Made by a program: the position numbers and the translations under genes
The notes under the pieces: model-generated
What the model saw: the letters and a program-made list of their open reading frames with translations, nothing else
Databases searched by the model: none
Told to the model about the DNA's origin: nothing
Assembly (NCBI GenBank): GCA_050298595.1
Contig: JBNKUM010000115.1
Coordinates: 32,001 to 96,000, forward strand
DNA length: 64,000 nt
Origin: Gammaproteobacteria bacterium
Lineage (GTDB): Bacteria; Pseudomonadota; Gammaproteobacteria; GCA-001735895
Reading direction: 5' to 3'
Shown here: in pieces, positions 1 to 64,000 of the stretch
Layout: every line of letters starts with the position of its first letter
Position numbering within the stretch: the first letter of the stretch is position 1

Positions 1-1145
1 CCGATGAAAGTGGTAATCATATTGCTAATCTTGCCTCTGCGACCGATTATACTGAGAGTTATCTTCGCCAGTCCCGAGTCTATACGACGGGTATCATTGC
101 AGGATTGGTTGCATTTGCGGTCGGCATCCTACTCATTTACTACTTTATTCAACACTCGTTCAAACCTATGAACAGAATCCTGACGGTGATTGAAAATATC
201 GCTGTCGGTAATCTAACGGATGAAGTGATAGTAAAATCCAACGATGAATTTGGTCGTGTCATGAAAGGCTTACAGGATATGCAAAGCAAACTTAAAGGTA
301 TGATCGACGATATCAACCTGGCAAGTCAGCAGATAGACTCATCGGCCGAACATCTGGAAACCGTTACCAATGAATCGAGTAAGCGGGTGAATACTCAAAG
401 CCAGATTACCGACCAACTGGTGAATGATATTGATCAGTTAATCAACGCCTCTAATAATGTCACCCAGGCAGCAACTGAAGCCAATAGTGAAACCAGTGGT
501 GCCGTTAACGAAGTCAGTAATGGTCGCAATATCATTACCGATGGAGTGAAAGCAATACAGAATATCTCTGATCAGGTACATCGAGCAGAAGAAGTGGTGA
601 AAAGTGTACAGAATGAAACACAGAATATTGGCTCAGTGCTGGATGTCATCAAGGGTATTGCCGAACAGACCAACCTGCTGGCGTTGAATGCTGCTATAGA
701 AGCAGCGCGCGCTGGTGAACAGGGGCGTGGATTTTCTGTAGTGGCGGATGAGGTTAGAACCCTCGCCAGCCGGACCTCACAGTCCACTCAGGAGATTGAA
801 GCTATGATAGAAAGCCTGCAGGCAGGGTCTGCAGATGCAGTAGAAAAAATGCAGGGCAGTATCAAAATGGTTGAAAAGGGTGTGGAAATAGTCAATCTTG
901 CCGATCAATCCTTTGACACTATCGCCCAGTCGATGACCTCTATCAGCGCAAAGAACGAAAGTATATCTAGCGCTTCAGAAAACCAGATGTCTATATCACG
1001 TACCATGCATGATAATGTCCAGACTATATCTTCTGCTACCAATTCAACATTGGAAGGCAATCAAATAACTGTGACCTCCACCGAAGAATTAATAGCGCTG
1101 GCAGAAAAACTGAAGCAGAAGGTTAAACAGTTTACTACCTCCTGA
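1..1145 (+). CDS. Methyl-accepting chemotaxis protein (5'-truncated by the window)
   Basis: Frame is open from position 3. TM helix, then HAMP (GNLT...DEFG) and the MCP signalling hairpin [34 protein letters not shown]. Confidence 0.95.
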
Positions 1146-1252
1146 CAGGTATTTCGCTAGCTTACAGATATATAAGTTACTTATTTCGATCAGCTGATCA
1201 TTACAGATACAAAACACCTTGTAGTGACGACTAATTACAGATTTAATTCTGC

Positions 1253-3046
1253 TTAAAAAGAAGAAAGCGTACTAGCAATTTCTTTCATATTGCTTGCACG
1301 CATTCCATATCGAAATTCGTATTTTTTATAAATTACTTCAATAATACTTGTGAGAAAATATTCATCTCCTTTATTGAATTCACCCTGCCCTAAGGTTTTT
1401 CTAATATCAGCCAACTCTCTTGAAAAAAAATATAATTGGGCGTTGTGTAAAGATTCAAGAGAGTCGAGAACATCTTCAGCTGATTCCGCATCTATTAAAA
1501 ACGAGTAGTCAGTTATATTGCTAAATAGCTTATTGATTTCATTAGGTGTTGCTTTTAATTTTTCCCAGAACCTCTTGCGTAGCTTACGGTCACAATCTTT
1601 TACATAGCTGCTGTTTAGATTTAATGTCAGTTTAAATAACGCATTACTTTTTGGATACCTTCCAACATGTAAGTTCAGATAGTCTAAATCCATGACATCC
1701 ATTTTCTTATCTGAATATAATCTATAAATTACAGATTTAATCTTACTTTCTACCTCATCTGAATCCAGCTCTATCACTCCCTTTTCAATATCATTTAATA
1801 TCCTCTCCGCTAAAAGCAACAGGGTTGCTGGATTAGTTATCGCTTCTTCATCTAACATTTTTCTAATTATTTTGTTTAGTAACTCTATAGCCTCTTCTTC
1901 ATCAAGCTGATGAAAATTGAAAGTATCAAGATAATGCTCATAAAACTTTTCATCTACCCAGGTATTAAAGTTATCCTCAAAATCTCTGTCTATATAGAAC
2001 CCGTTTTCTATAATACTAAAGATACCTTTTAACGAAATTTCATCTAACCTATAGAATATCGTATCCAGAAGTAGCTTTGATTTCTCTGTTAAATACACAG
2101 GTGAGTTCTTATCGAAATAACCAATTTTATTCAGCAAACTAAATCCATTGCTTTCCCGATAATCTCCAGAAATTAATACGGACCTTTCTTTTTCATGGAC
2201 AAAATGTTTTTTCAGTAATATCAATGCCGATAGCAGGGTTAAAAAATAGGTGAATGATAATCTTATAGAAACTTGAAATTCTTTTTCATGATGGCAATAA
2301 ATATACTCATAAAGCTGTATTGCTTCAGAAATTGTCCGTATGTTTTTTTCGCTTACTTTATTTAAAAAATTAAGCAGTGGATCAATATTTCTATACAGCA
2401 AAGTATTTATAAATTTTTTGGAATCTTTATTTTTATAGTCTATTAGCCCCATGGCTATTTCAATTCTGGAAACGCTTGTATTTTCAAATTTATAAATATG
2501 CCTTATCGTTTTCTCTCTTGCCTTTACCAGGTTCTGTATTCCATCCTCATTCAAGGCATTCAGATTCCCTAAAATAATGCATTTTATATTTTCATGTTCT
2601 ACCAGTTTATTGATATAGGATAAACAGACATTTAAATCGCCTACCCATCTTTCCAGGTCGTCAATGCACAAAACAATTTTGAACAACTGCTTATCAAAAT
2701 CTCTATATTTCTTTAGAATGAACTGTACAGCATAACCAACCCCTCCCAACCTGGCTCCCTTCAACAAATCACCGCTAAAATAATCCCCATCTGAAAAGTA
2801 ACTATTTTTTGTATTCGTGCTTATTAAGAAACTTTTATAAATCTCATTCTCGATATCAGATATTGTGCTTAATCCGAAAAGTGATATATGAAAATAATCT
2901 ATGGTTTCGATACCAGGCAAAATAACATTATTGATTAAATAGGTCTTACCCACACCCCAATCGCCATCTAGAACAATGGCATGCTGTGAATAATTCTGCT
3001 TTAAATACAGATCAATAGCCTGGCTTAACTGCTCTTTAGTCAGCAT
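1253..3046 (-). CDS. KAP-family P-loop NTPase with long helical C-terminal region
   Basis: Walker A GDWGVGKT, YFHISLFGL motif, Walker B LCIDDLER, NIRTI. GGAGGAG RBS precedes the ATG at 3046. Visibly AT-rich versus neighbours. Confidence 0.85.
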   Translation of the reverse strand: MLTKEQLSQAIDLYLKQNYSQHAIVLDGDWGVGKTYLINNVILPGIETIDYFHISLFGLSTISDIENEIYKSFLISTNTKNSYFSDGDYFSGDLLKGARLGGVGYAVQFILKKYRDFDKQLFKIVLCIDDLERWVGDLNVCLSYINKLVEHENIKCIILGNLNALNEDGIQNLVKAREKTIRHIYKFENTSVSRIEIAMGLIDYKNKDSKKFINTLLYRNIDPLLNFLNKVSEKNIRTISEAIQLYEYIYCHHEKEFQVSIRLSFTYFLTLLSALILLKKHFVHEKERSVLISGDYRESNGFSLLNKIGYFDKNSPVYLTEKSKLLLDTIFYRLDEISLKGIFSIIENGFYIDRDFEDNFNTWVDEKFYEHYLDTFNFHQLDEEEAIELLNKIIRKMLDEEAITNPATLLLLAERILNDIEKGVIELDSDEVESKIKSVIYRLYSDKKMDVMDLDYLNLHVGRYPKSNALFKLTLNLNSSYVKDCDRKLRKRFWEKLKATPNEINKLFSNITDYSFLIDAESAEDVLDSLESLHNAQLYFFSRELADIRKTLGQGEFNKGDEYFLTSIIEVIYKKYEFRYGMRASNMKEIASTLSSF

Positions 3047-3073
3047 ATAAGTTTTCTCCTCCAAAGATTGGCA

Positions 3074-3228
3074 GAGGGTTTAAACTACTACTGAAATAGT
3101 ATTCCATTGTATGCCTCGATATTTTCCCGGCAATCAAGTCTGTCGTGTTCAGCACTGTGTTATATCTGTTGGCCACAGTAACCCATTAGCCGGTTATCAA
3201 CTGGCTAGTCGAATACTGTTAAACCCTC
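3074..3228. other. Structured non-coding element (multi-branch fold)
   Basis: Perfect 10-bp IR GAGGGTTTAA (3074-3083) / TTAAACCCTC (3219-3228), inner stem AGTATTC/GAATACT, and internal hairpins at 3112-3132, 3154-3179 and 3187-3207. Confidence 0.5.
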
Positions 3229-3299
3229 AACCGGCACGCAATCCATGAATACAGGGTATAGATGTTGCTCAATCAGTGGCTAATGCTTTTCCTGATAAC

Positions 3300-3770
3300 T
3301 TAAATTTGGTTGCTGTAGTGTCCTCGTCTTACACCACTTTGCAAAGCCTTGAAGTCATTTCCACTGAGTTGTACCAGGTTCTCATGGTCGCCAGCTTCTA
3401 AATATACATTTGCAAGGCTGGTAAGCGACTCATCCAGGAAAGTCTCAATCTGATAGGCCTGTCCGATTGGTGGCACGGCACCGGGCTCGCAGTCGGGTAG
3501 TAATGAGGCGAATTCATCCTCTTCTACAAGTTTCAACTCCCGATCAAGCTCCCTGCGTAAATGCTTCATATCTATATAGTTAACTGCTGGTACCAGTACC
3601 ATTGCATAGCCCAGATCATCCTTAACCATTACACCCTTGGCGATGTGATCCTCTCGTACATGAGCGGCCTGGGCTGTTTCGTGGCTGGAACCTGAGTGTG
3701 GGTGCGAGACCAGATCGTAGTGTATTGACTTCTGTGACAGATAATTCTTTACGGTTTCTGCTATAGCCAT
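3300..3770 (-). CDS. YbaK/EbsC family aminoacyl-tRNA deacylase
   Basis: IAKGVMV and DCEPGAVPPIG motifs; AAGGAG RBS before the ATG at 3770. Confidence 0.88.
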   Translation of the reverse strand: MAIAETVKNYLSQKSIHYDLVSHPHSGSSHETAQAAHVREDHIAKGVMVKDDLGYAMVLVPAVNYIDMKHLRRELDRELKLVEEDEFASLLPDCEPGAVPPIGQAYQIETFLDESLTSLANVYLEAGDHENLVQLSGNDFKALQSGVRRGHYSNQI

Positions 3771-3947
3771 AGCTGTTCTCCTTAGTTTGATTAAAAAAAT
3801 CACAACAGCACTTATAGTCTAGTCCATTTACACCCTTCTGAAAGGCGAGGGAGATCAAATAGCGACCAAATAAATTAATTTTACCCCCGAAATGAAAAAA
3901 TCGATAAAATCGTTGCATTGAATCAATCTAAATCCCCCAAATAAACT

Positions 3948-4640
3948 ATGAACACCTTCAAAACCATCCATAACCGAGCCATTAACAGAAAAGGAGGCAA
4001 TGATGTTCTGGAATCTCTGCTACCTGAAGTTGTAACACCAAAAGCACTGTCTGAAAAACCGGATAGCTACTTTTTAGCCGAAATGACTCGCGGAATTTTT
4101 CAGTCAGGTTTTGTTTGGTCAGTGATCAATAAAAAATGGCCAACATTCGAGGAAGCCTTTTTTAATTTTAATCTAACGAAATTAATGAAGCTTTCTGATG
4201 ATGACTGGGAGGGCTATATGCAGGACACGAGAATTGTACGAAATCGTCAAAAAATTAAAGCCTTAAGGCATAATCTCTGGTTCGTCAATGATACCGCGAA
4301 TGAGCACCATGGCTTCGGTCAATTCCTGGCTGACTGGCCAACTAGCGATCTGGTGGGTTTATTTCGTTATCTTAAAAACAGAGGCAGTAGACTGGGCGGT
4401 AACACCGGTCAGTATTTTCTGCAGCGCGTTGGAGCTGATAGCTTTGCGCTCACTCATGATGTTGTCCTTTGCCTGAAGATGCATGGACTGGAAATCTCCG
4501 ACAATCCATCAAGCCAGAAAGACCTGAAGCTTATTCAACAAACCTTTAACCAGTTTCATGAGGAAACAGGTCTCCCCTATCGTCAGTTGAGCATGATCAT
4601 GGCTTATTCTGTCGGTGAGAATATGGTTCAACCTGATTGA
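3948..4640 (+). CDS. DNA-3-methyladenine glycosylase I family protein
   Basis: IFQSGFVWSVINKKWPTFEEAF, IVRNRQKI and RLGGNTGQYFL are Tag-family motifs. Confidence 0.85.
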   Translation: MNTFKTIHNRAINRKGGNDVLESLLPEVVTPKALSEKPDSYFLAEMTRGIFQSGFVWSVINKKWPTFEEAFFNFNLTKLMKLSDDDWEGYMQDTRIVRNRQKIKALRHNLWFVNDTANEHHGFGQFLADWPTSDLVGLFRYLKNRGSRLGGNTGQYFLQRVGADSFALTHDVVLCLKMHGLEISDNPSSQKDLKLIQQTFNQFHEETGLPYRQLSMIMAYSVGENMVQPD

Positions 4641-4647
4641 GGAACGT

Positions 4648-5715
4648 ATGGATAAGCTGGAAAGGTTAGGCTACAGCGACTGGTTTAAAAGTCGACTAGA
4701 TACTGAAATGATAGCGGCTCATGAGTTAGCTAGGGTCGTTTCAGTGCATAAGGATAGCTTCATTATAACTAATGGGAGTAGTGAGGTATTCGCGCAGCTA
4801 TCAGGGCATCTTTCATATACAGCAGATTCTCCGGTTGATTTACCTACCACGGGAGACTGGATATATGCCGATTTCTATGACGATGATACTCACGCCATTA
4901 TTCATGCTGTAGTAGCCAGAAAAACACTTTTAAAACGAAAAACTGCCGGAAAGCGGGTCGATTACCAGTTAATAGCAGCGAATATAGACGTTGCCTTTAT
5001 CATCCAGTCTGTCGATTACAATTTTAATCTTAGCCGCCTCGAACGCTATCTGGTGATGGTCCATGAAAGCGAAATCACTCCGCTAATTTTACTCAGTAAA
5101 TGTGACCTTATATCTCAAGCTGAGGTTGATGATATAAAGCAGAGCATCCTGGCTATTGCCCCGCAGACTACGGTATTGGCGTTCAGTAATTTAAGTGGTG
5201 ACAATATTGATACGATTAAGGATTCACTATCCCCTGCAAATACCTACTGCCTGCTCGGGTCCTCGGGCGTTGGAAAGACAACATTATTAAACAGCATCCT
5301 GGGGCGTGCAGACTACGAAACGCAATCCGTAAGCAAAAAAGAAAACAAGGGTCGCCACACGACAACAAGCCGAGAATTAATCCTGTTAGATAATGGTGCA
5401 ATGATAATAGACACCCCAGGAATGAGAGAGCTTGGTAACCTGTCTGTCGATAGCGGTATTGACGAAACATTTTCAGATATTCTTGAGCTTACCCAGAGTT
5501 GTAAGTTTACCAATTGCTCACATAGCAACGAAAAAGGCTGCGCCATACTGGCGGCTATCAATGCAGGTGAGCTTTCTGAAAAACATTACCGAAATTATTT
5601 AAAAATGAAGAATGAGTCGGCTTTCAACGAAATGTCTTATTCTGAAAAAAGAAAGAAGGATAAAGACTTTGGGAAATTAATTAAAACCATCATGAAGAAT
5701 AAAAATAAAAGATAG
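4648..5715 (+). CDS. rsgA: Ribosome small subunit-dependent GTPase A
   Basis: Circularly permuted GTPase motifs SKCDL, GSSGVGKTT, GRHTTT and DTPG; zinc finger CKFTNCSHSNEKGC; GAGG RBS before the ATG at 4648. Confidence 0.92.
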   Translation: MDKLERLGYSDWFKSRLDTEMIAAHELARVVSVHKDSFIITNGSSEVFAQLSGHLSYTADSPVDLPTTGDWIYADFYDDDTHAIIHAVVARKTLLKRKTAGKRVDYQLIAANIDVAFIIQSVDYNFNLSRLERYLVMVHESEITPLILLSKCDLISQAEVDDIKQSILAIAPQTTVLAFSNLSGDNIDTIKDSLSPANTYCLLGSSGVGKTTLLNSILGRADYETQSVSKKENKGRHTTTSRELILLDNGAMIIDTPGMRELGNLSVDSGIDETFSDILELTQSCKFTNCSHSNEKGCAILAAINAGELSEKHYRNYLKMKNESAFNEMSYSEKRKKDKDFGKLIKTIMKNKNKR

Positions 5716-5777
5716 TGCCTGAAGCACAAGCTGCTAACACCTGAAACTCAGAAGCAACCAGTTAAATTTATAATTGA

Positions 5778-7079
5778 TTAATTTCGGCGCGATAGCATCG
5801 CAAACGCAGTAACTAAAAGCGCCGCCGCTAATAAACCCACTGCCACTAATATATTATTTAACCACTGCGGAGCTACCACCAGAATCACACCCAGTCCCAG
5901 CATCATGCTGCCGGACATCAACTTAAGCGCCCTCCCTTCATGCTCTTTTAACTTACGTGAGCCAAGGGTAAAGATAAATATCAGAGTAATCACCAATAGC
6001 GGAACCACATAGATGACATTGTAAGCCAGCAGGTAGAGATAATATTCGCTGTCAGACAATTGATGTAAGGTTAATGCACGCGTATACACCATGGGGAACC
6101 CGGCAGTGCATAACAGTTCATAGCTATTAGCAACCACCGCCAGAACGATGGTTCCTGAAATCATCGTGGGCAGGCTGTCGACACTGAGCAATCCACGCAT
6201 ACGTTGAAACAGATCCGGCTTTGCAGACTCAGGGATCGATAGCGTTACGCCCTGATGAAGGTGGAAATAATCTTTAATATTGAGGGCAGCGATGACTATA
6301 GCAATTACTCCAGCTGTCAGCGTGATCCAGCGTGCATCACCTATCAGCATAAACAGGTTCAGCCAGGCAGCCATAAACAGAAAATATATCAGCCCTGAAA
6401 CACTAATGAACAAGCCTCCTATCAAAGCCATGCGCCTTCGATTACGAGCATGTACCAGCAGGCTGAGCAGGAATAACAATACAAAGAAAGCACAAGGATT
6501 GAAAGAATCCAGGCCTGCCAGCACCAGAGTTAGCAAGGGTAGCGACAGATCCTGAGTATCAACTACACCAAAACCTGGCAGGTTAACCAGATTGTCTTCT
6601 TTTAGCACAGGTGCCTGCGCAGCTTGATTCGGGCTAAGCCCCTGATAAAACTGATGACAGCTATCCAGCATCTGGCGTAATTGCGCTGGAGTCGTCGTCT
6701 CATCAAACCCCACTCTCATTACCCCGCAAAATAAAAATCCGGGGACACTGCTAGCATCCTGCCCCAATATTTCAGCCATTTTTATATATAGCTCCTTATT
6801 GGCTTTTTCTTCAATGGGGAAAGAGTGCAAGCTGAGCCAGGGAGTCTCTAGCCCGATCTGCTCTATGACTGGACGCGCCAGCGTGCAATGTGGACAAGTT
6901 TTGGACCAGAAGAAATACAATGCGATCCTGGCATTACCCCTACCATCAGTAGTGGCCCAAATAATCTGGTTATCAAAGCTAAAATAGGGCCCTTTCAGAT
7001 CATCATTTGTCTGTGCCAGGCAGGGAATGAATAACAGGAAAGTCAGCAGGAATAGTATGGAATGTAGTATGCGTCTCAT
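5778..7079 (-). CDS. Thioredoxin/glutaredoxin-like domain fused to a DsbD/CcdA-type membrane domain
   Basis: Signal peptide, periplasmic CPHC, then multiple TM helices with conserved Cys in FNPCA and ELLCT. Confidence 0.75.
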   Translation of the reverse strand: MRRILHSILFLLTFLLFIPCLAQTNDDLKGPYFSFDNQIIWATTDGRGNARIALYFFWSKTCPHCTLARPVIEQIGLETPWLSLHSFPIEEKANKELYIKMAEILGQDASSVPGFLFCGVMRVGFDETTTPAQLRQMLDSCHQFYQGLSPNQAAQAPVLKEDNLVNLPGFGVVDTQDLSLPLLTLVLAGLDSFNPCAFFVLLFLLSLLVHARNRRRMALIGGLFISVSGLIYFLFMAAWLNLFMLIGDARWITLTAGVIAIVIAALNIKDYFHLHQGVTLSIPESAKPDLFQRMRGLLSVDSLPTMISGTIVLAVVANSYELLCTAGFPMVYTRALTLHQLSDSEYYLYLLAYNVIYVVPLLVITLIFIFTLGSRKLKEHEGRALKLMSGSMMLGLGVILVVAPQWLNNILVAVGLLAAALLVTAFAMLSRRN

Positions 7080-7270
7080 GAGATATCCGTAACAAGATGA
7101 AAACGACACTGTCAATAATACTCGCAACCTCTAGACAGATCGAGCAACTAGGTAAGATATTGCCAAAGTTGACTCCATGGCTGATTTCGATCAATAAACC
7201 AGTCGATAATGCCATCCGCTGTTAAAATAGCATCGGAAATTCATTAATCTATTTTTTTATAGGTGAGCAA

Positions 7271-7600
7271 ATGGGATACATATATTTAGCTATAGCTATA
7301 GTGGCTGAAGTGGTGGCAACAAATGCTTTGAAAGCATCTGAAGGATTTACCAGGATAGGCCCGGTCATTACAGTTATTGTGGGCTACGGCATTGCGTTTT
7401 ACTTCCTGTCTCTGGCGCTTAAAACCATACCCGTGGGTGTTGCTTATGCAATATGGGCAGGGATTGGCATAGTTCTGGTCACAACCGTGGCCGCCGTAAT
7501 ATTCAGGCAAATACCTGATACAGCAGCAATTATTGGTATGGTTTTAATCATCTCTGGTGTGGTGGCGATGAATGTTTTTTCTAAAACCATTGCCCATTGA
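7271..7600 (+). CDS. SMR-family multidrug efflux transporter (EmrE/QacE-like)
   Basis: 109 aa, 4 TM helices, membrane Glu in AIVAEV, YAIWAGIG. Confidence 0.92.
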   Translation: MGYIYLAIAIVAEVVATNALKASEGFTRIGPVITVIVGYGIAFYFLSLALKTIPVGVAYAIWAGIGIVLVTTVAAVIFRQIPDTAAIIGMVLIISGVVAMNVFSKTIAH

Positions 7601-7628
7601 GTATAGAATATTTCCCTCTCGTTTAAGC

Positions 7629-7656
7629 TATACAGACTGAATAAGCAGCCTGTATA
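7629..7656 (-). terminator. Hairpin between the convergent SMR and MerR genes
   Basis: TATACAG-a-CTG...CAG-c-CTGTATA; the A/C mismatch is a G-U pair on the minus strand. No clear U-tract. Confidence 0.35.
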
Positions 7657-7673
7657 ACTGTTGAGTTAAACCA

Positions 7674-8186
7674 TTAGAAACTCCTGATTTTCAGAATTTC
7701 ATCTTCATTGATACCCAGAGACTCAAGAAATTTCTGATGTTCTTCTGGCTCCATTTTTTCAAAATTCTGATGCCACTTGATCATGTCTGCTTCGCTAAAT
7801 CCAGAAGCCTGCATGATTTCTACCCAACGTTGTTTGGTTACCATTTTTTTCTCCAGTAGTTCAGGTTGCTGTAAAAGTGCCACAATGGCACTTTGCTGTT
7901 TGCGGAGCTCCACAATATTTTGCTCAAGTTTTTCAAACTGAGCTTTCAATATCTCGCTTTGACTCACCCCACTATCTCGATCCAGAAGAGCCGTTATTTC
8001 AGCTACCGGAATACCAAACGAGCGATAAGCAATAATATCTTTTAACCGTTTCAGTTCAGCTTCTGCATACCACCTATACCCATTCGTGGAGCGTATAGCA
8101 GGTTTTAACAACCCTTTGCGTTCGTAATAAAGCACAGTGGCGCGAGAGATATTACATTTATTACCCAGTTCAGTAACCGTAAGCAT
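7674..8186 (-). CDS. MerR-family transcriptional regulator
   Basis: HTH ISRATVLYYERKGLLKP...NGYRWY, a coiled coil and a small helical C-terminal domain. Confidence 0.92.
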   Translation of the reverse strand: MLTVTELGNKCNISRATVLYYERKGLLKPAIRSTNGYRWYAEAELKRLKDIIAYRSFGIPVAEITALLDRDSGVSQSEILKAQFEKLEQNIVELRKQQSAIVALLQQPELLEKKMVTKQRWVEIMQASGFSEADMIKWHQNFEKMEPEEHQKFLESLGINEDEILKIRSF

Positions 8187-8214
8187 TCATTCACCCTTGT
8201 TGAATCGTACATTC

Positions 8215-8245
8215 AGTATCAACCCTGAACTTATAGACGGGTCAA
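8215..8245 (-). promoter_or_regulatory. MerR-type promoter with 19-bp spacer
   Basis: Minus strand TTGACC-N19-GATACT with an imperfect dyad ACCC...GGGT, directly upstream of the MerR gene. Confidence 0.7.
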
Positions 8246-8248
8246 GCA

Positions 8249-9628
8249 TCAGTCAGCAAATAATTTACCTGGATTCATGATCCCTAAAGGATCCAGACAT
8301 TGCTTAATCTGCTTCATCACCACGACACCATCAGGATGCTCCTTAGCCAGAAAATCTATCTTACCCATGCCTATGCCATGCTCTCCCGTACAGGTGCCTT
8401 CCATCGATAGAGCCAGATTGACCAGCTTATGATTGATCGCTTCTGCTTCTGCAATTTCATCAGGATTATTGGCATCAGGTAAAATCAGCAGATGAAAATT
8501 ACCATCACCAACATGTCCTAAAACAGTAGCAGTTAAACTGGTTTGCTCAATCATCTCTTCTGTTTTAGCTATACATTCGGCTAATCTCGAAATCGGGACA
8601 CATACATCGGTGGTCACAGGTCTACATCCGGGACGCGATGAGACGGCTGCCGGGTAAAGGTCATGTCTTGCCTTTAATATCCGGTTACGATCTTCTGTTT
8701 TAGTGGCCCACTCGAAGGACTCCCCACCCTCTTCACTGGCGATCTGCTGCACCTGCTCCGCCTGTTCTTCAACACCAGCACTGGAACCATGAAACTCCAT
8801 AAATAAATGAGGCAATTCAGGATAATTCATTTTGGAGTATTGATTGATAGCTCGTATTGAAGTGCTATCGAGTAATTCCATACGTGCAACAGGAATACCG
8901 TATTGTATCGCCTGTATTACCGTATTTACGGCTGCCTGAATATTGGGAAAGCTGCATACAGCTGAAGATATTGCCTCTTGCAGGCCATGAAGTTTAACGG
9001 TTAACTCGGTGATAACTCCAAGCGTACCTTCAGAGCCGATGAATAAATGTGTAAGGTCGTAACCTGCAGAGGATTTACGCGCACGCCCACCTGTTTTGAT
9101 AATACTGCCATCAGGCAGCACCACAGTAAGCCCACGAACATTTTCACGAATTGTGCCATAGCGAACCGTATTGGTACCGGATGCACCCGTCGCAGCCATA
9201 CCGCCTAAAGTCGCATCAGCACCAGGGTCGACCGAAAAAAACAACCCGGTATCTCGAATTTCATGAGCGAGTTGGTATCGCGTCACACCGGCCTCAACCT
9301 GACAATCCATATCCTCCTTATTCACTCGTAAAATTTGATTCATCTGTGTCAGGTCTATACTCAAACCGCCCTGTAACGCCTGAACATGGCCTTCTATAGA
9401 AGAACCTGCCCCAAAAGGGATAACAGGCAACCGATATTGATGACAGATTTTCAGTGCGTCACTAACCTCTTCCGTACTACGCGCGAATAGCACTGCATCA
9501 GGAGCGTGAGTGTCATGTCCACCTTCATCCCGGCCATGTTGTTCAAGCAAGCTCTGGTTTGTGGTCAACTGATCCCCGAAGCGGGATTGAAGTTGATTTA
9601 ATGCTTGCGATAATTCATCTTGGTTCAT
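8249..9628 (-). CDS. FAD-linked oxidase (D-lactate dehydrogenase/GlcD-like)
   Basis: PFGAGSSIEG, DPGADATLGGM, GYDLTHLFIGSEGTLG, GHVGDGNFH, GEHGIG, DPLGIMNPGK. Confidence 0.9.
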   Translation of the reverse strand: MNQDELSQALNQLQSRFGDQLTTNQSLLEQHGRDEGGHDTHAPDAVLFARSTEEVSDALKICHQYRLPVIPFGAGSSIEGHVQALQGGLSIDLTQMNQILRVNKEDMDCQVEAGVTRYQLAHEIRDTGLFFSVDPGADATLGGMAATGASGTNTVRYGTIRENVRGLTVVLPDGSIIKTGGRARKSSAGYDLTHLFIGSEGTLGVITELTVKLHGLQEAISSAVCSFPNIQAAVNTVIQAIQYGIPVARMELLDSTSIRAINQYSKMNYPELPHLFMEFHGSSAGVEEQAEQVQQIASEEGGESFEWATKTEDRNRILKARHDLYPAAVSSRPGCRPVTTDVCVPISRLAECIAKTEEMIEQTSLTATVLGHVGDGNFHLLILPDANNPDEIAEAEAINHKLVNLALSMEGTCTGEHGIGMGKIDFLAKEHPDGVVVMKQIKQCLDPLGIMNPGKLFAD

Positions 9629-9868
9629 TTTTTATCCTATTCCTGGAGATTCAATTCGACAGAATTTATCATCTTGCGACACGAGTTCTAACCTTATAAT
9701 TTAATCTCGATGCGAAATTTTCTACCTGCCTGTTTCGCCTTTGTACATGGGACTCTAAAATCACGATTTTTATCTATTCAGTTACCCGTTGATTTACATA
9801 CTTTATGGTATGAATTTACCTGTATAACCCCTTCCTGTCATCTCAATCGAAGCTTCCAACTATCAATA

Positions 9869-10777
9869 TTAGCCTCGAGGATGGTGTTCCTCATGCAGGG
9901 ATTGCAACCTGGCCTGCGCGATATGCGTATAGATTTGAGTAGTCGATAAGTCGCTATGGCCCAATAACATCTGCACTGTTCTCAGGTCTGCACCGTGGTT
10001 AAGTAAGTGCGTAGCAAACGCATGTCGCAAAGAATGAGGCGAAAAACTGGTTTTGATACCAGCAATTAACAGATACTTTTTAATATGCTGCCAAAATGCC
10101 TGGCGCGTAATAGCACTGCCCCTGCTGGATAAAAACAGCGCATCGGTAGTCACCTGGGGCTTAACCAGCATAGCTCGAGACTGATTAGTATATCTTTTTA
10201 ACCAGTAAAGGGCCTCTTCTCCTACCGGTATCACGCGTTCTTTATTGCCTTTACCTGTCAACCTGACCAGGCCGAGATTCTGGTTTATCTGATTTAATTC
10301 AAGTGATACCAGCTCACTTACACGTAGACCTGACGAATACATCAATTCAAGCATGCATCGATCACGTAAACCATAATCAGATTCGATATCGGGTGCCTGC
10401 AACAGGTTATCCATGTCTTTCTCAGTTAAACTACCGGGCAATAAGCGGGTTATTTTTGGCGCACTGATCAGTTCACTGGGATTATCTGGCCTTTGACCAC
10501 TACGAACCTGGTAGCGAAAAAACTGTTTAATGGTCGATAACAGACGGGCATTGGTTCTAGCAGAGGATTTGTTCTCCATTCTGAAAGCCAGGTATTGAAG
10601 AATTAAGGCCTGATCCACTTCTATCAGAGGTTTATTTTGTTTCTGTAACCACCTGGCAAACAACAACAGGTCCTGTTTATAGGCATCAAGAGTTAGTTTA
10701 GACAGTCCTTTCTCAGACCAGATGCTATCGATAAACTGATCAATTCTGTTTTCTGACTGTTGTAATGGAGTAATCAT
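9869..10777 (-). CDS. xerD: Site-specific tyrosine recombinase XerD
   Basis: LRDRCMLELMYSSGLRVSEL, SPHSLRHAFATHLLNHGADLR, LGHSDLSTTQIYT, C-terminal HHPRG. Confidence 0.95.
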   Translation of the reverse strand: MITPLQQSENRIDQFIDSIWSEKGLSKLTLDAYKQDLLLFARWLQKQNKPLIEVDQALILQYLAFRMENKSSARTNARLLSTIKQFFRYQVRSGQRPDNPSELISAPKITRLLPGSLTEKDMDNLLQAPDIESDYGLRDRCMLELMYSSGLRVSELVSLELNQINQNLGLVRLTGKGNKERVIPVGEEALYWLKRYTNQSRAMLVKPQVTTDALFLSSRGSAITRQAFWQHIKKYLLIAGIKTSFSPHSLRHAFATHLLNHGADLRTVQMLLGHSDLSTTQIYTHIAQARLQSLHEEHHPRG

Positions 10778-10942
10778 CTTGATAACACCTTATCCCTTGA
10801 CCATTCTAGCTTACGTAATAAAGGACTCATAATTGATTCAAATATATCGATTGTATGGGTATGCAAACCTGTTTAGCGATGTATTACAACACTATGCGAA
10901 CTCATACCAGGGTGCAATAAGAATAGTTTTTTAACGACAGGC

Positions 10943-10974
10943 AAAAAAAAAGGCACATGATATGTGCCTTTTTT
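10943..10974 (-). terminator. Rho-independent terminator of the histone-like gene
   Basis: A-tract AGGCACAT-GAT-ATGTGCCT T-tract; A/T tracts on both sides. Confidence 0.85.
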
Positions 10975-10997
10975 AGCAATAAGCAGAAGTTAACTCA

Positions 10998-11453
10998 TTA
11001 ACTTGCGTCAGCTGCAGGTGCTGCAGGTGCTGCTGGAGCTGCTGCTTTCTTAGCTCTTTTCTTTTTTGGTTTTGGCTTAAGGGATTTAGCCAGACCAGAC
11101 AATTCCTTTTTAACCATAGCTGAAACACTCTTTTCGATTGATGAGCTCATACCGTTTGCTAATTTTGCAAGTCCGGCTGCACTTTTCTGAGTAGCTTTAA
11201 GCTCTGCTTTAACAGCGGCTAGTTCCGCTTTTAACGCCTTTATACGATCAGCAGGTGTAGTTACTCCAGTAACTGCTTTTTTAGCTGTAGATTTTTTTGC
11301 TATAGCTTTTTTAGTCGTTGTTTTTTTAACAGGCGCTTTTTTCGCCACTTTAGGGCGACCGCGTGTTACTGCTTTTTTCATCGCAGTTTTTTTAACAGCA
11401 GTTTTCTTAACTGCACTCTTTTTAGATTTCACTGATTTTTTCTTAATAGCCAT
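10998..11453 (-). CDS. Lys/Ala-rich histone H1-like putative nucleoid protein
   Basis: KK(S/T)AV-type repeats, RGRPK, a central coiled coil and a PAAPAAPAA tail; AGGA RBS and its own terminator. Confidence 0.7.
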   Translation of the reverse strand: MAIKKKSVKSKKSAVKKTAVKKTAMKKAVTRGRPKVAKKAPVKKTTTKKAIAKKSTAKKAVTGVTTPADRIKALKAELAAVKAELKATQKSAAGLAKLANGMSSSIEKSVSAMVKKELSGLAKSLKPKPKKKRAKKAAAPAAPAAPAADAS

Positions 11454-11581
11454 TTGCTGTTCCTGTTAGATAGGTTGTAGTAAACTAGATTATAAAAAGG
11501 GTTTTAATTTTTTCAACAATTGATTGTTGATTATCGCAAACTTTTTTAATATATGCGTCTATTTTTTATCATTTATTCATA

Positions 11582-12127
11582 ATGCAGCCAAAACTTTTAC
11601 TTCAATGTCCTCCCGCCGGTCTTTTTAAACAACTCGTCGCCATGCTTTACGATAGTTTTTTAATTGCTGCATTGTTATTTATTGCGACTGCCATATTGCT
11701 ACCATTTAATGAAGGCGAGGCCATTATTGGCCCTCTTTATAATATTTATCTGTTGTCTATTTTATTTATTTTTTATAGTGGCTTCTGGAAAAAGGGAGGC
11801 CAAACGCTTGGCATGAAAGCCTGGAAAATTAGAATCATCGATGAATATGGAAACAATCCTCCCTGGGCCATTGGATTTTTAAGATTATTTATAGCCAGTT
11901 TTTTGCCTGTTACTTTTCTGGGTTTAAATCAACACTTCGATTTGATAAGTGACTCTAAAGTTGAAGCGATGGTTTGTGTTTTTATTTTTCTTATGGGCTA
12001 TTTAGTTCGATTAGTCAGGCCATTTACAGTGCATGATCGCTTAAGCCAGACAAAAGTCATCGATATTTCTCAACTGCTGAAACAACAGCAGGAAATTCTA
12101 TCGGGTAGCAATCTTCCTTCGAATTAA
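11582..12127 (+). CDS. RDD family membrane protein
   Basis: AMLYD, GQTLGMKAWKIR and HDRLSQT; conserved position beside lptG. Confidence 0.88.
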   Translation: MQPKLLLQCPPAGLFKQLVAMLYDSFLIAALLFIATAILLPFNEGEAIIGPLYNIYLLSILFIFYSGFWKKGGQTLGMKAWKIRIIDEYGNNPPWAIGFLRLFIASFLPVTFLGLNQHFDLISDSKVEAMVCVFIFLMGYLVRLVRPFTVHDRLSQTKVIDISQLLKQQQEILSGSNLPSN

Positions 12128-13168
12128 CCACGCAGTAATCAATATAAATATAAATGTCGGAAGAAAAGCATTGATGAAAGGTGCTAAATTAGCCTGCTCT
12201 CCTATCTGAATCAGCAGTTTATTCATAACCACATATAAAAGCCCAAGCAGAATACCTGTTAATACCCGTTGTCCGGTATTACTTTGACGTTGCGACCCTA
12301 ATACAAAGGGAATAGCGAGTACAGCCATCACAATAATACCCAGCGGGCTATAAATTTTACGCCATAGGAATAAAGATTCTGCTTTATGGCTAAGTGAATT
12401 TTCGGTTAGAAAGTCGATATAGTGAGACAAATCTATAATCGACATTTGACCAGGATCTGTCACCATAGACTCAAGCAACTGTTTGCTGAGTTGTCCCTGA
12501 TAAAGCCACTTATCTTGCTGTTTCACCTCTATGTGCGACTCAGATAATAAAGTTTGCTTCACCTTATGCAATAACCAGCCCTGATTTCCCGCAGTGGCAT
12601 TTGCAGCTAATGTGGTACTGGTCAGTTTATCCTGTTTATCAAGATGATAAATTTTTATATCTCGAGCATTACCATCTGGATACAGTTGTTGAATATGAAT
12701 TATATTTTTTTCATCTTTGATCCATACCCCGCTCCGGCCAGTCACACTAATTCTTGACTGCCTGTGAGCGGATCGAAACTCCTTAGCGTAGGTTTCACTA
12801 TAAGGTACAACAATATTTGCCAGTATCACTGTAAAAAGAGCGACAAAAGTAGCAGCCAGAGTTACAGAGATGAGTAAGTTTTTGACTGATACGCCTGATG
12901 ATTGCATTGCAATTATTTCGCTGCCGCTTGCCAGGCTGCCCAAACTCAGAATACTACCCAATAACACAGCCAGCGGCATAAAGTCGACCATGATTGAGGG
13001 TACATTCATCAGTAGAAATTGCAGCATCTGAATGACTCCATAAGTCCCCTCGCCGACATTATTCAGCTCACGCACCATGCTATAAAACAGGCTAAGACTA
13101 ATCAGAATAAACAGTACCATGACGCTGCCTTTATAAATATTTCGAGCAAGATAGCTTAGTAAGATCAT
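12098..13168 (-). CDS. lptG: LPS export ABC permease LptG
   Basis: SEIIAMQSSGVS, GVWIKD; 3+3 TM layout; downstream of lptF. Confidence 0.92.
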   Translation of the reverse strand: MILLSYLARNIYKGSVMVLFILISLSLFYSMVRELNNVGEGTYGVIQMLQFLLMNVPSIMVDFMPLAVLLGSILSLGSLASGSEIIAMQSSGVSVKNLLISVTLAATFVALFTVILANIVVPYSETYAKEFRSAHRQSRISVTGRSGVWIKDEKNIIHIQQLYPDGNARDIKIYHLDKQDKLTSTTLAANATAGNQGWLLHKVKQTLLSESHIEVKQQDKWLYQGQLSKQLLESMVTDPGQMSIIDLSHYIDFLTENSLSHKAESLFLWRKIYSPLGIIVMAVLAIPFVLGSQRQSNTGQRVLTGILLGLLYVVMNKLLIQIGEQANLAPFINAFLPTFIFILITAWLIRRKIATR

Positions 13169-14259
13169 ACTGTTCTACCCCGTCTGAACAGAAAAAGATT
13201 GCCTGTACGTTTTTTTAATAGCAGCAAGGTTTGTACTAAAAACATTACATGTACCCACCAGTAATTTAGCCACATGGGAATAGTACCGGCTTCCATAGAG
13301 GTTTTTGACAGGCCTAACAAATTCAAATACACAATAAACACCAGCAAAGACAGACCAATTTTCCCATAACGCCCATGCCTGGGCGCAATATAAGAGAGTG
13401 GAACCGCCAGTAAAGCCAGCACCAGAACCGATATACAGTTAGAAATTCGCCACCATAGCTCAATTTTGTCAGATAAAGACACCGATGCCAGAATATCAGA
13501 CAGGGATTTTTCGTAGGGCTTCAATGCTTTGGCAGTTAAGGTTTTTTTCTTGAGTAAAGTTCCATGACTCTCGAATTCAATCACTTGATAATCGGGATCA
13601 CCAGCATTTCCCTGATAGCGTATGCCTGGCCCCATTTCAAGAAATAGATCGCCGCTAGTTTCATCCAGTTTATGACGTCCTTTTTTAGCGGTTTCCAGCA
13701 CATCCGATTTCTTTCCCTGTTGAGTGATAACAATATCGTAAATTTCAAGTCTATCTTCTGACATAGATTTCATAAAAAACACCTGATCATTTTTCTGATT
13801 AGGATTAAATTGTCCAACCTTCATCTGCTGAAACTCGTGCACATTTTCCTTCTCATTAATGATATGACGTGCATATGCCTGCATCTCGGCATTAAGCCAC
13901 AGGCTACAAAAGATACTGATCAGGAGAACAGGAAATAGCAGGATCAAAACTACTCTATAAAGATCTCTATAACCAACACCACAGGCATGCATCACTACCA
14001 GTTCATGGTCTTTATACAGACGTCCAAAAGCAAAAATAATCCCCAGAAAAAAACCCAGTGGCAATAACATGGAAAAAACATCGACTGACTGCGCCAGCAA
14101 TACCGGATAAAGTGCCTCAGAAGGCAACTTTCCAGAAGAAATATCTGACAGAGCTCTCCCCAGAGAGTTACTCATCAAAATCACGTACAATATCAAGGTT
14201 GTAGCAACTGAACTTTTCAGTATTTCAACAACAAGATAGCGCTGTATAATAGATATCAT
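13165..14259 (-). CDS. lptF: LPS export ABC permease LptF
   Basis: GRLYKDHELVVMHACG, LAVPLS..PRHGRY; divergent from pepA. Confidence 0.92.
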   Translation of the reverse strand: MISIIQRYLVVEILKSSVATTLILYVILMSNSLGRALSDISSGKLPSEALYPVLLAQSVDVFSMLLPLGFFLGIIFAFGRLYKDHELVVMHACGVGYRDLYRVVLILLFPVLLISIFCSLWLNAEMQAYARHIINEKENVHEFQQMKVGQFNPNQKNDQVFFMKSMSEDRLEIYDIVITQQGKKSDVLETAKKGRHKLDETSGDLFLEMGPGIRYQGNAGDPDYQVIEFESHGTLLKKKTLTAKALKPYEKSLSDILASVSLSDKIELWWRISNCISVLVLALLAVPLSYIAPRHGRYGKIGLSLLVFIVYLNLLGLSKTSMEAGTIPMWLNYWWVHVMFLVQTLLLLKKRTGNLFLFRRGRTV

Positions 14260-14486
14260 TGATAGAATATAATTGAACTGAATTAAAAAAAGCTAAATAT
14301 TGTGATAAAACAAAAATCGTTCTGGTTGTTTTTTAATACTTATCGTATCTTATATCATTGTATACTTATTGGCAGCCCCGCTTTTCGAACAATAGCACGC
14401 GCCGCTTTTTCTCAGTTGTTGCCGGCATATGACTTCAAGACATATGCACGGACTTAATGTAGTTAAAATCAGGTAGGTTTAACCCC

Positions 14487-15980
14487 ATGGAATTTAATGT
14501 TAAAAGTGGTAATCCCGAAAAACAGCGGACTGCATGCCTTATAATTGCAGTTTCTGAACCACGAAAACTCTCACGCGCCGGAAAATCGATCGACAAGATC
14601 AGTGACGGTTATTTATCCACCGTCATTCGGCGCGGTGATATGGATGGCAAACTTGGACAGACCCGAGTTCTCCACAATGTTCCGGGCACCCTGGCAGACC
14701 GTGTTCTGTTAGTAGGCTGTGGCAAGGATAAGAATTTAAACGAGGCATCCTATTTAAAGATTCTTGACAGCCTGTCACAGGCGATGGATAACCTGGGAGC
14801 AATGGAAGCCCACTCCTATCTGAGTGACATTAATATAAAGGGACGCGACATTATATGGAAAATCCGCCAGACCGTCATTCGCATGGAAAGCAATCGTTAC
14901 CTTTTTGACCAATTAAAAACCGATAAAAAAGCGCCTTCTAAAAATCTTCGTAAACTGGTGTTAAATGTACCCAGTCGCCGCGACCTGAGTGCAGGCGAAA
15001 ATGCCATACTGCAGGGTAATTCAGTGACCTCTGGCGTTAACCTGGCCAAAGACCTGGGCAATTTGCCCGGCAATATCTGTACGCCTTCTTATCTTGCCGA
15101 ACAGGCTTTACGACTGGAAAAATTATTCCCTGCCCTGGTAACCGATATTCTCGAAGAAGAGGATATGAAAAAACTCGAAATGGGCTCCCTGCTATCGGTC
15201 AGCGCAGGCAGTCGACAGCCAGCAAAATTGATCTGTATGGAATACCACGGTAGTGATGTCGAGCAAAAGCCTGTCGTACTGGTTGGAAAAGGAGTCACTT
15301 TTGACTCTGGCGGCATCTCGCTCAAACCTGGCGCGGCGATGGATGAAATGAAGTACGACATGTGCGGTGCAGCCTCAGTATTAGGCACTATGAATGCGAT
15401 AGCAGAAATGCAATTACCCATAAATGTGGTTGGTATTATCCCCACTACCGAGAACCTCCCAGATGGTCTGGCGACCAAACCGGGAGACATCGTCACCAGC
15501 ATGTCAGGGCAAACCATCGAAATCCTCAACACCGATGCCGAAGGGCGTCTGATTCTATGTGATGCTCTTACTTATGCTGAAAAATATGATCCTGATGTGG
15601 TCATAGATATAGCTACCCTGACCGGAGCCTGCATCGTAGCATTAGGACGAGTACCCTCAGCTGTATTAGGTAATCACAGCCCATTAATCAATGACCTGAT
15701 CAGTGCAGGTAAGAAGATAGAGGACAAACTCTGGGAATTACCCTTATGGGATGAGTATCAGGAACAGCTGGACAGTAATTTCGCCGACATCGCCAATATT
15801 GGGGGAAAAGACGGTGGCACCATTACCGCGGCATGCTTCCTGTCACGCTTCACAAAAAAATATAAATGGGCACACCTTGATATCGCAGGCACAGCCTGGA
15901 TCACGGGTGACAAAAAAGGCGCCACCGGAAGACCCGTCCCCTTACTCACCCAGTACATACTGGATCGACTGGAAGGTTAA
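14487..15980 (+). CDS. pepA: Leucyl aminopeptidase
   Basis: MEFNVKSG start, GKGVTFDSGG, MKYDMCGAA, NTDAEGRL. Confidence 0.97.
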   Translation: MEFNVKSGNPEKQRTACLIIAVSEPRKLSRAGKSIDKISDGYLSTVIRRGDMDGKLGQTRVLHNVPGTLADRVLLVGCGKDKNLNEASYLKILDSLSQAMDNLGAMEAHSYLSDINIKGRDIIWKIRQTVIRMESNRYLFDQLKTDKKAPSKNLRKLVLNVPSRRDLSAGENAILQGNSVTSGVNLAKDLGNLPGNICTPSYLAEQALRLEKLFPALVTDILEEEDMKKLEMGSLLSVSAGSRQPAKLICMEYHGSDVEQKPVVLVGKGVTFDSGGISLKPGAAMDEMKYDMCGAASVLGTMNAIAEMQLPINVVGIIPTTENLPDGLATKPGDIVTSMSGQTIEILNTDAEGRLILCDALTYAEKYDPDVVIDIATLTGACIVALGRVPSAVLGNHSPLINDLISAGKKIEDKLWELPLWDEYQEQLDSNFADIANIGGKDGGTITAACFLSRFTKKYKWAHLDIAGTAWITGDKKGATGRPVPLLTQYILDRLEG

Positions 15981-15986
15981 AGTCAT

Positions 15987-16400
15987 ATGACACGTATAGA
16001 CTTTTACCAGATAACCGAATCACGCCTGAGTGAAGATGCACTGGTGTGTAAGTTATGCCAGAAAGCCTATGCCGCAAAGCAAAATGTATTATTGCTCACC
16101 CGTAGTGAGCAACATAGCCAGAGACTGGACCAGTTATTGTGGACGCATGACGATGAAAGCTTCATACCTCACGACCAACAGGATGATGAAGGCATGCTTA
16201 CGCCGATTTTAATCAATCACGAGGCTGACCCGCGGGGTGAACGCCAGTTATTAATCAACCTGAGTAATGAAATCCCTCTGTTCTTTGCCCAGTTCGAGCG
16301 TGTGCTCGAACTGGTTACTGATGACAATAAAGAGCAGGCTCGATCACATTACAGTTACTATAAAGAACGCGGCTACCCGCTCAATTATCACCCGCTATGA
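15987..16400 (+). CDS. holC: DNA polymerase III chi subunit
   Basis: RIDFY, LDQLLW...SFIPH, FERVLE, ARSHYSYY; follows pepA. Confidence 0.93.
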   Translation: MTRIDFYQITESRLSEDALVCKLCQKAYAAKQNVLLLTRSEQHSQRLDQLLWTHDDESFIPHDQQDDEGMLTPILINHEADPRGERQLLINLSNEIPLFFAQFERVLELVTDDNKEQARSHYSYYKERGYPLNYHPL

Positions 16401-16708
16401 GTAAAGAAATTAAAATCCCATTACTCAAAGAACTGATTTCCAGAGGAGATAAGGACGCTGGTTATTTAGAAACTACCTCATCTGAGGGCCATCAAATAGA
16501 AACTCCGCATGACTCACCCGAGCATCTGAATATTTTTAAACCGGAGCCAATAAATTTATCGGAGCTGGAAAACGATGAGCATATGGAAGATTTTTTTTCA
16601 GTTCAGGAGTTATTGATTGAAGAGGAGGTACGCATGATTCTGGATAAGCATATGGAAAATGCTTATGAGGAAATTATTCGATTAATTCATCATCGGTTAA
16701 ACCATTAA
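16397..16708 (+). CDS. Hypothetical acidic protein coupled to holC
   Basis: ATGA overlap with the holC stop; N-terminal IPLLKE and a C-terminal amphipathic helix. Confidence 0.65.
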   Translation: MSKEIKIPLLKELISRGDKDAGYLETTSSEGHQIETPHDSPEHLNIFKPEPINLSELENDEHMEDFFSVQELLIEEEVRMILDKHMENAYEEIIRLIHHRLNH

Positions 16709-16749
16709 TCTGACGCGACTTCGATTGGATTTTTAGTATCAAACCACAC

Positions 16750-17043
16750 CGGGTATCCGAAAAAACTACAGCTCACACCATGCATGGATAAGGAAATCAT
16801 AGGGGTGTTTTCAGCATGCTCACCACTCAGGCAGAATCATATTGGTCTGTCTATTGTTCAATTGAAAAAAGTTGAAGGTAATAAAGTTTTTGTAGAGGTA
16901 TTGATGTTCTGGATGGAACACCTTTGCTGGATATTAAGCAGTATATTTCGGTGTTTGATCGTGTGGAAGAGAGTTCTTTGGGGTGATTGAAGGCTAGTGA
17001 TGAGGAAATTGTTGAGAAACGGTCGGATGATCGGTTTCAATGA
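16750..17043 (+). pseudogene. TrmO/TsaA (tRNA m6t6A37 methyltransferase) C-terminal fragment
   Basis: GVFSACSPLRQNHIGLSIVQL, a frameshift near 16895, then IDVLDGTPLLDIKQY, an in-frame TGA near 16985 and KRSDDRFQ*. The 5' half is missing. Confidence 0.8.
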
Positions 17044-17082
17044 TGCCTCTGACGGATAATTGTTTCACACGCTTTTGCTTTT

Positions 17083-17353
17083 CTTGCTTCGTAGCTACTG
17101 ACGAGTACGCGTGCAAGTAACTTCCTTTTACGCGAAAAGAAAGATACCAAAGAAAGCACGCCCCACAATCCCTTGATTATTTCGGGCTTCCGGCCCTCCA
17201 CCCTCCGGGCCGCACTGTGTGCGTTCAAAAATGTTCCAGACATTTTTGTCGTCAAAATAGCACTCACATCGCGGTCGGCTCAGACGCGCGTCCCACCGCG
17301 CTGAGCCTCAAATGGCATCCATGCCTTTTGACCCCGATCTGAACATTATTTTG
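17083..17353. repeat. GC-rich multi-hairpin element with GGA loops on the minus strand
   Basis: Hairpins at 17121-17143, 17191-17212, 17226-17248 (perfect 9 bp), 17277-17307 and 17308-17331; enclosing stem 17253-17259/17347-17353. Confidence 0.65.
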
Positions 17354-17547
17354 CCGCGGGTTTGAAAGAGTATTTTAAAATAAAAGAGTTTCCTGGTTAC
17401 GTATAAAGCGCCATTAGCTTGGTTACTTGAAGATCCAGTAGAAAAAAGAACTAGTAATTTTAAAGATGATCTGTATTGCAGAGAATAAAAAATCACTATA
17501 AGATTTTAGCCGATGGATCAAAAACCATGTCACTTTAGCACTGACTC

Positions 17548-17842
17548 ATGAAAATTTATTTAGATGACTTAAGGCCAACTCCTGATGGTTGGATACATAC
17601 ATTGGCCTGATGAAGTCATAGAATATCTAAAGACTGATAATGTTGAAATTATCAGCCTTGATCATGATTCAGGGGATGTCGAAAGATGTACTGGTTACGA
17701 TGTAGTACTCTGGATTGAAGAAGCCGTTGCAACCAGAAGATTCAAGCCACCTGAAATTAGAGTACATAGTGCGAATAGTGCTGCAAGAGCACGAATAGAA
17801 GCTGGAATTCGAGCTATCGAACGCTTAACTCGGGAATTGTAG
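17548..17842 (+). pseudogene. Cyclic-phosphate-processing receiver-like domain protein, frameshifted
   Basis: MKIYLDDLRPTPDGW, a frameshift near 17600, then WPDEV...ISLDHD...TGYDVVLWIEE...VHSAN. Confidence 0.75.
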
Positions 17843-17900
17843 CGAGTTATGACTGATGATTTTTATACTGTAGTACCTGATATCTAAAACTATCAATAAA

Positions 17901-18434
17901 ATGAAATCAACAATCATATATTTCTTATTTTCCCTAACCTTGGTTACCCTCCCCGCTGCTGCACAGGCTCAAATACCACCAACAACCATAGAGAATATCA
18001 TTGCTGATTACACTCAACAAATGTCAAAAGACTGGAGCGACTACAAACTCACTCAATATTTCTCAAAACAAAAACCAGACTTTCATTACCTGTCTGAGAC
18101 CTTTGAACAGTCCATAGTTTCTGATTCTACTAATATAGAGTCCCGCTATATTAATGTATCGGAAATACCTGATTCAAAAGGCGGTTACGAATTAATTATT
18201 TTAAAAATAACCTACCCGAATCTCGAAATAAGCAGCGTTAACTACAGTAAAATAATAAACTCCCCCAACAAAAATCTAAAAGGCGGAAAGATTTTTATCG
18301 GCTATACCGCTAAGCAATGTGATAATGAAATCATCCTTATAGCCTCACTAGCTGTAGCTTCTGAAAAAATCAAAAGCTATTTTTCACACTTTCAGAAATC
18401 TGCATATTTATGCCTGAAATTCAACAAGGATTGA
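17901..18434 (+). CDS. Hypothetical exported protein
   Basis: Sec signal ending in AQA; 177 aa; AT-rich; no motif recognised. Confidence 0.65.
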   Translation: MKSTIIYFLFSLTLVTLPAAAQAQIPPTTIENIIADYTQQMSKDWSDYKLTQYFSKQKPDFHYLSETFEQSIVSDSTNIESRYINVSEIPDSKGGYELIILKITYPNLEISSVNYSKIINSPNKNLKGGKIFIGYTAKQCDNEIILIASLAVASEKIKSYFSHFQKSAYLCLKFNKD

Positions 18435-18465
18435 AATTAACGCACTTTCTGAGAGGTGTTTTAAC

Positions 18466-19044
18466 TTGAACCTATCACTGCTGAACCTTAGAAACAGTTA
18501 TTATTTTATGCGACATGGCGAGAGCGAAGCCAATGTGGCAGGTTTAATCGTGAGCGATCCTGAACAGGGTTGCCATACTTTTGGTTTAACTGAAAACGGT
18601 AAACAACAGGTTCTTTCTTCTATTAAGGGTTTTTCTGAAACTGCATTCGATGTCATTATCACTTCAGATTTCCTCAGAGCTAGACAAACCGCTGAGATTG
18701 TTGCTGAATTGTGTAATTTACCTGCACCAGTAATAAAACCCGATTTACGAGAACGATGGTTTGGAGAATGGGATGGTCAGTCTGATATTCATTATCAGGA
18801 TGTCTGGAATAACGATATAAAACCTGACCCAACTAATGATACAAACGTAGAACCTGTTGAAAATGTTCTACAACGAGGGCTGAATGTTATTAAACAGCTT
18901 GAAAAGGAATACAGTGAAAAATCGATTTTACTGGTATCTCATGGAGATATGTTGCAGATTTTACACACAGCTTTTAATGGTTTAGCACCTTCCCAACATA
19001 GAAAACTGCCTCATCACCGGACAGCACAAATCATTAAATTTTAA
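18466..19044 (+). CDS. Histidine phosphatase (PGM-like) family protein
   Basis: RHGES, SDFLRARQTA, LRERWFG, LVSHGD; GAGG RBS before a TTG start. Confidence 0.9.
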   Translation: MNLSLLNLRNSYYFMRHGESEANVAGLIVSDPEQGCHTFGLTENGKQQVLSSIKGFSETAFDVIITSDFLRARQTAEIVAELCNLPAPVIKPDLRERWFGEWDGQSDIHYQDVWNNDIKPDPTNDTNVEPVENVLQRGLNVIKQLEKEYSEKSILLVSHGDMLQILHTAFNGLAPSQHRKLPHHRTAQIIKF

Positions 19045-19095
19045 AATCAGCTCAACTGACCTGCCCCATGAGATTTACATCTATAGGAAATAAGA

Positions 19096-19613
19096 ATGGA
19101 TGAATATTTTCAGAGCTTGCAGAATTAGTTGGTGACGAATTTGAACATATTGACAGAAGATTAAAAAATCACCTTCAGGGCACTCGTAACCTCCTTAAAG
19201 AATGATCTGCATCAGCCACATTGCAAATAGCTGGCTTATATCATGCCGTCTATTGTACAGATGGCTTTGGTGATGTACTTTATTATCGGTATAGAGGCCG
19301 AAGACATTGTTTATTTATACTGTGCCTGCGATAGGGATTACTTTTGGCCTCAGATCGATGTTGAGGCAGAGCCTGAATTCAGAAATAGATTCACTGTTAA
19401 ATTGTTCCCGTTAAGTCCGCAGCAGCTTCAAGATTTTTGTGAATTGACCGTGGCAAACGAAATTGAAATTGCTATGGATAATCCATCATTCATAAATGAG
19501 TATGGTCGGTATCTGTATTCAACGTTTAAAAACATTCGTAAAATTATATATCTAAGCCAGCATCAACCGCTGTTGAGCAGGTATTAGGTTGCAGCAATGC
19601 TTAAAAAGATGCA
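19096..19613 (+). pseudogene. HD-like (DUF6817-type) protein pseudogene
   Basis: Fragments across frames: HLQGTRNLLKE*...AGLYHAVYCTDGF and IGIEAEDIVYLYCACDR...ELTVANE; internal stop and frameshifts. Confidence 0.65.
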
Positions 19614-19935
19614 GCTACCGAGTTCAGGAATCTAAGCATACTAAATCGTTTAATGTAGTTGCTAATTTTGATAGAGATTCCCGCACTATCGCTCGTAATG
19701 AACTGGAACTTTAGGTTCAATCCCATATTTTGGCCCGGCATAAAAAGACAACAAGCAAATCTCTTTGAAGTGTTGAATATATTTACCCAGTCCTTATTGA
19801 GCGCTAAAAAACTAGTCATCTTGTTGGGTCAACGGACACAGATGTCCACTGAAGACAATAGCTCATGATTGAAATCCCAATGACTAGAAGATAAGCTACC
19901 CCCCTCGTGGCAGTTGGATTTCAAAGAGTAGTTAA

Positions 19936-22900
19936 ATGTCAGGGACAAAAAAATTTCTAATAATAGCCTTTTATTCATTGCTTTTAGTGGGCTGTGGTGG
20001 TGGCTCTTCTAACACTGATGATAGTTTCTCACATAGCTCATTCGAGTTTTCATTTAATGGCACTAATTCCAAAGCGGTTCTGGATAAGGAGAACGCCTCT
20101 AACTTCCTTGCTTCAATTTTTTTAAGTGGTTTTATCCTGACGGAAGATTCCCTCGCAACTTCTAGCAGTGCACACTCAGATGTATCATCCTATCTAGCGC
20201 CTGGAAACTTTACTGGATTAAAGTTGGATAAAACTCGCTATGCTTCCAGGGGTGGTAGCATTTCAAACAAAATAATTGATACTGAGGACCATTCTTGCAA
20301 TTCCAGCGGACATTACAGTATCAAGTACTTCAGTAGTTCTACAACAGAATACCAAATGAGGATAGAGTACGTTAACTGTATTGAAGGAATGACAGGTGAA
20401 TTAAATGGAATAATCAATATCTCCTATGTACATGAATTATACGATGGACAGCCAGCCTATTATCCCAGTTCAGGGAAGATGACTTACTCGAATTTTTCAG
20501 TAAATACTGGTGTAAACAGGATTGAGGTAACTGGAAGTGTAGATATGACATTCCTGAACTATTGTCCCCAGGTGTATGTACATAACTTAATTATTCGTAA
20601 CACTTCAACGTTGGAACAAACCAGATATGAGAATCTTACGACTAATGTCTCATGTAATAATCAATACACCATGGAAGGTAGAATTTACAGTTCCAACTTT
20701 GGGTATATAGATGTCAGTACTCAGAAACCACTTGAATATTCACGAGATAACCAGCTTATATTTCCTGATATCGATGGAAACCTGAAGCTAAGCGGAAAAA
20801 ATTCTTTAGTCGAAGTAGATTTCAGTAGTGCATGGCATGAAAACTCAGAAACAATCACATATATCAGCCCAAATTACTATGGAGTTTTACCTACAACTAC
20901 CTTTCGTTTTGATCTAGATGGTGACCATAGTAACGATTATATTTTAAGCAGTCCAACTGAATACGCACTCCCTTTTTTCACTGGCGGAACTTTCCTTGAT
21001 TCTGATGGCGATAAAATGCTGGATATATGGGAAGACTTTTATGGGCTTGATCGGTATAACCCAGATGATGCGGATATAGATTCGGACAGTGATGGATACT
21101 CCAACTACGGAGAATATATCGGTTTTGGACATCCTCGCGATTCTCTCATTCCCCCAGAATTCAAAGGAACAGCCACCACATTTATTGAGTCAGATAATTC
21201 AGCTGATGTTAGAAAAGGGCAGGATTTGACATTAAATTTAAAGACTCAAATCAATAGTGAAAAACTACCTGGCTCATATTTTCTGAAAGTTCAAGTTTCT
21301 GAAAATGCAGAATTCATTCAACCGTCAAATGACCAATGTGCAGAATATTATTTAGAGAATTCCAAGAAAGTTTGCTTGCTGAAACTAAGTGTTGCATACA
21401 GTAACGGAACTAATGAACGTACTAGCATGTACAAACTAATCATCCAGTCATTAGATGAGACACCCATAGACTACGTGATCGAACCCGACTATGGGTACTT
21501 CAGTAATCAAAACTATGGGGAACCGGAATTATCAAGCACAATCACATTCCAGAAGCGATTGTCGGATCTAGAGTTAACTTATTTCTCTCCTACTACATCT
21601 TACAAATTTGACCACCTGACTGTCGGCCAGATTGAGCTGCGAGAAATTGAATTCGCAAACAATGGTCCAGACCAGGCTAATAACGTAGTAATTCGGGTAA
21701 CTTTCCCTCCTGAAATATCAGTAGAATCAGCATATATGACCTTTGAGCAAGCCTACCTGCGGTGGCAAGATTGTGAGGTTATGAATAACCAGGTTATATG
21801 TAGGTTGGATCAGCTTCCCAGCACAGGCTGGAACAATGAAGGGACGATACGAATCAATGAACAAGCGAACACTGATGGTCTCTCAACGGTATATGCTAAG
21901 ATCGAATCTGATTCTGTAGAGGTTACTAATGACAACAACCTGAATTCTACCGAAGTATTCCTCGGGAACTCTTTAGACACTATACAGCCTTTAATCGACC
22001 AGGCCGAACCAGGCGATACTGTTTTAATACCTCAAGGTTATTATACTGGAGGATCATTAATGGTTGATGGTAAAGCACTTCATCTTTACTCGGAAAATGG
22101 GCTCGGCTCAGTAAAAATCGGCAGATATGGAGCCTCGTTCTTAAATGAAGGAAAGATTGTGATTTTGGACCCAGAAACAGGGTCTACGATTAATGGGTTT
22201 ATCTTTATTGGCCCGGTGCTAACTATTTCGGGTACAGTAACAGTTTCAAACAATAAGTTTTATTCGAATTTTTATTCAGCTGCTGCTGACAATTCGATTG
22301 ATGATTGCTCCCCGAGCATGTTTCAAATAAACCCTACCCTGAATTCAGTAATTGAAAAAAATTACTTTGATTGTACTTTAATAGAAGCCCATGAATATGA
22401 TTGGTATGATGGACATACTGATTTAACTATTCGAAACAACATATTCAATACTAACCCTAATACTGGGACTTCCTTGGACACATCGGCTTTCATTTATTTT
22501 ACAGGCGTTGGTATGTATAACACGGAAAAAAACGGCGTCGTTAATATCATTAACAATACGTTTCTTAATTCTGACAACCCAGCTTTATTCACTATTCCTG
22601 GAGCGAATATGGGGAACATATCTGAGATTAAGAATAATATTTTTTATAATGTTGCAAAACCGATAGTCCATACTGGATCATATGAAACAGAGTTTTCAAT
22701 AGAGGGGAACATCTTCGGAGCTTATAACGAAATATTACCTAACTTGCCACCTTCTAATCTATTCGGAGATCCTCAAATAGATCCGGTCAGTTTCTATCCT
22801 CTTCAGAATTCTATAGTCATTGACAGCGGAGTATCTATTTCGGGATTGATCTCAGATTATCTTGGGAATATCAGGCCACGCGATGGAAACAATGATGGAA

Positions 22901-22938
22901 ACCCTGAAATTGACATTGGTGCGATCGAACTACAATAA
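19936..22938 (+). CDS. Large surface lipoprotein (Ca-binding DxDxD repeats, DUF11-like Ig domain, beta-helix, choice-of-anchor-Q-like C-terminus)
   Basis: Lipobox LVGC followed by GGGSS; DSDGD..WE..GLD..DSDSDGYSN; NNGPDQANNV; NN-rich repeats; IDSG..DYLGNIRP..DIGAIE. Confidence 0.75.
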   Translation: MSGTKKFLIIAFYSLLLVGCGGGSSNTDDSFSHSSFEFSFNGTNSKAVLDKENASNFLASIFLSGFILTEDSLATSSSAHSDVSSYLAPGNFTGLKLDKTRYASRGGSISNKIIDTEDHSCNSSGHYSIKYFSSSTTEYQMRIEYVNCIEGMTGELNGIINISYVHELYDGQPAYYPSSGKMTYSNFSVNTGVNRIEVTGSVDMTFLNYCPQVYVHNLIIRNTSTLEQTRYENLTTNVSCNNQYTMEGRIYSSNFGYIDVSTQKPLEYSRDNQLIFPDIDGNLKLSGKNSLVEVDFSSAWHENSETITYISPNYYGVLPTTTFRFDLDGDHSNDYILSSPTEYALPFFTGGTFLDSDGDKMLDIWEDFYGLDRYNPDDADIDSDSDGYSNYGEYIGFGHPRDSLIPPEFKGTATTFIESDNSADVRKGQDLTLNLKTQINSEKLPGSYFLKVQVSENAEFIQPSNDQCAEYYLENSKKVCLLKLSVAYSNGTNERTSMYKLIIQSLDETPIDYVIEPDYGYFSNQNYGEPELSSTITFQKRLSDLELTYFSPTTSYKFDHLTVGQIELREIEFANNGPDQANNVVIRVTFPPEISVESAYMTFEQAYLRWQDCEVMNNQVICRLDQLPSTGWNNEGTIRINEQANTDGLSTVYAKIESDSVEVTNDNNLNSTEVFLGNSLDTIQPLIDQAEPGDTVLIPQGYYTGGSLMVDGKALHLYSENGLGSVKIGRYGASFLNEGKIVILDPETGSTINGFIFIGPVLTISGTVTVSNNKFYSNFYSAAADNSIDDCSPSMFQINPTLNSVIEKNYFDCTLIEAHEYDWYDGHTDLTIRNNIFNTNPNTGTSLDTSAFIYFTGVGMYNTEKNGVVNIINNTFLNSDNPALFTIPGANMGNISEIKNNIFYNVAKPIVHTGSYETEFSIEGNIFGAYNEILPNLPPSNLFGDPQIDPVSFYPLQNSIVIDSGVSISGLISDYLGNIRPRDGNNDGNPEIDIGAIELQ

Positions 22939-23049
22939 GTAGTCGACCCTGAAAAATACTACAACCTATTGATAATATTGAATAAACTTGTGAAAACAGG
23001 TGATTAAAACGACCAGGAAAAGTAAAATAAGTCCTTAAACACTATACAA

Positions 23050-24259
23050 GGGACCTTGGAGCACCTGGCAAATCGATTCGTTTAATGGTTGGTTTATTAC
23101 TTTTAAAACAACTGGAAAACTTAAGTGATGAAGAAGCTGTCGTGCAGTGGAAACGTAATCCCTACTACCAGTCGTTTTGTGGCATGACAGAGTATCGGCC
23201 CAAAATACCCTGCGATAGTACCGGACTGGTTCATTTCAGAAAGCGCATAGGCAAACAGGGTGTTGAAAAAATATTCCAGATGAGTGTTGCTCTGCATGGA
23301 AGAGCTGCCCTGGAAAATAACGTCAACATCGATACGACTGTACACGACTGCAAGGATGCAGGAGGTAGAGCGAAGCAGGAAGCCAGAGCCGAGGAAAAAA
23401 ACATCACCTATCCAACGGACGCCAAATTGGCGATCAAGATCGTCAATCGTTTAAACAAGCTGGCTAAATTTCATGGTAATCAGCAAAGGCGAACCTTCGT
23501 TAAAGAAGTCAAAAATCTACGTCTGTCGATCCGTCATTTCCGTCATGTTAAAAAAAGAGCAAAAGCGAAAAAAGCACTGAAGCGTTTAAGAACCATTGCC
23601 CATATTCTCATGCGTGAATTGAGAAGAAAACTACCTCAACCCTGTCTTTTTGAATGCCACCAAAAAGACTTTTTATTTTATGAACAGGTACTGGCACAAC
23701 AACCCAAAGACAAAAACAAAATTTACTCGTTACACGAGCCACAGGCATACTGTATCGCCAAAGGCAAAGATCACAAGCAGTATGAATATGGCAATAAAGT
23801 CTCTATTGCCAGCACCGCTAAAGGTAACATCATAGTAGGTGCTGTCAGTCATGAATTGAATTTGCATGATAGTCATACTTTGCCGACGTGTTAAACCACA
23901 TCGAAGCCTCACGAGGTAAGGCAGTCAAGACAGCGATCTGCGACCGAGGTTACCGAGGTAAGAGCCGGGTCAATGACACCGTCATCCAGCTACCGAAAAA
24001 GCCACTGAAAAGGGATAATCGTTACCAGCGGGACAAGAAAAGAAAGCAATGCAGGCGGCGGGCCGCTATTGAGCCGATCATCGGTCATTTGAAGAGTGAT
24101 TTTCGGTTATCCAGAAACTTTCTCAAAGGCACTGCTGGAGATGAAATAAATCTGCTGATGGCCGCAACTGCCTGGAACCTGAGAAAATGGCTAACAGCCT
24201 TTTTTTGGCCATTATTTTTGTGGCTAAAAATCAGATTTAACACCGTGTGTAGCAATTGA
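23050..24259 (+). pseudogene. IS5 DDE transposase pseudogene
   Basis: IRLMVGLL, DTTV..EKNITYPTD, KIYSLHEP, YEYGNK, DRGYRG, RRAAIEPIIGHLK. N-terminus appears lost, frameshift near 23885, 48-bp insertion at 23345-23392. Confidence 0.88.
23345..23392 (+). repeat. 48-bp in-frame inserted element
   Basis: Removing it restores the conserved DTTVQEKNIT; contains the hairpin CTGCA-AGGA-TGCAG. Confidence 0.8.
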
Positions 24260-24464
24260 GCGCAGAGGCAGCCGGATATTTTGAATATATCTAATCACCT
24301 TGAGAGTTAAAATTTACTCATAATACCTTTTCAGGAACGAGTAAGTATTTATTGAAACTGACTATGCGAAAAGCATATTAAGAGGGAGTGAAATCAACAA
24401 ACACTTTTTTTATATATTTCTATCTATGTACAGCATAAGACTAAATTAAAACCGTAACAAAATT

Positions 24465-24495
24465 AAATAACCTCCGGCAGAGTCGGAGGTTTATT
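24465..24495 (-). terminator. Hairpin: terminator for the tautomerase gene and/or orphan IS200/IS605-type end
   Basis: AATAACCTCCGGC-AGA-GTCGGAGGTTTATT. Confidence 0.55.
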
Positions 24496-24515
24496 GAGTT
24501 CCCATAATCAAAAGC

Positions 24516-24899
24516 TCAAACATCAACCTTATAATTCAACATAGCCTCATCTCCGGTAATACCTCTAAATCCCCAGTTACACGCTGGGGATTCAAAGATC
24601 GTAATCTCAACATCAACAGGCTTGATGCCAATCTCAGATTCAATACGCTCAAATAATAGATGTATCAAATTCTTCCTGGCTTCTACAGAGCGACCTTGCA
24701 TCATAGAAATCTCTATTACTGTGTAGGCATCACTTCTCCCCTCAGGGTAAAAGAAATCTTCTTTATTCATCGGAAAAAACCGATGCGCTCGCTTGTTTTC
24801 CGGAAAGGATAAAGCCTCAACCATACATTGGTTGATTACGTTTGAAAGTTGACCCTTTACTGGATTTAAATGATCTTTGATCCCATATATTCGAATCAT
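24516..24899 (-). CDS. Tautomerase superfamily protein lacking Pro-1
   Basis: KRAHRF, YTVIEISMMQGRS..RK, DVEITI.E...NWG; GAGGA RBS. Confidence 0.85.
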   Translation of the reverse strand: MIRIYGIKDHLNPVKGQLSNVINQCMVEALSFPENKRAHRFFPMNKEDFFYPEGRSDAYTVIEISMMQGRSVEARKNLIHLLFERIESEIGIKPVDVEITIFESPACNWGFRGITGDEAMLNYKVDV

Positions 24900-24914
24900 A
24901 TGTCCTCTGTTAAT

Positions 24915-25406
24915 TTAATTCTGTGCCAATACTATTTTTAACACATGCATTTGTTTACGCAGATCTGCACCGACCACATCACTCACGCTTTGAGCATTGG
25001 ACTGTACCGTAAAACCTGCATCTGATAAACGTTCAACCATTTGTTCGGGCGTAACCTCTGCCACTAATGCCAGTGTTGTCAAGGGTGCCGAGGATAGTGA
25101 TTTTACTGACTGCATAAACGCTGGCTCACCACCCACATCACCGACAGGAATAAAACTTAACGCTAGCAGTAGCGCAAAACCGCCAATAAATATCTGACCT
25201 TTAGGTGCAGTCAGATAACGTTTAAAACCTGTAAAATTTGATACCATATGTAATCCAACACCTAACACCAGTAACCAGCTTAACCATTCATGTGCCGTTT
25301 TGTTGATACCGCTATCAATATGAAAGAACATCAGTATACCGGTAACCGCTGTCAGCAGGAATGCACCTGCTGTTAATGGAGTGGCCCATTCACGTTTGAT
25401 TTTCAT
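24915..25406 (-). CDS. DUF4405-type membrane protein
   Basis: WATPLTAGAF, TGILMFFH, AHEWL, LH. Confidence 0.75.
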   Translation of the reverse strand: MKIKREWATPLTAGAFLLTAVTGILMFFHIDSGINKTAHEWLSWLLVLGVGLHMVSNFTGFKRYLTAPKGQIFIGGFALLLALSFIPVGDVGGEPAFMQSVKSLSSAPLTTLALVAEVTPEQMVERLSDAGFTVQSNAQSVSDVVGADLRKQMHVLKIVLAQN

Positions 25407-25440
25407 TTTGTATAATCCTGATTAAAATAATCTAAAAATA

Positions 25441-25468
25441 AAAAAGCAGCCCGCTTCAACGGGCTGCT
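25441..25468 (-). terminator. Rho-independent terminator
   Basis: AGCAGCCCG-cttcaa-CGGGCTGCT followed by a T-tract on the minus strand. Confidence 0.8.
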
Positions 25469-25479
25469 GAGTAAAACCT

Positions 25480-25899
25480 TTATTGCTGCATGAAGCCTGC
25501 ACGGGCACCACGACCAGCTCCAACCGGACGACCTGTGTTACGATCGATCTCCATCTCACGAACCAACGAATCATCTAGCGTAACGATCTTTACCAGATAA
25601 GTAGTAGCATCCTTTTCTGTAACACTTCCCACCTTAAGACGATCATTACCGTGCCTGATTAAACGCGCCTGCATCAGAATTTTGGCTTCATCGATAGACA
25701 GGTCAAGATCCTGCCGCATGAAACGACCTTTATGGCCTTTTGGTCCGTTCTGCTTCATACGCATAGGCATTCCATTGGTCATACCTGATTGATTACAATA
25801 ACCACGCTGTCCACCCCAATTCGCATTGGCGTTAACCGCAGTAAAACCGACCAGACCTGTCACTAAGGTAATCATTGTGATTTTGGCTATTTTGTTCAT
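25480..25899 (-). CDS. Exported Gly/Met-rich protein with PepSY-like domain
   Basis: Signal peptide ending in ANA, G/M-rich linker, LKVGSV...IVT.DDSLV..EIDRNTG; GAGGA RBS. Confidence 0.65.
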   Translation of the reverse strand: MNKIAKITMITLVTGLVGFTAVNANANWGGQRGYCNQSGMTNGMPMRMKQNGPKGHKGRFMRQDLDLSIDEAKILMQARLIRHGNDRLKVGSVTEKDATTYLVKIVTLDDSLVREMEIDRNTGRPVGAGRGARAGFMQQ

Positions 25900-25958
25900 C
25901 TTTCAATCCTCATGTTCAGTTGATGTCGTTGTTTGACGTGAGCATTACAATACTTTCC

Positions 25959-26036
25959 TGTGTCTGAGTTATGTCAAAATCAGCCTTGTTGGTAACAGTT
26001 TGTGTCACTTTCACGAGTTGACACACAATGTCACAA
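25959..26036. promoter_or_regulatory. Putative OmpR-family response regulator binding repeats
   Basis: TGTGTC/TATGTC 11 bp apart (25959, 25970), with further TGTGTCAC, GACACA and TGTCACA copies in the divergent promoter. Confidence 0.45.
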
Positions 26037-26080
26037 AGTAATGTTTCTGTACGCAAGACAATACACGTAGAATTACCCTC

Positions 26081-26815
26081 ATGGATAATCAGCCACATAT
26101 ATTAATTGTTGATGATCACCTGGAGATCCGCGAACTCTTACAGCGCTTTCTCACCGATCATAACTACCGTGCCAGCACGGCAGAAAACGGTGCGAGCATG
26201 AAAAAGATTCTGGCCGATGCAAATATTGATCTCATCGTACTGGACCTGATGATGCCGGGTGAGGATGGCCTGACACTATGCCGTAACCTGCGCGCTAAAT
26301 CGAATATCCCGGTGATTATGCTCACTGCTATGGGTGAAGAAACCGACCGCATTATCGGTCTGGAAATGGGCGCAGATGATTATCTGGCGAAACCTTTTAA
26401 TCCGCGTGAATTACTGGCACGAATCAAGGCGGTGCTGCGCCGCAGCGATAATGTATTAACCCTCCAGCCACAACAAACACCTGAACAACTGCGTTTTTTA
26501 GGATGGACTTTGCTACCCGGTTCACGTGAATTAATCGACCCTGATCAAATTCTGGTGCCCTTAAGTACGGCTGAATTTTCGCTGCTGATGGCTTTTGTAG
26601 TACGACCCGGCCGCGTACTCAATCGTGATCAGTTACTCGATCTTGCGCGTGGCAGAGATACACACGCATTTGACCGTGCGATTGATACACTGGTCAGCCG
26701 TCTGCGTCGTAAACTGGGCGATGACCCCAAAACCCCACAGATCATTAAAACCATCCGTGGTGATGGCTATATGTTCGCGGTAGAAGTAGAGACAGATCAT
26801 GCGCCTTTGGCCTGA
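26081..26815 (+). CDS. OmpR-family response regulator
   Basis: ILIVDD, LDLMMPGEDG, GADDYLAKPF, wHTH DRAIDTLVSRLRRKL. Confidence 0.95.
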   Translation: MDNQPHILIVDDHLEIRELLQRFLTDHNYRASTAENGASMKKILADANIDLIVLDLMMPGEDGLTLCRNLRAKSNIPVIMLTAMGEETDRIIGLEMGADDYLAKPFNPRELLARIKAVLRRSDNVLTLQPQQTPEQLRFLGWTLLPGSRELIDPDQILVPLSTAEFSLLMAFVVRPGRVLNRDQLLDLARGRDTHAFDRAIDTLVSRLRRKLGDDPKTPQIIKTIRGDGYMFAVEVETDHAPLA

Positions 26816-28127
26816 TACTCTCGCGGCCAGGATTCTGGCATTACTACTTAGCATGACACTACTACTGGTAGTGATCAGCGCCATCATTATGCAGGATGCT
26901 CGAATTGAAATCTTTGATGAACGCAATCGTGTGCATCTGATGGATAAAATTACGACCCTGGTACGTTTATTAAACAATGCGGATCAACAACAGCGCCTCG
27001 GTATTATCGAACAGGTAAAAGATGAGACTGATGTAATTTCTTTAACCGCCCAACCTCAGGTAAGCAATCCATCAAGGAACCCAAGAGTATTCAAACTCAA
27101 TGAAAGACTCCGACGTATGCTAAATATACGTAACCCGGCATCGATTCGTATTAACGACTTTCATCAAAGGGCATCTGGCTCGGGTAATTTTGGGCTGCAT
27201 AATCTCGATATCTCTATCCGCCTTAAGGATGGAAGCTGGCTTAATATTCAGAGTAAAACACCTGACAACCTTCCACCCTGGGCCAGTAAAACTCTACAAC
27301 TGTTAGCGCTACTGCTAGTTCTTATAATTGTTAGCGGTTTCATTATCGCTAAACTGATGGCTCGCCCGATGGCAAAACTAGCGGATGCAGCTGACCAGTT
27401 TGGCCTGGGGCATGCTCAAGAACCTTTAGCTGAAACTGGACCGCGCGAAGTTAGACAGACTATCCGCGCTTTTAATCGCATGCAACAACGCCTGCATAAA
27501 CATATTACTGACCGATCATTGATGCTAGCTGCGGTATCACATGATTTGCGTACCCCGATCACCACCCTGAGGCTGCGTGCCGAATACATAGAAGACAGTG
27601 AAATGCGTGAAAAAACACTGGCTACACTGAGTGAAATGGAGGCGATATTGAGCGCCACGCTGAGCTTCTCTCGTGATGAAGCGGCCGATGAAAAAGCCCG
27701 TGCCACCGATCTAGCAGCTTTGATACAGTCTCTGGTGGATGATCACGTAGACCTCGGTGGAGAAGTAAATTATTCCGGCCCTGACAAACTGACTTTCATC
27801 TGCCGACCCATCGCCTTAAAACGCGCCTTGAATAACCTGATCGACAATGCACTCAAGTACGCCGGTGCAACATACGTGACATTAATTGCGCAGCATGACT
27901 CGGTAGAAATTCACATCGATGACAATGGACCGGGAGTACCTGAAGAAAATCTGGAAGAATTATTCACGCCTTTTTTTCGACTGGAAACATCGCGTAATCG
28001 AGGTACCGGAGGCACCGGTCTGGGTCTTGCTGTTGCCAGATCAATCGTTCTGGCGCATGGCGGCGAACTGAAACTGGAAAATCTTGCCGCAGGAGGCTTG
28101 CGCGCGAAAATTAAATTACCCCGATAA
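26799..28127 (+). CDS. EnvZ-like sensor histidine kinase
   Basis: 2 TM helices and HAMP; SHDLRTPIT, NLIDNA, DNGPG, GGTGLGLA. Confidence 0.95.
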   Translation: MRLWPDTLAARILALLLSMTLLLVVISAIIMQDARIEIFDERNRVHLMDKITTLVRLLNNADQQQRLGIIEQVKDETDVISLTAQPQVSNPSRNPRVFKLNERLRRMLNIRNPASIRINDFHQRASGSGNFGLHNLDISIRLKDGSWLNIQSKTPDNLPPWASKTLQLLALLLVLIIVSGFIIAKLMARPMAKLADAADQFGLGHAQEPLAETGPREVRQTIRAFNRMQQRLHKHITDRSLMLAAVSHDLRTPITTLRLRAEYIEDSEMREKTLATLSEMEAILSATLSFSRDEAADEKARATDLAALIQSLVDDHVDLGGEVNYSGPDKLTFICRPIALKRALNNLIDNALKYAGATYVTLIAQHDSVEIHIDDNGPGVPEENLEELFTPFFRLETSRNRGTGGTGLGLAVARSIVLAHGGELKLENLAAGGLRAKIKLPR

Positions 28128-28149
28128 TGCTCAGCTATCTTGCTGACAC

Positions 28150-29097
28150 TTATCCTACCCCAAACCAGAAGTTATTGTCTTTTAACAAAAACTCGTCATA
28201 GGGTACGTAATGCGAACCGTCGCAGGAAAAATTTAAACCCACTTTGCCATTGACGATATTCAATGAAGCCGAGCGTAGATAAATCGTTTCATCGGCGAAG
28301 CGGAGCTTTTTAAACTGTGCAAACACTTCGGGAATTTTATCTTCACTGACAGTGGCCCGCTCAAAGTAATCGCATTTGGGAAACGCCAGGCACAGGCTGG
28401 CATTGGTTAACTCATCAATATTTAGAATCTGATAATCATAGGGATTGTCTACCAGCCATACCGTGGCACGGCTACTGGAAAAGTGAAACTTGGCGTGAAA
28501 TACGCCATGTGCAATCATCAACTCCTGCATCAATGACATGACATCGTCAATCTTCTCATCCATCGCACTTAACACACGTTGCTGAGCAAACAGGCCACCA
28601 CGAATCGCAGGGTCACCTTTCATTTGCTGCCAACCCTTACGATCTAGATTCAACGATGCGGTATTAGGCAATTCACGCAAGTCAAAATCCGCTCCCAGAA
28701 ACCCGATGGTATCGCCAGCCTCATCAACAATGGTTTGTACCGAGGTTAATGAAGGACGTTTACGGTTGCGACTGATATAAGCCTCAGACAGATAGAAATG
28801 ATCGCCTTTAAGTGCTCGCTGCATATAAGGTCGAGCGGCCCTGTCTCGCCCTAACTGTTCTACTTTCCTATGACTACGAGCCACAGTTGCGGTAATCTGA
28901 TGTGCAGTATGGTCCAGCACCCAGAGGTATTTGCATAGACTGGATTTGTGAACATGCTCATCCAGTAAATCATCCAGCGCGTTGGGGTCATGCATGACAG
29001 CGGCACATTTCTGCGCCAGAACAAACATATTATCGTAAAGAAACTCTTTCAGTATCTGACGTTGCTTTTCGATCTGAACGAGGATAGAAGTACTCAT
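28150..29097 (-). CDS. Cytoplasmic Cache/PDC sensor-domain protein without a recognised output domain
   Basis: DRAARPY, LSEAYIS and GFLGADF are Cache motifs; no TM helix; C-terminal HFSSSR and CDGSH. Confidence 0.7.
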   Translation of the reverse strand: MSTSILVQIEKQRQILKEFLYDNMFVLAQKCAAVMHDPNALDDLLDEHVHKSSLCKYLWVLDHTAHQITATVARSHRKVEQLGRDRAARPYMQRALKGDHFYLSEAYISRNRKRPSLTSVQTIVDEAGDTIGFLGADFDLRELPNTASLNLDRKGWQQMKGDPAIRGGLFAQQRVLSAMDEKIDDVMSLMQELMIAHGVFHAKFHFSSSRATVWLVDNPYDYQILNIDELTNASLCLAFPKCDYFERATVSEDKIPEVFAQFKKLRFADETIYLRSASLNIVNGKVGLNFSCDGSHYVPYDEFLLKDNNFWFGVG

Positions 29098-29257
29098 ATT
29101 AAGCGGAATTCAGTATTAATAACCGCCTTATAATAGCAAGCAACGGCGATTTCTGTGTCATATTTTCATCCGCACAATTTCGAGCCGAAGCTATCTACAT
29201 GCCACTTAACGCATGTATAATTGATGGCTTTGATTGAACACAGACTTAAGATATCCA

Positions 29258-32083
29258 ATGGAAAAAACCTACGACCCGCATGCAATAGAACAGGAATGGT
29301 ATAAACGCTGGGAGCAAAACGCCTATTTTTCACCTAAGGATGAGCAAACTGATGACCAGCAATCCAGCTATTGCATCATGATTCCTCCGCCCAATGTGAC
29401 CGGTAGCCTGCATATGGGGCATGGATTCAATAATGCGATCATGGATAGCCTGATCCGCTACCACCGCATGAAGGGTGATAAAACCCTGTGGCAACCAGGC
29501 AGCGATCATGCCGGTATTGCGACCCAGATGGTGGTCGAACGTCAACTGGAAGCGGAGGGTCTGTCACGCCACGACCTCGGTCGCGATAAATTCATCGAAC
29601 GTATCTGGGAGTGGAAGCAGCAATCAGGTGGCAACATTACCACTCAGCTACGTCGCCTGGGCTCATCGCTGGACTGGCCGCACGAACGCTTTACCATGGA
29701 CGATGGCCTATCCGATGCGGTGCAGGAAGTTTTTGTACGCCTGTACGAAGAAGGCCTGATCTATAGAGGCAAGCGTCTGGTTAACTGGGATACCAAATTC
29801 CATACTGCGGTTTCTGATCTGGAAGTACTTTCAGAAGAAGAAAACGGTTCCATGTGGCATCTGCGCTATCCACTGAGTAATCAGCAAGGTCATCTGGTGG
29901 TTGCCACCACCCGACCTGAAACCATGCTGGGTGACTGTGCTATCGCTATCGCACCCGGCGATGAACGCTATATGCATCTGGTTGGTCAGACTGTCGAGTT
30001 ACCGCTTACCGGTCGTCATATTCCCATTATTATCGATGAGCATGTGGATGCCGAATTCGGCACCGGCTGTGTCAAGATTACTCCAGCACATGATTTCAAC
30101 GACTACGAAGTCTGGACCCGACACAATCAGGAAATCACCATTCAAAATCAGCCGCATGGTGGCCTGATTAATATCTTTACCATCGATGCTGCGATTCGTG
30201 AAAACACCGATGAAGAAGAGGATTTGATTCCTGCCGCCTATATCGGTATGGATCGCTACGATGCACGTAAAAAGATCGTTGCCGATCTGCAGGCGCTGGA
30301 TTTAATCGAAAAGATTGAACCCCACAAGCTTATGGTGCCGCGTGGAGATCGCTCTGGCACCGTCATCGAGCCCTTTCTAACCGATCAGTGGTATGTAAAA
30401 GCCGGCCCTCTGGCAAAGCCTGCCATAGAAGCGGTAGAAAATGGATCGATCAGGTTTGTTCCCGATAACTGGAAAAACACCTATTACGAGTGGATGAACA
30501 ATATCCAGGACTGGTGTATCAGCCGTCAGATCTGGTGGGGACATAGAATCCCGGCCTGGTATGACGATGAAGGCAATGTCTATGTTGGGCGCAATGAAGA
30601 CGATATTCGCCAGAAACACAGTATTCCAGCTGACGTCTCCTTACGTCAGGATGAAGATGTGCTGGATACCTGGTTCTCCTCTGCACTTTGGCCCTTTTCA
30701 ACCCTGGGCTGGCCTGAGGATACTCAACGACTGAAAGATTTTTATCCTACACAGGTACTGGTAACCGGTTTCGATATTATCTTTTTCTGGGTCGCACGCA
30801 TGATAATGTTCGGGCTTAAGTTCATGGATGGTCAGGTGCCTTTCCATGAGGTTTATGTTCATGGACTGGTTAGAGACTCACATGGTCACAAGATGTCCAA
30901 ATCCAAAGGTAATGTGCTAGACCCGATTGATCTAATCGATGGCATAGATCTGGAATCACTGGTCAGCAAACGTACCAGCGGCATGATGCAACCCAAACTA
31001 GCAACAAAGATTGAAAAACAGACGCGCCAGGATTTTCCTGACGGTATCCAGAGTTATGGCACCGATGCGCTGCGTTTCACCTTCACCGCGCTGGCCTCTA
31101 CCGGGCGTGATGTAAAGTTTGATATGGGTCGTATCGAGGGTTACCGCAACTTCTGTAATAAGATCTGGAATGCAACGCGTTATGTATTACAGAATACCGA
31201 AGATCAACTGGACGCAGGTGAGGTCGAACTTTCTCTGGCAGATCGCTGGATTGTCTCACGCCTGCAACAGGTCAGTGGCGAAGTATCGCGCCATATTGAA
31301 GCCTATCGTTTTGATCTTGCCTCCAAAGAATTGTATGAATTCATCTGGAACGATTACTGCGACTGGTACATAGAGCTTTCCAAGCCTGTGATCTATTCGG
31401 ATACAGCAACTGCCGAGCAAAAACGTGCCGCGCGTAAGACGCTGATTCAGGTGCTCGAAACCATACTCAGATTACTACACCCGATCATGCCATTTATTAC
31501 CGAAGAGCTCTGGCAGAAAGTTGCACCTCTGGCAGGTAAAACTGGCGAGACTATCATGCTGCAAAGCTACCCGCAGCGTGATGAATCTCTTATTGATACC
31601 AGCTCAATCGAGGAACTGGACTGGGTTAAATCCTTCATCATGGGCATACGTTCGATCCGTTCAGAAATGGATATCAAACCAGGCAAGCCTTTACCCGTAT
31701 TACTACAGAATGGCTCTGAACTGGATCAGAATCGCTTAGCTAGCAATCAGTCCTTCCTGATGTCACTGGCCAGGCTCGAATCTATCACCTGGCTTAAGCC
31801 TGGAGAAAATGCACCAGAATCAGCAACTGCTCTGGTTGGCGATATGAGTATATTGATTCCCTTAGCAGGTCTCATCGACAAACAGGCCGAACTGGAACGT
31901 CTTGATAAAAACATGCAAAAGCTTCAAAGCGAAATCGCACGTATCAGTGGCAAGCTAGGCAATGCCAGCTTTGTTGATCGTGCTCCTGAAGCGGTAGTCA
32001 ATAAAGAGCGCGAAAAACTGGCCGAGAATGAATCCGCTCTGGCCAGCCTGCAGGCTCAGGCCGATAAGATAAAGGCACTATAA
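29258..32083 (+). CDS. valS: Valine--tRNA ligase
   Basis: [31 protein letters not shown]-terminal coiled coil. Confidence 0.98.
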
Positions 32084-32086
32084 ACA

Positions 32087-32632
32087 ATGCTAGATCGCGA
32101 ACAACAGATTATTCAATCCCATGCTGGGGTTATCGTGCAGGTAGTGCAATGCATAGGCAACCCGCAATTGCAGCCGCAGGTAGAAGAAATTCTCAAGGTC
32201 AGCGAGCAGAATGGCTGGAATGATCTGGTCGCGGTCATTCGACGCATTATAAAAGGAGAGCGTGACATGAGCCTGTTGAATGGCCTGGACGAAGAGGATA
32301 GCACCATAGCAGCTGCTATCCTTCAGGGCATTCAAAACCCCGCCACCCTGCCCGACCCGAATAAACCCGCTGACGCCAGTATGGCTGCTCCAGGGATAGC
32401 GCATATGGTCCATCAGGCAGCAACAGGAAACGCACAGGCATTACAGATCATCAGCCAGATGGCTGAACAAATGTCTCACGCTGGAGGGGATATGCAACAT
32501 CTTAGCGCCATCATCCGCAAGATGATCAACGGTGAGCGCGATCCAAAGGTATTAGCCAAAGGCATGGGCGTTCAGGGCCGCCAGCTGGTCGATTCGATAC
32601 TCGAAGAATTACACAAACTGTCTGCTCATTAA
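32087..32632 (+). CDS. Hypothetical helical protein with internal duplication
   Basis: LVAVIRRIIKGERD / LSAIIRKMINGERD; tightly coupled to valS and srkA. Confidence 0.75.
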   Translation: MLDREQQIIQSHAGVIVQVVQCIGNPQLQPQVEEILKVSEQNGWNDLVAVIRRIIKGERDMSLLNGLDEEDSTIAAAILQGIQNPATLPDPNKPADASMAAPGIAHMVHQAATGNAQALQIISQMAEQMSHAGGDMQHLSAIIRKMINGERDPKVLAKGMGVQGRQLVDSILEELHKLSAH

Positions 32633-33618
32633 TGAGTGACCATCCGTTTGAAAAACTTACTCCAGACTTCATCATGGATGCGATTGAAGCCCAGGGCTTT
32701 CTGTGCGATGGTCGTTATCTAACGCTCAATAGTTACGAGAATCGCGTCTACCAGATAGGCATAGAGGATAGCGTCCCGCTGATCGCCAAGTTTTACCGTC
32801 CCGAACGATGGACTCGTGAACAGATTCTGGAAGAACATGAATTCTGTTTTGAACTCGCTGAACAGGAACTGCCGGTAGTGCTGCCTATGCGTAATCAGCA
32901 GCATAACTCTTTGCTACATTATGAGGGCTTTGACATAGCCCTGTTCGAACGCAAGGGTGGCCGTGCGCCAGAGCTGGATTACGAAGATAACCTGACTATT
33001 CTGGGTCGCCTACTGGCTCGCATACATGCAATAGGTGGCAGAGCCAAATATCAGTTACGCCCTACGATTGATATTCAAAGCTATGCGGTAGAGAGCATGC
33101 AGTTTATTCTGCAGAACTTTATACCTATGGAGCTTGAAACCGCCTACCGTACCTTATGCGATGATCTGATTCCTACCATGCAGCAAAGGCTTAAGGAAGC
33201 AGGCTCGGTAGCAAGCATCAGAGTGCATGGTGACTGTCATGCCGGTAATATGTTATGGCGTAATGATGCCCCACATTTTGTAGATTTTGACGACTCACGT
33301 ATGGCACCGGCGATTCAGGATATCTGGATGCTGCTGTCAGGCGATAGCGAACAGCAGGCGCAGCAAATACGCAAAATTCTCGATGGATATCATGAGTTTA
33401 ATGATTTCAACATTGCAGAATTGAAATTGATCGAGGTGTTTCGCACGCTGCGTATTATGTACTACAGCGCATGGCTCGCACGACGCTGGAATGACCCCGC
33501 CTTTCCGCATAGCTTTCCCTGGTTTAATACCTCACGTTACTGGGAACAACACATCCTCGAGTTACGTGAACAACTAGCCGCATTGCAACAACCCTCTATA
33601 CAACCGGCATATGAATGA
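32632..33618 (+). CDS. srkA: Stress response kinase SrkA (YihE/RdoA)
   Basis: LNSYENRVY, KFYRP.RW, HGDCH.GN, DFDD, AWLARRW.DPAFP. Confidence 0.95.
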   Translation: MSDHPFEKLTPDFIMDAIEAQGFLCDGRYLTLNSYENRVYQIGIEDSVPLIAKFYRPERWTREQILEEHEFCFELAEQELPVVLPMRNQQHNSLLHYEGFDIALFERKGGRAPELDYEDNLTILGRLLARIHAIGGRAKYQLRPTIDIQSYAVESMQFILQNFIPMELETAYRTLCDDLIPTMQQRLKEAGSVASIRVHGDCHAGNMLWRNDAPHFVDFDDSRMAPAIQDIWMLLSGDSEQQAQQIRKILDGYHEFNDFNIAELKLIEVFRTLRIMYYSAWLARRWNDPAFPHSFPWFNTSRYWEQHILELREQLAALQQPSIQPAYE

Positions 33619-33898
33619 GTGGTTTGTCTATATATTACGTTGTGCCGATGACAGCCTGTATACGGGCATCACGACAGAACTGGAAAGACGTATTGCAGAA
33701 CACAATGATAAAGACAAAAGGCTGGGGGCTCGTTATACCCGATCCCGCCGACCGGTAACTCTGATCTACCATGAAACCTTTGAATCACGTTCATTAGCCA
33801 GCAAACGTGAAGCTGAAATCAAACGGCTCACGCGTCAACAAAAACTATTACTGATAGCTAGTACAGTGTCCTCTAAATCCCCACCACAAGCTACTTAG
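33611..33898 (+). CDS. GIY-YIG nuclease (YhbQ/UPF0213-like)
   Basis: VYILRCADDSLYTGITT, GARYTRSRRP, E..IK.L. Confidence 0.92.
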   Translation: MNEWFVYILRCADDSLYTGITTELERRIAEHNDKDKRLGARYTRSRRPVTLIYHETFESRSLASKREAEIKRLTRQQKLLLIASTVSSKSPPQAT

Positions 33899-33980
33899 GT
33901 CAAAACAGGCTCTAATAACTATTGATATTGATAACCATTGTGTTATTAATGATGGAAAACTCGCTATAAGGAGAAGGATC

Positions 33981-34442
33981 ATGAAAATAATCGCCGCAAT
34001 CGATTTTTCCGATATCACGCCCCACATACTGGAACAGACCACTACTCTGGCAAAGGCCTTAAATGCCGAACTTTTTCTGATTCATGTTGCAGAGCCCAAC
34101 CCGGACCATATTGCATACGATTACGACCCGGCAACCGTTTACACCGTCGACTCAGCAGAAGTTCGAGACAGCATTGCAGCGCGCTTTCACCAGGAGCACA
34201 AAAACTTACAGGAGTATGCTAAAGACATGCGCGAGCAGGGCATAAATTGTACTGCCCTGATGATTCAGGGGATCACGGTTGAATTATTACTCAAGGAGGC
34301 AGTGCGATTAGAAGCAGACTTCATAGTTGCAGGTACCCATGGCAAAGGCTTGCTCAGCCAAATATTACTCGGCAGTATCAGTAAGCAACTGATTAAACAG
34401 ACGACTATTCCTATACATCTGGTACCAGCCAAAAAAGCCTGA
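33981..34442 (+). CDS. Universal stress protein
   Basis: IAAIDFS, LIHV, IVAGTHGKG..LLGSIS. Confidence 0.92.
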   Translation: MKIIAAIDFSDITPHILEQTTTLAKALNAELFLIHVAEPNPDHIAYDYDPATVYTVDSAEVRDSIAARFHQEHKNLQEYAKDMREQGINCTALMIQGITVELLLKEAVRLEADFIVAGTHGKGLLSQILLGSISKQLIKQTTIPIHLVPAKKA

Positions 34443-34567
34443 CAGCTTCTCCCTGTCTTAATGTAAGACTAGATATGACTTCCAACCTGGTGACAGATCT
34501 GGAACTTATTGTTGAATGAGCGCTCAAATATGGTCAGTAAAATATTAAATAACCACTGGAGATAACT

Positions 34568-35011
34568 ATGGCCCTGACTTCGCTCATCACTGGACTCAAC
34601 CAGTTGCTCGCTCGTTTACAATCCCCCCTGTTACTTATATTCCGACTCTACGTATCCTATGTATTTTTCTTATCCGGGTATCAGAAGATCACTAACTGGG
34701 AAACAACCCTGACACTTTTTGAGTACGAATATGCAGTCCCCTTGCTGCCTTATCAGTTGGCGGCCTATATGGCTACAGCTGGTGAATTGTTACTACCTGT
34801 AGTCCTTACTCTGGGGTTTGGCACCAGACTGTTTGCTATAGCGCTTTCCGTATTAAATGTGATGGCGGTAGTCTCTTATTACGAAGCCCTGGCCAAGGTC
34901 GGACAGGTCACGCCACATATATTCTGGGGAGCCTGCCTGATGACAAATATTGCATTTGGTGCCGGATTTTTCTCAGTAGACCACTGGTTAAAATCAACAA
35001 ACAACAGATGA
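34568..35011 (+). CDS. DoxX family membrane protein
   Basis: RLYV..FFLSG..K, LFEYEYAVP, GAG.FS.D. Confidence 0.9.
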   Translation: MALTSLITGLNQLLARLQSPLLLIFRLYVSYVFFLSGYQKITNWETTLTLFEYEYAVPLLPYQLAAYMATAGELLLPVVLTLGFGTRLFAIALSVLNVMAVVSYYEALAKVGQVTPHIFWGACLMTNIAFGAGFFSVDHWLKSTNNR

Positions 35012-35022
35012 CTTCAAGGCAC

Positions 35023-35050
35023 AAAAAAGGCTGGATGATCCAGCCTTTTT
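35023..35050. terminator. Bidirectional terminator
   Basis: AAAAAAGGCTGGAT-G-ATCCAGCCTTTTT between convergent genes. Confidence 0.88.
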
Positions 35051-35112
35051 ATGACCCAGTTATCTGGAGCCTGATCTTAGTTGGTTAATCAGACCCAACC
35101 TGTATTCAGAAA

Positions 35113-35868
35113 TTAAGGAATCCTGTAATTATCCTGTGTAAAAAGATCGACACCGCATTGCAGGTTTTCAATATACTTTAAAAAATCCCCTATCGCTCTA
35201 CCGCGCATCATTCTTCCATGTTGTGGAACAATCATACTGATTTCAAGCTGGCGCACCATATTTACCCAGAATCGGCACACCTTGTTACTATTTAAATAGC
35301 GCTTATGAAAACCATCCATATACGGCATGATTTCAGAAAGCCTCTCTACAGGCTTATCAAGATCCGCTTCCGGACACAGGTTGGCACCCATGTCACCCGA
35401 AAATAGAATCTTACTGATAGGATCATAAAACTGAAAATTTCCTTCAGCATGCAGGAAATGAGCCGGCAAGGCTTTTAAAGTAAACGATCCTAGTTGCAGA
35501 TTCATTCCCTGATCAGGCATAGCGATGGTTCTACCGGTAATCTTACCTGGCCGAGTAAAATGAGGAATGAAACGTTCCCAGAGCTGGGGAACCACTACTT
35601 TGGCATCCGTACCAATCAACCATTTATTCAATGAAGCAACAATATCGGGATCCTGATGGGATGCAATGACGTAATCCAGACTTTTTACGTTCATATACTC
35701 GCTTATCGCCATAAATAAGCGGGTATAGGTTAATTCACCACCAGGATCTATCAGCGCCGCATGATGATGATCAAACACCAGAAACTGGTTAGCCTGAACA
35801 GCTTCACCGCCAGTTACCAGATCACGGAAGGCGAGGCAGACATGCTCTCCATTATTGAATAATTCCAT
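35113..35868 (-). CDS. MBL-fold oxygen-binding di-iron protein (ODP-like)
   Basis: NQFL, IDPGG, SHQDPD, AHFLH..GNF, LFSGD, PQHG; no flavodoxin domain. Confidence 0.8.
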   Translation of the reverse strand: MELFNNGEHVCLAFRDLVTGGEAVQANQFLVFDHHHAALIDPGGELTYTRLFMAISEYMNVKSLDYVIASHQDPDIVASLNKWLIGTDAKVVVPQLWERFIPHFTRPGKITGRTIAMPDQGMNLQLGSFTLKALPAHFLHAEGNFQFYDPISKILFSGDMGANLCPEADLDKPVERLSEIMPYMDGFHKRYLNSNKVCRFWVNMVRQLEISMIVPQHGRMMRGRAIGDFLKYIENLQCGVDLFTQDNYRIP

Positions 35869-36008
35869 CAGATACCTCTGGATAGTGATTTAAAGTGTAT
35901 ATAAATCGTGTTAAATGTATGATTACTTCCCAGTCGTTATTATAAACAAAAATCAGCTGGGGTGTAGTCAGCAATAGTGATAACTTTCTCATATACATAT
36001 CCTTAAGC

Positions 36009-36022
36009 TTGATAATGGTCAA
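36009..36022. promoter_or_regulatory. FNR/Dnr-like box
   Basis: TTGAT-AATG-GTCAA, one mismatch to TTGAT-N4-ATCAA, in the divergent intergenic region. Confidence 0.55.
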
Positions 36023-36058
36023 ATAGATGAATCAAAAGACGAATGACTCTATACTGGA

Positions 36059-36526
36059 ATGCACAAAATGAGAACAAATTGTATGCAACTGCACACCTTA
36101 TTCAAACTAATGACTGTCGCCTCGATTGTACATTTAAGCGCCTGTAACGGCTTTTTTGAAGGGGTGAGAAGTGTTACCTACCCGCCTGATTTTAATTATA
36201 TTTCACAACAAAAGCTGACCGATACTATGCAGCAGTTTGCACTGTATAGCACCCTGCTGGACAATAATCTAAAAGGTCCATCGACTATTACCGAAGAACA
36301 ACGTCAGTCCTCCATCAGCATACTGCGCAAAATGGAGACTTTAAGTCTAAAACTTGGCACTGAAACGCTCAGTTCCAATCATGACATTGTTTCCTTTAAT
36401 ATCGACCAGTTTAGACAAAATATTCAGGATGCCCGTACAGGCCTGATGCAAAATCCACCCAACTACTATCGGGCAGGTGCAGTCTCAGCCTATTGTCTTA
36501 ATTGTCACTCAACCACTAACCAATAA
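36059..36526 (+). CDS. Lipoprotein with C-terminal CxxCH (class II cytochrome c / c'-like)
   Basis: Lipobox LSAC (start may be 36083), helical body, CLNCH near the C-terminus. Confidence 0.7.
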   Translation: MHKMRTNCMQLHTLFKLMTVASIVHLSACNGFFEGVRSVTYPPDFNYISQQKLTDTMQQFALYSTLLDNNLKGPSTITEEQRQSSISILRKMETLSLKLGTETLSSNHDIVSFNIDQFRQNIQDARTGLMQNPPNYYRAGAVSAYCLNCHSTTNQ

Positions 36527-36765
36527 AATCATTCATAACAGCTCCGCTCCCACTCTGCCCCACTAAGCCGAAAATATTCCCTGAAACTACTATGGGATAT
36601 GCTCTCATATACATTAGCTGCGTCAATTAGACGCAGATTCAAAAAATAATGATCTAGAACAATGAAATTTTATTGAGCGTATACTACTTTTTAAAAGATA
36701 GTGGAAAATTATAAAAGTGTCGTAGTATCTGTTCATAATCCAGATGACCAAACTGGAGAAAGATA

Positions 36766-38034
36766 ATGCCAACTGACAACTCACTCAGATATATCAGCAA
36801 TCTAACCCGTAATACTCTGGCCCTGATTATGGCTGGAGGACGAGGATCCAGACTTAAGGATCTCACTGCCTGGAGGGCAAAACCCGCTGTACCTTTCGGT
36901 GGTAAATTCCGAATTATTGATTTTCCTTTATCTAATTGTGTCAATTCGGGTATCCGAAGGATTGGTGTTTTAACACAGTATAAGGCTCATTCATTGTTAC
37001 AACATATTCAGCGTGGTTGGGGCATGTTTCGTGGTGAATTCGGGGAATTTGTAGAGTTATTACCTGCTCAACAACGCCTAGAAGAAAGTTGGTATATAGG
37101 CACTGCTGATGCTATCTATCAAAATATGGATATCATTAGAACCCATAACCCACGATTCGTTTTAGTTCTTGCTGGTGATCATATCTATAAAATGGATTAT
37201 GGTGCCATGTTGGCACATCATCTCGAAACAGAAGCAAATGTCTCGGTTGGCTGTATCGAAGTGCCCGTTAAAAAGGCACATGAGTTCGGCGTGATGGAAG
37301 TTGACGAACATCATCGCATTATTGACTTTGTAGAAAAACCCGAAAAACCACCGACCATGCCGGGCAAGCACCAAAGCTCTCTGTGCTCAATGGGCATTTA
37401 TGTGTTTAGCACAGAATACCTCTTCAAGCTTTTGATCGAAGATCATGAAAATAAGAACTCCAGCCACGATTTCGGCAAGGACATCATTCCTACAGCGATA
37501 AGAAAGCATTCTGTATATGCCTATCCATTCCAGGAACCTAAAACTGGCAAACAATGTTATTGGAGGGATGTGGGTACAGTCGATGCTTTCTGGGAGGCCA
37601 ACCTGGAATTGATAGGCATCACACCAGAACTCAATCTGTATGATAAGGCCTGGCCAATCTGGACTTATCAAGAGCAACTACCTCCGGCAAAATTCATCTT
37701 TGACGATGATGACAGGCGCGGCTTAGCAATAGATTCACTGGTATCGGGAGGCTGTATTATTTCAGGCTCCGCTATCCGCAATTCACTATTATTCTCGAAT
37801 GTTTATGTGGACAACTTTAGCGAGGTACAATCAACCGTTATATTGCCTGAGGTCCATGTAGGTAAAAACTGTAAGATACGACGTACCATTCTTGATCGCG
37901 GCTGTAAAATTCCCGACGGTATGCATATCGGGCATGATCTGGAACAGGATAAAAAACGCTTCTATGTCTCACCTAATGGTATCGTTCTGGTGACAGCTGA
38001 AATGTTGGGCTACAGCTTACATCATGTCGCATAA
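36766..38034 (+). CDS. glgC: Glucose-1-phosphate adenylyltransferase
   Basis: [37 protein letters not shown]. Confidence 0.97.
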
Positions 38035-38161
38035 GCGCCGATATTTCCCCTGTGAGTACTGAACTCGAAAAATAAATTCAACAATAGTTCAATTCCCTGC
38101 TGCTATCTGCATCATTTTATGGTGTTATATAACCAGAATTTTATATGTGCAGACTCGGATA

Positions 38162-39649
38162 ATGAATTCACTGAAAAACTCTATTTTTGACCGACGTAGT
38201 GCCGGTATTTTACTACACCCTACTTCTTTGCCTGGAAAACAGTGGCAGGGTGATATCGGGCAATCCGCTCGTGACTTTATCAACTTTATGGCTGACGCAG
38301 GACTCACCGTGTGGCAGATGCTTCCTCTGGGGCCCACCCATATTGATCGTTCACCTTATCAATGTTTATCCACCCATGCAGGAAACCCTCAACTGATAAA
38401 TTTAGACTGGCTAATGCAGCATGGATGGCTAGACCAGACAGATATTGAGCAACACCAGAAAGATACGTCATTAATCCCGGTACTGGAAAAGGCCAGTGTC
38501 AATTTTTATCACGATGCCGACCAGCATTGGCAACAAAAACAACAGACATTTATTCAGCAATCTTCATCCTGGCTGCCTGATTTTGCACTTTACCAGTCGC
38601 TTAAACTCTCGCTGCAAAACCTGTCATGGGAATACTGGCCAGCAGATTATCGAGATCGTAATCCAGAGGCATTAACTAAAGCACGCAAAAAGTACGCTGA
38701 ATGCATAAAAACTCTTGAATTCGTTCAATTTGTGTTTTTCGAACAATGGCACGAATTACGCGATTACGCCAGACAACGCGGTATAAAACTGTTTGGTGAC
38801 ATGCCAATATATGTTTCTATGGACAGTGCTGATGTCTGGGCACAACGTGAAAACTTCCAGATCAACGAAAAGGGATTCTGCACTTATGTAGCCGGAGTCC
38901 CTCCTGATGCCTTCAGCGCCGATGGTCAGCTTTGGGCCAATCCTCTGTATAACTGGACAGCTATGCAGGAAGATGACTTCAGTTGGTGGGTAAATCGTTT
39001 TCAAACCCAACTGGAGCTGTTTGATTATATTCGATTTGATCATTTCCGTGGTCTGGAAGCCTGCTGGCAAATCCCCGCAGAAGCAGAAACAGCTGCCAAA
39101 GGTGCCTGGGTAAAATCACCCGGTGAGGCGTTACTCAACAAGCTGCACGATCATTTCGACTCCCTGCCATTAATCGCCGAAGATCTGGGGGTGATTACTC
39201 AGCAAGTTATCGCACTGAGAGATCAATTTAATTTACCCGGTATGTCTGTATTACAATTTGCATTTGATGGGGCCAGCGATAATTTTTATCTGCCGCACAA
39301 CCAGCAAAGGAATAGCGTGGTTTACACCGGCACTCATGACAATAATACCTCTCTGGGCTGGTACCAGGAAATGCCTGAACATTCAAAACATCAACTACAT
39401 GCATATATTGGCGTTGCTTACGACCATCCACTAGACATGCCCTGGGTATTGAATCGAATGGCACTGGCATCCGTAGCAGATCTCGCCATCATACCTATGC
39501 AGGACTTATTATCTCTTGATTCGACGCATCGTATGAATACACCCGGCACCACGATCGGCAACTGGGAATGGCGCTTCGACTGGAATCAGGTGTGGCCGAG
39601 TCTGGCCAATGACCTGAAGCAGTTAATCCAGCTTTTTGGACGGCTATAG
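38162..39649 (+). CDS. malQ: 4-alpha-glucanotransferase
   Basis: LHPTSLPG, WQMLPLGP, GVPPD, RFDHFRG, AEDLG, YTGTHDN, MNTPG. Confidence 0.96.
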   Translation: MNSLKNSIFDRRSAGILLHPTSLPGKQWQGDIGQSARDFINFMADAGLTVWQMLPLGPTHIDRSPYQCLSTHAGNPQLINLDWLMQHGWLDQTDIEQHQKDTSLIPVLEKASVNFYHDADQHWQQKQQTFIQQSSSWLPDFALYQSLKLSLQNLSWEYWPADYRDRNPEALTKARKKYAECIKTLEFVQFVFFEQWHELRDYARQRGIKLFGDMPIYVSMDSADVWAQRENFQINEKGFCTYVAGVPPDAFSADGQLWANPLYNWTAMQEDDFSWWVNRFQTQLELFDYIRFDHFRGLEACWQIPAEAETAAKGAWVKSPGEALLNKLHDHFDSLPLIAEDLGVITQQVIALRDQFNLPGMSVLQFAFDGASDNFYLPHNQQRNSVVYTGTHDNNTSLGWYQEMPEHSKHQLHAYIGVAYDHPLDMPWVLNRMALASVADLAIIPMQDLLSLDSTHRMNTPGTTIGNWEWRFDWNQVWPSLANDLKQLIQLFGRL

Positions 39650-39679
39650 CAACTGTCCTTTGCAGAGGATGCCAATAGC

Positions 39680-40342
39680 ATGCATGCATACGATACTCTT
39701 ACTGCAGAATTAAAACACGCAGCATCTCAGACAGGAAATGCTAGTCAGCTCTGGATTGGGCTTGCCGGCGCACCCGGAAGTGGCAAGAGCACACTGGCAC
39801 AGGCTTTAAAAACCTCGCTAGGTGATTTACTGGTCGTCATACCCATGGATGGATATCACTATTATCGCAGTGAATTAGACAAAATGGACGACCCGCTAGA
39901 AGCTCACCTGCGCCGGGGGGCACCATTTACCTTCAATGCTACCAGGTTTGTAGATGACCTGATAAAAGCCAGAGTTACTGGCAAAGGGACTTTTCCTGGT
40001 TTCGACCACGGCGTAGGCGATCCTGTTGAAAATGAGATAACACTATCCAGCTTCCATAAGATCGTTCTGGTTGAAGGAAACTATCTACTACTGGATACAG
40101 ATCCCTGGTGCCAACTGCGCGAAAAGGTATTCGATCAGACCTGGTATCTGGATGTTCCGTTGCAGGAATGTATTCTACGGCTGTGCAAAAGACATGTAGA
40201 GGTAGGCTATACTGAAGAACAGGCCCTGCAAAGGGTGGCTAGCAATGATGGCATAAACGCAGAACTTATCAGCAGTGTGTCCCCAAAAAATGCTGATAAG
40301 ATTATTCGTTTCACCGATTATCACAACATTTCATATCGATAA
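39680..40342 (+). CDS. P-loop kinase (pantothenate/uridine kinase-like, YggC type)
   Basis: GAPGSGKST, PMDGYH, RGAPFTF, DP, VEGNYLL. Confidence 0.85.
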   Translation: MHAYDTLTAELKHAASQTGNASQLWIGLAGAPGSGKSTLAQALKTSLGDLLVVIPMDGYHYYRSELDKMDDPLEAHLRRGAPFTFNATRFVDDLIKARVTGKGTFPGFDHGVGDPVENEITLSSFHKIVLVEGNYLLLDTDPWCQLREKVFDQTWYLDVPLQECILRLCKRHVEVGYTEEQALQRVASNDGINAELISSVSPKNADKIIRFTDYHNISYR

Positions 40343-40712
40343 AACAATCAATAGACTTTTACATCATCAATTTATTTTGCTCAAACTAAACCCGACAGAC
40401 TCCCAGGGGTATTGGTTATTTTGGTGATAATGAATTAACAATGTCGATCATTTCATACAGATCTTTCTCGTCAATGATTTAAAAATCATCAAAGGTCTTC
40501 AGGTTCGGTTTGTACCGTGCCAGTATTTCATTGATTTTTCCAAATCCTGACTGGATTGTGATTTCACTCAGGGTCATATTTTAGCCAGCTGATTAAAGCC
40601 TATGATTCAACTCAGCTACTAAAACAATCTTTACCCGATTCTAGACACAAAATAATAACCTTGAAAATCTCATCAACAACATCTCAGACCACGCAGCATA
40701 AAACCTGCCTCC

Positions 40713-43298
40713 TTAAATCCATAATAAATAACCAGTCTCCAATGGATGAGTCAGCATTTTATGGAAAGGATACATCCTGATTTTATAATAGTTTAACCCC
40801 GGGCTGGAGGGCCGTAAATTCAGAGTGAAGATGTGATTAAAACCTTCTTTACCCTGGTATTTAAAATGATGCTTTTCCTTTACCGTCAAAAAGCCTTTGC
40901 CATTCCTTATTGATCCTACTACACACTCTACCTGGACATCTTCTGGAGATAAGCCATTTAGATAAGCACTAATTTTAATCAGTAGCTTCTCATCGGTATT
41001 GATGTGAAACATGGAATTATCAACACGTTCAAATTTTATATTATGCCAGTTGGCATGAATTTTATTTTTCCATTTTGCCAATTCAATGGCGCCTGCCGAA
41101 TTATTTTCCAGCAATAATTGTGACTGTCGTTTGGCTGGAGCATATAGTTTTTTCACATAATCCATCACCATGCGTGATGCATTAAAACGTGGAATAGAGG
41201 ATTTCATTGATCCCTTGGAAAGCTTTACCCAGTATTTTGAATAGCCCTGCTTACCGCGATTATAAAAAATAGGAATAACTTCATGTTCCAGAATATCTAG
41301 CAGGTCATTAGCCTCTTCTCGATCACGGGTTTCATCATCAAAATGAACCCCATGCGGTGAAACGGCCCAGCCATTCTTTCCATCATATCCTTCTCCCCAC
41401 CAACCATCCAGAATACTCAGGTTGAGCACACCATTAATCGCTGCTTTTTCACCAGAGGTACCACTGGCTTCCATTGGATACTGAGGTGTGTTAACCCATA
41501 CATCTACACCAGTAACCAGACTGCGTGCCATCGACATATTGTAGTCTTCAAGTAAAATTATTTTACCCTGAAATCTGGCCTGATGGGCATAGTTGTGGAT
41601 GGTTCGAATCAGCTCTTGAGCAGGCTGATCACTGGGATGAGCTTTGCCTGCAAATACTATCATCATTGGTTTTTCCGGATCATTTAACAGGCGTGCCAAT
41701 CGCTCTGGATCCTTAAATAACAATGTAGCCCTTTTATAGGTAGCAAATCTTCGTGCAAATCCAAGTATCAGAACATCGGCTTCGGGTTTATTAATGATCT
41801 GGGTAATACGCTTGATCAAAGCCTCATTGGCATTATTGCGTGTATAGCGCTTTAAGGTATATTTGTGCAGGTTCTCCAGCATCTGCGTTTTTAATTCCTG
41901 ACGCAGGCTCCAGAAGCGATGATCGGGAATGTCATCAATACATTTCCAGTATTTTTTATTTAACAGCTTGTTGCGCCATTCGCGAAAACGCATGTCAAAC
42001 AGGTTCACCCACTCACGCGCGAGAAACGTCGGCACATGCACACCATTGGTGACATAAGTGACTGGATTTTCATGCGGAGGGATCTGTTCCCAGATATAGG
42101 ATGCCATCTCTGAAGCGACACCACCATGAATTCTACTCACCCCATTATGAAAACGTGACCCGCGTAATGCCAATGAAGTCATGTTAAAGCTATGCGGTGT
42201 ATTCGGGGTTGAGCCAATTTTCATAAAATTTTTAAAATCTATACCCAGATTCCCCGCACAGGGTTCAAAAAATTCTTTCATCAAGCCTTCATCAAACATA
42301 TCGTGACCAGCTGAAACCGGAGTATGCGTTGTAAACACATTGCTAGCTGCAACCAGCTCCATCGCAGCACCAAATTGCATTCCAGCAGCCACCAGTTCTC
42401 TGCAACGTTCCAGTATCAGGAATGCCGCATGTCCTTCGTTTATATGCCAAACCGTGGGCTTAAGACCTAATTTGCGGATCAATCGAACACCACCTATGCC
42501 CAGCATAATTTCCTGTTGCAGGCGCATCACTCGATCTCCACCATATAGCTGGAAAGTGATTTCACGATCAGCCGCACTATTTTCTTCCAGGTTACTGTCC
42601 AGCAGATACATACGAGTATGACCCGCCTGTGTTTGCCAGGCCCTGAGTTTAACAATGCGTCCTGGAAACTGTATATCGATGATGATCTCTTTACCTTTAG
42701 CATCGAGCGCTTTTTCAATTGGTAATTCACTGAAACTGGTGACAGGATAGTTTGCTATCTGATTTCCATAGCCATCGATGTGTTGAGTAAAATAACCCTG
42801 CCTGTAAAGCAGACCGATGGCAACGAACGGAACACCTAGATCACTAACGGCTTTGCAATGATCTCCAGCCAGAATACCTAAACCGCCAGAGTAGATGGGG
42901 AAACTCTCATGTAAACCAAACTCTGCACAAAAATAGGCAATTAAATCATTCTCAGCATCCAGATAACCATCGATTTCATCATGTGTGATTTTTTGCAGAT
43001 AGCTGTTATAGGCCGAAATCACACGGTTATATTCTTCCATGAATACATTGTCTTTAGCAGCATCATCCAGCGTTTTCTGTGCGATACGGCGTAAAAACAC
43101 CTTTGGTTTGTGTTCACAACGGCCCCAAAGATCCAAATCAAGCCGGTAAAACAGGCCGCGCACATTGCGATCCCAGCTATACAGCAAGTTGTTCGCTAAC
43201 TCATTCAAGCCGGAAAGTTTCTCTGGAATGACAGGACGGACTTCGAGTTCAAAGAGTGTCGGATTCATAGTCTTTACAGGTTGCATGATTTGATACAA
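40713..43298 (-). CDS. glgP: Alpha-glucan (glycogen) phosphorylase
   Basis: YSGGLGILAGD, NEGH, FARRFATYKR, EASGTSGEK. The start may be the ATG at 43286 or 43268. Confidence 0.95.
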   Translation of the reverse strand: MYQIMQPVKTMNPTLFELEVRPVIPEKLSGLNELANNLLYSWDRNVRGLFYRLDLDLWGRCEHKPKVFLRRIAQKTLDDAAKDNVFMEEYNRVISAYNSYLQKITHDEIDGYLDAENDLIAYFCAEFGLHESFPIYSGGLGILAGDHCKAVSDLGVPFVAIGLLYRQGYFTQHIDGYGNQIANYPVTSFSELPIEKALDAKGKEIIIDIQFPGRIVKLRAWQTQAGHTRMYLLDSNLEENSAADREITFQLYGGDRVMRLQQEIMLGIGGVRLIRKLGLKPTVWHINEGHAAFLILERCRELVAAGMQFGAAMELVAASNVFTTHTPVSAGHDMFDEGLMKEFFEPCAGNLGIDFKNFMKIGSTPNTPHSFNMTSLALRGSRFHNGVSRIHGGVASEMASYIWEQIPPHENPVTYVTNGVHVPTFLAREWVNLFDMRFREWRNKLLNKKYWKCIDDIPDHRFWSLRQELKTQMLENLHKYTLKRYTRNNANEALIKRITQIINKPEADVLILGFARRFATYKRATLLFKDPERLARLLNDPEKPMMIVFAGKAHPSDQPAQELIRTIHNYAHQARFQGKIILLEDYNMSMARSLVTGVDVWVNTPQYPMEASGTSGEKAAINGVLNLSILDGWWGEGYDGKNGWAVSPHGVHFDDETRDREEANDLLDILEHEVIPIFYNRGKQGYSKYWVKLSKGSMKSSIPRFNASRMVMDYVKKLYAPAKRQSQLLLENNSAGAIELAKWKNKIHANWHNIKFERVDNSMFHINTDEKLLIKISAYLNGLSPEDVQVECVVGSIRNGKGFLTVKEKHHFKYQGKEGFNHIFTLNLRPSSPGLNYYKIRMYPFHKMLTHPLETGYLLWI

Positions 43299-43397
43299 TT
43301 TAAATCATAGCACCATGAACGGATGTCGACCATGTTTTAGCTCAATTGAGGCTGCTTGCGTTAAAGCGCTGATTAAATCAGGTTGCGTTTTTTATTA

Positions 43398-43410
43398 AAT
43401 CAATGGCTTA
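43398..43410 (+). promoter_or_regulatory. IHF consensus site
   Basis: AATCAATGGCTTA matches WATCAANNNNTTR, upstream of glgP. Confidence 0.4.
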
Positions 43411-43631
43411 CAGCTGATCATTTAATTTCCAGAATATGCCAGTATACAGAGTACGGTTTGGGACCAGGAGTAGTCTTTAAGATGATGGAAAAAGAAAAGA
43501 TGCGTCTACTTTCATTTGCAGGGGTTGTCAGCGATTTCAGTATTTATGAAGAAAGGACAGCTCTGTTACTTTTATGCAGACATAATACTGGAACCATAAA
43601 ATTTACCAGACTGTAGGGCATGCTTAACCTT

Positions 43632-43653
43632 TCGGGTTCATCCTTGAACCCGA
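43632..43653 (-). other. Perfect hairpin with AGGA loop just after ftsZ
   Basis: Minus strand TCGGGTTCA-AGGA-TGAACCCGA; no U-tract. Confidence 0.6.
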
Positions 43654-43678
43654 CGAGGTGTAAGAGAAGTTCAGGCTA

Positions 43679-44842
43679 TTAGTCAGCCTGGCGACGCAGA
43701 AATGCCGGAATTTCCAGATATTCCATACTTTGTTTATCCATTGACATTTCAACAGTATCGCCCATGACTTTCTTGCTGGTACGCATTATAGTAGGTTGAT
43801 CCAGTTTAGCGTAATCGATCTCACCAGTACGCTCCCGTTTTATGCTGGCAACTTCAGCAGGAACTGGTTGAACCTCTTCCTTCTTCTTACCTAGCCCTGT
43901 GGCAACTAGAGTTACGCGCAATTCACCATTAGTCATTTCCGAGTCAATTACGGTACCAACTACTACCGTAGCATCATCCGAAGCCATAGAGGTAATGGTA
44001 TTACCCACATCGTCCAGTTCACCAATCGATAGATCCAGACCCGCTGTGATATTTACCAGTATACCCTGAGCACCAGCGATATTGATATCTTCCAGCAATG
44101 GAGATGCAACCGCCTTTTCGGCCGCTTCTTTGGCACGATTATCTCCGGTTGCTGTACCAGAACCCATCATCGCCATACCCATTTCTGACATAACCGTACG
44201 TACGTCAGCAAAGTCGACATTGATCAGACCTGGGCAGGTGATCAGTTCTGCAATACCCTGTACAGCGCCACGCAGTACGTCATTGGCCGTCTTAAATACT
44301 TCCAACACTGAGGTCTGTTTACCCAGTACTGGTAGTAACTTCTCATTGGGAATAGTAATCAGTGAATCCACCATACCGGCTAATTCCTTGATACCCTGAT
44401 CCGCCAGCATCATGCGCTTGGCACGCTCAAAGCCAAACGGCTTTGTGACAACAGCTACGGTCAAGATTCCCAATTCTTTAGCGATTTGTGCAATGACTGG
44501 CGCCGCACCGGTACCAGTACCACCACCCATACCCGCAGTGATAAATAACATATCAGTACCAGCAACTGCTTCCTGAATTCTTTCCCGATCTTCCATCGCG
44601 GCCTGACGACCAATACCCGGGTCAGCGCCCGCTCCCAGACCTTTGGTAATGCTGCTACCGATCTGAATTGTGGTTTTAGCATTCATATTTTTCAGCGCCT
44701 GAATATCGGTGTTGACGCACATAAACTCTACGCCTTCGATACCCGACTCCACCATATGCTGGACGGCATTACCGCCACCGCCGCCTACACCCATTACTTT
44801 AATTGTCGCACTTTGTGAAAATGCATCCATTAGTTCAAACAT
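43679..44842 (-). CDS. ftsZ: Cell division protein FtsZ
   Basis: GVGGGGGNAV, GGGTGTG, INVDFADV, IPAFLRRQAD. Confidence 0.99.
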   Translation of the reverse strand: MFELMDAFSQSATIKVMGVGGGGGNAVQHMVESGIEGVEFMCVNTDIQALKNMNAKTTIQIGSSITKGLGAGADPGIGRQAAMEDRERIQEAVAGTDMLFITAGMGGGTGTGAAPVIAQIAKELGILTVAVVTKPFGFERAKRMMLADQGIKELAGMVDSLITIPNEKLLPVLGKQTSVLEVFKTANDVLRGAVQGIAELITCPGLINVDFADVRTVMSEMGMAMMGSGTATGDNRAKEAAEKAVASPLLEDINIAGAQGILVNITAGLDLSIGELDDVGNTITSMASDDATVVVGTVIDSEMTNGELRVTLVATGLGKKKEEVQPVPAEVASIKRERTGEIDYAKLDQPTIMRTSKKVMGDTVEMSMDKQSMEYLEIPAFLRRQAD

Positions 44843-44873
44843 GATATGTCCCCTCTTACTTTTAAGTTGATGA

Positions 44874-46109
44874 CTAAAAATTACCCTGGAACCAGCTTTT
44901 CATTCTCATCCATAAGCTGTCCCCAGTGTTTTCTTCCAGTTCACGACTGGAAAAACTGCTACGCTGCTTGTTACCAAACAGCAATAAGCCTACCCCAGTT
45001 GCATGGATAGGATTACGAATCACATCGACCAGGCCCTTCACGTGTTGTGGCACGCCCAGTCTTACCGGCATATGGAATATCTCTTCGGCGAGTTCCACCA
45101 CGCCATCCATCTTGGAACTACCGCCGGTGAGCACGACACCTGCGGCACAGATTTCTTCAAAACCTGAACGTCTGAGCTCTGCATGCACCAGATTCAGTAA
45201 CTCTTCATAACGCGGCTCGACCACTTCAGCCAGGGTCTGGCGTGACAGTCGGCGTGGTTCGCGATCTCCCACACTCGGTACTTCAATGGTTTCGTCTTCT
45301 TTCGCCAATTGACGCAGTGCGCAGGCATATTTAATTTTCAGATCGTTGGCATACTGGGTGGGTGTACGCAATGCGACTGCGATATCATTGGTGACCTGAT
45401 CTCCAGCTATAGGGATTACAGCGGTATGTCTGATAGCCCCTTCAGTAAAGATCGCAATGTCAGTAGTACCGCCACCAATGTCCACCAGACAAACCCCCAG
45501 TTCTTTTTCATCTTCTGTCAGAACTGCAGCGCTGGACGCCAGTTGCTCCAGAATGATGTCGTCCACATCAAGTCCGCAACGACGCACACACTTGATAATA
45601 TTCTGAGCTGCACTCACCGATCCAGTAACCAGATGTACGCGCGATTCCAGGCGTACACCAGACATACTAATGGGATCGCGTATGCCTTCCTGGTTATCTA
45701 TCAGAAATTCCTGTGGTAATACATGCAAGATGCGTTGGTCAGCAGGTATCGCTACCGCTTTGGCCGCATCGATTACTCGTGCCACATCAGCAGGCGTAAC
45801 TTCTTTATCTTTAATCGCCACAATGCCATGCGAGTTAATACTTCTTACATGACTGCCAGCTATGCCGGCGTATACCGAACGAATCTGACAACCTGCCATC
45901 AATTCAGCTTCTTCTACCGCACGTTGAATTGACTGTACAGTAGATTCGATATTAACTACGACACCTTTTTTAAGTCCGCGTGATGGTTGAGTACCGATAC
46001 CGATAATCTCGATATCGCCTTCTACGGTAACCTCGCCTACGATTGCCACAATCTTTGATGTGCCTATATCCAGCCCGACAATCAAATTGTTTTCACCTTT
46101 TTTAGACAT
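44874..46109 (-). CDS. ftsA: Cell division protein FtsA
   Basis: GLDIGTSK, DIGGGTTD, C-terminal amphipathic helix ending WFQGNF. Confidence 0.98.
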   Translation of the reverse strand: MSKKGENNLIVGLDIGTSKIVAIVGEVTVEGDIEIIGIGTQPSRGLKKGVVVNIESTVQSIQRAVEEAELMAGCQIRSVYAGIAGSHVRSINSHGIVAIKDKEVTPADVARVIDAAKAVAIPADQRILHVLPQEFLIDNQEGIRDPISMSGVRLESRVHLVTGSVSAAQNIIKCVRRCGLDVDDIILEQLASSAAVLTEDEKELGVCLVDIGGGTTDIAIFTEGAIRHTAVIPIAGDQVTNDIAVALRTPTQYANDLKIKYACALRQLAKEDETIEVPSVGDREPRRLSRQTLAEVVEPRYEELLNLVHAELRRSGFEEICAAGVVLTGGSSKMDGVVELAEEIFHMPVRLGVPQHVKGLVDVIRNPIHATGVGLLLFGNKQRSSFSSRELEENTGDSLWMRMKSWFQGNF

Positions 46110-46929
46110 TCTTGTTGCCCCGTTTCATGTCACTTATCTGTTGCTGGTCTTCTTTCTTCCAGGCAATGGCAAAGCCGTTGCTATAGCGGAAATCGATATA
46201 CTTAATAAATTCTTTCTTTGGTTTAATCTGCATGGGATATACCGCCAGCATTTTATAGATTTTCTGTTCAGTTTCATCGGTACCCAGATTAACCTTGAGG
46301 TACTCATCCAGTAACAAACTGAGAGCGCCCTTACTATCTTCACTTAATGCAGAAAGCTGGATACCATTTTCAGCAAACTTTTGTTTCAATTCCAAATACC
46401 TCTGTAACAGTTCAGCACTTTGACCGACATAACCGTTTATCAGTGGCAAATTCATAAAAGCCTTACTATCCGCTTCAAACACCCTGGCTTTGGTACTTAA
46501 TAAATGGGATTCATCCCAGCGCGCAAAGGCCTGATTTTCGATTACAGATACTACGATCTTACTGGGCCATACCCTTCGCACCGAGACCTCGTCTATCCAG
46601 GATTGCTGACTTACCTGGTCCTGAATTTTCTGTATATCTACCGAGAAAAAGCCCGCACCCAGATAAGGCTTTAACTGCTGCTGTAACTTATCAGTATCCA
46701 CTTGTCTGAACTCACCGGTAATTCTGATCTTTTCGATCGGCAACCATTGCTCACGTGGCACTAAAGCTACTGCCAGACCAAGCGCGATAAAAACCAGCGC
46801 CATTACTACGTAACGTTTCCTGATGCGCAGCTGAAACTGTTCTTTCTTCTGCTTTCTACTTGCCTGAGCTCGTGACTTAGGCCTGCCCTCTTCTTTGGCA
46901 CTTTTTCTAAAAGGAATCAACTTAAGCAT
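46102..46929 (-). CDS. ftsQ: Cell division protein FtsQ
   Basis: TM helix and POTRA, VRRVWP, IDFRYSNGFA. Confidence 0.92.
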   Translation of the reverse strand: MLKLIPFRKSAKEEGRPKSRAQASRKQKKEQFQLRIRKRYVVMALVFIALGLAVALVPREQWLPIEKIRITGEFRQVDTDKLQQQLKPYLGAGFFSVDIQKIQDQVSQQSWIDEVSVRRVWPSKIVVSVIENQAFARWDESHLLSTKARVFEADSKAFMNLPLINGYVGQSAELLQRYLELKQKFAENGIQLSALSEDSKGALSLLLDEYLKVNLGTDETEQKIYKMLAVYPMQIKPKKEFIKYIDFRYSNGFAIAWKKEDQQQISDMKRGNKNV

Positions 46930-47884
46930 TTGATATCTCTTCGTCCAGGGTATATTCAACCAGCTTCAATACCAGCTGTGAAAAACTCAACCCCGCCTCT
47001 TTAGCAGCCATAGGCACCAGACTGTGATCGGTCATACCAGGGACGGTATTCACTTCAATCACCTGAAACACACCCTGCTGATCACGCATTAAATCGATAC
47101 GCCCCCAGTGGCGTAAGCCACATATTTCAGCAGTTCGCGCAACTAGTTGATTCAATTGCTGCAGTTCATCTTCAGCTAAACCACAGGGACAGATATACCT
47201 TGTATCGCTGGCAATATATTTAGCATCGTAATCATAAAAGACATGTGGTGTCTCCAGCCTGATGGCGGGCAACACGGTTGCGCCCATCCAGGCTACGGTA
47301 TATTCACTACCTGCTATCCACTGCTCGGCCAGCACCGGACCAAATTTAGCTGCTAGCAGGTATGCATCTTCAAGCAGAGCAGCATCAGTTACCTTGGTCA
47401 TACCGATACTGGAACCTTCCAGCGAGGGTTTAATGATCATCGGTAATCCGATGAGATCTAAAGCCTGTTTACAATCCTGTAAAGAATTCAACTCACAGAA
47501 TAACGGTGTTTGTAGGCCGCAACCCTGTAACAGACGTTTGGTCATTAACTTATCCATAGTCACCGCTGAGGCACGAATACTGCTGCCAACATAAGGTATT
47601 TGCAGAGATTCCAGTATGCCCTGTACCTGACCATCTTCTCCTACCCGACCATGTAGAATATTAAATACGCGGTCGGCCTTAAGCTCACTCAACTGCTGGC
47701 AGATATTGTGTTGAATATCTACACCAAAAGCATCAACACCAGCATCCAGTAAGCCCTGTAACACAAAACTGCCTGACTTCAGAGAAACTTCACGTTCTGC
47801 AGCAGTGCCACCCATCAACACCGCGACTCTGCCACATTTAGCAGCAGTATCCTGTGCTGGTTGTAAGTGTGCAAAACTCATCAA
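46922..47884 (-). CDS. ddl: D-alanine--D-alanine ligase
   Basis: GGTAAEREVSL, LHGR.GEDG, EGSSIG, YDYDAKY, EVNTVPG. Confidence 0.97.
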   Translation of the reverse strand: MMSFAHLQPAQDTAAKCGRVAVLMGGTAAEREVSLKSGSFVLQGLLDAGVDAFGVDIQHNICQQLSELKADRVFNILHGRVGEDGQVQGILESLQIPYVGSSIRASAVTMDKLMTKRLLQGCGLQTPLFCELNSLQDCKQALDLIGLPMIIKPSLEGSSIGMTKVTDAALLEDAYLLAAKFGPVLAEQWIAGSEYTVAWMGATVLPAIRLETPHVFYDYDAKYIASDTRYICPCGLAEDELQQLNQLVARTAEICGLRHWGRIDLMRDQQGVFQVIEVNTVPGMTDHSLVPMAAKEAGLSFSQLVLKLVEYTLDEEISNA

Positions 47885-48774
47885 CGTTCTCCAATAATTC
47901 TAACTTCGTGCTGAAGTTCTACAGAAAATTTTTGCTTCACTTCGCTACGAACCTTTTCAATCAGGTCTTCAATATCATTAGCTCTGGCACTACCGGTATT
48001 GATAATAAAGTTTGCATGTTTTTCCGATACACAGGCTTCGCCGATGCAGCTTCCTTTTAAGCCACAGGCTTCTATCAGGCGTGCAGCATAATCACCTTCG
48101 GGGTTCTTAAACACCGAACCACAGGAAGGCAAGCCGACTGGCTGACTGTTATTACGCTGTTCCAGTAACTCACGAATGCGCGATTGCTGCTCAACATCAC
48201 GAGCAGGGAAACTAAATACTGCGGCACTAAACCATTCGTTAGCTGCACGATTGACGCTACGGTAGGACACATCGAATTCATGCTTTTGACGTTCAATCAA
48301 TTCACCCTGTAGATTCATCATTTCCAGCGACTCAACAAACTGCCAGGTTTCATAGCCGAAGGCACCCGCATTCATCGCCAGCGCACCACCCATAGTACCG
48401 GGTATGCCAGCCAGAAAATCTGCGCCAGATAAATCATGCTGCTGACAAAAGCGTGCAAATTTTGCACAGGTGACACCAGCTTCGGCGTAAACACTGCCAT
48501 CACTTAGCTGACGTAGATCATTTAACTTTTGTAAAACCACTATCGCCACACCACGCAGGCCGCCATCGCGCACCAGCAAATTACTGCCCAGTCCCACCCA
48601 GGTGACTGGCTGTTGTGCATCTACAGTTTGCAAGAACACAGACAGGTCATCCTTATCAGCTGGTTCGTAGTAAATATCTGCCGCACCACCTGCACGCCAG
48701 CTACAATGACGCGCCATCGACTCATTGTGTAAAAGTCGTCCACGGATATTATGTGACATTGCCTGTGCCATCAA
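47881..48774 (-). CDS. murB: UDP-N-acetylenolpyruvoylglucosamine reductase
   Basis: GLGSNLLV, GIPGT.GG..MNAGA, GSVFKNP, HANF. Confidence 0.97.
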   Translation of the reverse strand: MMAQAMSHNIRGRLLHNESMARHCSWRAGGAADIYYEPADKDDLSVFLQTVDAQQPVTWVGLGSNLLVRDGGLRGVAIVVLQKLNDLRQLSDGSVYAEAGVTCAKFARFCQQHDLSGADFLAGIPGTMGGALAMNAGAFGYETWQFVESLEMMNLQGELIERQKHEFDVSYRSVNRAANEWFSAAVFSFPARDVEQQSRIRELLEQRNNSQPVGLPSCGSVFKNPEGDYAARLIEACGLKGSCIGEACVSEKHANFIINTGSARANDIEDLIEKVRSEVKQKFSVELQHEVRIIGER

Positions 48775-50189
48775 ACAGCCGCCTCCTGATGAGTGGCAAT
48801 AAATTCAATGGCAAAAGCACCGATACTACCGGCACCCAGAGTCACCACAATGTCATTGTCTTCAATAACATCAGGTAACACGCTGCCCAACTCAGCTATG
48901 TCTTCTACAAAAACAGGGTCAATGCGACCTCGACTGCGTATCGCACGGCTTAAGGCTCGTCCATCGGCATCTTTAATATACTTTTCTCCAGCAGCATAAA
49001 CCTCTAACAACACCAGTTGATCTACTTCTGATAACACCTGTGCGAAGTCTTCGAACAAATCGCGTGTACGGGTATATCGATGCGGTTGAAACACGACCAT
49101 TAATCTTTGCTCGGGCCACGCTAAACGTATCGCCTGTATGGTGGCTCGTATTTCATTCGGATGATGGCCGTAATCATCTATATGGCGAATAGTTTTACCA
49201 TCCACTCGCAGGTTTTCTGTGATCTGGAATCGACGTCCAATTCCAGCAAAACTAGTCAGGGCAGTTTGCATTTGCTCTCCGCTGACACCTAATTCCCAAC
49301 CTATGCAAAGTGCCGCCGTTGAATTCAGCACATTATGTAGACCTGCCAGATTGAGTTTGATGCTGACCTGTTTTTGATCCGGGAAAGTGACTTTAAAATA
49401 AGTTTTTGATCCTTCTGCCCTGACGTCAGTGATGCGCACATCAGCATCTGCTGACACCCCATAGCTCAGTACAGGGCGAGAAACCTGTGGCAGAATTTCA
49501 CGTACCACATCATCATCGATACACACTACTGCTAAACCATAAAAAGGTAGATGGTGTAGAAACTCAACAAAGGTCTGTTTAAGACGCTCAAAATCACCTT
49601 CATAGGTCGACAGGTGATCCTGATCTATGTTGGTCACGATCGCCATCACTGGTTGCAGATACAAAAAAGAGGCATCGCTTTCATCAGCTTCTGCTACCAG
49701 GTATTCGCTGGCACCCAGTTCCGCATGGCGCCCTGAACTGTTCAATTTGCCACCTATCACATAGGTAGGATCCAGGCCACCTTCAACCAGCACTGAAGTC
49801 AGTAACGAGGTAGTGGTGGTTTTTCCATGCGTGCCTGCAACCGCAATACCCTGACGAAAACGCATCAACTCAGCCAGCATTTCTGCACGTCTTACAATGG
49901 GGATGCGCTGTTCCTTGGCAGTCAGAATCTCAGGATTGGAATCATCAATTGCTGTGGAAACAACAACTACGTGCGTGTCTGAGATATTCTCTGCGCGATG
50001 ACCAAGCTCAACATGTATACCAATACTACGTAAATGCCTTACTACAGCGCTTTCATTGATGTCGGAACCGCTGATCTTATAACCCAGATTGTGGAATACC
50101 TCGGCGATGCCACTCATACCTGCGCCACCTATACCCACAAAATGTATCTTACGGATCCTTCGCATAAAATTTCTATTCGACTGCGTCAT
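48771..50189 (-). CDS. murC: UDP-N-acetylmuramate--L-alanine ligase
   Basis: GIGGAGMSG, GTHGKTTT, EADESD, DDYGHHP, FQPHRY. Confidence 0.98.
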   Translation of the reverse strand: MTQSNRNFMRRIRKIHFVGIGGAGMSGIAEVFHNLGYKISGSDINESAVVRHLRSIGIHVELGHRAENISDTHVVVVSTAIDDSNPEILTAKEQRIPIVRRAEMLAELMRFRQGIAVAGTHGKTTTTSLLTSVLVEGGLDPTYVIGGKLNSSGRHAELGASEYLVAEADESDASFLYLQPVMAIVTNIDQDHLSTYEGDFERLKQTFVEFLHHLPFYGLAVVCIDDDVVREILPQVSRPVLSYGVSADADVRITDVRAEGSKTYFKVTFPDQKQVSIKLNLAGLHNVLNSTAALCIGWELGVSGEQMQTALTSFAGIGRRFQITENLRVDGKTIRHIDDYGHHPNEIRATIQAIRLAWPEQRLMVVFQPHRYTRTRDLFEDFAQVLSEVDQLVLLEVYAAGEKYIKDADGRALSRAIRSRGRIDPVFVEDIAELGSVLPDVIEDNDIVVTLGAGSIGAFAIEFIATHQEAAV

Positions 50190-51274
50190 ACCAGTGCCTC
50201 TTTTAATACGCCCTGTGCTACCAGCTTAGCGGCCTCTGTATAGGCAACCGCGCGGGCATTCATCGACATTGTTAATACCTGATCTCGCTCCGCAGAAAAT
50301 CGATTTATAATTTCAACCAGTTTTTCAGGCGTTAACTCATGATCGCGAATCAATAGCGCCGCATCAGCTGCCTCAAGAAAACCTGCATTCATATATTGAT
50401 GATCATCCACTGCATAAGGATAAGGTACCAGTATGGATGCCATACCTGCAGCAGCCAGCTCAGAGACAGTTAAGGCACCTGAGCGACACAAAACCAGATC
50501 GGCCCATTCATAAGCACTTTTCATATCCTTTACAAAAGGAATAACCTCAGCTTCAACTTCACATTGCTGATACAGGCCCTGAAGGACGTCTAAATGTCTC
50601 TCGCCGCTTTGATGCTTAATCTCCGGACGCTGCTGTGGTGCAATTTTTTGTATAGCCACAGGCACAACTTCATTCAGTGTTTTCGCACCCAAACTTCCTC
50701 CGATTATTAACAACCTTAGAGGAGCCTGCTCGCGCCCAGCCAGGCGGATCTGCGGAGCTGCTATTGCAAGAATATCTGCCCTTACTGGATTACCGACTAC
50801 TTCGCTATTAGCAATTCCTGCAGCTGCCTGAGGAAAGGCAAAATAACTGATACGCGACAAGCCTCTGAGTAATTTATTGGTCAGCCCAATCACCGCATTT
50901 TGCTCGTGAATAATCAGTGGGATTCTTAAAACCCAGGCCATCAGTCCACCTGGCCCCGAAGCAAAACCACCCATACCCAGTACAGCGCGTGGACGATTTC
51001 TACGTAGAATATTCATCGCCTGCCAGCAGGCCTGAATAAGTTTCCATGGTGCCAGAGCAATAGTAAGTACTCCCTTACCACGTAGCCCCTGAACATCCAG
51101 CCATTCAACAGGGAAACCAGCCTCTGGAACCAGCCTTGCTTCTATACCACTGCGGGTTCCCATCCAAACGATAGTTTCACCTTGCTGGCGTAGAAATTCC
51201 GCAACCGCAAGTGCAGGAAAAACATGGCCACCGGTACCACCCGCCATTACGATAATTGGACGTTTAGCAGTCAT
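50186..51274 (-). CDS. murG: Lipid II GlcNAc transferase
   Basis: GGTGGHVFP, HEQN, GNPVR, GGSLGA. Confidence 0.98.
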   Translation of the reverse strand: MTAKRPIIVMAGGTGGHVFPALAVAEFLRQQGETIVWMGTRSGIEARLVPEAGFPVEWLDVQGLRGKGVLTIALAPWKLIQACWQAMNILRRNRPRAVLGMGGFASGPGGLMAWVLRIPLIIHEQNAVIGLTNKLLRGLSRISYFAFPQAAAGIANSEVVGNPVRADILAIAAPQIRLAGREQAPLRLLIIGGSLGAKTLNEVVPVAIQKIAPQQRPEIKHQSGERHLDVLQGLYQQCEVEAEVIPFVKDMKSAYEWADLVLCRSGALTVSELAAAGMASILVPYPYAVDDHQYMNAGFLEAADAALLIRDHELTPEKLVEIINRFSAERDQVLTMSMNARAVAYTEAAKLVAQGVLKEALV

Positions 51275-52479
51275 GGCTTAGCCACCTTTTCTTTAACGTC
51301 TTTTTTACGTACAGGTTGCTCAGAACCGACAATATTTTCATAGTGCACACGAAGCACCAGACCTATCGCAAAAGACATAATCAGAATACTGTTGCCACCA
51401 TAGCTAATGAATGGCAGGGTTAATCCTTTAGTGGGGAGCGCTCCCATATTCACGCCCATATTGATAAGTGCCTGAATGCTCACCAACAGGGCAACGCCGT
51501 ACACAAGGTAAGCACCAAAAGCATGGCCATTTAGCAGAGCTGTCTTACCAATATTGAAGCAACGCAATAAAAACCATCCATAAATCACCACCAGAAAAAC
51601 AATCCCGATCAAACCCAGTTCTTCGGCGTAAATGGCAAACAGAAAATCGGTATGTGCTTCTGGCAGATAAAAAAGCTTCTGGATACTACCGCCCAGGCCA
51701 GTACCGAACATCCCACCACTCCCTATAGCGATCAATGATTGAGTCAGCTGAAATCCGCTATTGAAAGGATCTGCCCAGGGATCAAGAAAAGAGGTAACAC
51801 GTGCCATTCGATAAGGAGAAGCCATTGCCAATAACACCATAATGCTCAGGGTACCGATTACAAAAAGGAAGAAATTTCCAAAGCGCACTCCACCCAGATA
51901 CATCATCCCGAGGCCCGTCATCAGCAACACAGAAGCTGCACCAAAGTCTGGCTCCATCAATAACAGACCACTGGCGACAGCGAGAATAATCATAGGTTTG
52001 AGAAAGCCTTTCATGTCAGTTTTAATTTCATCCGAACGACGAATCAGATAACCGCTCAGATAGATAATCAAAAACAACTTGGCTATCTCAGAAACCTGAA
52101 CCGTAAAAACTATCAAATCCAGCCAGCGGGTTGATCCATTCACCGTGCGGCCTATACCCGGCACCAGTACCAGCGCCAGTAGCACGATAGAACCCAGCAT
52201 TAACAGCATGCCATTGTTACGCCACAGGCTAGTAGGAATGCGATACGCCAACCAAACCAGTACTACACCCAGAAGCAGACGTAAGAACTGTCGCTTGCCA
52301 AAATAAAAGGGGTCACCCATTTGCTGGTCAGCAATACCGATGGATGCCGAAGTCACCATGATCAATCCAATTAGAGCTAGCAATCCATAGATCACTACAA
52401 TCTGGTTATCCAGTGTGTTTGAAATCAACGGAGTTTCCGCCTTAGGCAGTTTTGATGAGCGTATCGCCTGACCCGTCAT
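51271..52479 (-). CDS. ftsW: Peptidoglycan polymerase FtsW
   Basis: NGSTRW, EPDFG, LPEAHTDF, PTKGLTLPFISYGG. Confidence 0.97.
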   Translation of the reverse strand: MTGQAIRSSKLPKAETPLISNTLDNQIVVIYGLLALIGLIMVTSASIGIADQQMGDPFYFGKRQFLRLLLGVVLVWLAYRIPTSLWRNNGMLLMLGSIVLLALVLVPGIGRTVNGSTRWLDLIVFTVQVSEIAKLFLIIYLSGYLIRRSDEIKTDMKGFLKPMIILAVASGLLLMEPDFGAASVLLMTGLGMMYLGGVRFGNFFLFVIGTLSIMVLLAMASPYRMARVTSFLDPWADPFNSGFQLTQSLIAIGSGGMFGTGLGGSIQKLFYLPEAHTDFLFAIYAEELGLIGIVFLVVIYGWFLLRCFNIGKTALLNGHAFGAYLVYGVALLVSIQALINMGVNMGALPTKGLTLPFISYGGNSILIMSFAIGLVLRVHYENIVGSEQPVRKKDVKEKVAKP

Positions 52480-53813
52480 GACAGCGCCCTCACCAGACTG
52501 CTAAATTGTTGACCCCTATCTGCAAAACCTTTGAACTGATCCAAGCTGGCACAGGCCGGTGATAGTAAAACCAGATCTCCTGGCTGTGCGATTTGATGTG
52601 CTCGAACTACTGCTTCAGCCAGATTTTTAACCTGCTCGATGCGAGTACAACCCTTTAGAGATTCTTCAATTTTATCGGCATCCTGCCCAAACAATAAAAT
52701 ACAGGAAACCTTTTCTCTTACTGCAGTACAAAGCGACTGCATGTTGGCCCCTTTACTTTGCCCTCCCGCCAGTAAAATAATCGGTTCATCTATACCCTGT
52801 ATGGCTGCCAGTGCTGCACCGGGATTCGTCGCTTTAGAATCATTAATCCAGGTAACACCATTAATTTCTGCCACCCACTGGCTGCGATGATCCAGTCCAG
52901 GAAACTGTTTCAGTGTTTCAACAATTGCAGCTTTCGGAATTCCAGCTATTTCAGCCATCGCCATAGCAACCAGGCAGTTAGCCCAGTTGTGACGACCTTT
53001 CAGTTTAAGCTCACTTGTATTTATCCAGCCCACACCTTTTACTGCTAGCATGGTCTCTGGATGTTGAAGAATATGGTAATCCACATCATCACGTTGTAGA
53101 GAAAAACGAATGTCTTCAGATGAATGTTGAGTCAGTTCATCGTCTGCATTACTGATGACATATTCTGCATTACGATAGATCCTTTTCTTACTATTCTTAT
53201 AATCAGCCAGATCATCATAACGATCCATATGATCTTCACTGACGTTCAAAACGGTCGCAACTAATGGCCGTAGACTCTCGGTAGTTTCTAGTTGAAAACT
53301 GGATAGCTCTAATACATACAGATCAGCATCCTGCTGCAATAGATCAAGCGCCGGTATGCCTATATTGCCACCCACAGCAACTTTCTTTCCACCTGCAGCT
53401 ATCATTTGACCCACTAAGGTAGTGACCGTAGTTTTTCCATTGGAGCCCGTGATTGCGACAACCGGTTTATTCACCGCTTCAGCGAATAACTCAATATCGC
53501 CAATCACTCTTACGCCTGACTGTGCCACTTTTTTAATCAATGGACTTCTAACAGATAGCCCAGGACTGACGATCCAGCAATCTGCCTGCTCTATCAGCGA
53601 CTCTGTTAATGGCTGTATTAGTACATTGGCATCAGGGAAAGCAGCAAGCAACTGATCCAGATAGGGAGGCTGTTCACGGTCATCCTGCACGCTACAGTTA
53701 TAACCATTGCTTAGCAGATAACAGGCAGCTGAATACCCTGTCAGCCCCAACCCAATAATCAGGTAGCGCTGATCAAGATGAACATGCTGCTGTTGTGTTA
53801 TCATCTGTATCAC
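52476..53813 (-). CDS. murD: UDP-MurNAc-L-Ala--D-Glu ligase
   Basis: GLGLTG, GSNGKTT, ELSSFQL, DHMDRY, NDSKATN, SPACAS. Confidence 0.97.
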
Positions 53814-54892
53814 CGTATTTTCAAACTCGACAGTCCAATCAGCACCAGGATTACCGTAATAATCCAGAAGCGCACAATAATGCGCGGCTCGGGCCAGCCC
53901 TTTAACTCATAATGATGATGTAGTGGTGCCATGCGAAAAATGCGTCTACCGGTTAACTTGTAAGAGGCCACCTGCAAAACCACTGAAATGGTTTCAACCA
54001 CGAAAATCCCCCCCATGATGAATAGCACTAGTTCCTGACGTACGACGACGGCAACTATGCCCAGTGCTGCACCCAGTGCCAGAGCCCCAACATCGCCCAT
54101 AAACACCTGAGCGGGATAGGTATTGAACCAGAGAAAACCCAGTCCAGCACCCACCAGTGCGCCACAGAACACAACCATTTCACCTACACCAGGGACATAA
54201 GGAATACCGAGGTATCCTGCAAAATTGGTATTCCCTGTCACATAAGCGAATACACCCAGTGCACCACCCACCAGTACGGTCGGTAAAATAGCCAGTCCAT
54301 CCAGACCGTCGGTCAGGTTAACTGAATTACTACTACCGACGATGACCAGATAAGCAAGCACGATGTAAAACCAGCCCAGATCTAATACTACATTTTTAAA
54401 GAAAGGTAGAATTAACTGGGTTTCAATTGGTACCTGAGCGGTAGTGAAAAGAACATAGGCAGCTGTCAATCCAATAATGGATTGCCATAAATATTTGGCT
54501 CTGGCTGATAGCCCTTTAGAATTCCCGAAAACAATTTTCCTGTAATCGTCTACCCAGCCAATAATTCCGAAACCTCCAGTTACCGTGACCACGATCCACA
54601 CAAAGCGTGACGATAGATCACTCCATAACAGGGTACTGACTATGATTGCCACCAGAATAAGCGCTCCACCCATAGTAGGTGTGCCGGCTTTACTGAAATG
54701 CGATTGTGGACCATCATCGCGTACGTTCTGTCCGATATTATATCGACTCAGATAACGAATCATGCCCGGTCCAACAAATAATGAAATCAGCAAAGCGGTC
54801 AGCACACCGAGTATGGTGCGCATAGTCAGGTACTGAAACAGGTTGAAGCCACTGTAGAACTGCGTCAGGTATTCAGCGAGACTATACAGCAT
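53810..54892 (-). CDS. mraY: Phospho-MurNAc-pentapeptide transferase
   Basis: [32 protein letters not shown]. Confidence 0.98.
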
Positions 54893-56252
54893 AATCATCT
54901 CCATTCTGCGTGGACGAGTCTTTTAATGCTGCCACCAGTTTTTCCATCTGGGCACTACGCGATCCTTTAATTAAAAGATTAATACCACTATGTAATCTTG
55001 CACTTATAAAGCGCGCCATATCTTCATGATTTTCAAAACAATAACCTTCATCACCAAAAACTTTTGCTGCCTTACAGCTAAAAGTGCCCAACGCAAAAAA
55101 TTTAACTACCCCAATTTCTTTTGCTACTGTCAAAGCCTGTTCATGCAATCTGAGTGCATCGGCACCCAGTTCAGCCATATCACCCAGAGCTAACCAGGCC
55201 ACTCCACGTTGTGTACATAACACATTCACAGCCGCTATTAAGGAACCAGGGTTTGCATTGTAACTATCATCGATAATCAGGCTCTTGTTCACACCGGGGT
55301 AAAACTTCTGGCGTCCACTGACACCGACAAAACCACCCAGCCCCTCAGCTGCCCGCTGTAGGCTGAAACCACAGGCCGTCGCCAGAGTGATTGCAGCTAC
55401 TGCATTCTGAACATTATGTAAGCCCTGCATTTGAATCTCGGTATCTACCTCATCATGTCCCTGTGTCACTTCGATATGCAGGGTATCTGCCTGCTGTACA
55501 TAAGCACCGGTTACATCACTCTGCTGCCTTAATGAAAAACTGATATGTCGAGAACTGGCAGCTATAGATTTCCAGTAATCCACAGCATCCTCGTCTTCAT
55601 TGAATACGGCAATCGCTGACGATGAGGAAAATTGATACATCTCTCCTTTGGCTCGAATCACACCCTGACGCGAGCCAAAACCTTCAACATGAGCGTTCTG
55701 GGCATTATTCACATACACCACATCGGGTTCAGCTATTCTCAACAGGGTATGGATTTCATGTGGATGATTCGCCCCCATCTCAATCACCGCAAAGCGATGT
55801 TGTGGTGTGAGACGAAACAAAGTCAAAGGCACGCCAATGTCATTATTTAAATTTCCCAGCGTCATCAACGTCCTATATTCGCAGGAAAGAATGCGACCCA
55901 GCATTTCTTTTATGGTTGTTTTACCATTACTGCCACTGATCCCAATAACTTTTGCTGGCATCTTATGACGCCAGAAATTAGCCAGGTTACCCAGTGCTGA
56001 GCGACAGTCTTCAACAATCAACTGAGGTATATCTATATCAACAGCATGTTCAACCATAACTGCTGCAGCACCTTTATCCCTTGCCATAGTCACAAAATCA
56101 TGCCCATCAAAGTTTTTACCCTTGATGGCAGTAAATAAAGCTCCGGCACAGTCCTTGCGAGTATCGATAACAACCCCTTTAAAATAAAACTCTGAAACCT
56201 CAGAGCTCTGGGGAAATAATTTGATCAACTCATCAGAGTGAAGACTGATCAT
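54882..56252 (-). CDS. murF: UDP-MurNAc-tripeptide--D-Ala-D-Ala ligase
   Basis: [28 protein letters not shown]. Confidence 0.97.
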
Positions 56253-57778
56253 AAAGACTGCTCCTGTCGAATTTCAACTACCAGGTCTCTATCACTAAAC
56301 GGGATTTTCTGCTCACCGATAATCTGAAACTGTTCATGCCCTTTTCCGGCGATAACCAACAGATCATTTTCGTTAGCCTGAGTCATTGCAGTTTTTATCG
56401 CCACTGCTCGGTCATGGATTACTCGCACGAGTTCAGGATGCTGTAACCCGACAACGATTTCATTCATGATTTTCTGTGCTGACTCGGTACGCGGGTTATC
56501 ATCGGTAAGGATAACGTGATCGGCCAGACGCTCCGCTACCGCAGCCATTTTAGGCCGTTTACTTTGATCTCTATCACCACCACAGCCAAATACACAATAA
56601 AGAGCACCCTGATAGCTGTCTTTAACTGCATTCAGACAGGCTTCTAACGCCTGTTCAGTATGAGCAAAGTCGATCACGACTGCAGGATATCCATTATGTG
56701 CCGGATAATATTCCATACGACCGGGAATAGGTTTTAGCTGTTCCATTGCTGACTCTATCTGTTGTCTATCAAAACCCAGCAACTGCAACACCGCCACACA
56801 GGAAAGCAGGTTATCAACATTAAACGAACCGATTAAGGCGCTTTGAATTCTGATATCACCCAGGGAAGTCGATGCAACAATCTCCAGCCCCTGCTCATTC
56901 ATCTGACTATGCTTTATGGAGACTGAATTATGTTCAGTCATCTGTGTATGTGCATTTACAGCCAGTGAGGTATCCAGATTATATTGCTGGAATAATTTTG
57001 CTCCCAGCTCATCATCAACATTAAAAGCACGTCCGGTTAAACTACTATATTCAAAAAGTTGAGATTTAGCTGCCGCATATTGTTCCAGAGTGCCATGATA
57101 ATCCAGATGATCGCTACCCAGATTGGTTAATAATGCAATATCAAATTCACAGCCACTCACTCGATATTGCTGTAATGCGTGCGACGAAACTTCCATCACA
57201 ATATATTCACAACCTTGCTGAAGTAGCTCAGCTAATAATGCCTGTATACAAATAGCATCCGGAGTTGTATAGCCAAGCATATTCAGCCGGTTAGCAACGC
57301 CATAGCCTAGTGTGCCTATACTGCCGGCAGTTTTCCCAACACGAGTCAACGCCTGAACCAGTAAATGGGTCACACTGGTTTTACCATCGGTACCGGTTAC
57401 AGCGATTAATTTAAGCGCTCTGGCTGGATCAGCATAAAAGCGACTGGCAATCTTACCGGTCATACGATTTAAATCTACTACAGGTATCCATTGGGTACTT
57501 AGCTGTTTTTCCAGCAAGTCTATACGTTGCTTACTATAGCTATCGCTTGCATCATACAAAACAGCAACTGCGCCCTGCTTGACTGCATCAGCGGAAAAAT
57601 CAATAGCATGATGTTTTATTCCTGCCTGTGCGACGAATACATCACCCGCCTGGAGCATCTGACTATTACTGGAGATACCCTGTATCGGCAAATCGCTTAA
57701 ATATTCGGGTTCGACAAAGCCCTGCAAAAGCTGCTTAAGAGTCATCGAAACAGTGAGATTCTGATGAGCCATCATCAC
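56249..57778 (-). CDS. murE: UDP-MurNAc-dipeptide--meso-DAP ligase
   Basis: GTDGKTS, MEVSSH, DHLDYH, GCGGDRD, DNPR, AGKGHE. Confidence 0.97.
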   Translation of the reverse strand: MMMAHQNLTVSMTLKQLLQGFVEPEYLSDLPIQGISSNSQMLQAGDVFVAQAGIKHHAIDFSADAVKQGAVAVLYDASDSYSKQRIDLLEKQLSTQWIPVVDLNRMTGKIASRFYADPARALKLIAVTGTDGKTSVTHLLVQALTRVGKTAGSIGTLGYGVANRLNMLGYTTPDAICIQALLAELLQQGCEYIVMEVSSHALQQYRVSGCEFDIALLTNLGSDHLDYHGTLEQYAAAKSQLFEYSSLTGRAFNVDDELGAKLFQQYNLDTSLAVNAHTQMTEHNSVSIKHSQMNEQGLEIVASTSLGDIRIQSALIGSFNVDNLLSCVAVLQLLGFDRQQIESAMEQLKPIPGRMEYYPAHNGYPAVVIDFAHTEQALEACLNAVKDSYQGALYCVFGCGGDRDQSKRPKMAAVAERLADHVILTDDNPRTESAQKIMNEIVVGLQHPELVRVIHDRAVAIKTAMTQANENDLLVIAGKGHEQFQIIGEQKIPFSDRDLVVEIRQEQSL

Positions 57779-59484
57779 ACCTTCGTCTCCCCTGATTTCG
57801 CCATGCGTTGAATAGCCGGCAAATCATCTGGAGATATATTCATCAGGCGCAGGGCATGCCCGAGTACTTCGCTAAATACTGGTGCCGCTACCTGACCACC
57901 GTGGTAACCATTCTGTTTTGGGTCATCAATCATCACCGCCATCACCAGTCGAGGATTACTCACAGGAACCACACCTGCAAAAACTGAAACATAGCTATCT
58001 TTCAAATATCCGCCAGCAGCACTCTTTCGGGCTGTACCTGTTTTGCCTGCAACTCTATATCCATTGATAGCGGCCCGCTTAGCTGTACCGCCAGGCCCCA
58101 CCACCTGCTCCATCATTTCCAGGATTCTTTGCGCTGTTGCAGCAGTCATCACCTGACGTGACTCTGGCACTTGATCAACCTTCAATAAACTCAATGGCAA
58201 TAATTTGCCCTGATTTGCAAACAGGCTATAAGCTCTTGCCAGTTGCAAAGCACTCACTGAAAGCCCATAACCAAAAGCAATTGTGGCATGATCTAGTGGC
58301 TGCCAGTCACTGTAGTAACTTAGATAACCCGATGAGGCTGCAGGAAAACTTATACCGGTTGGTTCACCGAAACCAAAATCAGTAAAAGATTGCCACAGCT
58401 CCTTTGGCGTCATGGACAATGCGACCTTGGAAGCACCCACATTACTTGATTTACGTAATATGCCTGCCAGATCCAGTACACCATAATCTCTAAAATCTTT
58501 TATAGGATAGCCACTTACTTTCATGTAACCAGGCGAAGTATTGATTCGACTTTTCTGGTTAAACAGCTGCCTGTCCATCGCCGCTGCCAGTGTAAATGGC
58601 TTGATTGAAGAACCCGGCTCAAAAACATCGGTAATCGCACGATTGCGGCGTTGCTCAGCTTTTAGCTTATTACGGCTATTCGGGTTGTAAGAAGGCAGAT
58701 TTGCCAGTGCCAGAATTTCACCTGTTCTGGCATCCAGCAATACTGCACTACCTGATTCTGCATCATGGTATTTAATCGCTTTTGCCAGGCTTCTATAAGC
58801 TATGTATTGCAGACGCATATCCAGACTCATCTGCAAATCATTGCCTGGTTTGGCAGCAGAAACCTGTGCAATGTTCTCGACTACCTGACCTTTTCGATCA
58901 CGTAATATCTGACGCTGGCCGGGAGTAGCTTTTAACCAGTCCTGATACACACGCTCCATACCTTCACTACCGGTATCATCTATATCGGTAAACCCCAGTA
59001 CATGTGACACAATCTCACCAGCAGGATAAAAACGGCTGTACTCACGTTGCAAATAAACACCCTGAGTACCCACAACAGCTTTTTGCGCAAGGTCTGGCTC
59101 TACCCGTCTTTTTAAAAAAATAAATTCTCGTTTAGCACGTTGCGTTACACTGGCCAGCACCTTTGAGTAATTCAAGCCTAACGACTTCGATACCTTTTTC
59201 AGGCCTGGCTTGTCCAGCAGAGCCAGCCTGGGATTAACCCACACTGAATCAACGGGAGTACTTATCGCCAGAGGCGTTCCAAATCGATCAACAATCGCGC
59301 CGCGATAAGCCGGAGTATCAATTGTTCTTAACTGTCGTTGACTGCCTTCGTCCAGCAAAAAATCCTGATCAACCACCTGTAGATAAGAGGCACGCGCAAT
59401 CAGTGCGCCGAACATTAGCAACAGTACAGCCAGCACAAAATAATGCCTTACTGAAAAAAATGATGTTTGATTAGACTCACTCAT
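57775..59484 (-). CDS. ftsI: Penicillin-binding protein 3
   Basis: RGAIVDR, EPGSSIK (SxxK), SSN, KTG. Confidence 0.96.
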   Translation of the reverse strand: MSESNQTSFFSVRHYFVLAVLLLMFGALIARASYLQVVDQDFLLDEGSQRQLRTIDTPAYRGAIVDRFGTPLAISTPVDSVWVNPRLALLDKPGLKKVSKSLGLNYSKVLASVTQRAKREFIFLKRRVEPDLAQKAVVGTQGVYLQREYSRFYPAGEIVSHVLGFTDIDDTGSEGMERVYQDWLKATPGQRQILRDRKGQVVENIAQVSAAKPGNDLQMSLDMRLQYIAYRSLAKAIKYHDAESGSAVLLDARTGEILALANLPSYNPNSRNKLKAEQRRNRAITDVFEPGSSIKPFTLAAAMDRQLFNQKSRINTSPGYMKVSGYPIKDFRDYGVLDLAGILRKSSNVGASKVALSMTPKELWQSFTDFGFGEPTGISFPAASSGYLSYYSDWQPLDHATIAFGYGLSVSALQLARAYSLFANQGKLLPLSLLKVDQVPESRQVMTAATAQRILEMMEQVVGPGGTAKRAAINGYRVAGKTGTARKSAAGGYLKDSYVSVFAGVVPVSNPRLVMAVMIDDPKQNGYHGGQVAAPVFSEVLGHALRLMNISPDDLPAIQRMAKSGETKV

Positions 59485-59485
59485 A

Positions 59486-59749
59486 TCAAGGTAAAGTCAC
59501 TATTTGAATATCTTCAGGTAAAATCATGCCCAGTTTTTTTCGCGCCATGGATTCAACATTCGCCTGTGTAATCAGGGTACTGTTCTGTATCTGCAGGCGA
59601 CTCCACTGAATTACTATTTCGTCCTGCTGCTTTTGAAGCTGCCTCAACTCAGAGAAAAGCACCCGGCTTTCATGTTTCACATAAATCACAGTCATCGCAC
59701 TGCCGGTTACGAGAACTATCAGCAGCATCAGCCAGTAAAGCCGATTCAT
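59486..59749 (-). CDS. ftsL: Cell division protein FtsL
   Basis: TM helix and leucine zipper, A.KKLGM..P; lies between rsmH and ftsI. Confidence 0.92.
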   Translation of the reverse strand: MNRLYWLMLLIVLVTGSAMTVIYVKHESRVLFSELRQLQKQQDEIVIQWSRLQIQNSTLITQANVESMARKKLGMILPEDIQIVTLP

Positions 59750-60690
59750 CAGGAGACTCGCTCGGCTACTCTTAATACCGCGCTACGCGAACGCGGGTTT
59801 TGTGCCAGCTCCTTCACCCCGGCTTTAATTGCCTTACCAATAGTGCGCAGTCGTATAGAAACCGACAAATCGCTTTCTCTAACAGGTAAGCCTCGTGGTA
59901 TTGACGGTGCTGTTGACTGCTGTTTAAAAAATCTTTTTACCAGGCGATCTTCCAGCGAATGGAAACTAATCACCAGCAACCGCCCACCTATTTTTAAAAC
60001 ATCAAAGATATCTGCCAGCACCAGCTCAACATGTTCCAGTTCATGATTGATTCGCATACGGATAGCCTGAAAACTTCGTGTAGCCGGATGTTTTTTCTCT
60101 TTGCCAGCAGGCACACAGCCCTTGATGATAGACACCAGGGTGTCTGTATCATTTATCGGTTCCTGCTGGCGGTATTCAACTATCTTGCGCGCAATGCGGC
60201 GAGAAAAACGCTCTTCGCCAAAACGCCATAAAACGTCTGCAATCTCCTTTTCGCTAGCTTTTGTAATCCATTGTTGTGCAGTTTCACCCTGCTCGGTATT
60301 CATACGCATATCCAGTGGGCCATTTTGCTGAAAACTAAAACCACGAGTCGCATCATCCAGCTGAGGAGATGAAACACCCAGATCAAGCAATACACCATCT
60401 ACCTGATTCGCCAGGCCCTGCTGCAAGATATGATTCTTCATATGTGCATAATCATCATGAATAATGGTGACACGTTGATCACCTGCATGTCTGGCGCGAG
60501 CACAGGCTATTGCCTGAGGATCCTTATCCATCACGATCAGACGCCCATGTTCACTCAGCTTTTCCAGTATGGCTGCAGCATGCCCACCGCGGCCAAAGGT
60601 CCCATCTACATACACGCCATCAGGTTTAACCTGCATTGCCTGCAACACCTCATCGAATAAAACAGGCTGATGAACTAGCGGCGAACTCAT
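59749..60690 (-). CDS. rsmH: 16S rRNA C1402 methyltransferase
   Basis: DGTFGRGGH, DLGVSSPQLD, ISFHSLEDR, NPRSRSA. Confidence 0.98.
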   Translation of the reverse strand: MSSPLVHQPVLFDEVLQAMQVKPDGVYVDGTFGRGGHAAAILEKLSEHGRLIVMDKDPQAIACARARHAGDQRVTIIHDDYAHMKNHILQQGLANQVDGVLLDLGVSSPQLDDATRGFSFQQNGPLDMRMNTEQGETAQQWITKASEKEIADVLWRFGEERFSRRIARKIVEYRQQEPINDTDTLVSIIKGCVPAGKEKKHPATRSFQAIRMRINHELEHVELVLADIFDVLKIGGRLLVISFHSLEDRLVKRFFKQQSTAPSIPRGLPVRESDLSVSIRLRTIGKAIKAGVKELAQNPRSRSAVLRVAERVS

Positions 60691-61139
60691 AACCTGAGCT
60701 CCGCTAACGCCGACGGAATTTCATCTTCTCCGTCATCCTCTTCCATGCATAACTTGTCCCACAGCTGCTCATCCCACAGCTCAAACTTGTTACCCTGCCC
60801 GATTAACACGGCCTTTTTCTGTAACTGTGCATAAGTACGCAAAGGAGGAGAAAGCAGCATACGACCATTGGCATCCACTTCGATATCAGTGGCATAACCA
60901 ATTAATTTGCGCTGGATTCGACGAGCCTTTTTATTAAACCCGGGTAAGGCGTTGATTTTTTCTTCAACAACTTCCCATTCGGGTAGAGGGTAAATAAGCA
61001 AACAGGGCTGGTCGGTATCAATAGTCACAACCAGTTGGCCTTCACAAATTTCAGACAGGCGCTCACGATAACGCGCAGGCAAAACCATCCTGCCTTTTGC
61101 ATCGATCGATAGATTTGAAGCCCCTCTGAATTTGTACAC
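60687..61139 (-). CDS. mraZ: Transcriptional regulator MraZ
   Basis: FRG..LSIDAKGR, DANGR; probable GTG start at 61139. Confidence 0.96.
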   Translation of the reverse strand: MYKFRGASNLSIDAKGRMVLPARYRERLSEICEGQLVVTIDTDQPCLLIYPLPEWEVVEEKINALPGFNKKARRIQRKLIGYATDIEVDANGRMLLSPPLRTYAQLQKKAVLIGQGNKFELWDEQLWDKLCMEEDDGEDEIPSALAELRL

Positions 61140-61155
61140 CGATTTAGCCTTAGTT

Positions 61156-61192
61156 ACCCACTTTGTGACACTTTTCACCACTAATGCACACA
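61156..61192 (-). promoter_or_regulatory. MraZ-binding repeats
   Basis: GTGG/GTGT motifs at 10-bp periodicity (plus-strand CCAC/ACAC at 61158, 61168, 61178, 61188) upstream of mraZ. Confidence 0.7.
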
Positions 61193-61433
61193 GTATCGTC
61201 GCAAAACACCACAAGTCAAGTAAAAAGAGCCATTTAGGAATAGAGTTTCTTTAATAACAACAATGACTTAGCAATGCTTTATAAAATAATTATTTAATAG
61301 TCTTTAGAAAACAGAAACTAATCGAGGCAAGTTAAAGTAAAACATTAAGTGTTAGTTATTTCTCGTTTTTTTTGAGAAGAAATAACAATCTGAGGTTGGT
61401 AGTTTTGAGCAGAAAGCGCAGTTTTTATAAAAT

Positions 61434-61771
61434 AAGTCAGCCGATAAGCCGGGTTCTGTCGTGGATAATCATTCATCTGGAATCACTGTCACCAATGACC
61501 CTCAAGCGACCAACCCGAAAGCAGTGCGGGCCGCACCATAGCTCTCCTATTTGGTCTTGCTCCGAGTGGGGTTTACCCTGCCACTACTGTTGCCAGTAGC
61601 GCGGTGCGCTCTTACCGCACCATTTCACCCTTACCATGCAAGGCATGGCGGTATATTTTCTGTGGCACTTTCCGTAGGCTCACGCCCCCCAGGCGTTACC
61701 TGGCACTCTGCCCTATGGAGCCCGGACTTTCCTCCAGCACCTGATGGCACCAGCGATTATCTGGCTGACTT
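61434..61771 (-). ncRNA. rnpB: RNase P RNA (type A)
   Basis: GAGGAAAGTCCGGGCTCC and AGAACCCGGCTTA conserved regions; P1 AAGTCAGCC/GGCTGACTT; lies between rsmI and mraZ. Confidence 0.97.
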
Positions 61772-61845
61772 GGGCGCATAATACAGTAAATTTATAAAAA
61801 AGCCCGCACAATCTGGGTGGATAGCCCCTTCTATTCTGATTTCAG

Positions 61846-62691
61846 TTAAGCTGACAACTCTTTTGATATTTTCAACGCCTGCTGATACAGGTCATTCTTC
61901 TTCAGGCCAGTGATTTCAACTGCCAGCTTGACCGCTTTTTTTAGTGGCATATCAGCCAGTAAAATCTTTAACAGTCGCCTGCTTTCAAGTGAATCTTGCT
62001 CCAGATTTGATTCAGGTTGAATCGACAAAAGCACCACAAATTCCCCCTTTTGTAACTCAGGAGATTGTTCTAGCTGAGCCAGACAGGATTGCGCTTTTCC
62101 ACGGATGAAATTTTCGTGACGCTTGGTTAGTTCTTTCGCCAATACCACATCTGCTGTCGGCATGATTTGACTTAACTGCTGCATTAGCCGAACGATTCGA
62201 TGCGTTGACTCCAGTAAAATCTGCGTACCTGGCAGCGCTTTGATCGACTCCAGTCGAGTAAGGCGCTCAGCATTTTTCTGAGAAAGAAAACCATGAAAAG
62301 TAAAATTATCGGTAGCAAGTCCAGATGCACATAAGGCTGTAATAATGCTACTGGCTCCAGGAATTGGACAAACCTGAAATCCCGCCTCGATCACGCCATT
62401 AACCAGCTTATAGCCCGGATCAGAAATCAGTGGAGTACCCGCATCAGAGATTAATCCGACCGACATTCCCTGTTGCAGATAACCCACAATCTGCGTCACA
62501 CGGTCATCCTCATTATGATCATGCAGTGAAAGCATCTTTTTCTTTAAACCAAGGTGGGATAGCAAATGCTGGCTATGTCGAGTATCTTCAGCCGCAATCA
62601 GGTCAACCCTGGATAAGGTGTCAATTGCCCGGCGGCTAATATCATCAAGATTACCGATGGGTGTTGCTATGATAAAAAGTACAGCTGACAT
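61846..62691 (-). CDS. rsmI: 16S rRNA C1402 2'-O-methyltransferase
   Basis: ATPIGNL, AEDTR, SDAGTPLISDPG, KELTK.HE. Confidence 0.97.
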   Translation of the reverse strand: MSAVLFIIATPIGNLDDISRRAIDTLSRVDLIAAEDTRHSQHLLSHLGLKKKMLSLHDHNEDDRVTQIVGYLQQGMSVGLISDAGTPLISDPGYKLVNGVIEAGFQVCPIPGASSIITALCASGLATDNFTFHGFLSQKNAERLTRLESIKALPGTQILLESTHRIVRLMQQLSQIMPTADVVLAKELTKRHENFIRGKAQSCLAQLEQSPELQKGEFVVLLSIQPESNLEQDSLESRRLLKILLADMPLKKAVKLAVEITGLKKNDLYQQALKISKELSA

Positions 62692-62767
62692 TAAATACCT
62701 GATACATGTAAACTTAGGGATTGTGAATTGTATCAGACTACGCGACATCAACCCCGAACAGGTCATC

Positions 62768-64000
62768 ATGCTAAGAAAACATTTCGACAGCTTGCTTAAA
62801 GGCGCATTTATAATTTTTACCTTTTCTTTACTGTTTGGCTGCCAGACAACCAGTATCAGTAAGCCTGTGTCTGCAGGTAAAACAACGGCTGAAGATATAC
62901 TGATTGCACGCCATTTCGAAGAAAATTTGCAATGGGATCATGCAGCAGAAATGTATCGATACATAGCAAATCAATCGCAACAACCTGATAAATCTGTATA
63001 TCTGCAAAAAACAGCTCTGATGTTATACAGGGCGGGCCGTAGCGATGAGATCGAAGCTTTTTACCAGGACTTGCCAGAGGGGGCGTTAGCTGAAACCGAA
63101 TTTCAGAAAAAGGAGATCATACTCGCTGGCAGTTATCTTAATCAGGGAAAGATTTACCAGGGGCTTGGGTACCTGCCAGATCTGGACACGATTAGCGATC
63201 CTGTCTATAAGGTACTGGCTCTTAACATTCGATCCAGCGGTGTATTGGCAGTAGGCAAACCGTTAGAAAGTGCACAATTACGGATCGAGATTAGTCAGTA
63301 TCTAAGCACTGAATTAGAACAACGACAGAATGATGAGGCCATTTGGGATGCAATCAATCGCATTAGTGAATCCAGCATCATCAAAAACCTTTCCAAAAAG
63401 CAAGCCACGGATCTGCGCGGATGGCTAGAACTTAACCTGATTGCTCGCCGCTCCAACATGATCCCGGCCAAGATAGAACCCTGGCTACAAAAATGGAGCG
63501 AACTTTATCCTGAACATCAGGCAAATTTGTATTTTGTTGAAAAGCTGCGCGCAGACAGCCGCATGATTTTTATCAAACCAACTCGTATCGCACTTATGCT
63601 TCCATTCGATGACAAGCTGCACAACGTATCAGAGGCGATTCAAAATGGTTTTCTTCACGCTTACTATAACGACCCCGAACAAAAGCCAATGCTGGAAATT
63701 ATTAATGTCAGCAGTAATCCGCAGGACTTTTACCTTCAATACAATCAGGCCATTCAAAATGGTGCTGATTTTATAGTGGGGCCTCTGGATAAAAAACTGG
63801 TGAATGAGCTGTTACTCAATAAAGAATTAAAAATACCAACTTTAACGTTGAACTATGCTGATGATGATAGCTATGGCGTCAATAACCTGTTTCAGTTTGG
63901 CCTGCGCCCCGAGGATGAAGCCGAGCAAATTGCCGACTACGCACTGGTAAATGCTCATTACTATGCCATTACTTTAACTCCAGATACTACTCTTGGGAAA
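62768..64000 (+). CDS. lpoA: Penicillin-binding protein activator LpoA (3'-truncated)
   Basis: Not in the ORF track because it runs off the window. Lipobox LFGC, LRGWLEL, IALMLP, IVGPLDK, FQFGLRPEDEA; divergent from rsmI. Confidence 0.88.
   Translation, partial: MLRKHFDSLLKGAFIIFTFSLLFGCQTTSISKPVSAGKTTAEDILIARHFEENLQWDHAAEMYRYIANQSQQPDKSVYLQKTALMLYRAGRSDEIEAFYQDLPEGALAETEFQKKEIILAGSYLNQGKIYQGLGYLPDLDTISDPVYKVLALNIRSSGVLAVGKPLESAQLRIEISQYLSTELEQRQNDEAIWDAINRISESSIIKNLSKKQATDLRGWLELNLIARRSNMIPAKIEPWLQKWSELYPEHQANLYFVEKLRADSRMIFIKPTRIALMLPFDDKLHNVSEAIQNGFLHAYYNDPEQKPMLEIINVSSNPQDFYLQYNQAIQNGADFIVGPLDKKLVNELLLNKELKIPTLTLNYADDDSYGVNNLFQFGLRPEDEAEQIADYALVNAHYYAITLTPDTTLGK

Follow-up and report, generated by a model that had tools for sequence, protein, structure and literature searches.

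A 48-nt Insertion in a Decayed IS5-Family Transposase Gene: a Probable Non-autonomous Mobile Element of Gammaproteobacteria

The Locus

The stretch of gammaproteobacterial DNA analysed here, referred to as the window, is 64,000 nt long and contains a decayed insertion sequence (IS) of the IS5 family (Table 1). The transposase gene encodes the Pfam domains DUF772 and DDE_Tnp_1, has homologues of 430-465 aa and is read in two frames (23085-23894 and 23888-24259), the gene being disrupted by the loss of 1 nt after 23884. Relative to copies found in metagenomes, about 162 nt are also missing at 23037. With an insert of 48 nt the first frame reads DTTVHDCKDAGGRAKQEARAEEKNIT; without it the junction reads GTACA/GGAA and the motif DTTVQEKNIT returns. 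Direct reading of the sequence therefore confirmed the original prediction, according to which deletion of these nucleotides restores the motif and the insert amounts to 16 additional codons. Its claim that terminal inverted repeats (TIRs) are absent and that the junction overlap does not exceed 1 nt was also correct, the overlap being a single flanking A that leaves the boundary ambiguous by 1 nt.

Table 1. Features of the window related to the 48-nt insertion.
Feature	Position	Strand	Evidence or remark
Member of a longer host repeat	17083-17353	-	Hairpin GGCA-TGGA-TGCC (17314-17325, minus strand) unoccupied
Decayed IS5-family insertion sequence, host of the 48-nt insert	22953-24298	+	ORFs, DUF772 and DDE_Tnp_1, homologues, metagenome copies
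Left target flank (ACGACTGTACA)	23334-23344	+	Ends in the A preceding the insert; first 7 nt repeat the start of the insert
48-nt insert (probable mini-element)	23345-23392 (equally 23344-23391)	+	Sense in the transposase frame, 16 codons added
5' hairpin, 8-position stem C1-G20, 4-nt loop AGGA	23345-23364	+	Covariation
Nearly invariant 28-nt tail ending in GCCGA	23365-23392	+	Alignment of 98 sequences
Right target flank (GGAAA)	23393-23397	+	Forms CA^GGA with the left flank

A Discrete Insertion in a Pseudogene

An insert that lies in frame and contains no stop codon could be a variable loop native to this transposase lineage, or else an artefact of assembly. The motifs DAGGR/GGRAKQ, however, occur in 0 of 119 other best-scoring IS5 transposases, among the matches listed, so that none of these carries the insert as a normal loop, and a clean 16-residue gap lies opposite it in 39 of 39 aligned transposases. 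An empty copy of the IS exists in nature: in other samples, metagenome contigs (runs X5 and X6 of another study) that are ~98% identical to the window IS lack exactly these 48 nt, jumping from 23343 to 23392 (23344-23391 are skipped) and differing at 5 of 307 positions beside the site. The X1 contigs carry the insert with zero differences from the window, the 48-nt sequence recurs at 83 further places in the genome, and the host gene is in any case a pseudogene. Insert-free homologues and the natural empty copy refute both the native loop and the artefact, for which virtually no probability remains.

The limits of the insert are visible in other data as well. Depth was 15-40-fold higher exactly over 23343-23395, loose ends of repeat contigs fell at 23343/23344 and 23392-23395, and a 1361-nt IS query matched the own genome at 46 places, 43 of which covered only the ~50-nt insert segment; 0 matches to the 48-mer are expected in shuffles of the window. 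That the 48 nt at 23345-23392 were inserted as a discrete unit into a transposase pseudogene of the IS5 family is confirmed.

Copies, Empty Sites and Nesting

A search with nhmmer returned 84 matches to the 48-nt family in the 5.5-Mb genome, of which 51 are near full length, and copies were also found in other genera; the existence of copies at unrelated loci, on which the original prediction depended, is established. Four copies of this genome are identical over 50 nt, and the copy at 23345 is the only family match on its contig (C115). A paralogous site matching the joined flanks was identified for 33 of 46 full-length copies (29 of 46 free of gaps), six of these cases being trivial tandem neighbours. 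Element boundaries are nucleotide-identical in 108 unique copies from many genera. With the junctions read as those of a 48-nt element, the ends are CGAC... and ...GCCGA, no TIRs are present and no target duplication is found beyond the single-A ambiguity.

Copies are found nested in other copies, as GCGAAGCA^(48 nt)GGAAGCC, and in head-to-tail arrays that abut as GCCGA/CGCC. Both arrangements would follow from the element itself: with GCA^GGA within its tail and CGA^ at the end, it offers sites for further copies both in its interior and directly after it. Both orientations occur together in only 2 of 62 copy clusters. Many hosts of the element in this genome are themselves GGA-hairpin repeats, and two GGA-loop features of the window had originally been linked to the insert. 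The link held for the repeat at 17083-17353, since its paralogues at C80:3095, C21:51070 and C109:22347 have, precisely in the hairpin that is unoccupied in the window, a 47-nt variant of the element; it did not hold for 43632-43653, a plain GGA-loop hairpin without a match to the model. Host repeats may have amplified after one insertion, in which case their copies are not independent events.

As for a larger parent, no pair of 5' and 3' halves 300-5000 nt apart was detected in the own genome, the only one searched, where split halves lie only 85-215 nt apart and are nested. The 48-nt element had no match in phages. A protein search with the translated tandem array, which is insensitive to single copies in long proteins, yielded only 6 small ORFs of 88-121 aa. 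Movement was not observed and all inference of mobility rests on the comparison of filled with empty sites, which supports the view that the element has been mobile at least in the past.

Target Site

Among the 108 unique external copies, 101 (94%) have A at position -1 and just 2 have it at -2; at +1, 76 have G and 24 have A, and positions -3/-4 are G or C in ~78%, which makes the target less specific than those of the TTAC type. CA^GGA, or equally C^AGGA, is the commonest target (12 of 94 non-redundant external sites), and 17 of the 24 'CGAC' copies in this genome precede GGR. To this extent the predicted C^AGGA targeting is valid, but it is not a general rule, as in a second subtype the site follows GGA (14 of 21 copies). 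What the family appears to share is only an A at -1, a base other than A at -2 and, in most cases, a purine at +1. Hairpin-loop targeting was not supported as a family rule (20 of 94 sites against 74 of 415 control BA^R sites, by MFE folds).

The target had also been described as resembling the element. For the window copy this is the case, the empty site aligning locally with the element's start at a score of 16 that was reached by 0.6% of 2000 shuffles; it is not a property of the family, in which 94 sites gave a mean z of 0.30 with 5% above z 2. Similarity of this kind would be expected if 48-nt indels arose with no dedicated enzyme, through replication or repair events (template switching, gene conversion) that involve pairs of similar GGA hairpins, the 'element' being a patch copied from another hairpin repeat. 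The resemblance at the window site, the many GGA-hairpin hosts and the failure to find an enzyme are compatible with such an origin, which nevertheless has to account for boundaries that do not vary by a nucleotide in 108 unique copies of many genera, for a junction homology of 1 nt only, for the absence of target similarity in general, and for insertions in unrelated unique sequence (valS, pglX and IS5). We regard it as improbable.

Hairpin and Tail

The hairpin CTGCA-AGGA-TGCAG noticed in the original prediction is present and extends to a covarying 8-bp stem that starts at the first nucleotide of the element; the loop of the family is NGGA. Covariation of the stem amounts to 59 double-change cells compared with 12.3+-2.6 in shuffles, none of 500 reaching 59, and with 5-12 in slid controls. 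At stem positions 2-3/18-19 there are tandem G.A mismatches, replaced by Watson-Crick pairs in some variants. The canonical sequence is GCATGGATGC, its stem having G.A/A.G at 2-3; in the window copy the loop is AAGGAT. Counted on the sense strand, G-U pairs fill 9 cells and C-A/A-C pairs 2, and this excess together with the tandem G.A indicates that one strand is favoured as the structured form.

Most columns of the tail are at least 90% conserved in the 98 sequences, which come from many genera. The tail includes a GTAG that adjoins the hairpin directly 3' on the structured strand (the complement reads CTAC 5' of the stem). A second mini-hairpin, GC-AGGAA-GC, would pair 23375-23376 with 23382-23383 and be enclosed by GC/GC (23370-23371 with 23388-23389). 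Its support is weak: the outer pair is GC in 93 sequences and AU in 4, and both sides of the inner pairs changed in 1 sequence only. Folding energies were unremarkable (z -0.9 to +0.2).

Distribution and Copies Inside Genes

The element was detected in 20 of 400 genomes sampled across Gammaproteobacteria, with 0 control matches, and in 8 of 13 congeneric genomes, the 13 containing 0-41 core motifs each. In E. coli the family is practically absent (2 of 5426 genomes). Named genera carrying it include Pseudomonas/Ectopseudomonas, Shewanella, Marinobacterium, Thiohalomonas and Sedimenticola. Its occurrence is sporadic, yet the sequence is nearly identical across orders. Near identity of this extent could reflect selection on function instead of ongoing transposition.

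In-frame copies are found in valS, in pglX (a BREX methyltransferase gene) and probably in the gene of an E1 dehydrogenase, in which Pfam matches on both sides of the insert but the phmmer alignment, with a solved structure, covers only the part downstream of it. The original statement that peptides like HDCxDAGGRAxQE occur in unrelated proteins was substantiated for PglX, where the element reads DCMDAGGRATQDAKA; an empty pglX site, TTCAATGCAGA^CAACC, is present in E. coli cq9. The valS of locus L095 has a 33-residue composite insert, and the valS of the present genome has none. Few copies lie inside genes (in this genome, 1-3 of the 84), and 4 of 4 in-gene copies are in sense orientation, a bias explicable by the peptides encoded, which are hydrophilic in the sense frames and hydrophobic and Cys-rich in antisense. 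Five of the six reading frames are open through the 48 nt, and this openness together with the length may let copies survive in genes, frame preservation in the window copy being a by-product. The element would have entered the IS5 transposase gene when this was already dispensable. No bias in orientation relative to flanking ORFs was seen with crude ORF calls (++ 15, -- 17, +- 15, -+ 11), and 21 calls of copies 'inside' genes are probably spurious ORFs across arrays.

Comparison With Known Repeats and Mobile Elements

The 17-nt core string occurred in no paper and no description of the unit was found, in a literature search that did not cover the supplementary repeat lists of PMC3733652 and of the TwoAYGGAY preprint; what the literature offers on small nested or in-frame repeats are papers on REP, REPIN, RPE, MITE and TwoAYGGAY sequences. 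The closest known systems are the REP/RPE repeats and the TwoAYGGAY motif.

REP families are usually species- or genus-specific, whereas the element is nearly identical in sequence across orders. It resembles the REP/REPIN-RAYT systems as a very short hairpin repeat with tens of copies that are mostly intergenic and sometimes intragenic, without TIRs or target site duplications (TSDs). It differs in that its length is fixed at 48 nt, the unit includes a 28-nt invariant and non-palindromic tail, inverted pairs as in REPINs are rare (2 of 62 loci) and no RAYT is flanked by its copies. A GTAG abuts the hairpin in both, but the correspondence is ambiguous, the tetranucleotide (GTAG or CGTC) of REPs standing at the 5' end of the palindrome and the GTAG of the element lying 3' of the hairpin on the structured strand. 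The 'CGTC' REPs are described as lacking a dedicated transposase, with stems of 8-9 bp and loops of 4-5 nt, and no transposase gene was flanked by them (Di Nocera et al., 2013; PMC3733652). The element is similar in the size of stem and loop and in the lack of a transposase gene flanked by copies.

Rickettsia palindromic elements (RPE) are, as the same source summarises them, small in-frame repeats within genes (PMC3733652). The element likewise lies in frame in genes whose conserved homologues lack it (those of the IS5 transposase, valS, pglX and probably the E1 dehydrogenase), and as in RPE the host genes probably stay functional. It belongs to another lineage, with no sequence comparison made, and its in-gene copies are rare. 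RPE-1 is also longer, at ~100-150 bp.

The TwoAYGGAY motif (RF01731) shares with canonical copies the AYGGAY-loop hairpin and the tandem G.A stem, and is also multi-copy, in variable number, in Pseudomonadota, with Csr/Rsm binding proposed in the portions of the sources available. The element has one such hairpin plus the tail in 48 nt, compared with a model of 168 positions, and the loop of the window copy, AAGGAT, falls outside AYGGAY. Precise filled and empty sites, found for the element, are unreported for TwoAYGGAY in those portions. The SDR4-6 small dispersed repeats of filamentous cyanobacteria, reportedly 21-27 nt long and said to have been described by Elhai and colleagues (Genome Res, 2008), would be similar in their mobile appearance, in being far below 100 nt, in lying inside other repeats or hairpins and in an unknown mobilising activity; they belong to another phylum and would be unrelated in sequence.

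Mobilisation by a DDE transposase, as a MITE, is not supported, there being no TIR, no TSD of at least 2 bp and no parent IS with the same ends in the own genome. With the single-strand elements of the IS200/IS605 type and their non-autonomous derivatives the element shares the lack of TIR and TSD, an end hairpin, strand-specific structure and seamless empty sites. Those elements insert 3' of a conserved tetra- or pentanucleotide, for which the short sequence preferred by the element, similar to its own 3' end, is at best a loose counterpart. The element differs in having only one clear hairpin and not one per end, and in a weak target information (mainly one A); it has neither an identified cognate TnpA nor a replication-strand bias. 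A lagging-strand mechanism of the IS200/IS605 kind predicts such a bias. By local GC skew none was seen in this draft genome (30 vs 22 loci); a single complete genome has 10 of its 12 copies in the orientation that a bias would give, assuming the origin at base 1, but the complete genomes are too poor in copies for a decision.

Possible Mode of Mobilisation

The interpretation that we consider likely is that the window copy is a 48-nt non-autonomous mobile element, inserted in the IS5 transposase gene and moved in trans by way of a single-stranded hairpin. As originally proposed, it would be a tiny mobile unit moved in trans: it occurs at many unrelated loci with empty sites, has no enzyme of its own and has no description that could be found. 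As nothing is encoded in it and no gene is linked to it, it must be moved in trans; the 'recombinase' named in that proposal remains a guess, no enzyme having been found. Insertion after an A lengthens the site by 48 nt, leaves precise empty sites and involves neither inverted ends nor a duplicated target. The anatomy of the element suggests a single-stranded hairpin intermediate that might be handled by a conserved strand-transferase, following a logic like that of the HUH/Y1 enzymes of IS200/IS605 and REP-RAYT, with a target resembling the element's 3' end. The single-strand mechanism, the class of the enzyme and present activity are inferences from anatomy, with neither biochemistry nor an observed movement behind them. 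On this reading, a Y1 enzyme that binds and cleaves the hairpin strand is no more than a guess that we would sooner doubt than accept.

Gene families recurring near 117 external loci were only generic (ABC-F, histidine kinase, AcrB, GGDEF-EAL and LysR), and no transposase-like gene bracketed by inverted copies was seen by inspection of ORFs without Pfam. Y1_Tnp, the one family profiled against the element (30 genomes), is present in 13 of 13 congeneric genomes, including 5 without the element; of its 26 matches in the own genome a single one has a copy within 5 kb, and in five further genomes with the element 1 of 15 Y1 loci (~3.3 kb each) contained full copies. A link to RAYT is not supported by the presence or proximity of Y1_Tnp, and no RAYT was flanked by copies.

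Units of 48 nt that insert discretely, with sharply defined boundaries, nesting and empty sites that are seamless, are about as small as mobile DNA gets, and to our knowledge a mobilising activity is known for almost none of them. The present one is unusual in its near identity across orders, in tolerating translation (valS, pglX) and in its two hairpins with GGA, which are of a type that CsrA/RsmA binds, although no binding data were available for the element. The hairpin, the invariant tail and insertion after an A define a substrate for an enzyme search.

A Possible Relation to Csr/Rsm Regulation

The two GGA motifs in hairpin loops, ~24 nt apart in each unit (the second hairpin weakly supported), raise the possibility of a functional RNA module, namely a bidentate site for a CsrA/RsmA dimer, whose conservation and spread would come from selection to install or sponge Csr/Rsm regulation, mobility being secondary. 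This is compatible with mobility of the DNA and opposes only a selfish, functionless element; it is a possibility of some substance, though we lean against it. Closing pairs included, the canonical loop reads CAUGGAUG, and the other GGA site reads GCAGGAUGC; both presumably resemble CsrA/RsmE consensus sites. AYGGAY loops with tandem G.A stems also define the TwoAYGGAY RNAs, for which a match with a motif model of CsrA binding is reported (PMC4333381) and a variable copy number with 'mobile-element-like' expansion was described recently (bioRxiv 10.64898/2026.09.22.753630).

Further support comes from the tail, nearly invariant across orders, from the sense orientation of 4 of 4 in-gene copies, and from the 2 csrA genes of the genome, one of which is followed by a tRNA-Ser gene with three copies of the element ~230-650 nt downstream on the same strand. 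The sense bias is, however, explicable by the peptides alone, one of 62 loci near csrA is about what chance would give (an estimate, roughly 0.05), and no preference for the orientation of flanking genes was seen with the crude ORF calls. No Csr/Rsm or TwoAYGGAY model of Rfam matched: the window gave only RNase P at gathering thresholds and no family on the element, seven element loci gave 0 matches at E<=1, and 23300-23440 of the window (141 nt) gave 0 at E<=10. RF01731 (threshold 43 bits) had 0 matches in the own genome, and also 0 in 14 control genomes. No RNA sequencing run was listed for the stretch, and neither expression nor binding data bear on the proposed role. The window copy, lying in a pseudogene, can have no such role.

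A bolder and rather doubtful proposal combines both aspects, in that a pan-gammaproteobacterial 48-nt module with two Csr/Rsm-type GGA hairpins would build, extend and reshuffle CsrA/RsmA arrays, moved by a conserved but unrecognised single-strand DNA (or RNA-templated) activity whose gene is not linked to the module. The preference for GGA sites, including the module's own GGA, is what would make the arrays multivalent. If this were true, ready-made CsrA sites would be dropped into transcripts and even into proteins, a new class of ultra-small mobile DNA would have a part in how a global post-transcriptional regulon evolves, and the expansion of TwoAYGGAY-like repeats might also be explained. 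The element offers a concrete case for testing whether TwoAYGGAY and other GGA-hairpin repeats are spread by transposition. For genome annotation, the element accounts for odd 16-residue protein inserts of the DCxDAGGRAxQ type and for spurious small ORFs across arrays.

Insertion of the Element in a Degraded IS5-Family Transposase Gene

Judged by sequence comparison, the insertion of a 48-nt element in the IS5-family transposase gene of the window is real. As originally predicted, taking the block out regains the conserved DTTVQEKNIT, with GTACA then followed directly by GGAA; in the DNA reading, 23344-23391 is as valid as 23345-23392, with a flanking A on either side. The alternative that the insert is a normal loop of close transposase homologs found no support: among the 120 best of 7017 homologs (E<=1e-10), the inserted motif was absent from all 119 that remained when the window's own protein was left out, while a clean 16-residue gap lies opposite the insert in 39/39 aligned homologs. 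The transposase reading frame is broken into two at ~23890 in the window ORFs and, compared with contigs from other samples, the host IS lacks ~162 nt at position 23037 and a single G following 23884. On these sequence grounds this IS copy would be a pseudogene even without the 48-nt insert; its gene had already become dispensable, and therefore preservation of the frame is not under selection at the window copy.

Public metagenome runs were compared over window positions 22900-24300. In two runs from a different study (X5 and X6), a single contig per run aligns to the IS, differing at 5 of 307 nt beside the site, and omits exactly 48 nt (23343->23392), which represents a natural empty site and, at the level of sequence, independent proof of insertion. 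Summed contig depth rises 15-40-fold across 23343-23395 in all four runs, and many metagenome contigs end loose at 23343/23344 and 23392-23395, the pattern left by a short high-copy repeat bordered exactly there.

Copies and Host Repeats in the Genome

When the 1361-nt IS was used to query its own 5.49-Mb assembly, 43 of the 46 matches covered only the ~50-nt element segment. A family profile made from 22 copies (cut-off E<0.01) detected 84 matches at 62 loci, so that copies do exist at unrelated sites of the genome; 51 are near full length and four, including the window copy, are identical over 50 nt. Open frames of at least 150 aa contain just three of the 84, the IS copy being the sole convincing case. 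The flanks of 46 full-length copies with enough flank were joined by script and sought in the genome, and a paralogous site matching across the junction was found for 33 (ungapped for 29), including six trivial tandem-array neighbors. Copies are also nested within other copies at GCGAAGCA^GGAAGCC, and head-to-tail arrays join as GCCGA|CGCC. The copy number, the filled and empty pairs and the nesting uphold the main inference of the original prediction, a tiny mobile unit.

The host sequences of the paralogous pairs are other repeat families. A dispersed ~170-nt repeat with two successive ATGGAT-loop hairpins is often occupied by the element: empty members read GCA-TGGA-TGC and filled members have 48 nt after GGA. 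This repeat is TwoAYGGAY-like in look, yet RF01731 gives no match. Kinship with the element had been proposed for two further window features. The first is an unoccupied member of a ~270-nt host repeat family, and the relation was borne out by three paralogs in which a 47-nt element variant fills the same GGA loop (GGCA-TGGA-TGCC) that is empty in the window; the second, a stand-alone AGGA-loop hairpin (GGGTTCA-AGGA-TGAACCC), has no family-profile match and its link to the element was not shown. Site counts of the two element subtypes in this genome (see table) do not represent independent events, since a composite repeat may have multiplied following a single insertion.

A second GGA-hairpin unit of ~51 nt, consisting of a CAGGGAC-type loop hairpin and a GTCGCG...GGCA|GGA...GCGACC tail, hosts the 48-nt element at GGCA^GGA, both occurring together in valS and an E1 dehydrogenase gene.

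Features related to the element and its surroundings (C, contigs of the window's genome; L, stretches around element copies, mostly from other genomes)
Feature	Location	Strand	Remarks
IS5-family transposase	window 23085-24259	+	DUF772 N-terminal domain, DDE_Tnp_1 C-terminal part
Unoccupied ~270-nt host repeat	window 17083-17353	-	GGA-loop hairpin at 17314-17325
Paralogs filled by 47-nt variant	C80:3095, C21:51070, C109:22347
Stand-alone AGGA-loop hairpin	window 43632-43653	-
~170-nt host repeat, empty	e.g. C15:23723, C19:31769, C67:9937
~170-nt host repeat, filled	e.g. C8:37401, C8:74486, C114:1019
Subtype 'CGAC'			24 copies: 17 before GGR (typically CA^GG), 1 after GGA, 3 tandem
Subtype 'CGCC'			21 copies: 14 after GGA, 4 tandem
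~51-nt GGA-hairpin unit	L095:612-671 and flanks; also L041, L073, L116
pglX copy	L179:3001-3049		Salmonella IncR plasmid NZ_CP133280.1; also NZ_CP093250.1, E. coli ZF34, ZF31
Y1_Tnp examples	C94:908-1240, C97:15692-16015, C101:121621-121941
csrA	C91:9156-9311	-	within region C91:8444-9311
Group II intron D1-D4 model match	L038:163-297 (C8)		52 bits, above gathering score
RNase P RNA, bacterial class A	window 61429-61772	-	343 bits

Distribution and Copies Inside Genes

With a 21-nt core motif and up to one mismatch, matches were obtained in 8/13 other genomes of the genus (0-41 each), 2/11 genomes from other genera of the same family and 20/400 genomes drawn evenly over the class; a reversed-pattern control gave none. 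The scan of named genomes yielded at least 117 stretches and, among the matches listed, near-identical 48-nt units occur in Pseudomonas/Ectopseudomonas, Shewanella, Marinobacterium, Thiohalomonas, Thiohalophilus, Sedimenticola, Endozoicomonas, Paraglaciecola, Pseudoalteromonas, Cellvibrionaceae, a Methylococcaceae MAG and a tubeworm symbiont. Complete genomes carry 5-13 core motifs. The element is found on six plasmid records, and a search of phage records gave no match.

All four in-gene copies, the window's counted, are in sense orientation. In valS of a Chromatiales MAG (L095), the anticodon-binding domain of ValRS is 33 residues longer owing to the element, which is nested there in the ~51-nt unit, and the valS of the window's genome (56% identity) has a single 33-residue gap at the insert. 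The copy of the Methylococcaceae MAG (L116) lies within an E1 dehydrogenase domain, where the Pfam match covers both sides and the phmmer alignment is limited to the part downstream of the insert. One in-frame copy resides in an annotated BREX-1 methyltransferase gene, pglX, of one Salmonella IncR and one Moellerella plasmid; in E. coli it occurs in 2/5426 complete genomes, the family being otherwise absent. The uninterrupted site was read by eye in an 88%-identical E. coli pglX (MAFFT spread the gaps). Just upstream, a separate 30-nt indel is a further difference between the insert-bearing allele and the nearest E. coli pglX.

Target Sites

Among 108 unique external copies, 101 have an A directly before the element and just 2 have an A one base farther upstream; directly after it, 76 have a G and 24 an A. 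The proposed C^AGGA targeting stands only in part: CA^GGA is the commonest single context (12 of 94 non-redundant sites), but it is not general, the preceding A alone being near-constant. Next comes TA^AAG (11/94), where the loop ends in a Pseudomonas REP-like hairpin. A target resembling the element's own start had also been proposed; the empty site of the window copy does so beyond shuffles (p about 0.006), whereas the family does not (mean z 0.30 over 94 sites). Preference for predicted hairpin loops found no support, with 20/94 sites vs 74/415 control BA^R sites and no enrichment.

Structure of the Element

The structure was derived from a gapless alignment of 98 copies from many genera. 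Positions 1-20 form a 5' hairpin with eight stem positions and a 4-nt NGGA loop, in which 59 cells are changed on both sides vs 12.3+-2.6 after shuffling (0/500 reach 59) and 5-12 in slid controls. The commonest form has tandem G.A mismatches at stem pairs 2 and 3, replaced by Watson-Crick pairs in variant copies (CGAG/CTCG, CGCC/GGCG, CAAT/ATTG). Stem G-U pairs occur in 9 cells vs C-A/A-C in 2, and this excess, together with the G.A pairs, points to a putative single structured strand. The 28-nt tail after the hairpin hardly varies. In it, RNAalifold proposes another small hairpin, GC-AGGAW-GC within a GC/GC pair, whose outer pair is AU in four sequences and whose inner pairs are changed on both sides in only one sequence each. 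Predicted folding energies do not stand out (z -0.9 to +0.2); the case for structure is based on covariation. Five of six reading frames are open across the element; the peptides of the two open sense frames (DCKDAGGRAKQEARA and TARMQEVERSRKPEP) are hydrophilic, those of the antisense frames hydrophobic and Cys-containing.

Possible Mechanism of Mobility

Genes recurring near 117 listed external copies belong to generic families only, no transposase-like gene bracketed by inverted copies was found among the ORFs inspected, and no long element carrying both halves was detected in the window's genome. Matches to Y1_Tnp (IS200/RAYT) are strikingly many in this genome (26, vs 1-17 in most congeners), many of them weakly scoring, RAYT-like and in open frames of 210-290 aa. 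A link between Y1_Tnp and the element is not supported: Y1_Tnp is present in 13/13 congeners, including five without the element, it is not beside copies in the window's genome save one exception at 215 bp, and in five other element-bearing genomes only 1/15 Y1 loci holds copies. The 48 nt encode nothing and the neighbor, bracketing, parent and Y1_Tnp searches gave no candidate; therefore the enzyme is unknown. As a leading guess only, the element may move as a single strand, with HUH-type strand transfer guided by its hairpin; this would be the best fit because of the absence of TIR and TSD, the seamless sites, the one structured strand, the terminal position of the hairpin and the likeness of the target to the element's own 3' end. 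Orientation showed no bias relative to GC skew (30 versus 22) or flanking ORFs.

Relation to Known Repeats and Possible Tie to Csr/Rsm Regulation

No Rfam family matched the element in the window, in selected loci or in its own genome with RF01731 (controls also lacked an RF01731 match), and the core string is absent from the searchable literature. The closest systems include REP elements, above all the CGTC class without a transposase, which has 8-9-bp stems and in-gene copies (PMC3733652), Rickettsia RPEs, which have the in-frame habit in common with the element, and the TwoAYGGAY motif, whose AYGGAY loop and tandem G.A recur in the element. CsrA binding has been proposed for TwoAYGGAY (PMC4333381), and a recent report describes it as a repeat of variable copy number whose 'mobile-element-like' expansion is unexplained (bioRxiv 10.64898/2026.09.22.753630). 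The element is a new variant within small hairpin-repeat mobile DNA, of unresolved mechanism; its size, its exactness, its self-nesting, its conservation across orders and the tolerance of it in proteins are remarkable.

Judged by sequence alone, its two GGA hairpins resemble the consensus of a bidentate CsrA site, and they may provide a tie to Csr/Rsm regulation. The genome has two csrA genes. One of them is followed by tRNA-Ser(GCT), a terminator and, ~230-650 nt farther downstream on the same strand, three element copies amid other GGA hairpins; this proximity may be due to chance (1/62 loci).

In one gammaproteobacterial MAG (L047, L051, L111), long head-to-tail arrays of ~47-48-nt GGA-hairpin units, at least nine in L051, resemble multivalent GGA-hairpin RNA, and such arrays give a spurious read-through ORF of 248 aa. 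In the window's genome, the group II intron match lies ~1.2 kb from a tandem array (C8:18378-18521).
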